IMG/VR virus record: IMGVR_UViG_2711768004_000001
From: a virus
Taxonomy: Duplodnaviria; Heunggongvirae; Uroviricota; Caudoviricetes
Length of the DNA stretch: 7,803 nucleotides
Strand: one strand, 5' to 3'
Numbering within the stretch: the first letter of the stretch is position 1; the number at the start of each line of letters is the position of its first letter. Below the pieces are notes generated by a model, which searched no databases, was not told the DNA's origin, and saw nothing but the letters and a program-made list of their open reading frames with translations. The translations under genes and the position numbers were made by a program. Positions 1 through 7,803 of the stretch are shown here, one piece after another.

Positions 1-34
1 CTCCAATGACTAGTCTAAAAACTAGTATTAAGAC

Positions 35-54
35 TATCACTTATTTAAGTGATA
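35..54. promoter_or_regulatory. 20-bp near-perfect palindrome TATCACTTA-TT-TAAGTGATA (operator-like site) upstream of the endolysin gene
   Basis: Read directly: 9-bp arms TATCACTTA / TAAGTGATA are exact reverse complements, separated by 2 bp, 55 bp upstream of the endolysin ATG. The outer TATCAC/GTGATA hexamers resemble lambdoid repressor/Cro operator half-sites. Two ACTAGT hexamers (9-14, 21-26) lie just upstream. Confidence 0.3.
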
Positions 55-108
55 CTGGTTGTCTGGAGATTCAGGGGGCCAGTCTAGTAAGGCTGCGAGA
101 GGTGAATA

Positions 109-488
109 ATGTCGCCATCATTACGCAAGGCTGTTGCAGTTGCTATTGGTGGCGGGGCTGTTGCTATAGCATCTGTGTTAATCACTGGCCCAGGTGGTAA
201 CGATGGTCTGGAAGGTGTCAGCTACATACTATACAAAGATATCATTGGTGTATGGACTGTATGTCACGGACACACCGGAAAAGACATCATGCCTGGTAAA
301 ACGTATACCGAAGCAGAATGCAAAGCTCTCCTGAATAAAGACCTTGCCACTGTCGCCAGACAAATTAACCCGTACATCAAAGTCGATATACCGGAAACAA
401 CGCGCGGCGCTCTTTACTCGTTCGTTTACAACGTGGGCGCTGGCAATTTCAGAACATCGACGCTTCTTCGCAAAATAAACCAGGGCTA
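109..488 (+). CDS. SAR endolysin (phage lysozyme, T4-lysozyme-like GH24, P21 R-type); 3' end lies inside the N-run
   Basis: RBS GAGAGGTG 5 nt upstream of ATG 109. N-terminal Gly/Ala-rich weakly hydrophobic segment ([20 protein letters not shown]) typical of a signal-arrest-release domain. Catalytic E35 (211-213), D44 (238-240), T50 (256-258) in E-x8-D-x5-T spacing. Overall match to recalled P21 R-like lysozymes. Roughly 40 C-terminal residues are expected inside the gap. Confidence 0.85.
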
Positions 489-767
489 NNNNNNNNNNNN
501 NNNNNNNNNNNNNNNNNNNNNNNNNNNNNNNNNNNNNNNNNNNNNNNNNNNNNNNNNNNNNNNNNNNNNNNNNNNNNNNNNNNNNNNNNNNNNNNNNNNN
601 NNNNNNNNNNNNNNNNNNNNNNNNNNNNNNNNNNNNNNNNNNNNNNNNNNNNNNNNNNNNNNNNNNNNNNNNNNNNNNNNNNNNNNNNNNNNNNNNNNNN
701 NNNNNNNNNNNNNNNNNNNNNNNNNNNNNNNNNNNNNNNNNNNNNNNNNNNNNNNNNNNNNNNNNNN
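489..767. other. Run of 279 N (assembly gap or masked sequence)
   Basis: Contiguous n characters. Hides the endolysin 3' end and the 5' ends of Rz and Rz1. Gap length is probably not the true length. Confidence 0.99.
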
Positions 768-950
768 AAATGCCCTGTGCCATCCTCAGCCGAAACCTCC
801 AGCGCCTCCGGCATGGGCAATGATGCCACCGTCGAACTCTCTCCAGTTGCTGGACGAAACGTTCTCGGTATCCGGGACGGAATCATCAGCGACCAGACAG
901 CATTGAGAATGCTTCAGGAGTACATCAGGATCCAATGCCTTGGGGGGTAG
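768..950 (+). CDS. Rz-like inner-membrane spanin (i-spanin), C-terminal portion; 5' end in N-run
   Basis: Frame ending TAG 948-950 translates ...ASGMGNDATVELSPVAGRNVLGIRDGIISDQTALRMLQEYIRIQCLGG. This is comparable to the lambda Rz C-terminus as recalled (ASGVDNAASPRLADTAERDYFTLRERLITMQKQLEGTQKYINEQCR), including the penultimate Cys. Position directly after the endolysin. Confidence 0.6.
   Translation, partial: KCPVPSSAETSSASGMGNDATVELSPVAGRNVLGIRDGIISDQTALRMLQEYIRIQCLGG
769..906 (+). CDS. Rz1-like outer-membrane lipoprotein spanin (o-spanin), C-terminal proline-rich part, embedded in the +1 frame of Rz
   Basis: +1 frame relative to Rz reads ...CHPQPKPPAPPAWAMMPPSNSL..., stop TGA 904-906. 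Resembles the lambda Rz1 motif KPPPPPAWIMQPP as recalled. Signal peptide and lipobox would be in the gap. Confidence 0.55.
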   Translation, partial: NALCHPQPKPPAPPAWAMMPPSNSLQLLDETFSVSGTESSATRQH

Positions 951-1003
951 CGGTAATTTTACTCATTATCCTTCAAATCAGATTCTGTTGTCAGAGGAAT
1001 GGG

Positions 1004-1030
1004 GGAAGCTGGATTCGCAAGAGCTTTTTA
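1004..1030 (+). terminator. Weak hairpin followed by T-run downstream of Rz (possible intrinsic terminator)
   Basis: AAGCT (1006-1010) pairs with AGCTT (1022-1026), 11-nt loop, followed by TTTTTA (1025-1030). Short stem, so weak. Confidence 0.2.
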
Positions 1031-1038
1031 TGGGCAGT

Positions 1039-1548
1039 TTAGCTAAAAAAAGGCAACACGAAGCTAAAACTACCAACATAAAGTGCTGACCAGCTAGCAG
1101 CTGAAATCAGACTCACTGTATACACTTTCACTGGATGAAGTTGCAACATTCCTGCCACCAAAGGAGCAATATAACGCAGCACGGCGATAAAGCGCGAAGT
1201 GAAAAGTATTGACACAGAGTTATTTTGCAACTGAAGGCGAACCCGTTCTATTGTATTGGAACGGCTTGATATTATACATGCAAGTTGAGGGATATGCCCA
1301 ATTATTATACCAAGATGGTAATTAACGATAGTACCGCACCATGCGCCACTCATGACCGTGATTCCAGCTTCCCATGGTGAAAGAGTCGTCTTGCTGACTG
1401 TAATTACAGTGGCCATCATAATTGATGCTGGTGGCAATATCGCCGAAATGAGTAAAGTGGATTTTGTGAACGCTATTATAAAAAGAAGCCCCCATAGGCG
1501 ATATGGATGAAGTACAAAATAGTTCATCAAAGCATTTATCCACTCCAT
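1039..1548 (-). CDS. DedA/YqaA-family small polytopic inner-membrane protein; reverse-oriented AT-rich moron
   Basis: 169-codon ORF on the minus strand. ATG at 1548-1546 is preceded by AGGA with 9-nt spacing (the track's first codon is TTG at 1551). Stop TAA at 1041-1039. Several hydrophobic segments. Motif FTSRFIAVLRYIAPLVAGM resembles the DedA/YqaA signature (F-x-x-R-F-x-P-x-x-R-x-x-x-P-x-x-AG). Visibly AT-rich versus the flanking phage genes and opposite in orientation to the late operon. Confidence 0.55.
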   Translation of the reverse strand: MEWINALMNYFVLHPYRLWGLLFIIAFTKSTLLISAILPPASIMMATVITVSKTTLSPWEAGITVMSGAWCGTIVNYHLGIIIGHIPQLACIISSRSNTIERVRLQLQNNSVSILFTSRFIAVLRYIAPLVAGMLQLHPVKVYTVSLISAASWSALYVGSFSFVLPFFS

Positions 1549-1601
1549 CAATGTCTTTCCTTCTGTGAATTTTTCTTTGCTATTTAACCGTGATACGACT
1601 T

Positions 1602-1631
1602 AATTTAGGCTTAAACACCTTACATTTACAA
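1602..1631 (-). promoter_or_regulatory. Candidate sigma70-like promoter for the reverse-strand moron
   Basis: On the minus strand: TTGTAA (plus 1631-1626), 18-nt spacer, TAAATT (plus 1607-1602), about 50 nt upstream of the moron ATG. Pattern match only. Confidence 0.15.
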
Positions 1632-1634
1632 GGT

Positions 1635-1673
1635 ACTCCTGTGGGGGGCCCTGCCACGGAGCGTCGCAGGAGT
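1635..1673. repeat. GC-rich inverted repeat (ACTCCTG ... CAGGAGT) enclosing a G/C-rich core; candidate terminase/cos-type site or regulatory hairpin
   Basis: 7-bp arms 1635-1641 and 1667-1673 are exact reverse complements around a 25-nt core (TGGGGGGCCCTGCCACGGAGCGTCG). The core holds an inner CCTGC/GCAGG inverted repeat and a GGGCCC palindrome. It is a GC-rich block in an otherwise AT-rich intergenic region, 70 bp upstream of the small-terminase start. No U-tract on either strand, so not a classic intrinsic terminator. Confidence 0.3.
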
Positions 1674-1745
1674 GAGTGATGAGGAAGAATTAAAGCAACC
1701 TATTGTGACAGGCAGCGATAACAGTAAATCACAGGAAGCATAATC

Positions 1746-2510
1746 ATGGCAAAACCGGACTGGGAGGCCATCGAATCGGCATACCGGGCCGGAGTCCTTA
1801 GCCTCCGTGATATAGGCGAGAAATACGGCGTTACAGAAGGGGCTATCAGGAAGAGGGCCAAAAAGCTTGGTTGGGCACGCAGTGGCGGTACGCAGGTTTG
1901 CAAAAATGGTACGCAAAAAAGGAAAGTGCGTACCAGCAGAAAGCCTGCCATTACTGGCCTTACACAAAAAAGTACGCAACTAAAAACAGAATCTACACCG
2001 GATACGAAACCGATACGCGGAATGCGTACCGATCCCCCGACTAACCCATTCCAACCCGGTAACCAGCAGGCATTAAAACACGGTGGTTATGCCCGTCGCC
2101 TTCTGCTCAAAGATGAGGTGATAGAGGACGCTAAAGCGTTGACGCTCGAGGACGAATTATTTCGCCTTCGTGCTAACAACCTTGTCGCTGCAGAGAATAT
2201 TGGTCGGTGGTTGGTGTCGCTGGAAGATGCTAATGGGGACCAGGAAAGGAAGATGCTGATTGAAAATATCAGCGCCGCCGAGAAAGCAATGATGCGCAAT
2301 ACAGTTCGTATTGAGTCCATCGTTGGCACGCTTGCGACGGTAGGAAAAATATTTGCTGATACAGCCTACCGCAAGGCCGCCACTGATAAGGTGTCTCTGG
2401 AGGCTGATCGTCTTCGCCGTGATGCAGGTATTGATGATGGCAATGGAGAGCGTGACCTCAATGACTTCTACTCTGACATCCAAACCGACGCTGAATCCGG
2501 CTTTACGTAG
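1746..2510 (+). CDS. Terminase small subunit (N-terminal HTH DNA-binding domain)
   Basis: RBS AGGAAG 9 nt upstream of ATG 1746. N-terminus MAKPDWEAIESAYRAGVLSLRDIGEKYGVTEGAIRKRAKKLGW is a typical terminase small-subunit HTH. A basic low-complexity linker follows. Sits immediately upstream of, and overlapping, the large terminase gene. Confidence 0.85.
   Translation: MAKPDWEAIESAYRAGVLSLRDIGEKYGVTEGAIRKRAKKLGWARSGGTQVCKNGTQKRKVRTSRKPAITGLTQKSTQLKTESTPDTKPIRGMRTDPPTNPFQPGNQQALKHGGYARRLLLKDEVIEDAKALTLEDELFRLRANNLVAAENIGRWLVSLEDANGDQERKMLIENISAAEKAMMRNTVRIESIVGTLATVGKIFADTAYRKAATDKVSLEADRLRRDAGIDDGNGERDLNDFYSDIQTDAESGFT
1887..2040. repeat. Cluster of direct and inverted GTACGCA repeats inside the small-terminase gene (candidate pac / terminase recognition site)
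   Basis: GGTACGCA at 1887-1894 and 1908-1915, GTACGCAA at 1972-1979, inverted TGCGTACC at 1927-1934 and 2033-2040. Copies 1908-1915 and 1927-1934 form an 8-bp inverted repeat with an 11-bp A-rich spacer. Confidence 0.3.
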
Positions 2511-3864
2511 TTTCTGGACTATGCGGGCACGTAACAAAGTGCTTTATGGTGGTCGGTCATCGTCAAAATCATGGGATGCCGCTGGCATTGCCATATTTCT
2601 GTCGAATAAATACACCCTGCGTTTTTGTTGTGCCCGTCAGATCCAGAATAAAATCGAAGAGTCGGTGTATACCCTGCTCAAAATTCAGATAGACAGGTTT
2701 GGTCTGCGGCACCGTTTCCGTATTCTGAACAACAAAATCATTAACCGGGTTACTGGCTCGGAATTTGTTTTTTATGGATTATGGCGCAACATCGAAGAAA
2801 TTAAGTCACTGGAGGGGATCGATGTGTTGTGGCTGGAAGAAGCCCACGCACTGACGGAATACCAGTGGAAAATTCTGGAGCCAACGATCCGTAAAGAGGG
2901 TTCGGAATGCTGGTTCATATTCAACCCCGGACTTGTTACTGATTTCGTCTGGCGCAACTTCGTTGTTGATCCGCCCGAAGGCACTCTCATCCGCAAAATT
3001 AACTATGACGAAAATCCGTTTCTGTCTGACACCATGCTTAAGGTTATCGACGCGGCGCGACGCCGTGATCCGGATGGTTTTAAACATGTGTATGAGGGCG
3101 TTCCGGAGTCTGATGATGATGCGGCAATCATCAAACTGTCTTGGATAGAAGCCGCAGTGGATGCGCACAAAACGTTAAATTTCGAACCCAGTGGAAGAAA
3201 GCGTATTGGCTTTGACGTGGCTGACAGTGGTACAGATAAGTGCGCTAACGTTTACCGTCACGGATCCGTTGTTTTCTGGGCCGACGAATGGAAGGCCAAA
3301 GAAGATGAATTACTGAAGAGCTGCCAGCGTACTTATCAGGCGGCGCTGGAGCGTGAAGCAGATATTGTTTACGACTCTATCGGTGTTGGTGCGTCTGCCG
3401 GTGCTAAATTCTCTGAAATTAACGCTGACCGGAAGAGCGAGAACGCATACGCGCGACGTGTGAATTACCAGAGGTTTAACGCCGGTGCTGGTGTGCATGA
3501 GCCAGATGACGAGTACAACGGCATCCCCAACAAAGACTTTTTCGCAAATCTTAAGGCTCAGGCATGGTGGCTGGTGGCTGACCGTTTCAGAAATACGTTT
3601 AACGCCATTAACAACGGAGAACAGTATCCTGTGGATGAGCTGATCAGCATAGATTCTCGTTGTCCGTTGCTTGAAAAGCTGAAACTGGAACTGACAACAC
3701 CTCATCGTGATTTCGACCGTAACGGACGTGTGATGGTCGAAAGTAAAAAAGACCTCGCAAAACGCGAGATACCGTCACCAAACGTTGCTGATGCATTCAT
3801 TATGGCCTTCGCGCCAATCGATACATCGCTGGATATCTGGGAACAGCTGGGGAGACAGGCCTGA
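2461..3864 (+). CDS. Terminase large subunit (Terminase_6/PBSX-like ATPase-nuclease)
   Basis: Long ORF with P-loop-like LYGGRSSSKSW near the N-terminus and later blocks (IKSLEGIDVLWLEEAHALT, WFIFNPG, FVVDPPEG, AIIKLSWIEAAVDAHK) that match recalled P22/Sf6-type large terminases. Start chosen at ATG 2461 (GGAG 2445-2448; N-terminus MTST...). Alternative in-frame ATGs at 2434, 2437 and 2443. The track ORF start at 2353 is probably read-through inside the small-terminase gene. Stop TGA 3862-3864. Confidence 0.88.
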   Translation: MTSTLTSKPTLNPALRSFWTMRARNKVLYGGRSSSKSWDAAGIAIFLSNKYTLRFCCARQIQNKIEESVYTLLKIQIDRFGLRHRFRILNNKIINRVTGSEFVFYGLWRNIEEIKSLEGIDVLWLEEAHALTEYQWKILEPTIRKEGSECWFIFNPGLVTDFVWRNFVVDPPEGTLIRKINYDENPFLSDTMLKVIDAARRRDPDGFKHVYEGVPESDDDAAIIKLSWIEAAVDAHKTLNFEPSGRKRIGFDVADSGTDKCANVYRHGSVVFWADEWKAKEDELLKSCQRTYQAALEREADIVYDSIGVGASAGAKFSEINADRKSENAYARRVNYQRFNAGAGVHEPDDEYNGIPNKDFFANLKAQAWWLVADRFRNTFNAINNGEQYPVDELISIDSRCPLLEKLKLELTTPHRDFDRNGRVMVESKKDLAKREIPSPNVADAFIMAFAPIDTSLDIWEQLGRQA

Positions 3865-5330
3865 TGGCACGAAACAAACAAGCCCTGCGGCGAACTGTGC
3901 AGGCCACAGCTGATGGTTATGAGAATTTTATTGCCCGCGTAGGGATGCAGACACCTAACCAGCACTCAGCATCCACCTACCGGGCTAATTTCACCAGTCG
4001 TAACCGCATGCTGGTGGAATGGTCCTATCGTTCATCCTAGATCATCGGCGAAGCAGTCGATGCTATCCCGGATGATATGACCCGCAAAGGCATTCGCATC
4101 ACTTCGGAAATTGATGCAAAAGATCGTGGCATTCTCGAATCACAACTGGATGAGTTGCAAATCTGGGATGCGCTGAATGACGTGCTGAAATGGTCGCGCC
4201 TCTACGGCGGCGCGGTGGGTTTCATCATGATTGAGGGGTAGGCACCAATGACCCCGCTGCGACCCGAAACCATCGGTAAGGGCAAGTTTAAGGGGATTCT
4301 CCCGCTCGACCGCTGGATGGTCGACCCGGCACTGACCCGCCGCATTAAAGATATGGGGCCGGACCTGGGTAAACCTGAGTTTTACGATGTGGTGACCACA
4401 GCAACGGGAATTCCTGCCTGGCGCATTCATCACAGTCGCCTGATTCGCTTTGATGGCGTCACGTTGCCATTTCAGCAGAAGATGACCGAGAACGAATGGG
4501 GAATGTCGGTTGTAGAGCGTATCTGGGATCGTCTTACCGCGTTCGACAGCGCTACTGTCGGCGCGGCGCAGCTGGTCTACAAGGCGCATTTGCGTACCTA
4601 CAGCGTGGAGAAGCTACGCGAGCTTATCGCACTTGGTGGTCCTGCGTATGAAGCGTTGCTGAAGAATATCGACCTGATTCGACAGTTCCAGAGTAATGAA
4701 GGCATGACGCTCATGGACTCGCGGGATAAGTTTGAAACCCATCAGTACAGCTTCAGTGGTCTGGATGACATCCTTTCGCAGTTTGTAGAACAGATTAGTG
4801 GCGCTGTTGGTATCCCACTGGTGCGGTTGTTCGGACAGTCCCCGAAAGGATTTTCTACCGGTGATGCAGACCTTGCCAACTATTACGATCGCATCAGTTC
4901 GTTGCAGGAGAGGCGTTTACGTCTTCCGGTGCGGCGGATACTGGACATCATGCATCGTTCGGAACTTGGCAAGCCGCTGCCGGACGATTTCACGTTTGAG
5001 TTTAACCCGCTCTGGCAAATGTCTGATGTCGATCGCTCAACGGTGGCGTTAAACACCACCAACGCAATCAGTACGGCGCTGGGTGATGGTCTGATGACAC
5101 TGAAAGCCGCTATGACTGATTTGCGAGAAAATTCTGACGTAACCGGCATCGGGGCATCCATTACCGACGAGGACATCGAGAATGCCGAAGATGAAGCGCC
5201 GCCCGGCATCGGCGAACCTGATGACGAACCGCAGGAGCCGTCAGGCGGAAATCCGGTATCGAACCAGCCTACGCAGGATAGCGAGGGCGGTCGGAGACAT
5301 CGTAAATGGTCGCTACGATGGTTCAAATGA
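3864..5330 (+). pseudogene. Portal protein gene interrupted by two in-frame TAG codons (intact ORF remnant 4248-5330)
   Basis: ATG 3864 overlaps the terminase stop (TGATG). A single frame is readable from 3864 to 5330, with TAG at 4038-4040 and TAG at 4239-4241 as the only stops. Translation continues sensibly through both (…EWSYRSS*IIGEAVDAIPDD… and …FIMIEG*APMTPLRPE…). Acidic C-terminal tail. Position between large terminase and the Mu-F-like gene fits a portal. Confidence 0.75.
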
Positions 5331-5964
5331 CAGTATCACGGAAATTATTGCGGCGCTGGAGCGTTACAGTGAAATCATCACCCCCTGGGCGACAAAGGTC
5401 GCGGAAAACTTTACTGCGGACCTAACCCGGCAGAACGAGAAAGTTTGGCGGCAACACAGCAAGAACATCAGTCGCGAGCTCCGCAATCTTGTGGAAAGCG
5501 CTCCTGTGGGCCAGGTGATGCAATCCATCATCGCCGAACAGGTCAAGTACATCAAATCTCTGCCTCTCGAGGCCGCAGACAGGGTGTACGACATCCAGAA
5601 CAAAGCGATAGAGGCTGTTGTCACCGGTGGTCGGGCGGAGCAGTTTGCTAAAGAGATTGCATCTACCGGCGATGTTGCTAAGTCTAGGGCCGATCTGATT
5701 GCCCGAACGGAACTGGGAAGAGCAACGGGCGCGCTGGATATGGCCCGAGCGATAGCTATTGGCTCGGATGGTTATATTTGGCGTACAGCCGATGATGGCG
5801 ATGTCCGAGATTCCCACGATCACATGAAAGGTAAATTCGTCCGCTGGGATTCACCTCCAACTTTGGACGGCATGACCGGCCACGCGGGCGAGCTGCCAAA
5901 CTGCCGCTGCTATAAAGAGATCGTGTTTGTTCGCGTTCCATTCGCAATGAAAAGGGCAGCATAA
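5182..5964 (+). CDS. Head morphogenesis protein (phage Mu F-like / SPP1 gp7 family minor head protein)
   Basis: RBS GAGGA 8 nt upstream of ATG 5182. C-terminal region DDGDVRDSHDHMKGKFVRWDSPP...PNCRC is typical of the Mu F/gp7 family. Follows the portal. Overlaps the portal 3' end by 149 nt; an alternative ATG at 5221 exists. Confidence 0.8.
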   Translation: MPKMKRRPASANLMTNRRSRQAEIRYRTSLRRIARAVGDIVNGRYDGSNDSITEIIAALERYSEIITPWATKVAENFTADLTRQNEKVWRQHSKNISRELRNLVESAPVGQVMQSIIAEQVKYIKSLPLEAADRVYDIQNKAIEAVVTGGRAEQFAKEIASTGDVAKSRADLIARTELGRATGALDMARAIAIGSDGYIWRTADDGDVRDSHDHMKGKFVRWDSPPTLDGMTGHAGELPNCRCYKEIVFVRVPFAMKRAA

Positions 5965-5967
5965 CCC

Positions 5968-7803: not shown

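What the first reader, a model, noticed from the sequence alone, without database searches (positions are those of the whole stretch)
35..54. Operator-like 20-bp palindrome with lambdoid TATCAC half-sites upstream of the endolysin
TATCACTTA-TT-TAAGTGATA has perfect 9-bp arms. Its outer hexamers TATCAC/GTGATA resemble the consensus ends of lambda cI/Cro operators, as recalled. It sits in a roughly 100-bp non-coding spacer that begins with stops in two frames (TGA 7-9, TAG 11-13), directly before the SAR endolysin. Lambdoid lysis genes are normally tightly packed. A dimeric DNA-binding-protein site here, with two ACTAGT palindromes just upstream at 9-26, is unexpected and might regulate lysis-gene expression. 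It could also be a relic of recombination between modules.
Basis: seen in the sequence. Interest (0 to 1): 0.4.

Follow-up and report, generated by a model that had tools for sequence, protein, structure and literature searches.

The report
IS2 end, not a phage operator
The 20-bp palindrome is real, but it belongs to the left end of the well-known insertion sequence IS2, which has jumped into the phage holin gene just upstream of the endolysin; it is IS2's own repressor/transposase binding site and promoter, so the finding is ordinary.

Summary
The palindrome TATCACTTA-TT-TAAGTGATA is at window 35-54, as described. It is not part of a phage spacer. Window 1-86 is identical (86/86) to the left end of IS2, on the minus strand. 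The same 86 bp occur about 20,800 times in 4,678 of 5,426 complete E. coli genomes, including plasmids. Homology to intact lysis cassettes starts only at base 87. In those cassettes the 71-codon class II holin abuts the endolysin and the palindrome is absent. IS2 therefore sits 23 nt before the end of the holin gene.

In IS2 coordinates the palindrome is nt 33-52. Its left arm is the inner end of the 42-bp left inverted repeat, a motif shared with the right repeat. Its centre is the published docking site (TAAATAA) of the IS2 repressor OrfA/InsA. Its right arm runs into the weak extended -10 promoter P_IRL.

Relatives of IS2 keep a dyad at this spot with different, co-varying half-sites.

It names the wrong owner and the wrong target. 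The TATCAC resemblance to lambda operators is coincidental. This is already known biology and of low interest.

The parts
1..86 (-). Left end of insertion sequence IS2 (IS2 nt 86 to 1). It contains IRL, the operator/promoter region and the orfA leader. The window starts 5 nt short of the orfA ATG.
   Evidence: It is 86/86 identical to the IS2 copy in E. coli 042, L001 3001-3086, which abuts the annotated 'IS3-like element IS2 family transposase'. It occurs at 20,770 places in 4,678 of 5,426 E. coli genomes, 3,725 of them on plasmids. Homology to normal phage cassettes begins at base 87.
45..86 (-). IRL, the 42-bp left terminal inverted repeat of IS2 (IS2 nt 1-42).
   Evidence: 41 of 42 bases match the IRL sequence printed in PMC3219604 (TAGACTGGCCCCCTGAATCTCCAGACAACCAATATCACTTAA). 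The single difference, A32G, is shared with many IS2 copies.
35..54 (.). The 20-bp palindrome (IS2 nt 33-52). The arm at window 45-54 (IS2 nt 33-42, TATCACTTAA) is the inner end of IRL, a motif shared with IRR. The arm at window 35-43 is its mirror copy just inside the element.
   Evidence: The IRR inner end TTATCACTTAA is seen in L001. Published footprints show strong protection of IS2 residues 39-48 (PMC3299598).
41..47 (-). OrfA (InsA) repressor docking site, 5'-TAAATAA-3' (IS2 nt 40-46). This is the centre of the palindrome.
   Evidence: PMC3299598 names TAAATAA as the docking site. It places it at residues 39-42 (TTAA) plus 43-48 (ATAAGT), just upstream of P_IRL. The coordinates were mapped here.
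31..39 (-). Probable extended -10 element of the IS2 promoter P_IRL, TG-A-TAGTCT (IS2 nt 48-56). It overlaps the inner arm of the palindrome.
   Evidence: PMC3299598 and PMC3219604 place a weak extended -10 promoter immediately inside IRL, and a primer in PMC3219604 marks ATAAGTGATAGTCTTAATA... as that promoter. The exact bases are my inference from the TGnTATAAT consensus. TAG(T/G)CT is conserved in all relatives. The generic -35/-10 scan finds nothing here, as expected for a promoter without a -35.
9..26 (-). The two ACTAGT (SpeI) sites. They form an inverted repeat and possible hairpin in the orfA 5' leader, between P_IRL and the Shine-Dalgarno GGAG (window 4-1).
   Evidence: The predicted RNA hairpin is -5.8 kcal/mol, z -2.9. 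PMC3219604 mentions a SpeI site downstream of the promoter. Its function was not tested.
87..109 (+). The last 23 nt of the interrupted class II (S21-type) holin ORF, including its stop TAA at 107-109. The stop overlaps the endolysin ATG. GTAAG (87-91) is the predicted 5-bp target duplication.
   Evidence: An exact match to the intact holin 3' end in L005 and L004. IS2 lies after holin nt 193 of 216. The IS2 copy in L001 is flanked by a 5-bp repeat, TTTAG.
109..606 (+). Endolysin gene (rrrD-type; 489-767 is masked N). Its own ribosome-binding region is intact, but IS2 now separates it from the upstream late operon.
   Evidence: Window 87-488 differs at 2 of 402 positions from L005, where rrrD is 498 bp. 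The end coordinate is inferred from L005.

Best explanation
Window 1-86 is the left end of an IS2 element on the minus strand. IS2 has inserted into the 3' end of the prophage's holin gene, 23 nt before the holin stop and the endolysin start. The palindrome is IS2 nt 33-52. One arm is the inner, protein-binding part of the left terminal repeat, a motif also present in the right repeat and bound by the OrfAB transposase. The other arm is a mirror copy of that motif just inside the element, and it carries the TG and the first bases of the weak extended -10 promoter P_IRL. The centre, TAAATAA, is the published docking site of OrfA/InsA, the 14-kDa helix-turn-helix protein that represses P_IRL. 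Most likely a dimer of OrfA reads the two mirrored half-sites and occludes the promoter, competing there with the transposase, and so limits transposase synthesis. The site has no role in phage lysis control. Its presence marks a disrupted holin and a decaying prophage. Shown here: the identity with IS2, the insertion point, the multicopy distribution, the absence from intact cassettes, and a co-varying dyad in relatives. Taken from the literature: OrfA and transposase binding, and the promoter. Inferred: recognition of the two arms by a dimer, and the effect on the lysis genes.
For: The first 86 bases are 86/86 identical to an annotated IS2 copy, and 41/42 identical to the published IRL (PMC3219604). 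That copy is 1331 bp long. It has IRR TGGATTTGCCCC...TATCACTTAA, an A6G frameshift site and 5-bp flanking repeats. The 86-mer occurs at 20,770 places in 4,678 of 5,426 E. coli genomes and on plasmids. In the listed phage records and most E. coli prophages, homology starts at base 86-89. An intact relative that is 99.9% identical over window 768-7713 has the holin directly abutting rrrD and contains no TATCACTTA. PMC3299598 reports that OrfA binds just upstream of the extended -10 promoter inside IRL, that its docking site is TAAATAA, and that the transposase strongly protects residues 39-48. PMC3219604 cites evidence that OrfA dimerises through residues 58-105. Diverged IS2-subgroup elements carry a dyad at the same position, abutting or overlapping the first bases of TAG(T/G)CT, with different half-sites: CCTCTTAA/TTAAGAGG, TATCTC/GAGATA, TCTCTTA/TAAGAGA and CTCTTA/TAAGAG. 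On an alignment of 17 variants, 87% of mirror positions are complementary, against 32-59% in slid controls. One position switches A:T to T:A in 8 sequences and another switches T:A to C:G. The inner IRR motif changes in step, and so does the helix-turn-helix region of OrfA.
Against: The window holds none of the IS2 coding sequence. It therefore cannot show that this copy is complete, or that OrfA is made in this genome. The papers I could read define the OrfA site as the 7-10 bp centre and never describe a palindrome, so reading of the arms by a dimer is my inference. The two primary papers on OrfA binding and on the left-end promoter were not available. The dyad is degraded in some relatives (L082 4 bp, L076 5 bp, L086 5 bp). 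The covariation may represent only about two independent events.
Confidence: 0.93

Rival explanations
1. The site is a lambdoid-type operator in a phage intergenic spacer. The prophage's cI/Cro-like repressor binds it and regulates the endolysin or lysis cassette.
For: The outer hexamers TATCAC/GTGATA equal the consensus outer half-sites of lambda operators (from memory). The site lies 55 bp upstream of the endolysin start.
Against: The site lies inside IS2 and is found in thousands of unrelated genomic and plasmid contexts. It is absent from intact homologous cassettes, including one 99.9% identical. There is only one copy in the window. The hexamers are 8 bp apart, not 5 bp as in the 17-bp lambda operators.
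Confidence: 0.01
2. The inverted repeat acts mainly as an RNA (or single-strand DNA) hairpin. It might sit in the 5' leader of orfA mRNA made from the minicircle junction promoter, or in read-through transcripts crossing IS2, and affect stability, translation or termination.
For: The predicted hairpin is 8 bp with a 4-nt loop, -7.0 kcal/mol, z -2.5. The whole 86-nt end folds better than shuffles on both strands, z about -3 to -3.5. The compensatory changes in relatives would also preserve a hairpin, and a few variants show G:T (wobble-type) positions.
Against: The palindrome lies upstream of the -10 of P_IRL, so the element's resident-copy transcript does not contain it. No terminator-like T run was found and there is no Rfam match. 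One arm is also conserved at IRR, where there is no partner arm. Direct protein footprints on this DNA are published (PMC3299598).
Confidence: 0.05
3. The symmetry is a by-product. The left arm is simply the transposase-binding end of IRL and the right arm is simply promoter sequence. OrfA reads only the central TAAATAA, and the two arms match without being read as a dyad.
For: The literature defines the OrfA site as the centre, not the arms (PMC3299598). The dyad is weak in some relatives. The bare chance expectation of such a palindrome is not negligible, 0.16 per 7.5 kb.
Against: The arms co-vary across clades. The half-sites are TATCAC, CCTCTT, TATCTC and CTCTTA, each mirrored. Shuffles of the 32-nt region reach the observed arm length in 0-2.6% of cases for 10 of 16 variants.
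Confidence: 0.08

Closest known systems
IS2 (IS3 family, IS2 subgroup): left inverted repeat IRL, OrfA/InsA operator and extended -10 promoter P_IRL
   Same: The sequence is identical (86/86 to an annotated copy, 41/42 to the published IRL). It has the same order of features: terminus, cleavage domain, protein-binding domain, TAAATAA, TGnTAGTCT, leader and SD (PMC3299598, PMC3219604).
   Different: Nothing differs in the element itself except the common A32G variant. Only the insertion site is new. IS2 in the 3' end of this holin was not found in 5,426 E. coli genomes or in the GTDB representative genomes.
Lambda cI/Cro operators (OR1-3, OL1-3)
   Same: Both have approximate two-fold symmetry, the outer hexamers TATCAC/GTGATA, binding by a dimeric helix-turn-helix repressor, and overlap with a promoter.
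   Different: Lambda operators are 17 bp, with hexamers 5 bp apart, and come in tandem sets next to cI/cro (established knowledge). This site is 20 bp with hexamers 8 bp apart, is single, and lies inside an insertion sequence with no repressor/cro region nearby.
Autoregulation of other insertion sequences through their ends: IS1 InsA binding the IS1 terminal repeats (established knowledge), and the IS30 N-terminal fragment overlapping its promoter
   Same: A small element-encoded DNA-binding protein shares its binding domain with the transposase. It occupies an end-proximal site that overlaps the transposase promoter (PMC3299598 draws the IS30 parallel).
   Different: These are different families and different sequences. 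PMC3299598 notes that IS911 OrfA, the closest well-studied relative, does not have this repressor function.

Membership tests
IS2 (IS3 family) | Terminal inverted repeat with the IS2 IRL sequence (42 bp, terminus 5'-TAGACTGG...) | tested here: met
   Window 86-45 (minus strand) matches the published IRL at 41 of 42 positions. Window 1-86 is identical to an annotated IS2 copy (PMC3219604).
IS2 (IS3 family) | orfA and orfB joined by a -1 frameshift at A6G, and a second end IRR (41 bp) | not testable with these tools
   The window begins 5 nt short of the orfA ATG, and the source genome was not found. Both features are present in the reference copy L001: 1331 bp, AAAAAAG at nt 409, IRR TGGATTTGCCCC....
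IS2 (IS3 family) | 5-bp target-site duplication flanking the element | not testable with these tools
   Only one junction is in the window. GTAAG (87-91) is the predicted repeat. The L001 copy is flanked by TTTAG on both sides.
IS2 (IS3 family) | Multicopy, dispersed distribution in unrelated chromosomal and plasmid contexts | tested here: met
   20,770 places in 4,678 of 5,426 E. coli genomes, with a median of 3 per genome and up to 41; 3,725 are on plasmids. It is also in Shigella, Klebsiella and Enterobacter.
IS2 (IS3 family) | Interrupts an otherwise contiguous host sequence | tested here: met
   An intact holin-endolysin junction is seen in L004 and L005. Homology resumes exactly at window 87, after holin nt 193 of 216.
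OrfA/InsA operator of IS2 | Binding of OrfA and repression of P_IRL | not testable with these tools
   This rests on the literature only: PMC3299598, citing Hu et al. 1994 and Lei & Hu 1997. Those two primary papers are not held.
Lambdoid cI/Cro operator | 17-bp site with consensus half-sites at lambda spacing | tested here: not met
   The site is 20 bp and the hexamers are separated by 8 bp. The lambda geometry is from established knowledge.
Lambdoid cI/Cro operator | Several copies, located at a repressor/cro region of the same phage | tested here: inconclusive
   There is no second copy in the 7.8-kb window, but the immunity region is not in the window.
Lambdoid cI/Cro operator | Conserved at this position in homologous lysis cassettes | tested here: not met
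   In every listed phage record the match starts at base 86-89. 75 phage records cover at least 80% of the query. The site is absent from L004 and L005.

The most novel reading that the evidence does not exclude
The OrfA operator of IS2-subgroup elements may be a true dyad, built by mirroring the transposase-binding inner motif of IRL onto the promoter. It would be read by an OrfA dimer and would co-evolve with the OrfA helix-turn-helix and with IRR across the subgroup. The papers I could read do not describe it that way. A linked observation is that the 2-bp centre of the palindrome is flipped (AA to TT) in many Shigella and E. coli IS2 copies. This looks like a single hairpin-templated inversion, and it turns the asymmetric TAAATAA docking site onto the other strand. 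It might change repression or promoter strength, and so IS2 activity, in IS-rich lineages.
Probability: 0.4. Interest if true: 0.25.

Novelty: already known. Interest (0 to 1): 0.07.

Why it matters
The finding matters little for phage biology. It removes a false lead, a supposed lysis-gene operator. It shows that the 'spacer' is an IS2 insertion that truncates the holin and cuts the endolysin off from the late operon. The same prophage fragment is also bounded by IS1 at the other end, which fits an IS-riddled, decaying prophage. The practical lesson for a scan is that a perfect palindrome beside a contig or window edge should first be checked against insertion-sequence ends. The side observations (a co-varying dyad across the IS2 subgroup, and a flipped centre in many copies) could interest people working on transposase autoregulation, but they are incremental.

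Tried and rejected
- **Source genome.** I looked for it through the exact IS2/holin junction. There was no hit in the GTDB representative genomes. No E. coli complete genome covers the junction. The other IS2 junction and the target duplication therefore could not be checked.
- **Primary papers.** I tried to read Lewis et al. 2004 (J Bacteriol, 'The left end of IS2') and Lei & Hu 1997 (InsA domains). Neither is held. Hu et al. 1994 has no PMC id.
- **Promoter and terminator scan of 1-300.** It found nothing. This does not contradict a weak extended -10 promoter without a -35, but it gives no independent support either. It does argue against a terminator.
- **Rfam on the whole window.** No family matched.
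- **Search for the palindrome sequence in papers.** It found only an IS2 insertion reported as an indel in a Shigella dysenteriae variant table.
- **Nat Commun 2025 study of IS3-family ends.** It used the right end of IS2 only, so it says nothing about outward promoter activity of the left end.
- **Chance palindrome.** Considered and rejected because of the conservation and covariation.
- **Lambda-type operator.** Rejected on location, spacing and absence from intact cassettes.
- **Real gene at ORF 6-200 (+).** Rejected: it starts inside IS2 and runs across the junction.

Full report
**Observation.** Window 35-54 reads TATCACTTATTTAAGTGATA. It has perfect 9-bp arms (35-43 and 46-54) around a 2-bp centre.
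- The stops at 7-9 and 11-13 and the two ACTAGT sites at 9-14 and 21-26 are also there.
- The endolysin ORF starts at 109.
- On its own the palindrome is not statistically compelling. First-order Markov resamples of the window give 0.16 such inverted repeats (arms at least 9 bp, spacer at most 4), and 13% of resamples have one.
- Two other perfect 9-bp-arm repeats with wider spacing occur in the window.
- The half-site has no other copy in the window.

**What the surrounding DNA is.** A megablast of window 1-488 against complete E. coli genomes and against phage records showed that normal holin-endolysin cassettes match only from base 86-89 onward.
- The first 86 bases match elsewhere, always next to genes annotated as IS2 / IS3-family transposase.
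- In E. coli 042 (L001), window 1-86 is identical, 86 of 86, to the stretch that follows the IS2 transposase gene.
- That reference copy is 1331 bp. It starts with TAGACTGGCCCC and ends with GGGGCAAATCCA. It has the AAAAAAG frameshift site at nt 409 and is flanked by a 5-bp direct repeat, TTTAG.
- Read on the minus strand, window 86-45 matches the 42-bp IRL printed in PMC3219604 at 41 of 42 positions. The difference (A32G) is a common variant.
- The 86-mer alone hits 20,770 places in 4,678 of 5,426 E. coli genomes (median 3 and up to 41 per genome), 3,725 of them on plasmids. It is also found in Shigella, Klebsiella and Enterobacter.
- Window 1-86 is therefore the left end of IS2 on the minus strand. 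The window begins 5 nt short of the orfA start codon.

**Where IS2 sits.** An uninterrupted relative of this prophage (E. coli FDAARGOS_944, L005) is 99.9% identical over window 768-7713.
- In L005 a 71-codon class II holin ends in TAATG, which overlaps the rrrD-type endolysin start.
- Window 87-130 matches L005 exactly, and window 87-488 differs at 2 of 402 positions.
- IS2 lies after holin nt 193 of 216. Window 87-109 is therefore the last 23 nt of the holin ORF, including its stop.
- Neither L004 nor L005 contains TATCACTTA or a TATCAC-N8-GTGATA site.
- The 'non-coding spacer' is thus 86 bp of IS2 plus a holin remnant.
- The exact junction was not found in the GTDB representatives or in any complete E. 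coli genome. This insertion is strain-specific, and its other junction could not be inspected.

**What the palindrome is within IS2.** In IS2 coordinates it is nt 33-52, TATCACTTAAATAAGTGATA.
- PMC3299598 describes the ends of IS2 as bipartite, with an outer cleavage domain and an inner protein-binding domain.
- It states that the 14-kDa OrfA binds just upstream of the weak extended -10 promoter P_IRL, located just inside IRL.
- It reports that the transposase strongly protects the last 4 bp of IRL (TTAA, residues 39-42) and the next 6 bp (ATAAGT, residues 43-48).
- These residues map exactly onto the centre of the palindrome (window 48-39).
- The arm at IS2 nt 33-42 (TATCACTTAA) is the conserved inner element shared with the right repeat, whose inner end is TTATCACTTAA.
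- The other arm (TAAGTGATA) runs into TG-A-TAGTCT, which I read as the extended -10. A primer in PMC3219604 marks ATAAGTGATAGTCTTAATA... as that promoter. The exact bases are my inference.
- PMC3219604 also cites evidence that OrfA dimerises through residues 58-105 and carries an N-terminal helix-turn-helix.
- So the site is an operator for a dimeric helix-turn-helix protein that overlaps a promoter. It is IS2's own operator, and the promoter fires away from the endolysin.

**Independent comparative test.** I fetched IS2 relatives through OrfA, from genomes and from metagenomes using an OrfA alignment. I then compared their left ends.
- Every clade has a dyad at the same place, abutting or overlapping the first bases of a conserved TAG(T/G)CT hexamer, but the half-sites differ:

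| Clade (example loci) | Dyad |
|---|---|
| IS2 | TATCACTTA / TAAGTGATA |
| Aeromonas-type (L084, L155) | CCTCTTAA-C-TTAAGAGG |
| Large metagenomic clade (L096) | TATCTC-N7-GAGATA |
| L089 | TCTCTTA-AAA-TAAGAGA |
| L161, L163 | CTCTTA-AAA-TAAGAG |

- Shuffling each 32-nt region reaches the observed arm length in 0-2.6% of trials for 10 of 16 variants. The dyad is weak in L082, L076, L086 and L152.
- On a 17-sequence alignment, 87% of mirror positions are complementary, against 32-59% when the partner is slid by 1-3 columns. No column shuffle reaches the observed covariation score.
- Column pair 15/27 is A:T in 8 sequences and T:A in 8. Pair 13/29 changes T:A to C:G in one sequence.
- These counts are sequences, not events, and may reflect only about two independent changes.
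- The IRR inner motif changes in parallel (Aeromonas type TCCCGCTTA; L003 type TGTATCTTAA).
- The OrfA helix-turn-helix region also changes in parallel (VARQHGVAASQLFLWRKQ in IS2 against VARLH...LFKW.KQ in the T-type clades).
- This supports selection for a mirrored pair of half-sites read by the same DNA-binding domain.

**Rivals.**
- A lambdoid operator is excluded for three reasons. The site lies inside IS2. It is absent from intact cassettes. The hexamers are 8 bp apart, against 5 bp in the 17-bp lambda operators (established knowledge).
- An RNA hairpin is possible in transcripts that cross the site (-7.0 kcal/mol, z -2.5), for example mRNA from the minicircle junction promoter described in PMC3299598. 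However, the site lies upstream of the P_IRL -10. There is no terminator-like tail and no Rfam match. One arm is conserved at IRR without a partner.
- A by-product symmetry, with OrfA reading only the centre, cannot be excluded without binding experiments, but it fits the covariation poorly.

**Consequences for the locus (inferred).**
- The holin has lost its last codons. If the usual 5-bp duplication (GTAAG) is present, it reads into IRR after codon 66.
- The endolysin keeps its ribosome-binding region. It is now separated from the late promoter by about 1.3 kb of IS2, which late transcripts would have to cross antisense to the transposase genes.
- The published outward-facing -35 of IS2 lies in IRR (PMC9330008, PMC3299598). 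That end points away from the endolysin here, so activation by a fusion promoter is not expected.
- The other end of the window (7714-7803) is an IS1 end, and homology to the intact prophage stops at 7713.
- The window is a prophage fragment bounded by two insertion sequences. This is typical of an IS-rich host such as Shigella, and of short-read contigs that break at repeats.

**Verdict.** The feature is the well-characterised left end of IS2. Novelty: already known. Interest: low.

Noticed in passing
window 7714-7803: The last 90 bases are an IS1 end. They are 100% identical to sequences under 'IS1-like element IS1A family transposase' and occur at more than 72,000 places in E. coli genomes. 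Homology to the intact prophage stops at 7713, just after the 7192-7698 head-protein gene ('structural cement protein Gp24' in L005). The window is therefore bounded by IS2 on one side and IS1 on the other.
   Followed up: yes
window 41-48 (palindrome centre); loci L006-L068: IS2 copies come in two forms that differ only by a flip of the 2-bp centre. In IS2 orientation these are CTTAAATAAG (this window) and CTTATTTAAG, which are reverse complements of each other. Among 61 copies there were 37 G32/TT, 19 A32/AA and 5 G32/AA, with no single-base intermediates. This looks like a single inversion event, perhaps a hairpin template switch. It puts the TAAATAA docking site on the other strand.
   Followed up: partly
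L003 1700-1730 and 3040-3075 (E. coli RM10740): A different IS2-subgroup element (OrfA 74% identical to IS2's) has inserted into the 3' end of the same kind of holin, within about 20 bp of the IS2 site seen here. It appears to be flanked by a 15-bp direct repeat, CTGCGAGAGGTGAAT. That is far longer than the 3-5 bp usual for the IS3 family, and it duplicates the endolysin ribosome-binding region. This may be a hot spot or a selected rearrangement; it is unexplained.
   Followed up: no
window 489-767: A run of 279 N masks the 3' part of the endolysin gene and the start of the Rz-like lysis gene. Some ORFs in the mechanical list run through it and are artefacts.
   Followed up: no
window 1039-1551 (minus strand): A DedA-family membrane protein gene lies on the opposite strand, between the lysis cassette and the terminase genes. 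It is annotated as such in the 99.9% identical relative L005. It looks like a moron-type cargo gene.
   Followed up: no
window 9-26 (minus strand): The two ACTAGT sites form a 7-bp hairpin (-5.8 kcal/mol, z -2.9) at the predicted 5' end of the orfA leader, just before the Shine-Dalgarno sequence. It is largely conserved in close IS2 relatives but not in the Aeromonas-type elements. It may be an mRNA 5' stem-loop.
   Followed up: partly
loci L043, L046, L051, L069: Exact or near-exact IS2 copies sit on very short contigs (558-1543 bp) in assemblies labelled Streptosporangium, Paenisporosarcina, Lamprocystis and Brevibacterium. These are most likely E. coli or cloning-host contamination of those assemblies rather than genuine horizontal transfer.
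   Followed up: no

What the first reader, a model, noticed from the sequence alone, without database searches (positions are those of the whole stretch)
1039..1631. Reverse-oriented AT-rich moron encoding a DedA/YqaA-like membrane protein in the bor-equivalent position
A 169-aa polytopic membrane protein gene sits between the lysis cassette and the terminase genes. It is on the opposite strand to the whole late operon and in a visibly AT-rich island (951-1745), with its own RBS and a candidate promoter. This is the position and orientation of lambda bor and other lysogenic-conversion morons, which are expressed from the prophage. DedA/YqaA-family proteins act in membrane homeostasis, so a phage-borne copy could plausibly alter envelope properties such as superinfection exclusion, peptide or drug tolerance. 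That last step is inference.
Basis: partly seen in the sequence, partly recalled or inferred. Interest (0 to 1): 0.6.

Follow-up and report, generated by a model that had tools for sequence, protein, structure and literature searches.

The report
Prophage-carried DedA membrane-protein cargo gene
A defective lambda-like prophage carries, where lambda carries bor, a backward-facing cargo gene for an unusual DedA-family inner-membrane protein whose Enterobacter relatives are switched on by the PhoPQ envelope-stress system. It is a testable but not radically new case of a phage moving an envelope-fitness gene into Shigella and E. coli.

Summary
The ORF at 1039-1548 (-) encodes 169 aa that pass Pfam's VTT/DedA threshold. 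It lies between Rz and the small terminase subunit, on the opposite strand, in a 42% GC island (951-1745) against 52% next door. Related prophages with the same flanks have only 57-208 bp there, so it is a moron in the lambda bor slot.

It is not YqaA-like. It belongs to the COG0586 branch (DedA, YabI, YqjA) but forms a small subfamily. This keeps the two re-entrant-loop arginines (R119, R125) and has Lys for the near-universal Glu39 and Ala for Asp51.

Relatives are chromosomal in Enterobacter, Lelliottia, Kosakonia, Hafnia, Morganella and Arsenophonus. They are prophage-borne in Citrobacter youngae, Shigella and E. coli.

Enterobacter orthologues carry a perfect PhoP box, plus a second box 12 nt upstream of the -10. 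By synteny, the orthologue is induced 23-fold in a published mgrB-deletion mutant.

The phage cassette (1029-1619) kept only the weaker proximal box and the -10.

Best reading: a host-serving, probably PhoP-responsive lipid or lipid-carrier transporter. Function and regulation in Shigella are inferred. Verdict: a new member of a known kind, of moderate interest.

The parts
1039..1548 (-). CDS of the 169-aa DedA-superfamily protein (alternative TTG start at 1551; stop TAA at 1041-1039)
   Evidence: ORF list. Pfam VTT_dom 52.4 bits over residues 41-161. PGAP annotates 'DedA family protein'. dN/dS is 0.15-0.23 against homologues. AlphaFold model pLDDT 87.
1558..1562 (-). Shine-Dalgarno-like AAGGA, 9 nt before the ATG and 6 nt before the TTG
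   Evidence: Read directly from the sequence. GGAG-like motifs occupy the same place in homologues.
1582..1587 (-). -10-like hexamer TTAAAT, conserved in the Citrobacter, Lelliottia and most Enterobacter homologues
   Evidence: Upstream alignments. It was not found by the consensus promoter scan because no -35 hexamer is present.
1601..1617 (-). Proximal PhoP-box-like direct repeat TGTTTA-AGCCT-AAATTA (9 of 12), in direct orientation 13 nt upstream of the -10. It is positionally homologous to the box that lies 12 nt upstream of the -10 in all Citrobacter and Enterobacter copies.
   Evidence: PhoP promoter architecture I/II is described in PMC3335776. On its own, 9 of 12 is at chance level; the argument is positional conservation.
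1599..1615 (.). Overlapping match to the PmrA box (XTTAAK-N5-XTTAAK) at 11 of 12, the only such site in the window. It is created by a 1-nt insertion relative to the Citrobacter copies.
   Evidence: 0.36 sites expected per window. Consensus from PMC10570014 and PMC3973317. Not conserved in Citrobacter.
1029..1619 (-). Compact 591-bp mobile cassette (promoter boxes, gene and about 10 nt after the stop). This is the only part shared with the homologues in the C. youngae prophage and the C. meridianamericanus chromosome.
   Evidence: Three-way DNA alignment A4.
951..1745 (.). AT-rich insert (42.1% GC) relative to empty-site prophages. It includes 78 bp (951-1028) and 126 bp (1620-1745) of unassigned origin.
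768..950 (+). Readable 3' end of Rz/Rz1 (spanin), the last gene of the lysis cassette and the left flank of the slot
   Evidence: PHROG 13 Rz-like spanin, E 4.6e-17. PGAP 'lysis protein' in L001.
1746..2510 (+). Small terminase subunit, the right flank of the slot
   Evidence: PHROG 370, E 7.5e-95. Homologous TerS directly follows Rz in L002.

Best explanation
The gene is a lysogenic-conversion cargo gene (a moron). It was captured as a roughly 590-bp cassette from an enterobacterial chromosome and sits in the bor slot of a lambdoid prophage.

It encodes a minimal DedA protein of the COG0586 branch. The predicted layout is an N-terminal helix, a transmembrane helix, re-entrant hairpin 1, a transmembrane helix, two short helices, re-entrant hairpin 2 and a final transmembrane helix.

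It most likely sits in the inner membrane and moves or scrambles a phosphate-headed lipid. Undecaprenyl phosphate, or a related carrier or anionic lipid, is the most likely substrate, bound by the conserved Arg pair R119/R125. Because Glu39 is replaced by Lys29 and Asp51 by Ala41, it probably does not use the proton-coupling mechanism proposed for YqjA, YghB and UptA.

It is transcribed from its own activator-dependent promoter, independently of and antisense to the phage late operon. Ancestrally that promoter is PhoP-activated (low Mg2+, cationic peptides, acid pH). The product would therefore serve the host's envelope remodelling rather than phage growth.

Shown here: family membership, moron status, the residue pattern, promoter conservation and purifying selection. 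Shown by published data, with the orthologue identified by synteny: PhoPQ-linked induction in Enterobacter. Inferred: the substrate, the lack of proton coupling, and PhoP control and benefit in Shigella and E. coli.
For: Family: Pfam VTT_dom is above threshold. The subfamily profile scores 42-64 bits on E. coli DedA, YabI, YqjA, YghB and YohD, against 11 bits or less on YqaA, YdjX and YdjZ. The AlphaFold model (pLDDT 87) shows the two helix-break-helix hairpins.

Residues: R119 and R125 align with YqjA R130 and R136. K29 aligns with E39 and A41 with D51. S42 aligns with the functionally important S52. The roles of these residues are described in bioRxiv 10.64898/2026.09.20.752871, PMC11474028 and PMC10127716. 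'KST..LPPAS' is present in all 63 readable homologous loci. The next-best relatives carry Glu at this position.

Moron status: the island is in 6 of 5426 E. coli genomes. Empty sites of 57 bp and 208 bp exist between the same Rz and TerS genes. The same gene occupies the same slot in a C. youngae prophage that has a different lysis and terminase module. In one E. coli strain the gene and lysis cassette are joined to another terminase module.

Regulation: 22 of 64 homologous loci have a perfect PhoP box, while none of 1229 background windows does. A second box lies in direct orientation 12 nt upstream of a conserved TTAAAT. This matches PhoP promoter architectures I and II (PMC3335776). In E. 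hormaechei carrying an mgrB deletion, the MgtE, DedA and SDR genes N5F16_08425, 08430 and 08435 rise 19.6-, 23.1- and 3.1-fold (PMC10434160 supplement). The gene order is the same as in L039. The phage cassette retains the proximal box and the -10.

Selection and retention: dN/dS is 0.15-0.23. The exact protein occurs in 4343 sample blocks, mostly S. flexneri, including prophages decayed in different ways.
Against: The window copy has lost the perfect distal PhoP box. Its proximal box matches only 9 of 12, which is chance level on its own. A 1-nt insertion shifts the second half-site and puts the box 13 nt, not 12, from the -10.

A published delta-phoPQ microarray of S. flexneri 301 grown in LB lists no DedA or membrane-associated gene among its 117 differentially expressed genes. 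I could not establish the gene's locus tag in that strain, and LB is not an inducing condition.

The identification of N5F16_08430 as the orthologue rests on synteny, not on its sequence.

Both acidic residues that define the functional core of COG0586 flippases are absent. The protein may therefore not transport undecaprenyl phosphate at all.

No terminator was found downstream of the gene. No expression data exist for this copy.
Confidence: 0.55

Rival explanations
1. Neutral or silenced passenger. The cassette was picked up by illegitimate recombination. It is AT-rich and H-NS-silenced in Shigella and E. coli, and it persists only because the prophage remnant is young. It contributes nothing to host or phage.
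For: The copies in E. coli and Shigella are at least 99% identical, so there has been little time for decay. The PhoP box is degenerate. The S. flexneri delta-phoPQ microarray gives no signal. The gene is rare in E. coli, at 6 of 5426 genomes.
Against: dN/dS is 0.15-0.23 along the lineage that includes two prophage-borne copies. In the same window the portal gene has two nonsense codons and the holin is cut by an IS, yet this ORF is intact. It shows no non-synonymous difference from the S. flexneri and E. coli reference copies L024/L025. It is also intact in ten differently rearranged remnants, although an exact-match look-up is biased toward intact copies.
Confidence: 0.2
2. Phage-serving membrane protein. 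It would act in superinfection exclusion or in modulating lysis timing, given its place beside the lysis cassette.
For: It is adjacent to the holin, endolysin and spanin genes. In L004 the gene travels with the lysis cassette rather than with the terminase. Small membrane proteins in this region of lambdoid phages often affect the envelope.
Against: It is oriented against the late operon, so it is not co-transcribed with the lysis genes. There is no PADLOC match. Its relatives are chromosomal genes of about 30 Enterobacter species, with no phage genes nearby. INPHARED holds no close homologue: 9 weak hits of 30% identity or less. In BFVD only giant-virus VTT proteins resemble it.
Confidence: 0.08
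3. Same protein class but a different physiological role. It would support Mg2+ or divalent-cation homeostasis together with an MgtE-type channel, rather than lipid-carrier recycling.
For: An MgtE-like gene is the immediate neighbour in 33 of 64 homologous loci, across Enterobacter, Lelliottia, Hafnia and Arsenophonus. The two genes are co-induced 19.6- and 23.1-fold. [quoted passage not shown]
Against: The phage cassette moved without the MgtE gene. The Kosakonia and Citrobacter copies also lack it. The conserved Arg pair points to an anionic ligand, not a cation.
Confidence: 0.1
4. In the Shigella/E. coli copy, control has shifted from PhoP to PmrA (BasR). The 1-nt insertion would have converted the proximal box into a PmrA box.
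For: TTTAAG-CCTAA-ATTAAG at 1599-1615 matches XTTAAK-N5-XTTAAK at 11 of 12. It is the only such site in the window, where 0.36 are expected. The consensus is given in PMC10570014 and PMC3973317.
Against: This is a post hoc match. The box-to-(-10) spacing of 11-12 nt differs from the roughly 8 nt implied for pbgP. The Citrobacter copies have TTGAG half-sites, which lack the AA contacted by PmrA.
Confidence: 0.07

Closest known systems
Lambda bor and other lambdoid late-region morons
   Same: It sits immediately downstream of Rz/Rz1, before the packaging genes, on the strand opposite to the late operon. It is present in some related prophages and absent from others, and its base composition differs from its surroundings.
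   Different: There is no homology to the Bor lipoprotein. The product is a polytopic inner-membrane DedA protein. The promoter looks activator-dependent, and no terminator was found.
COG0586 DedA proteins (E. coli YqjA, YghB, DedA, YabI, YohD; B. subtilis UptA; P. aeruginosa PA4029), described as undecaprenyl-phosphate flippases
   Same: These are the closest relatives by sequence, at 42-64 bits. The VTT core with two re-entrant hairpins is the same. The Arg pair (R130/R136 in YqjA) and S52 are conserved.
   Different: Glu39 is replaced by Lys, invariant within the subfamily, and Asp51 by Ala. The tip of hairpin 1 reads 'LPPAS' instead of 'LPGD'. It is about 50 residues shorter and lacks the C-terminal helix of YqjA. 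It falls far below every NCBIfam equivalog cut-off, for example 31 bits against 236.
   Same: Similar small size (142 aa against 169 aa) and the same superfamily.
   Different: The subfamily profile scores only 9 bits on YqaA. YqaA lacks the Arg pair and keeps acidic residues near hairpin 1, which is the opposite pattern.
PhoP-activated genes with architecture I/II promoters (mgtA, slyB, ybjX, virK)
   Same: A direct-orientation (T/G)GTTTA-N5-(T/G)GTTTA box lies 12 nt upstream of the -10, and Enterobacter orthologues have a second upstream box. The orthologue is induced in an mgrB mutant alongside ybjX/virK-family, pagP and arn genes.
   Different: In the window copy only a 9-of-12 box at 13 nt remains. 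PhoP dependence in Shigella and E. coli is untested, and one LB microarray does not show it.

Membership tests
DedA / VTT superfamily (Pfam PF09335) | Significant match to the VTT-domain profile above the curated threshold | tested here: met
   52.4 bits against a gathering score of 33.9, E 9.2e-14, residues 41-161. All 21 homologues found by the sequence search carry PF09335.
DedA / VTT superfamily (Pfam PF09335) | Core fold of three transmembrane helices plus two re-entrant helix-break-helix hairpins | tested here: met
   The AlphaFold model (pLDDT 87, pTM 0.82) has helix breaks at 36-40 (LPPAS) and 119-123. This is a prediction only. No solved DedA structure was found by sequence or by fold.
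COG0586 DedA subfamily (undecaprenyl-phosphate flippases: YqjA, YghB, DedA, YabI, UptA) | Closest sequence similarity is to COG0586 members rather than to COG0398 or COG1238 | tested here: met
   The subfamily HMM scores DedA 64.3, YabI 62.7, YqjA 61.5, YghB 50.9 and YohD 42.1 bits, against YdjX 11.1, YqaA 9.1 and YdjZ -2.4.
COG0586 DedA subfamily (undecaprenyl-phosphate flippases: YqjA, YghB, DedA, YabI, UptA) | [quoted passage not shown] | tested here: met
   R119 and R125 align with them, and both are invariant in alignment A1.
COG0586 DedA subfamily (undecaprenyl-phosphate flippases: YqjA, YghB, DedA, YabI, UptA) | Acidic residues at re-entrant helix 1 (YqjA E39 and D51), proposed to bind protons | tested here: not met
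   K29 and A41 occupy these positions in all 63 readable loci. 35 of the 38 sequences outside the Lys-bearing group in alignment A6 carry Glu at the E39 position. D51 is already variable in the YabI-like relatives.
COG0586 DedA subfamily (undecaprenyl-phosphate flippases: YqjA, YghB, DedA, YabI, UptA) | Undecaprenyl-phosphate binding or flipping activity | not testable with these tools
   This needs amphomycin/MX2401 sensitivity assays, native mass spectrometry of lipid binding, or complementation.
COG1238 (YqaA-like) | Acidic residues on re-entrant helix 1, no basic residues on re-entrant helix 2, and sequence similarity to YqaA | tested here: not met
   9.1 bits on YqaA. The residue pattern is the reverse of the YqaA pattern.
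Moron (extra gene in a prophage, as defined for lambdoid phages) | Present between genes that are adjacent in related phages | tested here: met
   L002 has 57 bp between the Rz stop and the TerS ATG. Klebsiella phage ST16-OXA48phi5.2 has 208 bp there, with a 45-aa forward ORF. The island is in 6 of 5426 E. coli genomes.
Moron (extra gene in a prophage, as defined for lambdoid phages) | Base composition different from the neighbouring genes | tested here: met
   42.1% GC against 52.2%.
Moron (extra gene in a prophage, as defined for lambdoid phages) | Its own promoter and terminator, and expression from the repressed prophage | tested here: inconclusive
   A conserved -10 plus activator boxes is present, but no -35 hexamer. 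There is no terminator-like structure after the stop codon. Expression cannot be tested here.
PhoP regulon | PhoP box in direct orientation about 12 nt upstream of the -10 hexamer | tested here: inconclusive
   Met in the orthologues: 12 nt, 9-10 of 12 matches, plus a 12-of-12 distal box in 22 loci. In the window copy the match is 9 of 12 at 13 nt, with a 1-nt insertion.
PhoP regulon | PhoP/PhoQ-dependent transcription | not testable with these tools
   Orthologue, identified by synteny: 23.1-fold induction in E. hormaechei with an mgrB deletion. This copy: absent from the differentially expressed gene list of the S. flexneri 301 delta-phoPQ microarray in LB.

The most novel reading that the evidence does not exclude
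The Lys-for-Glu39 DedA subfamily is a PhoPQ-induced transporter of undecaprenyl phosphate, or of an L-Ara4N-linked carrier lipid, that works without proton coupling. It would raise the capacity for lipid A and envelope modification. Lambdoid phages would have mobilised it, with its PhoP-responsive promoter, into Shigella and E. coli. That would make it a phage-transmissible determinant of tolerance to polymyxin and cationic peptides, retained in S. flexneri while the prophage decayed.
Probability: 0.15. Interest if true: 0.75.

Novelty: new member of a known kind. Interest (0 to 1): 0.45.

Why it matters
DedA proteins are now recognised as lipid-carrier and phospholipid transporters needed for polymyxin resistance in several pathogens. 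Here a distinct, uncharacterised DedA subfamily is linked on three sides: to the PhoPQ regulon in Enterobacter, to an MgtE-type gene, and to horizontal spread by prophages into Shigella and E. coli.

If the phage copy is expressed and active, it would be an example of a phage moving an envelope-remodelling transporter together with its host-stress-responsive promoter.

The Lys-for-Glu swap is also a natural test of the proposed proton-coupling role of Glu39 in this family. If the copy is silent, it is an ordinary moron.

Tried and rejected
- Consensus sigma-70 promoter and terminator scan of 900-1800: no promoter upstream of the gene. The single terminator-like site is inside the CDS and at chance level.
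- RNA folding of 945-1045 and 1620-1700 on both strands: not more stable than shuffled sequence, so no intrinsic terminator or structured leader is supported.
- Rfam at a permissive threshold on 850-1850: only a chance snoRNA hit.
- PADLOC defence models: no hit.
- PDB by sequence profile and by fold: nothing. No DedA structure has been solved.
- BFVD viral structures: only weak giant-virus VTT proteins, with E above 0.3.
- First AlphaFold run with 20 close homologues: too poor to use, pLDDT 54.5. It was replaced by a 63-sequence alignment.
- The afdb50 fold library was not available.
- INPHARED protein search: no close phage homologue. The hits look like host DNA or distant DedA proteins.
- Plasmid search: the only close hits are two C. 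freundii 'plasmids' that carry chromosomal genes (icd, purB), so there is no evidence of plasmid spread.
- Direct repeats and inverted repeats flanking the insert: only short, chance-level matches and no target-site duplication.
- I tried to find the gene in the S. flexneri 301 delta-phoPQ data. I could not map the locus tag, and no matching description is present.
- I tried to read Huang et al. 2019 (dedA(Ecl)) to see whether it is this subfamily. The paper is not held.
- The YqaA-like label was rejected.
Full report
**What is there**

The window is the late region of a lambdoid prophage. It holds the following, in order:
- an endolysin (Pfam Phage_lysozyme) and the 3' end of Rz/Rz1, up to 950;
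- the gene in question on the minus strand (1039-1548);
- the small terminase subunit (1746-2510, PHROG 370);
- a PBSX-type large terminase subunit, a portal, a Mu-F-like protein, a DUF2213 protein and a cement protein, all on the plus strand.

Positions 489-767 are a run of 279 N. The ORF gives 169 aa from the conserved ATG. PGAP starts one codon earlier, at a TTG, and calls the product 'DedA family protein', WP_011069285.1.

The island 951-1745 is 42.1% GC. The packaging and head genes are 52.2% and the lysis side is 50.4%.

**It is a moron in the bor slot**

Megablast against 5426 complete E. coli genomes finds the Rz and terminase flanks in many prophages. The island itself is in only six genomes, all at least 99% identical.

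- In E. coli 123636 (L002), homologous Rz ends 57 bp before the ATG of a homologous TerS. Similarity to the window stops at about 950 and resumes at about 1739.
- Klebsiella phage ST16-OXA48phi5.2 has 208 bp there, with a small forward ORF.
- In lambda, bor lies 31 nt after Rz on the opposite strand. Here the gene lies 88 nt after Rz on the opposite strand.
- In E. coli RMDEC465, the gene and its lysis cassette are joined to a different terminase module.

**What the protein is**

Pfam VTT_dom (formerly SNARE_assoc/DedA) scores 52.4 bits against a gathering score of 33.9. No NCBIfam equivalog comes close to its cut-off: the best is 31 bits against 236.

A profile built from the homologues scores as follows on the eight E. 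coli K-12 paralogues:

| Paralogue | Branch | Bits |
|---|---|---|
| DedA | COG0586 | 64 |
| YabI | COG0586 | 63 |
| YqjA | COG0586 | 62 |
| YghB | COG0586 | 51 |
| YohD | COG0586 | 42 |
| YdjX | COG0398 | 11 |
| YqaA | COG1238 | 9 |
| YdjZ | COG0398 | -2 |

In the scheme of Todor et al. (PMC10127716), the protein therefore belongs to the COG0586 branch. It is not YqaA-like.

An AlphaFold model from a 63-sequence alignment (pLDDT 87, pTM 0.82) shows helix-break-helix hairpins around 32-52 and 111-134. This is the expected re-entrant architecture. No solved structure exists for comparison.

**A distinct subfamily with a charge reversal**

The protein aligns with YqjA as follows:

| This protein | YqjA |
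|---|---|
| R119 | R130 |
| R125 | R136 |
| S42 | S52 |
| K29 | E39 |
| A41 | D51 |

E39, D51, R130 and R136 are required for YqjA and YghB function. The equivalent residues of UptA contribute to undecaprenyl-phosphate binding.

The motif 'KST..LPPAS' is present in all 63 readable homologous loci. An exhaustive HMMER search of 1.84 billion cluster representatives finds only 12 clusters at E below 1e-30, followed by a gap to about 98 bits or less. Every complete member of that top group has Lys. Of the 38 sequences outside it in my alignment, 35 carry Glu at that position. Asp51 is already variable in these YabI-like relatives.

The defining change is therefore Glu39 to Lys. I infer a pocket that is more positively charged, suited to a phosphate head group, and that lacks the proposed proton-binding site.

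**Where the gene comes from**

The family is restricted to Enterobacterales.

| Host | Identity to window protein | Setting |
|---|---|---|
| About 30 Enterobacter species, and Lelliottia | about 50% | chromosomal |
| Kosakonia | 72% | chromosomal |
| Citrobacter amalonaticus | 57% | chromosomal |
| Hafnia, Morganella, Arsenophonus | 36-43% | chromosomal |
| C. meridianamericanus, C. freundii | 74% | 175 nt after a DinI-family gene, at two different chromosomal sites; looks like a prophage-end remnant |
| C. youngae | 78% | prophage |

In C. youngae the gene lies in a prophage between the lysis cassette (GH19 endolysin, other holins) and lambda-type Nu1-like/GpA terminase genes. It is again antisense to the late genes.

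The window, the C. youngae prophage and the C. meridianamericanus chromosome share only window 1029-1619. This span covers about 70 nt upstream of the ATG, the gene itself, and about 10 nt after the stop. The unit that moved is thus a cassette of roughly 590 bp.

GC content falls along the mobile lineage. It is about 60% in Enterobacter, matching those genomes, 47% in Citrobacter, and 42% here.

**Regulation**

The consensus scan finds no sigma-70 promoter upstream of the gene. The retained upstream stretch is nevertheless conserved across different contexts.

Across 64 loci the picture is as follows:
- A hexamer TTAAAT (TCTAAT in some) is preceded, 12 nt upstream, by a direct repeat matching the PhoP box (T/G)GTTTA-N5-(T/G)GTTTA at 9-10 of 12.
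- 22 Enterobacter loci also have a perfect 12-of-12 box about 37 nt further upstream, and 5 more have 11 of 12.
- None of 1229 background 150-nt windows reaches 12 of 12.

This corresponds to PhoP promoter architectures I and II, in which a direct box lies 12 nt from the -10, with or without a second upstream box (PMC3335776).

In those genomes the gene is flanked by a divergent MgtE-like gene and an SDR gene. In a colistin-resistant E. hormaechei mutant with an mgrB deletion, the published supplement lists consecutive genes (PMC10434160):

| Locus | Product | Fold change |
|---|---|---|
| N5F16_08425 | MgtE-type magnesium transporter | +19.6 |
| N5F16_08430 | DedA family protein | +23.1 |
| N5F16_08435 | SDR family oxidoreductase | +3.1 |

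In the same data the arn genes rise 35-56-fold, pagP 27-fold and a VirK/YbjX-family gene 45-fold. By synteny, the DedA gene is the orthologue. The chromosomal form therefore behaves as a PhoPQ-regulon gene.

The window copy keeps only the proximal element, TGTTTA-AGCCT-AAATTA (1617-1601). It matches 9 of 12 and lies 13 nt from TTAAAT (1587-1582). A 1-nt insertion relative to Citrobacter accounts for the shift.

The same insertion creates an 11-of-12 match to the PmrA box at 1599-1615. I treat this as a minor rival reading.

A delta-phoPQ microarray of S. flexneri 301 grown in LB does not list a matching gene. I could not map the locus tag, and LB is not an inducing condition. PhoP control of this particular copy is plausible but not shown.

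**State of the prophage and retention**

- Window 1-86 is the end of a multi-copy IS that interrupts the holin 22 nt before its end.
- The portal has two in-frame stop codons, without indels, relative to the intact E. coli copy.
- In related Shigella genomes the remnant is truncated by IS1 after the cement gene, and it is rearranged in several other ways.
- The DedA ORF is nevertheless intact. It shows no non-synonymous difference from the S. flexneri and E. coli reference copies L024/L025.
- The exact protein occurs in 4343 sample blocks and more than 1000 contigs. Most are S. flexneri, with some S. sonnei, S. dysenteriae and E. coli.
- dN/dS against the Citrobacter and Kosakonia homologues is 0.15-0.23.

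These points favour a functional gene. Two cautions apply. The exact-match look-up is biased toward intact copies, and the Shigella and E. coli copies are too similar to one another to measure selection within that lineage.

**Mechanism I commit to, and the rivals**

Most likely (about 0.55), this is a host-serving moron. It encodes an inner-membrane transporter or scramblase of the COG0586 DedA type for a phosphate-headed lipid. Undecaprenyl phosphate or a related carrier is the leading candidate, given the Arg pair and the co-induction with the arn pathway. The protein probably works without proton coupling. It is probably expressed from its own promoter, which is ancestrally PhoP-activated.

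Rivals:
- silent passenger (0.2);
- a role linked to Mg2+ or other divalent cations, with MgtE (0.1);
- a phage-serving function in exclusion or lysis (0.08). There is no PADLOC hit, the relatives are chromosomal, and the orientation is antisense;
- control shifted to PmrA (0.07).

**Novelty**

The identity as a DedA family protein is already in RefSeq. Morons in this slot are a known kind.

I did not find the following described in the searched literature:
- the recognition of a Lys-variant COG0586 subfamily;
- its PhoP-box architecture and MgtE synteny;
- the fact that a promoter-plus-gene cassette of this subfamily sits in the bor slot of two unrelated lambdoid prophage types, and is widespread in S. 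flexneri.

Phage-borne DedA genes are otherwise rare. The only PHROG match is a weak hit to a family of unknown function. INPHARED holds no close homologue. In BFVD only giant-virus proteins resemble it.

I rate it a new member of a known kind, of moderate interest.

Noticed in passing
window 1-86: This is the end of a multi-copy insertion sequence, matching 20,770 places in E. coli genomes. It cuts the prophage holin gene 22 nt before its end. In related Shigella loci an IS3-family element sits between the holin and the endolysin.
   Followed up: partly
window 3864-5330: The portal gene (DUF1073 / Phage_portal_3) has two in-frame stop codons, at 4041-4043 and 4242-4244. It has no indels relative to the intact 488-aa copy in E. 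coli FDAARGOS_944. The prophage is therefore defective although the DedA gene is intact.
   Followed up: yes
window 489-767: A run of 279 N masks the 3' part of the endolysin and the 5' part of Rz. The real sequence in L001 is about 123 nt longer, so ORFs listed across this stretch are artefacts.
   Followed up: yes
window 1620-1745 (hairpin 1634-1674, + strand): These 126 bp lie between the DedA cassette and TerS. They belong neither to the cassette shared with Citrobacter nor to empty-site prophages. They contain a GC-rich hairpin with an 11-bp stem that is not more stable than shuffled sequence. Origin and role are unknown.
   Followed up: partly
L039 4613-6504 and 26 further Enterobacter/Lelliottia loci; L013 8001-10050 (Arsenophonus): An MgtE-like (CBS + MgtE) gene is the conserved neighbour of the DedA subfamily gene. 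It is divergent in Enterobacter and downstream in Arsenophonus. In Enterobacter the shared intergenic region holds the perfect PhoP box, so both genes may be driven from it.
   Followed up: partly
L099 6584-7510; L010 7584-8510: In C. freundii and C. meridianamericanus the homologue lies 175 nt downstream of a DinI-family gene. The two chromosomal sites differ: next to icd, and next to a cfa-type cluster. This suggests a two-gene prophage-end remnant. The C. freundii 'plasmid' record carries chromosomal housekeeping genes.
   Followed up: partly
L091 2904-5392; L089 671-3780: In Shigella genomes the prophage lies beside a pectinesterase gene (ybhC-like) followed by an integrase. At the other end, after an IS1, lie a lactonase gene (pgl-like) and a LysR-type gene. 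From my memory of the K-12 map this is the lambda attachment region, with an IS1-mediated deletion of the tail genes.
   Followed up: no
L001 4002-4312: The intact E. coli version of the prophage carries a cluster of four tRNA genes (Ile, Arg, Thr, Gly) between the antiterminator region and the holin. The O121 strain has Val in place of Gly.
   Followed up: no
L004 7781-8320: In E. coli RMDEC465, the alternative packaging module joined to the DedA-plus-lysis cassette includes a gene annotated as an anti-CBASS Acb1 family protein.
   Followed up: no

What the first reader, a model, noticed from the sequence alone, without database searches (positions are those of the whole stretch)
1635..1673. 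GC-rich nested inverted repeat immediately upstream of the small terminase gene
A 7-bp perfect inverted repeat surrounds a G/C-rich core containing an inner inverted repeat and a GGGCCC palindrome. It is a compositional outlier in the AT-rich island, 70 bp before the terminase start, and it lacks the U-tract of an intrinsic terminator. Candidate roles are a terminase-recognised site (cos-like), a boundary between the moron promoter and the late operon, or an RNA processing/stability hairpin at the 5' end of the head-gene message.
Basis: seen in the sequence. Interest (0 to 1): 0.35.

Follow-up and report, generated by a model that had tools for sequence, protein, structure and literature searches.

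The report
Incidental hairpin at a prophage joint
The GC-rich inverted repeat is really there, but it is an unconserved, statistically ordinary feature of the DNA joint left where a foreign DedA membrane-protein gene (a "moron", a phage-carried extra gene) was spliced in next to the small terminase gene, and it is not a DNA-packaging site.

Summary
The repeat exists as described: ACTCCTG 1635-1641 and CAGGAGT 1667-1673, a 72% G+C core, no U-tract, 72 nt before the terS ATG.

It is not more than chance. Perfect 7-bp inverted repeats occur 20 times in the window, against 13±5 in shuffles. Folding is no better than shuffled sequence (z -0.71 RNA, -0.83 DNA).

It does not belong to the terminase module. 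Relatives with 97-98% identical TerS lose all similarity to the window exactly at the terS ATG. Most carry a different, covarying hairpin there (CATTACAG-stem-loop-CGATAATG), which the window lacks.

It does not belong to the conserved DedA unit either. That unit ends near 1625 in the Citrobacter homologues.

The repeat therefore sits in the lineage-specific right joint (1627-1745). This joint was found only in a few near-identical E. coli/Shigella prophages, always next to DedA.

TerL is of the Sf6/P22 headful type, so a cos-like role is very unlikely.

Best reading: an incidental stem-loop in recombination-joint DNA, passively transcribed in the late mRNA. A minor RNA or DedA-promoter role cannot be excluded. 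Interest is low.

The conserved leader hairpin seen in the relatives is the more interesting by-product.

The parts
1635..1641 (+). Left arm of the inverted repeat, ACTCCTG (contains the anti-Shine-Dalgarno-like CTCCT)
1667..1673 (+). Right arm of the inverted repeat, CAGGAGT (contains the Shine-Dalgarno-like AGGAG)
1642..1666 (.). G+C-rich 25-nt spacer. It holds a G6C3 run (GGGCCC at 1646-1651) and the short internal complements GTGG/CCAC. One C of the run is missing in two of the copies fetched.
1634..1674 (+). Predicted RNA stem-loop in the late-transcript sense: 11-bp stem with three G.U pairs, -20.9 kcal/mol. The complementary strand reaches only -14.8 in 45-nt windows (-16.3 for the 61-nt stretch) and does not use the outer stem.
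1627..1745 (.). Lineage-specific right joint between the DedA unit and terS. It has no detectable homologue outside a few near-identical E. coli/Shigella prophages. It carries the inverted repeat and the terS ribosome-binding site (AGGA 1733-1736).
1552..1625 (-). DedA upstream block conserved with the Citrobacter homologues (5' UTR, RBS and probable promoter). The putative -35 TTGTAA at 1631-1626 straddles its outer edge; the putative -10 TAAATT is at 1607-1602. The promoter was read by eye and was not called by the scan.
1039..1551 (-). DedA/VTT-domain membrane protein gene (a moron) transcribed against the late operon
951..1745 (.). Block that occupies, in this lineage, the place of the 57-nt Rz-to-terS spacer of relatives such as L068 (left joint, DedA unit, right joint)
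1746..2510 (+). Small terminase gene (PHROG 370, E 7.5e-95). Similarity to relatives begins at its ATG.
2353..3864 (+). Large terminase open frame (the true start is probably later). Terminase_3/PBSX family; closest solved structure is Sf6 gp2.

Best explanation
The inverted repeat is an incidental feature of a short piece of joint DNA.

In relatives, the lysis gene Rz is followed after 57 nt by terS, and that spacer carries a conserved leader hairpin. In this E. coli/Shigella prophage lineage the spacer is replaced by a ~795-bp block (951-1745). The block consists of a left joint, a leftward DedA gene with about 75 nt of its own upstream region, and a ~120-bp right joint that supplies a new ribosome-binding site for terS. 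The GC-rich repeat lies in that right joint. It sits about 10 nt outside the conserved DedA unit and 72 nt upstream of terS.

Shown: its position, its linkage to DedA rather than to terS, its absence from relatives, and its lack of statistical excess.

Inferred: it has no dedicated sequence-specific function. It is simply transcribed as part of the rightward late mRNA. There it can fold into an 11-bp stem-loop that neither terminates transcription (no U-tract) nor directs packaging. The origin of the 120-bp joint is unknown.
For: - Inverted repeats of this size are at chance frequency, and folding is not better than shuffles for RNA or DNA on either strand.
- terS relatives (80 IMG/VR loci, 84-100% aa identity) show about 25% identity to the window upstream of the ATG and about 100% from the ATG on. 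33 of 37 distinct upstream types carry a different, covarying hairpin instead. Covariance models of it find no significant copy in the window: the hairpin-only model R2 scored 8.4 bits (E 0.78) at an unrelated place, and the 13.3-bit R1 hit at 1690-1751 rests on the SD/ATG part.
- DedA homologues in Citrobacter prophages and chromosome share only window ~1025-1625; every lineage differs beyond ~1625.
- The joint occurs in 6 of 5426 complete E. coli genomes, 13 IMG/VR contigs and 2 GTDB species representatives, all with DedA alongside. About 27 copies carry four single-site variants in 119 nt, none in the arms, where about 0.5 would be expected, so this is uninformative. One variant is a deletion in the GGGCCC run.
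- There is no match in phages, plasmids, JGI metagenome contigs, Rfam, or 5.8 billion proteins in four reading frames.
- There is one place per genome, so it is not a dispersed repeat.
Against: - The hairpin is one of the four most stable 45-nt RNA folds in the window and the strongest in any intergenic stretch.
- G.U pairs make it clearly more stable in the late-transcript sense than in the opposite sense. The conserved leader hairpin of relatives shows the same asymmetry.
- It sits where relatives keep a structured leader, so a non-homologous substitute is conceivable.
- The copies are too alike to test for selection, so lack of conservation evidence is not evidence of no function.
- The joint co-occurs with intact TerL and portal frames in some prophages (L010, L012, L013, L016).
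Confidence: 0.6

Rival explanations
1. A functional RNA stem-loop in the late mRNA leader. After the late transcript is cut (for example where it pairs with the antisense DedA mRNA), the hairpin would lie near the new 5' end and shield the terS-head message from 5'-end-dependent decay, or modulate terS translation. This would replace the lost conserved leader hairpin with a non-homologous one.
For: - The + strand RNA fold is -20.9 kcal/mol against -14.8 for the - strand in 45-nt windows, owing to three G.U pairs.
- The hairpin persists in the MFE and centroid of longer contexts.
- Relatives keep a strand-specific covarying hairpin at the start of the head-gene region.
- The left arm is also complementary to the terS SD region 1730-1736 (I4).
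Against: - The z-scores are not significant, and there is no covariation data.
- Other relatives lack any comparable hairpin directly before terS (L095; L097 carries the conserved one 500 nt away).
- The shape and distance differ from the conserved element: a 19-nt interior rather than a 3-5 nt loop, and 72 nt rather than about 20 nt to the ATG.
- The window prophage is defective (IS2-truncated late operon, broken portal).
Confidence: 0.17
2. A DNA-level regulatory or insulating site for the DedA promoter. The repeat spans about -40 to -78 relative to the inferred DedA start and could bind a dimeric regulator, or delimit the AT-rich promoter island.
For: - The repeat begins 3-4 nt upstream of the putative -35 (TTGTAA 1631-1626), with a -10 TAAATT at 1607-1602. 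Both were read by eye against the alignment.
- It travels with DedA into a different terminase context (L002/L006).
Against: - It is absent upstream of every other DedA homologue, whose conserved block stops at ~1625.
- Centre-to-centre arm spacing of 32 bp is atypical for operators (general knowledge).
- The scan called no sigma-70-like promoter in 1552-1745, so even the promoter is inferred.
- The linkage in L002 also includes the first 40 nt of terS, so it reflects a crossover point, not selection.
Confidence: 0.1
3. A relic of something once functional: the 3' end of a gene (frame +1 is open 1615-1743 and stops 2 nt before terS; a minus-strand frame stops at 1626), or a decayed terminator.
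For: - Two frames are open across the whole joint.
- Coding-like G+C content inside an AT-rich spacer.
- Some relatives carry true intrinsic terminators 60-70 nt before terS.
Against: - tblastn against phages found no protein-level match, and neither did a four-frame chimeric query against 5.8 billion proteins at E<=10.
- There is no T-tract remnant on either strand.
Confidence: 0.1
4. A terminase recognition site (cos-like or pac) used to start DNA packaging.
For: Proximity to terS (72 nt) and a GC-rich palindromic character.
Against: - TerL belongs to Terminase_3/PBSX and is closest to Sf6 gp2. P22 and Sf6 are headful packagers, and the P22 pac site lies inside the TerS gene (PMC9611059).
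- The element is absent from prophages with 97-98% identical TerS.
- It persists next to an unrelated terminase in RMDEC465.
Confidence: 0.03

Closest known systems
Mosaic module joints flanking morons in lambdoid phages (moron concept of Hendrix/Juhala and colleagues; own knowledge)
   Same: A foreign, oppositely oriented gene with its own upstream region lies between the lysis cassette and the head genes, like bor in lambda. It has sharp homology breaks on both sides. The same DedA unit is found in prophages with three different terminase types.
   Different: The repeat is not part of the conserved moron unit and is not a terminator. It lies in extra joint DNA of unknown origin.
Rho-independent (intrinsic) terminator
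   Same: A G+C-rich inverted repeat in an intergenic region. Some relatives have real terminators at a similar distance before terS.
   Different: There is no U/T tract on either strand. The interior is 19-25 nt instead of a 3-8 nt loop. The terminator scan did not call it.
Conserved late-leader hairpin of related enterobacterial prophages (CATTACAG-stem-loop-CGATAATG; described here, not in Rfam 15)
   Same: A stem-loop in the late-transcript sense, upstream of the first head or packaging gene, stabilised by G.U pairs on that strand only.
   Different: There is no sequence or shape similarity. The covariance model finds nothing in the window. The window repeat has no covariation support and lies farther from the ATG.
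pac site of P22/Sf6-type headful phages
   Same: The window's TerL is of this type.
   Different: The P22 pac is a 22-bp asymmetric sequence inside the TerS gene (PMC9611059). The window repeat is outside terS and does not travel with the terS module.

Membership tests
Intrinsic terminator | G+C-rich stem with a short (3-8 nt) loop | tested here: not met
   The stem is 7 bp perfect (11 bp with G.U pairs), but the interior is 19-25 nt. The scan did not call it.
Intrinsic terminator | Run of U/T immediately 3' of the stem | tested here: not met
   GAGTGATGAGG follows on the + strand and ACCTTGTAAATG on the - strand.
cos site (lambda/HK97-type) | Partnered with a cos-type large terminase | tested here: not met
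   TerL is Terminase_3/PBSX, closest to Sf6 gp2 at E 9e-79.
pac site (P22/Sf6-type) | Co-inherited with the small terminase that recognises it | tested here: not met
   Absent from the relatives that do not carry the DedA joint, across 80 loci of 84-100% TerS identity. Similarity starts at the ATG. The element is present next to a different terminase in L002.
pac site (P22/Sf6-type) | Packaging-series termini map to the site | not testable with these tools
   Needs virion DNA of a viable carrier. The window prophage is IS-truncated.
Conserved late-leader hairpin (CATTACAG...CGATAATG) | Match to a covariance model of the element | tested here: not met
   With R2 the best score in the window is 8.4 bits (E 0.78), at an unrelated place. 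True members score 54-57 bits.
DedA moron unit | Lies inside the block conserved among DedA homologues in different contexts | tested here: not met
   The conserved block ends at window ~1625, and the repeat starts at 1635.
Dispersed repeat (REP/MITE-like) | Several copies per genome | tested here: not met
   One place per genome, in 6 of 5426 E. coli genomes.
Any Rfam 15 RNA family | cmscan match | tested here: not met
   Nothing overlaps 1552-1745 at E<=10.

The most novel reading that the evidence does not exclude
The GC-rich stem-loop is a non-homologous functional replacement for the conserved late-leader hairpin that relatives carry before their first head or packaging gene. That would mean a 5' stem-loop as such (for mRNA processing, stability or translation of the head operon) is required and can be supplied by unrelated sequence.
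Probability: 0.1. Interest if true: 0.4.

Novelty: not a real feature. Interest (0 to 1): 0.08.

Why it matters
As it stands it matters little. It is a cautionary example that a GC-rich palindrome beside a terminase gene need not be a packaging signal. A comparison with relatives at the module boundary settles that quickly.

Its indirect value is that the comparison exposed a widespread, strongly covarying RNA-like hairpin at the start of the head-gene region of many enterobacterial lambdoid prophages. That hairpin is absent from Rfam, and the window lineage has lost it. If the window's repeat turned out to substitute for it, that would point to a general need for a structured leader on late head-gene messages.

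Tried and rejected
- Rfam scan of 900-1900 at E<=10: nothing relevant.
- tRNA/tmRNA scan: none.
- Promoter/terminator scan: no site in 1552-1745.
- blastn (word 11) of the spacer against phages and plasmids: no match.
- Two JGI metagenome pattern scans (repeat core; right part of the joint): zero hits.
- Relic-gene idea: tblastn of the open +1 frame against phages, and a four-frame chimeric peptide against 5.8 billion proteins, both empty.
- 'Decayed copy of the conserved leader' idea: model R1 gave 13.3 bits (E 0.043) at 1690-1751. That score came from the SD/ATG part, and the hairpin-only model R2 gave nothing, so it was rejected.
- 9-bp long-range complement CAGGAGTAC 915-923 / GTACTCCTG 1633-1641 flanking DedA: it lies in conserved Rz coding sequence and, by my own back-of-envelope estimate, is within chance expectation.
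- SD/anti-SD switch (left arm pairing either with AGGAG 1668-1672 before a 4-codon mini-ORF or with the terS SD): rests on a 5-nt CAGGA motif, with no comparative support.
- HK639 and SEN34 share only the first ~50 nt of terS and lack both hairpins.
- The Mulock genome paper says nothing on packaging.
- Literature search for the conserved hairpin by sequence: none.

Full report
**What is in the window**

The window is a fragment of a defective lambdoid prophage of E. coli/Shigella.
- Bases 1-86 are an inverted IS2 end and 7714-7803 an IS1 end.
- Bases 489-767 are masked as N.
- The genes are an rrrD-type lysozyme and Rz, then a leftward DedA/VTT-domain gene (1039-1551).
- Next comes terS (1746-2510; PHROG 370, E 7.5e-95), then a Terminase_3/PBSX TerL.
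- After that come a split portal, a Mu-F-like protein, a DUF2213 protein and a cement protein.

The finding lies in the 194-nt spacer between the divergent DedA and terS genes.

**The observation**

The repeat is exactly as described.
- ACTCCTG at 1635-1641 and CAGGAGT at 1667-1673 are perfectly complementary, 25 nt apart.
- The core holds G6C3, with GGGCCC at 1646-1651.
- The 39-mer is 72% G+C, in the top 0.7% of the window, next to DNA of 27-33% G+C.
- No T-run follows on either strand, and the terminator scan called nothing there.

As RNA in the late-transcript sense it folds into an 11-bp stem (1634-1644 with 1664-1674, three G.U pairs) at -20.9 kcal/mol. In 45-nt windows the opposite strand reaches only -14.8 and does not use the outer stem.

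**Is it more than chance? No.**
- Perfect 7-bp inverted repeats with spacers of 3-30 nt occur 20 times in the window, against 13.1±5.0 in shuffles.
- Against dinucleotide shuffles the fold z-scores are -0.71 and -1.17 for RNA, and -0.83 and -1.62 for DNA.
- The whole leader 1595-1765 folds worse than shuffled sequence (z +1.12).
- The hairpin is one of the four most stable 45-nt folds of the window in absolute terms. Correcting for G+C puts it only in the top 2.3%.

What stands out is the composition, not the symmetry.

**It does not belong to the terminase module**
- megablast against phages and against 5426 complete E. coli genomes shows that similarity of the terS module to other prophages starts at window 1727-1744.
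- I fetched 80 IMG/VR loci encoding TerS relatives of 84-100% identity.
- Anchored at the ATG, identity to the window is about 25% upstream and about 100% from the ATG on. This holds even for relatives 97-98% identical in TerS.
- 33 of 37 distinct upstream types carry a different element: CATTACAG, a 9-10 bp stem with a 3-5 nt loop, then CGATAATG, then the ribosome-binding site.
- RNAalifold finds 16 pairs in that element, 6 with compensatory double changes and none broken.
- In relatives such as L068 the Rz stop codon is followed two bases later by this element. The ancestral arrangement is therefore Rz, 57 nt, terS.
- A covariance model of the hairpin alone finds nothing in the window (best 8.4 bits, E 0.78, at an unrelated place), while true members score 54-57 bits.
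- An earlier 13.3-bit hit at 1690-1751, from a model that included the SD and ATG, rests on that 3' part.

**It does not belong to the DedA unit either**
- DedA has 74-78% identical homologues in Citrobacter. Some lie in prophages between the lysis genes and terminases of other types (GpA type; Terminase_6 with Terminase_2). Others lie in the chromosome beside dinI.
- Aligned in the DedA sense, all lineages share the gene, about 12 nt downstream and about 75 nt upstream (window ~1025-1625). All differ beyond that.
- The repeat starts at 1635.

It therefore lies in a right joint (1627-1745) that belongs to neither module.

By eye, a -35-like TTGTAA (1631-1626) and a -10-like TAAATT (1607-1602) for DedA sit right next to the repeat. 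The scan tool did not call a promoter there, so this part is inference.

**Distribution of the joint**

The spacer occurs in 6 of 5426 E. coli genomes, once each. It also occurs in 13 IMG/VR contigs and in the Shigella flexneri and E. coli representatives of GTDB. DedA is always alongside.

The roughly 27 copies are 99-100% identical. I saw four single-site variants in 119 nt:
- a C deletion in the GGGCCC run;
- a change in the terS SD;
- one other substitution;
- an IS insertion near the ATG.

None falls in the arms, where about 0.5 would be expected. Conservation of the arms therefore says nothing.

In RMDEC465 and L006, DedA, the repeat and the first 40 nt of terS are joined to an unrelated terminase module. 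This shows linkage to DedA and a crossover inside the shared 5' end of terS.

There is no match in phages, plasmids or JGI metagenome contigs, nor in Rfam.

Two reading frames are open across the joint. Neither tblastn against phages nor a four-frame chimeric peptide search of 5.8 billion proteins found a relative. A relic-gene origin is therefore unsupported.

**Packaging**

The closest solved structure to TerL is Sf6 gp2 (4IDH, E 9e-79). P22 and Sf6 package by the headful mechanism, and the P22 pac site is a 22-bp sequence inside the TerS gene (PMC9611059).

A cos-like site is therefore not expected. A pac site that does not travel with its TerS is implausible.

**Verdict on mechanism**

The most likely reading (about 0.6) is that the repeat is an incidental property of recombination-joint DNA that came in with the DedA moron and displaced the family's structured leader.
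- It is transcribed passively in the late mRNA.
- It can form a stem-loop there.
- It neither terminates transcription nor directs packaging.

What keeps the rivals alive:
- the absolute stability of the fold;
- its strand asymmetry through G.U pairs;
- its position where relatives keep a structured leader.

The rivals are an RNA role in stability or translation of the terS message (about 0.17), a DNA-level role at the DedA promoter (about 0.1) and a relic of an older element (about 0.1). A packaging role is about 0.03. Some carriers keep intact TerL and portal frames, so experiments are possible.

**By-product: the conserved leader hairpin**

The conserved leader hairpin of the relatives is a well-supported structured element.
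- There are 48 distinct stem-loops in 82 instances.
- On 50 distinct sequences, 98.8% of cells pair, against 86% in shuffles and 34-52% when the partners are slid. There are 78 double-change cells, and 7 of 15 pairs covary.
- U.G pairs are frequent in the late-transcript sense. This points to RNA rather than a protein-binding palindrome.
- It precedes small terminases of several families, HNH genes and small ORFs.
- It occurs in a Citrobacter prophage with a lambda-type GpA terminase, so it is not a packaging site.
- It has no Rfam match, and I found no paper containing its sequence.

Caveat: the flanks and the TT/AG positions were fixed by my search pattern. The stems were not.

Noticed in passing
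Not in the window. For example L063 1444-1482, L045 1443-1482, L024 2716-2755 (- strand), L097 948-988, and L115-L194.: A conserved, strongly covarying, strand-specific hairpin, CATTACAG-[9-10 bp stem, 3-5 nt loop]-CGATAATG. It usually sits 18-27 nt before the first gene after the lysis cassette in many enterobacterial lambdoid prophages (at least 120 IMG/VR contigs, 48 stem variants). It occurs with different terminase types and is absent from Rfam 15. Function unknown; an RNA processing, stability or translation element of the late head-gene message is my guess.
   Followed up: partly
window 1-86 and 7714-7803: An inverted IS2 end and an IS1 end bracket the fragment. IS2 cuts off the holin and everything upstream, so the late operon here is separated from its promoter.
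   Followed up: partly
window 3864-5330: The portal gene (Phage_portal_3/DUF1073) is split into three frames (3864-4040, 4077-4241, 4248-5330). The same split is seen in L009 and L015. It is one 512-codon frame in L010, L012, L013 and L016.
   Followed up: partly
window 489-767: A run of N (masked sequence) spanning the end of the lysozyme gene and the start of Rz.
   Followed up: no
window 1039-1625: The DedA/VTT-domain moron has 74-78% identical homologues in Citrobacter prophages, always between the lysis and terminase genes and against the late direction, and in the Citrobacter chromosome beside dinI. The mobile unit is about 600 bp, with about 75 nt of conserved upstream sequence.
   Followed up: partly
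window 1746-1795; L002 3245-3284; L113 51-100: The first 40-50 nt of terS (MAKPDWEAIE...) are shared between otherwise different small terminase genes (HK639, SEN34). They mark the crossover point in RMDEC465, which suggests a recombination hotspot at the 5' end of terS.
   Followed up: partly
window 1668-1693 and 1730-1736: AGGAG in the right arm is followed 6 nt later by a 4-codon mini-ORF (AUG 1679, MRKN, stop 1691-1693). The left arm TCCTGTG is also complementary to the terS SD region CACAGGA. Both are probably chance.
   Followed up: no
L066 1154-1218: An int-alpA RNA (RF02996, 49.3 bits, E 6e-8) lies about 280 nt upstream of terS in one relative.
   Followed up: no

What the first reader, a model, noticed from the sequence alone, without database searches (positions are those of the whole stretch)
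1887..2040. GTACGCA direct and inverted repeat cluster inside the small-terminase gene: candidate pac site
Five copies of a GTACGC(A) core in both orientations fall within about 150 bp, including an 8-bp inverted repeat with an 11-bp A-rich spacer (1908-1934). They lie in the region encoding the basic low-complexity linker of the small terminase. Headful-packaging phages (P22, SPP1, P1) carry their pac recognition repeats inside or next to the small-terminase gene. The terminase, portal and Mu-F-like gene set here is typical of headful packagers.
Basis: partly seen in the sequence, partly recalled or inferred. Interest (0 to 1): 0.45.

Follow-up and report, generated by a model that had tools for sequence, protein, structure and literature searches.

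The report
Terminase recognition repeats inside its own gene
The GTACGCA cluster is real and is most likely the array of DNA sites that the phage's small terminase reads to choose its own DNA for packaging; across relatives the 8-bp repeat changes in step with the protein's DNA-reading helix, giving a testable recognition code.

Summary
GTACGCA occurs 6 times in the window against 0.76 expected, and 5 copies lie in 1888-2029, inside the small-terminase gene (terS, 1746-2510).

The repeats are a DNA-level signal, not repeated codons:
- In relatives the same core is read in all three frames (GTQ, VR, YA) and on both strands.
- Synonymous sites inside the copies are nearly frozen.
- Copy number ranges from 5 to 12, and the window has the minimum, plus three decayed copies.

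The decisive evidence comes from 172 distinct terS genes. The repeat sequence tracks the helix-turn-helix recognition helix:
- EGAIR goes with GGTACGCA.
- DTAIR goes with GGTTCGCA.
- HGAIN goes with GGTATCCA.
- HTAIN goes with GGTTTCCA.
- HQAIS goes with GGTTGCC.
- HATIL goes with GGTAACCA.

Repeat spacing instead follows the C-terminal body of the protein.

The repeats sit in the part of the gene that encodes a predicted disordered linker. The large terminase resembles that of Sf6, a headful packager.

My reading is an array of small-terminase binding sites, that is, the recognition part of a pac site. Binding, the cut site and packaging direction are untested. The window's own prophage looks defective, because its portal gene carries two stop codons.

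It is a new member of a known kind, and I found no description of this recognition code in the searchable literature.

The parts
1746..2510 (+). terS, the small terminase gene (254 aa). It encodes an N-terminal helix-turn-helix domain, a disordered linker and a helical oligomerisation body.
   Evidence: It matches phrog_370 'terminase small subunit' at E = 7.5e-95. It lies directly upstream of, and overlapping, the large terminase gene.
1836..1868 (+). Codons for the predicted recognition helix, residues 31-41 (EGAIRKRAKKL), of the three-helix HTH domain (residues 1-45).
   Evidence: The model has helices 6-15, 20-27 and 31-41, with pLDDT 81-90 over residues 1-40. There are weak Pfam HTH matches over residues 17-41. 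Residues in this helix co-vary with the repeat sequence.
1874..1881 (+). Decayed repeat copy GGCACGCA, with 1 mismatch. It reads W-A-R here.
   Evidence: Close relatives have GGTACGCA (W-V-R) at the same place.
1887..1894 (+). Repeat copy GGTACGCA, read as G-T-Q.
1895..1902 (+). Decayed repeat copy GGTTTGCA, with 2 mismatches. It reads V-C here.
   Evidence: Klebsiella-type relatives have GGTACGCA read as V-R, which is a different reading frame from the neighbouring copies.
1908..1915 (+). Repeat copy GGTACGCA, read as G-T-Q. It is the left arm of the inverted pair.
1927..1934 (-). Repeat copy in inverted orientation (TGCGTACC on the + strand, read as V-R-T). It is the right arm of the inverted pair.
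   Evidence: The forward-reverse pair is kept in all members of the family.
1959..1966 (+). Decayed repeat copy CTTACACA, with 2 mismatches in the core.
   Evidence: Klebsiella-type relatives have cGTACGCA here.
1971..1978 (+). Repeat copy AGTACGCA, read as S-T-Q.
   Evidence: This unit (aaaaaaGTACGC) is tandemly amplified up to five times in L071 and L073.
2023..2030 (-). Inverted copy (TGCGTACC, read as M-R-T). Its membership of the array is less certain.
   Evidence: It lies in the conserved peptide G-x-R-T-D-P-P. It is also present in L085, which has a different helix and different repeats, and it is absent in L086.
2425..3864 (+). terL, the large terminase gene. The start is approximate and was placed by length against the annotation of phage GZ7.
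   Evidence: Pfam Terminase_3 at 4.5e-38. TIGR01547 PBSX family. Sf6 gp2 (4idh) at E = 7.7e-78 and the E217 TerL nuclease domain (8dkr) at 1.3e-66.

Best explanation
The cluster is an array of 8-bp binding sites, consensus (G)GTACGCA(A). I propose they are read by the N-terminal helix-turn-helix domain of the small terminase encoded by the same gene. That would make the array the recognition part of the phage's pac site.

Proposed mechanism:
1. The small terminase oligomer carries several HTH domains on long flexible linkers.
2. These domains engage several closely spaced sites at once, so specificity comes from avidity.
3. The bound complex recruits the Sf6-like large terminase.
4. The large terminase cuts nearby and starts a series of headful packaging events.

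The sites are tolerated inside the gene because they lie in the segment that encodes a disordered linker (residues 48-98, nt 1887-2039). Because they lie next to the HTH-coding part, protein domain and DNA site are inherited together.

Shown here:
- The cluster exists and is improbable by chance.
- It is under DNA-level constraint.
- It is the densest repeat cluster in a related complete genome.
- It changes together with the recognition helix.
- The large terminase is of a headful type.

Inferred only:
- Physical binding.
- Oligomer geometry.
- Position of the cut.
- Direction of packaging.

In this particular prophage the array is partly decayed and the portal gene is broken. The site may therefore no longer be in use here.
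For: 1. Chance is excluded. There are 6 copies against 0.76 expected, and 5 of them lie within 143 bp.

2. The repeats are not repeated codons.
- In 58 distinct genes of the window's family the core is used in frame 1 (GTQ/STQ, 243 times) and frame 0 (V-R, 95 times). In reverse it reads x-R-T 116 times.
- The intact L088 gene uses all three frames.
- Thr in linker T-Q dipeptides is ACG in 249 of 268 cases, against 151 of 551 elsewhere.
- Every linker V-R is either GTA-CGC or GTG-CGT.

3. A second terS family shares only the HTH domain. It includes phages GF-2, HK639 and SEN34 and prophages of Xenorhabdus, Kluyvera, Pluralibacter and Izhakiella.
- It carries three direct copies and one inverted copy.
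- Third codon positions are 0.977 conserved inside the copies (9 of 11 invariant), against 0.645 outside (7 of 89 invariant).

4. The repeat co-varies with the helix in 172 distinct genes. The matrix of helix class against hexamer core is cleanly diagonal.
- EGAIR goes with GTACGC (100 genes, mean 6.4 copies).
- HGAIN and HGAVN go with GTATCC (39 genes).
- HTAIN goes with GTTTCC (7 genes).
- HQAIS goes with GTTGCC (7 genes).
- DTAIR and DTAVR go with GTTCGC (6 genes).
- HATIL goes with GTAACC.
- HNTIL goes with GTGACC.
- HVSIN goes with GTTAAC.
- The same pairs recur in enterobacterial, Pseudomonas, Acidovorax and Aeromonas phages.
- Two helix positions map onto two parts of the site in a 2x2 pattern. 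G or T at helix position 3 goes with A or T at base 4. R or N at helix position 5 goes with CG or TC at bases 5-6.

5. Spacing follows the protein body, not the helix.
- It is 15, 12, 28 in bodies of about 200 aa.
- It is 12, 13, 16 in bodies of about 170 aa.
- EGAIR and DTAIR each occur in more than one body type, with their own motif at that body's spacing. Simple linkage cannot explain this.

6. Reverse test. Of 80 viral stretches with three close GTACGCA, 54 are terS genes with an (E/D)(G/A)AIRK helix. None is a terS of another class.

7. In the complete related phage GZ7 this is the densest 7-mer cluster of the genome, at 7 copies in 200 bp. The runner-up lies in the gene annotated as replication protein O, which I take to be the origin iterons, a positive control.

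8. The structure model has a confident three-helix HTH. The repeats map onto the low-confidence linker, residues 48-98.

9. The packaging type is headful.
- TerL matches Sf6 gp2 at 7.7e-78.
- Phages 49 and 59, which carry the compact terS with four GTACGCA copies, are reported to package by the headful mechanism (PMC7317114).
Against: - No binding, footprint or terminus data exist for any member, and I found none in the literature.
- The helix and the sites are less than 250 bp apart. Part of the association is therefore shared descent, and the number of independent switches is about ten, not 172.
- Three distant members show no obvious repeat array in the gene: PdC23, Y7 and Y11.
- The last inverted copy (2023-2030) may be there because of a conserved peptide.
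- The window's array has the fewest copies in its family, and its portal gene has two stop codons. Current function in this strain is doubtful.
- The structure model is of low overall confidence (pLDDT 62), and the oligomeric state is unknown.
Confidence: 0.75

Rival explanations
1. The repeats are a by-product of a low-complexity, slippage-prone peptide linker with repeated G-T-Q, S-T-Q and x-R-T motifs. They have no function as DNA.
For: In the window itself all five perfect copies are in frame as (G/S)TQ or xRT. Tandem 12-bp units (K-S-T-Q) vary in number in L071 and L073, which shows that slippage happens. The encoded segment is predicted to be disordered.
Against: The same core is read as V-R and Y-A in other frames and as x-R-T in reverse. 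Codon choice is extreme. Synonymous sites are frozen in a family where the copies encode V-R. When the motif changes, the encoded residue changes with it: V-R, V-S, V-T or V-A. The peptide is therefore the passenger.
Confidence: 0.03
2. The sites are bound by the small terminase, but for another purpose. One possibility is autoregulation of terminase expression. Another is a cosB-like anchoring site in a phage that makes cohesive ends rather than packaging by the headful mechanism.
For: The co-variation shows who reads the sites, not why. In lambda-like phages the small-subunit sites R3, R2 and R1 lie beside the nicking site, and N15 has an accessory inverted site inside its small-subunit gene (PMC4669245). 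The large terminase of the compact family has no Pfam or PDB match, so I could not type it directly.
Against: The window's TerL is close to Sf6 gp2, a headful enzyme. Phages 49 and 59 of the compact family are reported as headful packagers. The only established role of small-terminase HTH domains is genome recognition for packaging. That last point rests on my own knowledge and on reviews (PMC13595956).
Confidence: 0.1
3. The inverted copies act as an RNA or single-stranded DNA hairpin, for example for mRNA stability or translational pausing. The direct copies would be incidental.
For: RNA folding of 1880-2040 predicts the 1907-1935 hairpin. The minimum free energy is -43.9 kcal/mol against -33.8 for shuffles, z = -2.58, and 2 of 200 shuffles fold as well. 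A class switch changes both arms together, which would also preserve pairing.
Against: Most copies are direct and cannot pair with each other. The arm distance varies widely, with start-to-start spacing from 8 to 28 nt in the compact families and 19 nt in the window's family. A hairpin gives no reason for the link to recognition-helix residues. No Rfam family matches.
Confidence: 0.04
4. The sites are read by some other factor, not by the small terminase. Candidates are another phage or host DNA-binding protein, or a restriction-modification or methylation target.
For: Binding was not tested. GZ7 encodes an adenine methyltransferase and several HTH proteins.
Against: The site sequence tracks substitutions in the small terminase's own helix across hosts from Enterobacteria to Pseudomonas and Acidovorax. 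The cluster is confined to terS.
Confidence: 0.05

Closest known systems
Bacillus phage SPP1 (and SF6) pac site, bound by the small terminase G1P
   Same: Several short repeated boxes are recognised by a ring-forming small terminase with N-terminal HTH domains. Part of the site (pacR) lies inside the small-terminase gene, and packaging is by the headful mechanism. These points rest on my own knowledge, with background in PMC4737164 and PMC13595956.
   Different: There is no detectable sequence relationship between the proteins. Here all sites lie inside the coding region, in the linker-coding segment, and number 4 to 12. For SF6, recognition was described as multiple sequence-independent contacts (title of PMC4737164). 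Here a sharp sequence code is apparent.
Lambda cosB R sites with gpNu1, and the lambda / 21 / N15 packaging specificities
   Same: There are three small-subunit sites, one of them inverted. The recognition helix and the site sequence differ together between specificity groups. N15 has an accessory inverted site inside its small-subunit gene (PMC4669245).
   Different: Those are cos phages with a winged HTH dimer and an IHF-bent site that lies mostly upstream of the gene. Here the large terminase is of a headful type. The sites are 8 bp long and lie within the gene. At least eight specificity classes are visible, not three.
Salmonella phage P22 and Shigella phage Sf6 pac sites inside the small-terminase gene
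   Same: The pac site lies within the small-terminase gene, and the large terminase is homologous (Sf6 gp2, E = 7.7e-78).
   Different: By my own knowledge, P22 uses one asymmetric site of about 22 bp rather than an array of short repeats, and its small terminase is unrelated in sequence. No PDB small terminase matches the window protein.
Phage P1 pac site
   Same: Clusters of a short repeated motif (a hexamer) make up the recognition site. This rests on my own knowledge.
   Different: P1 recognition is controlled by adenine methylation of the hexamers and uses PacA/PacB. No GATC is involved here.
Lambda-type origin iterons inside the O gene
   Same: The binding sites for a protein are embedded in the linker-coding part of that protein's own gene. 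In GZ7 a repeat cluster in the gene annotated as replication protein O is the second densest 7-mer cluster of the genome.
   Different: The function is replication initiation, not packaging. This is an analogy of layout only.

Membership tests
Small terminase (TerS) with an N-terminal HTH domain | Sequence membership in a TerS family | tested here: met
   It matches phrog_370 at E = 7.5e-95 over residues 1-252. The N-terminal 67 residues also match phrog_1206, another TerS family. No Pfam or NCBIfam family passes its cut-off.
Small terminase (TerS) with an N-terminal HTH domain | Gene lies immediately upstream of the large terminase gene | tested here: met
   terS ends at 2510. The TerL ORF overlaps it and ends at 3864. 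The order is the same in GZ7.
Small terminase (TerS) with an N-terminal HTH domain | N-terminal helix-turn-helix fold followed by a helical oligomerisation core | tested here: inconclusive
   The model gives a confident three-helix N-terminal domain (pLDDT 81-90) and a long helical hairpin at residues 114-199. Overall pLDDT is only 62, and Foldseek against the PDB found no small terminase.
pac site of a headful-packaging phage | Located in or next to the small-terminase gene and unique in the genome | tested here: met
   The cluster lies inside terS. In the complete phage GZ7, 7 of 10 GTACGCA copies lie in terS, and this is the densest 7-mer cluster of the genome.
pac site of a headful-packaging phage | Specifically bound by the small terminase | not testable with these tools
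   Only indirect evidence exists: co-variation of site and recognition helix and the reverse test.
pac site of a headful-packaging phage | First cut of the packaging series is made at or near the site | not testable with these tools
   No terminus data were found. The ends of the RCIP0034 and RCIP0098 records fall inside terS, but they come from SPAdes assembly and are not mapped termini.
pac site of a headful-packaging phage | The phage packages by the headful mechanism | tested here: inconclusive
   This rests on homology only. TerL is close to Sf6 gp2. Phages 49 and 59, which carry the related module, are reported as headful. There are no data for this prophage, whose portal gene is broken.
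cosB-type site of a cos phage | Adjacent nicking site and cohesive ends, with a cos-type large terminase | tested here: not met
   The large terminase groups with headful enzymes. No cohesive-end information is available.

The most novel reading that the evidence does not exclude
A large, mosaic group of small terminases shares one N-terminal HTH domain. It includes at least PHROG families 370 and 1206, in phages of Enterobacteria, Pseudomonas, Aeromonas and Acidovorax. The domain's specificity can be read from sequence. Two recognition-helix positions set two parts of an 8-bp site, GGT-N-NN-CA.

The sites are written into the disordered-linker codons of the same gene. Reader and site therefore travel as one portable packaging-specificity cassette. 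At least eight specificities would have arisen by concerted change of helix and all site copies. Competition between co-resident prophages or satellites for packaging might have driven this.
Probability: 0.55. Interest if true: 0.75.

Novelty: new member of a known kind. Interest (0 to 1): 0.62.

Why it matters
Packaging recognition sites are known experimentally for only a handful of headful phages. How a ring of small-terminase subunits reads a specific sequence is still debated.

This family offers natural specificity variants with a simple predicted code. The question becomes directly testable with helix swaps and site swaps.

If the code holds, it has three uses:
- Packaging specificity could be predicted from sequence for hundreds of prophages of E. 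coli, Klebsiella, Salmonella and Pseudomonas.
- It could predict which plasmids or satellites a given phage can mobilise.
- It would supply short portable packaging signals for engineered transducing particles.

It is also a clear case of a DNA signal dictating the amino acids of the protein that overlaps it.

Tried and rejected
- PDB sequence search with the small terminase found only chance-level hits.
- A Foldseek search of the model against the PDB found only coiled-coil look-alikes, none at E <= 0.001. The model is too weak outside the HTH domain and the hairpin.
- The record ends of Klebsiella phages Mulock, RCIP0034 and RCIP0098 fall within or just after terS, so I considered them as possible termini. 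I rejected this. The RCIP genomes are SPAdes contigs without terminus analysis, and the Mulock announcement says nothing on packaging.
- A literature search for the motif together with 'terminase' returned only primers and ribosome-binding sites.
- Searches on pac sites, recognition helices and the named phages found no description of this array.
- The supplement of PMC12315714, which might give the terminase type of HK639, is not held.
- Pfam and PDB searches with the compact family's large terminase found nothing.
- Rfam found no RNA family anywhere in the window.
- I considered the RNA hairpin reading and ranked it low.
- I did not search for the array outside terS, for example in satellites, in bacterial genomes.

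Full report
**The observation**

The window holds six GTACGCA heptamers, counting both strands. Dinucleotide-preserving shuffles give 0.76 on average and never more than four. Five of the six lie between 1888 and 2029.

Four of these five extend to GGTACGCA or its complement. The pair at 1908-1915 and 1927-1934 is an exact inverted repeat with an 11-bp A-rich spacer. The description in the finding is therefore accurate.

All copies lie inside the ORF 1746-2510. This ORF matches the small-terminase family phrog_370 at E = 7.5e-95. It overlaps the start of a large terminase gene of the PBSX/Terminase_3 type.

Downstream come a portal gene, a Mu-F-like gene, a DUF2213 gene and a cement-like head protein gene.

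**Are the repeats only repeated codons?**

In the window the five perfect copies are all in frame, as (G/S)-T-Q or, in reverse, x-R-T. The window alone therefore cannot settle this. Relatives can.

I collected 116 loci that encode relatives of the protein, from viral contigs and bacterial genomes. In the Klebsiella-type relatives (about 88% nucleotide identity) the same hexamer occurs in more places. One stretch reads S-G-T-Q-V-R-K-N-G-T-Q. There, neighbouring copies are read as G-T-Q (gGT ACG Cag) and as V-R (GTA CGC).

Over 58 distinct genes of this family the core is used as follows:
- 243 times in the G-T-Q frame.
- 95 times in the V-R frame.
- 116 times in reverse.

The intact gene of L088 (Rouxiella) also uses the third frame, Y-A.

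Codon choice is extreme:
- Threonine in the linker T-Q dipeptides is ACG in 249 of 268 cases, against 151 of 551 elsewhere in the same genes.
- Every linker V-R dipeptide is either GTA-CGC (forward core) or GTG-CGT (reverse core).

Copy number ranges from 5 to 12, with a median of 8. The window has the minimum.

Three further places in the window are decayed versions of sites that are perfect in relatives:
- 1874-1881 GGCACGCA.
- 1895-1902 GGTTTGCA.
- 1959-1966 CTTACACA.

The constraint is therefore on the DNA. The peptide repeats are its by-product.

**A second family with the same reader domain**

Many loci share only the first 45 to 70 residues with the window protein and have a different, shorter C-terminal body (phrog_1206). 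They include phages GF-2, Edno5, HK639, SEN34 and several Klebsiella phages. They also include prophages of Xenorhabdus, Kluyvera, Pluralibacter, Enterobacter and Izhakiella.

Wherever the helix reads (S/T)EGAIRKRAK, the gene carries three direct GGTACGCA copies and one inverted copy. These sit at fixed offsets, just after the part that encodes the N-terminal domain.

In 16 distinct sequences of this group, third codon positions behave as follows:
- Inside the four copies, mean conservation is 0.977, and 9 of 11 positions are invariant.
- Outside the copies, mean conservation is 0.645, and 7 of 89 positions are invariant.

**Co-variation of reader and site**

Members whose helix differs carry a different repeat at the same places. 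I enlarged the sample with a profile scan of viral contigs and tabulated 172 distinct genes.

| Helix class | Hexamer core | Genes |
|---|---|---|
| EGAIR | GTACGC | 100 (mean 6.4 copies) |
| HGAIN / HGAVN | GTATCC | 39 |
| HTAIN | GTTTCC | 7 |
| HQAIS | GTTGCC | 7 |
| DTAIR / DTAVR | GTTCGC | 6 |
| HATIL | GTAACC | 2 |
| HNTIL | GTGACC | 1 |
| HVSIN | GTTAAC | 2 |

The matrix of helix class against hexamer core is cleanly diagonal, and off-diagonal means are mostly near zero, at most 1.0.

Apparent exceptions mostly dissolve on inspection. Acidovorax phage AP1, Pseudomonas phage Shamal and Orisa03 carry the expected motif with one imperfect copy. Three distant members (PdC23, Y7, Y11) show no clear array.

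The same pairs recur in hosts as far apart as Enterobacteria, Pseudomonas, Aeromonas and Acidovorax.

Two helix positions map onto two parts of the site in a 2x2 pattern:
- (G, R) gives GGTACGCA.
- (T, R) gives GGTTCGCA.
- (G, N) gives GGTATCCA.
- (T, N) gives GGTTTCCA.

The amino acid encoded by the repeat changes with the motif, as V-R, V-S, V-T or V-A. This again shows that the DNA leads.

**Is the association only linkage?**

Helix codons and sites are less than 250 bp apart, so shared descent inflates the counts. I estimate the number of independent switches at about ten.

Two observations argue against mere linkage.

First, in every class all three to twelve copies have changed to the same new sequence. 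This needs selection for identical sites.

Second, spacing follows the C-terminal body, while motif identity follows the helix:
- Bodies of about 200 aa have forward, forward, forward, reverse at spacings 15, 12, 28. This holds for EGAIR, HGAIN, HGAVN, HQAIS and HSAIN.
- Bodies of about 170 aa have spacings 12, 13, 16. This holds for DTAIR, EGGIR, HATIL and HNTIL.
- EGAIR and DTAIR each occur in more than one body type. In each case they carry their own motif at that body's spacing.

A reverse test agrees. Of 80 viral stretches that carry three close GTACGCA heptamers, 54 are terS genes with an (E/D)(G/A)AIRK helix. None is a terS gene of another class.

The remaining stretches are of other kinds:
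- Collagen-like G-T-Q repeats.
- Non-coding tandem repeats.
- S-T-Q repeats in replication-initiator-like ORFs.
- Chance matches.

**Where the sites sit in the protein and in the genome**

An AlphaFold2 model of the window protein gives a confident three-helix N-terminal domain:
- pLDDT is 81-90 over residues 1-40.
- The helices are at residues 6-15, 20-27 and 31-41.
- EGAIRKRAKKL forms the third helix, the recognition helix.
- A long helical hairpin spans residues 114-199.
- Residues 48-98 between them have pLDDT near 30.

Residues 48-98 correspond to nt 1887-2039, which is almost exactly the interval in the finding. The sites therefore occupy the part of the gene where the protein is least constrained.

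The model as a whole is weak (pLDDT 62). Fold search found no solved small terminase, and neither did sequence search.

In the complete genome of the related temperate Klebsiella phage GZ7 the GTACGCA cluster in terS is the densest 7-mer cluster, at 7 copies in 200 bp. The runner-up lies in the gene annotated as replication protein O. I take that runner-up to be the origin iterons, a known kind of protein-binding repeat set inside the gene of its own binder. It serves as a positive control for the method.

**Packaging type**

The window's large terminase matches Sf6 gp2 (4idh) at E = 7.7e-78 and the E217 nuclease domain (8dkr) at 1.3e-66. Sf6 is a headful packager; this is my own knowledge.

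Phages vB_EhrS_49 and 59 carry the compact terS with four GTACGCA copies. They are reported to package by the headful mechanism, with a 933W-type large terminase (PMC7317114).

I could not type the compact family's large terminase myself.

**Interpretation**

The best-supported reading is an array of binding sites for the HTH domain of the small terminase, that is, the recognition part of a pac site. Several flexible HTH domains of one oligomer would bind several sites at once, and the large subunit would then cut nearby.

Binding, cut position and direction are not shown.

Rival readings are weaker:
- Repeated peptide or slippage. This is contradicted by frame usage and codon choice.
- RNA hairpin. 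The predicted hairpin has z = -2.58, but it explains neither the direct copies nor the link with the helix.
- Another reader protein. This is contradicted by co-variation across distant hosts.
- A cosB-like or regulatory role for the same binding. This cannot be excluded, but the terminase type disfavours it.

**State of this particular prophage**

The portal reading frame carries two TAG stops, at 4038-4040 and 4239-4241. Relatives have Trp and Gln at these positions.

Other E. coli and Shigella copies have the portal start displaced by about 1.33 kb. Together with the three decayed sites, this suggests a prophage that no longer packages DNA. The inference about function rests mainly on its intact relatives.

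**Comparison with what is known**

The layout resembles several known systems:
- The repeated boxes of SPP1 pac.
- The R sites of lambda cosB. For these, recognition helix and site differ together between lambda, 21 and N15, and N15 has an accessory inverted site in its small-subunit gene (PMC4669245).
- The hexamer clusters of P1 pac.
- The in-gene pac sites of P22 and Sf6.

It is therefore a new member of a known kind.

I found no description of this motif, of the array, or of the helix-to-site code in the searchable literature. That library is incomplete, however.

Noticed in passing
window 3864-5330 (stops at 4038-4040 and 4239-4241): The portal gene (Phage_portal_3) is interrupted by two in-frame TAG codons. 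Relatives L004, L012 and L016 have Trp and Gln at these positions. L002 shares both stops. The prophage is probably defective.
   Followed up: partly
L001, L009, L081 (about 5118 versus 6447-6454 in locus coordinates): In several E. coli and Shigella copies with an identical or nearly identical terS product, the portal start lies about 1.33 kb further from terS than in L002 and L004. This suggests an insertion in or after the large terminase gene.
   Followed up: no
window 489-767: A run of 279 N interrupts the lysozyme-like ORF 109-906, so the lysis gene cannot be read through.
   Followed up: no
window 1039-1551 (- strand): An ORF with a VTT (DedA-like) membrane domain lies on the opposite strand, between the lysis region and terS. 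Similarity to Klebsiella phages and to most of the E. coli relatives listed begins only at about 1739-1745, so this segment looks like a lineage-specific insert (moron).
   Followed up: no
window 1744-1785: The first 42 nt of terS recur at 95% identity in many E. coli chromosomes, including BL21 and E2348/69, with no annotated feature. They are probably remnants of related terminase genes in cryptic prophages.
   Followed up: no
window 2000-2019: A short direct repeat, cGGATACGaaaccGATACGcgg, encodes the conserved peptide P-D-T-K-P-I-R-G. It is nearly invariant at the nucleotide level in the E. coli and Klebsiella types, and also in L085, which has a different helix and different repeats. Divergence is too small to tell DNA constraint from protein constraint.
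   Followed up: partly
L071 and L073 (terS linker): The unit aaaaaaGTACGC (K-S-T-Q) is tandemly amplified to three and five copies. The array can therefore grow by slippage.
   Followed up: partly
L219 (phage GZ7) 8929-8990: The second densest 7-mer cluster of the genome (TACCTGA and CGGGTAA) lies inside the gene annotated as replication protein O. I interpret it as the origin iterons.
   Followed up: partly
L236, L277, L284: Arrays of (A)GTACGCA read as S-T-Q repeats occur in ORFs that look like phage replication initiators, unrelated to terminase. They may be iterons of another system that happens to use the same core.
   Followed up: no
L086 and L089 (terS linker): Two relatives share the window's C-terminal body but have an unrelated N-terminal domain. 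They carry repeated palindromes TGCGAATTCGCA in place of GTACGCA. This suggests that a different reader domain came with its own sites.
   Followed up: partly
window 5182-5330: The ORF with the Mu-F-like domain overlaps the 3' end of the portal ORF by about 150 nt, as listed from its first ATG. The true start is probably further downstream.
   Followed up: no

What the first reader, a model, noticed from the sequence alone, without database searches (positions are those of the whole stretch)
3864..5330. Portal gene carries two in-frame TAG (amber) codons
The portal frame is continuous from the ATG overlapping the terminase stop to 5330, except for TAG at 4038-4040 and TAG at 4239-4241. Flanking translation stays protein-like through both, so they look like point nonsense changes, not frame loss. 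The first likely derives from TGG (Trp) in the context ...YRSS-W-IIGEAV. Most likely this is pseudogenisation of an essential gene in a decaying prophage. Less likely it is a suppressor-dependent amber-mutant phage or sequencing error. Every other visible gene is free of in-frame TAG, which argues against stop-codon reassignment.
Basis: seen in the sequence. Interest (0 to 1): 0.55.

Follow-up and report, generated by a model that had tools for sequence, protein, structure and literature searches.

The report
Dead portal gene in Shigella prophage
The two in-frame TAG codons are real point mutations that killed the portal gene of a prophage remnant fixed in Shigella sonnei; the remnant has already lost its capsid and tail genes, so this is ordinary gene decay.

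Summary
The frame 3864-5330 is one 488-codon portal gene (Pfam PF06381; homologous to the solved Pam3 and E217 portals). It is interrupted only by TAG at 4038-4040 and TAG at 4239-4241. Every intact homologue examined has TGG (Trp59) and CAG (Gln126) at these codons and starts at the same ATG. These include E. coli copies 99.8% identical, an isolated phage, and Pantoea and Apirhabdus copies 86-87% identical. The changes are therefore W59* (G>A) and Q126* (C>T).

The window is Shigella sonnei. The three fragments (58, 54 and 360 aa) occur as exact sequences on more than 1000 contigs, including strains 53G and Ss046, so sequencing error is excluded. Allele-specific probes found neither TAG allele in any of 5,426 complete E. 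coli genomes. Control probes with the ancestral alleles hit 363 and 142 genomes.

The element is a dead remnant. IS2 sits in the holin gene. IS1 cuts the element at the first codon of the major capsid gene, and chromosomal genes follow. W59* lies at the methylated position of a Dcm site (CCTGG to CCTAG), a known deamination hotspot.

TAG reassignment, suppression and a laboratory amber mutant are not supported. This is an ordinary, already annotated pseudogene of low interest.

The parts
3864..5330 (+). Portal protein pseudogene (PF06381 Phage_portal_3 / DUF1073; 488 codons in intact relatives)
   Evidence: Ungapped alignment at 99.8% to annotated intact 488-aa genes. The intact form matches Pfam at E=3e-106 over aa 55-402. 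PDB matches are the Pam3 portal 8hds and the E217 gp19 portal 8fvh.
4038..4040 (+). Amber codon 59, TGG>TAG (W59*), from G>A at 4039 inside the ancestral Dcm site CCTGG (4036-4040)
   Evidence: All 8 intact homologues examined have TGG. A probe carrying the TAG allele found 0 E. coli genomes; the ancestral-allele control found 142.
4239..4241 (+). Amber codon 126, CAG>TAG (Q126*), from C>T at 4239; not in a Dcm site
   Evidence: All 8 intact homologues examined have CAG. The degenerate pattern scan of one genome per species found only the C allele. A probe carrying the TAG allele found 0 E. coli genomes; the control found 363.
4786..4786 (+). Third S. sonnei-specific substitution in the portal gene, C>T, GCA>GTA (A308V)
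3864..4040 (+). Residual ORF 1 (58 aa), the N-terminal portal fragment
   Evidence: Called as a separate 'putative bacteriophage protein' in S. sonnei annotations.
4077..4241 (+). Residual ORF 2 (54 aa), an internal portal fragment
   Evidence: Matches PF06381 profile positions 24-76. Listed in 2758 blocks of the assembly collection.
4248..5330 (+). Residual ORF 3 (360 aa, from Met129). It lacks the first ~83 positions of the portal domain. GAGGGG lies 9 nt upstream of its ATG.
   Evidence: Matches PF06381 profile positions 84-355. The exact protein is named in S. sonnei Ss046 (Q3Z426), and strain 53G carries it. Upstream sequence.
2461..3864 (+). Terminase large subunit gene, intact; its stop overlaps the portal ATG by one base
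5221..5964 (+). Mu F-like head morphogenesis gene, intact; overlaps the portal 3' end
1..86 (.). End of an IS2 copy inserted in the 3' end of the holin gene
   Evidence: 100% match to the flank of an annotated IS2 transposase in L002. IS3-family transposase genes lie upstream in the S. sonnei loci. The 5-bp overlap of the flanking alignments is read as a target duplication.
7714..7803 (.). End of an IS1 copy that truncates the prophage right after the ATG (7710-7712) of the DUF2184 major capsid gene
   Evidence: Homology to intact prophages ends at 7713. IS1 InsA/InsB genes follow in the S. sonnei loci, then an invertase fragment and chromosomal pgl.

Best explanation
This is the portal gene of a lambdoid-type prophage remnant in the Shigella sonnei chromosome. 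Two independent G:C>A:T transitions inactivated it: TGG>TAG at codon 59 and CAG>TAG at codon 126. Both became fixed in the S. sonnei clone. The first falls on the 5-methylcytosine position of a Dcm site (CCTGG>CCTAG), so it most likely arose by spontaneous deamination at a known hotspot. The second is an ordinary C>T transition. A third change, A308V, is also non-synonymous. Translation from ATG 3864 ends after 58 residues, so no full-length portal can be made. The remnant cannot form particles anyway. IS2 interrupts its holin gene, and an IS1-associated deletion removed everything from the first codon of the major capsid gene through the tail genes. Shown here: the ancestral codons, the portal identity, fixation across independent assemblies, and the truncation of the element. 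Inferred: the deamination mechanism, the neutrality of the changes, and the lack of expression.
For: 1. Stops and frame.
2. Ancestral TGG and CAG in intact, annotated 488-aa genes that start at the same ATG. These are E. coli FDAARGOS_944 and VL40, isolated phage vB_EcoM-606R2, S. flexneri SFBU1023, E. coli ECMA0423, Pantoea stewartii and Apirhabdus apintestini.
3. Portal identity, including the N-terminal part: Pfam PF06381 covers aa 55-402, and the Pam3 portal 8hds aligns from query residue 15.
4. Source and fixation: the exact 360, 58 and 54-aa fragments carry S. sonnei names (Ss046) and sit on more than 1000 contigs, in 2576-2758 blocks of the collection. 18 of 19 fetched S. sonnei loci (chromosomal and IMG/VR) are 100% identical across the portion of the gene each covers; L014 has a 1-nt gap. 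They include 53G (genotype 2.8) and 03_0142 (genotype 3.7.29.1.4), identified through PMC12795559.
5. Neither TAG allele occurs in 5,426 complete E. coli genomes, while ancestral-allele control probes hit 363 and 142 genomes.
6. Dead element: IS2 and IS1 ends sit at the window edges. After IS1 come a 43-aa invertase fragment, then pgl, ybhD, ybhJ and ybhC.
7. Mutation spectrum: 5 of the 6 lineage-specific substitutions are G:C>A:T, matching the general bacterial bias (PMC2936535).
8. Position 4039 is one of only 26 Dcm-methylated positions among 3565 G/C positions. Dcm and very-short-patch repair context is from PMC3527292.
Against: Two stops among only six lineage-specific substitutions is somewhat more than a uniform model predicts: P(>=2) is about 0.02-0.03. 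All three portal changes are non-synonymous, while the three changes outside the portal are synonymous. That pattern could hint that the rest of the element was still under constraint, or that portal loss was favoured. With six events it is not significant, and the Dcm hotspot explains part of it. Lack of expression and lack of particle formation were not tested. The presence of dcm in S. sonnei was not checked here.
Confidence: 0.93

Rival explanations
1. The C-terminal 360-aa ORF (4248-5330) is expressed from its internal ATG and retained as a domesticated product, for example one that interferes with assembly of infecting phages. Alternatively, inactivation of the portal was itself selected, for example to prevent packaging or lysis from a still-inducible element.
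For: The 360-aa ORF is intact in all S. sonnei loci, and a GAGGGG motif lies 9 nt upstream of its ATG. S. dysenteriae also has a 360-aa ORF from the same Met. Substitutions are 3 of 3 non-synonymous inside the portal and 3 of 3 synonymous outside it.
Against: The ORF is simply what remains downstream of the second stop, and the first ATG after any stop will define such an ORF. It lacks profile positions 1-83 of the portal domain. The S. dysenteriae copy has four radical amino-acid changes in 360 residues (W>R, P>L, P>L, R>W), which looks like relaxed constraint. S. sonnei is a young clone, so conservation within it says little. Six substitutions give no statistical power.
Confidence: 0.04
2. 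The TAGs are read through, either by a host or phage amber suppressor tRNA or by programmed readthrough, so a full-length portal is still made. This is the suppressor-dependent amber phage reading.
For: Both stops are amber, which a single supE or supF-type suppressor could read. Intact relatives of this prophage carry tRNA genes upstream of the lysis cassette.
Against: The window has no tRNA. The tRNAs in relatives are Met/Ile(CAT), Arg(TCT), Thr(TGT), Gly(TCC) and Val(TAC), and none has a CTA anticodon. In S. sonnei an IS has removed all but one of them. A neighbouring gene (1746-2510) uses TAG as its terminator. A full-length portal would be useless, because the capsid and tail genes are deleted. 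The allele occurs in assemblies from many independent projects, not in a mutagenised stock. Amber is also the commonest stop reachable by G:C>A:T transitions here: 95 of 170 possible cases.
Confidence: 0.01
3. TAG is reassigned to a sense codon in this element (a recoded phage).
For: None beyond the two in-frame TAGs.
Against: In-frame TAGs occur in only one of seven genes. Near-identical relatives have TGG and CAG, two different amino acids, at the two sites. TAG terminates the 254-codon gene upstream of terL. No suppressor tRNA is present. The host is an Escherichia/Shigella bacterium that uses the standard code.
Confidence: 0.003
4. The TAGs are a sequencing or assembly error in this one record.
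For: None.
Against: The identical sequence appears in Sanger-era (Ss046, 53G), short-read and long-read assemblies, on more than 1000 contigs.
Confidence: 0.002

Closest known systems
Intact DUF1073/PF06381 portal genes of E. coli prophages and phages (WP_000113499.1 in E. coli FDAARGOS_944 and VL40; URC08706.1 of Escherichia phage vB_EcoM-606R2; Salmonella phage SEN34 portal)
   Same: Same gene at 98-99.8% nucleotide identity (85% for SEN34). Same start codon overlapping the terL stop. Same neighbours: terL, Mu F-like protein, DUF2213, cement protein.
   Different: Those genes are uninterrupted over 488 codons. The window copy has W59*, Q126* and A308V, and its element lacks the capsid and tail genes.
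Solved portal proteins of Pseudomonas phages Pam3 (8hds) and E217 gp19 (8fvh)
   Same: Homologous over nearly the whole length by sequence (E=2e-37 and 1e-14). The neighbouring cement protein also matches the E217 gp24 / Pam3 gp6 family.
   Different: They are distant relatives, and their function in this remnant is lost.
Nonsense and IS-mediated pseudogenes and prophage remnants of Shigella genomes, as described for Shigella reductive evolution (PMC7373316)
   Same: A host-restricted clone with IS expansion. The element is cut by IS2 and IS1, and point nonsense mutations are fixed by drift.
   Different: Nothing distinctive; this locus is one more example.
Amber-mutation hotspots at Dcm sites (5-methylcytosine deamination at CCWGG). 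The classical lacI amber hotspots are recalled from my own knowledge of Coulondre et al. 1978. Dcm and very-short-patch repair context is from PMC3527292.
   Same: W59* is CCTGG>CCTAG, the change expected from deamination of the bottom-strand 5-methylcytosine.
   Different: Q126* (GCAGG) is outside any Dcm site. The mechanism is inferred from sequence context only.

Membership tests
Phage portal protein, Pfam PF06381 (Phage_portal_3 / DUF1073) | Profile HMM match above the curated gathering score | tested here: met
   The intact orthologue scores 355 bits (cut-off 33.8) over aa 55-402. The window fragments score 274.5 bits (360 aa) and 40 bits (54 aa).
Phage portal protein, Pfam PF06381 (Phage_portal_3 / DUF1073) | Sequence homology to experimentally solved portal dodecamers, including the N-terminal region upstream of 4248 | tested here: met
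   Pam3 portal 8hds at E=2.2e-37 covers query 15-413. E217 gp19 8fvh at 1.1e-14 covers query 58-367.
Phage portal protein, Pfam PF06381 (Phage_portal_3 / DUF1073) | Position directly downstream of the large terminase and upstream of the head morphogenesis and scaffold genes | tested here: met
Phage portal protein, Pfam PF06381 (Phage_portal_3 / DUF1073) | Uninterrupted reading frame able to give the full-length subunit | tested here: not met
   Stops at codons 59 and 126. It is therefore a pseudogene of this family, not a functional member.
Nonsense pseudogene in a defective prophage | Orthologues have sense codons at the stop positions and the same gene boundaries | tested here: met
   TGG and CAG in all 8 intact homologues examined. 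No E. coli genome has either TAG allele, and controls were positive.
Nonsense pseudogene in a defective prophage | Stops are real and inherited (present in independent assemblies of the lineage) | tested here: met
   More than 1000 contigs in 2576-2758 collection blocks. 18 of 19 fetched S. sonnei loci are 100% identical across the portion of the gene each covers; L014 has a 1-nt gap. Lineages 2 and 3 are represented.
Nonsense pseudogene in a defective prophage | The element lacks other functions needed for a particle | tested here: met
   IS1 replaces the element from the start codon of the major capsid gene onward. Only an invertase fragment remains before chromosomal pgl. IS2 sits in the holin gene.
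Nonsense pseudogene in a defective prophage | No full-length product and no particle formation | not testable with these tools
   Needs proteomics or induction experiments.
Stop-codon-reassigned (TAG-recoded) phage | In-frame TAG spread over many genes, TAG not used as a terminator, and a suppressor tRNA encoded | tested here: not met
   In-frame TAG occurs in one of seven genes. Gene 1746-2510 ends in TAG. No tRNA is in the window and no CTA anticodon is nearby.
Suppressor-dependent amber (sus/am) phage mutant | A viable phage genome propagated on a suppressor host | tested here: not met
   The element is a chromosomal remnant without capsid and tail genes, found in assemblies from many projects. 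The complete tRNA set of the host was not available (not tested).

The most novel reading that the evidence does not exclude
Loss of the portal was not neutral. Either inactivation was favoured in the Shigella ancestor while the rest of the packaging module stayed under constraint (3 of 3 non-synonymous changes in the portal against 3 of 3 synonymous outside it). Or the 360-aa C-terminal fragment, which S. dysenteriae also carries from the same Met, has been kept as a domesticated product, for example to poison assembly of related infecting phages.
Probability: 0.04. Interest if true: 0.4.

Novelty: already known. Interest (0 to 1): 0.08.

Why it matters
It matters little beyond annotation. 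The three small 'bacteriophage protein' ORFs (58, 54 and 360 aa) in S. sonnei records should be read as one portal pseudogene. The locus is a clean example of how a prophage decays in a host-restricted clone, through IS insertion, an IS-associated deletion and G:C>A:T nonsense mutations, one of them at a Dcm deamination hotspot. The two TAG alleles are absent from all complete E. coli genomes searched. They could serve as lineage markers for S. sonnei, and possibly for S. dysenteriae in the case of Q126*.

Tried and rejected
1. I tried to fetch the S. dysenteriae Sd197 locus, to see whether its 360-aa ORF follows the same Q126* stop.
2. The genome-collection scan (one genome per species) returned only C-allele copies.
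3. The metagenome scan for the T allele found nothing.
4. The IMG/VR scans returned only four contigs, all identical to the window.
5. An exact look-up showed that a 125-aa N-terminal fragment (W59 intact, ending at G125) exists on three unnamed Logan contigs. This hints at a Q126*-only allele, but I could not read the DNA.
6. A literature search for this specific pseudogene found nothing relevant.
7. Rejected readings: a separate upstream gene, refuted by Pfam and PDB coverage and by the annotation of intact homologues; codon reassignment; sequencing error; a laboratory amber mutant.
8. I did not run structure prediction or the large protein searches, because the answer did not depend on them.

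Full report
**Observation**

The frame that opens at ATG 3864 runs to TGA 5328-5330. Its A is shared with the TGA stop of the large terminase gene at 3862-3864. The frame contains exactly two internal stops, TAG at 4038-4040 (codon 59) and TAG at 4239-4241 (codon 126). The mechanical ORF list splits it into 58, 54 and 360-aa ORFs.

**What the gene is**

The 1467 nt align without gaps to annotated, intact 488-codon genes in 338 complete E. coli genomes and in seven phage records (six distinct phages). The best matches are 99.8% identical, with three mismatches. In those records the gene starts at the same ATG and lies between the large terminase and a Mu F-like head morphogenesis gene. A DUF2213 protein, a cement protein and a DUF2184 protein follow.

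- The intact form matches Pfam PF06381 (Phage_portal_3) at E=3e-106 over residues 55-402.
- It matches the solved Pam3 portal (8hds, query residues 15-413) and the E217 gp19 portal (8fvh).
- The window's 54-aa fragment matches profile positions 24-76, and the 360-aa fragment matches positions 84-355.

Both stops therefore lie inside the portal protein.

**Ancestral codons**

A base-by-base comparison with the two closest intact copies (E. coli FDAARGOS_944 and VL40) gives G>A at 4039 (TGG>TAG, W59*), C>T at 4239 (CAG>TAG, Q126*) and C>T at 4786 (GCA>GTA, A308V). TGG and CAG are also present in:

- phage vB_EcoM-606R2;
- S. flexneri SFBU1023;
- E. coli ECMA0423 and E. coli SCPM-O-B-8794;
- the 86-87% identical copies of Pantoea stewartii and Apirhabdus apintestini.

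I designed 55-nt megablast probes with the variant base at the centre, so that only the matching allele gives a 28-nt seed. The TAG probes found nothing in 5,426 complete E. coli genomes. The same probes with the ancestral base hit 363 and 142 genomes.

**Source, and whether the stops are real**

The exact 360, 58 and 54-aa products are in the public protein collection under Shigella sonnei names (Ss046, Q3Z426). Each is seen on more than 1000 contigs. The gene index lists them in 2576 and 2758 blocks.

All but one of the S. sonnei chromosomal loci fetched, and four IMG/VR contigs, are 100% identical to the window across the portion of the gene each covers. The exception is L014, with a single 1-nt gap. 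Sequencing error is excluded, and the alleles are fixed at least in lineages 2 and 3.

**State of the element**

- Window 1-86 is the end of an IS2 copy.
- In S. sonnei 53G the alignments to the intact prophage on either side of that IS overlap by 5 bp, inside the 3' end of the holin gene. I read this as the IS2 target duplication.
- Window 7714-7803 is an IS1 end. It begins right after the ATG (7710-7712) of the DUF2184 gene, annotated by family only and read here as the major capsid gene from its position.
- In the S. sonnei loci, IS1 is followed by a 43-aa fragment that starts MLIGYVRVSTNDQ. I read this as the start of a DNA invertase. Then come the chromosomal genes pgl, ybhD, ybhJ and ybhC.

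The capsid and tail module is therefore gone. The remaining genes in the window (dedA-family, a 254-codon gene, terL, Mu F-like, DUF2213, cement) have no internal stops.

**How the mutations arose**

In 768-7713 there are six S. sonnei-specific substitutions against both closest relatives, and five are G:C>A:T transitions. This agrees with the general mutational bias of bacteria seen under weak selection (PMC2936535).

The ancestral sequence around 4039 is CCTGG (4036-4040), a Dcm site. The G>A at 4039 is what deamination of the bottom-strand 5-methylcytosine produces. Only 26 of the 3565 G/C positions in the region are such positions. Dcm methylates the second C of CCWGG, and these positions are deamination hotspots (PMC3527292). 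The classical lacI amber hotspots are of this type (my own knowledge: Coulondre et al. 1978). Q126* lies in GCAGG, outside any Dcm site.

TAG is the commonest stop reachable by such transitions in these genes, accounting for 95 of 170 possibilities. Two ambers therefore need no special explanation.

**Is it more than chance?**

A uniform model gives P(>=2 stops among 6 substitutions) of about 0.02-0.03. All three portal changes alter the protein, while the three changes outside the portal are synonymous. This is mildly unusual, but it rests on six events, and the hotspot explains part of it. I record it as a weak hint, not a finding.

**Rivals**

- Codon reassignment is excluded. In-frame TAGs occur in only one of seven genes. 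The two sites correspond to two different amino acids in near-identical relatives. The 254-codon gene ends in TAG.
- Suppression is unsupported. There is no tRNA in the window. Nearby tRNAs in relatives have CAT, TCT, TGT, TCC and TAC anticodons. In S. sonnei an IS has removed all but one of them. A full-length portal would have no capsid to join in any case.
- A laboratory amber mutant does not fit an allele that recurs in assemblies from many independent projects.
- Domestication of the 360-aa fragment cannot be excluded but has no positive support. The S. dysenteriae homologue of that ORF carries four radical substitutions.

**Comparison with the known, and verdict**

This is a nonsense pseudogene of a PF06381 portal in an IS-riddled prophage remnant. 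That is typical of Shigella reductive evolution (PMC7373316). The fragments are already present in public annotation as three small ORFs. Novelty: already known. Interest: low.

Noticed in passing
window 489-767: A run of 279 N. In S. sonnei 53G the flanks are 402 nt apart (L008 6119-6520; 3' end of lysozyme rrrD plus most of the Rz-like lysis gene). So either the mask is not length-preserving or the source has a 123-nt deletion there.
   Followed up: partly
window 4036-4040: W59* is CCTGG>CCTAG, at the methylated position of a Dcm site. This is one of only 13 CCWGG sites in 768-7713 and the classic type of 5-methylcytosine deamination amber hotspot.
   Followed up: yes
window 768-7713: The six S. 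sonnei-specific substitutions split cleanly. Three outside the portal are all synonymous (dedA S95, 254-codon gene G153, terL I94). Three inside the portal all change the protein (W59*, Q126*, A308V). There are too few events for a test.
   Followed up: partly
P0003 (S. dysenteriae Sd197 / 1617, Q32EP4) and P0046: S. dysenteriae carries a 360-aa ORF from the same Met129, with ancestral A308 and four changes of its own. Because Met122 lies just upstream, a stop must fall in codons 123-128, most simply the same Q126*. An exact 125-aa fragment (W59 intact, ending at G125) exists on three unnamed contigs. Q126* may therefore be older than W59* and shared between Shigella lineages. The DNA could not be fetched.
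   Followed up: partly
window 1-86 and L008 4385-5717: IS2 is inserted in the 3' end of the class II holin gene. The flanking alignments overlap by 5 bp, which I read as the target duplication.
   Followed up: yes
window 7710-7803; L008 13467-14640: IS1 starts one base after the ATG of the DUF2184 major capsid gene. Beyond IS1 only a 43-aa invertase-like fragment remains before pgl, so the head and tail module was lost in an IS1-associated deletion. A second IS1 copy lies about 3 kb further on, where ybhH and ybhI would lie in the E. coli K-12 gene order (from memory).
   Followed up: partly
window 1039-1551 (- strand): An intact DedA-family (VTT domain) gene sits on the opposite strand between the lysis cassette and the packaging genes. 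It is conserved in the intact E. coli relatives (WP_011069285.1) and looks like a prophage cargo gene (moron).
   Followed up: no
names: Members of this portal family are variously named 'DUF1073 domain-containing protein', 'phage portal protein', 'phage minor head protein', 'Alpha/beta hydrolase' and 'anti-CBASS protein Acb1 family protein' (for example in E. coli C). The Acb1 name sits on proteins that match solved portals, so it looks like a naming artefact.
   Followed up: no
L002 (E. coli FDAARGOS_943) 2262-7101: A 99.8% identical prophage in E. coli is decaying independently. It has IS2 inserted in terL and an internal stop in the Mu F-like gene, while its portal is intact.
   Followed up: no
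L001 1-228, L003 309-616, L008 2320-2393: Intact relatives carry a small tRNA cluster upstream of the holin: Met/Ile(CAT), Arg(TCT), Thr(TGT), and Gly(TCC) or Val(TAC). In S. sonnei 53G only the CAT tRNA survives, next to an IS.
   Followed up: partly
window 1746-2510: A 254-codon gene with no Pfam match overlaps the terL start, in the position where a small terminase subunit is expected. The related phage vB_EcoM-606R2 has a different, annotated terS and a longer terL there, so the packaging module upstream of about 3811 is mosaic.
   Followed up: no
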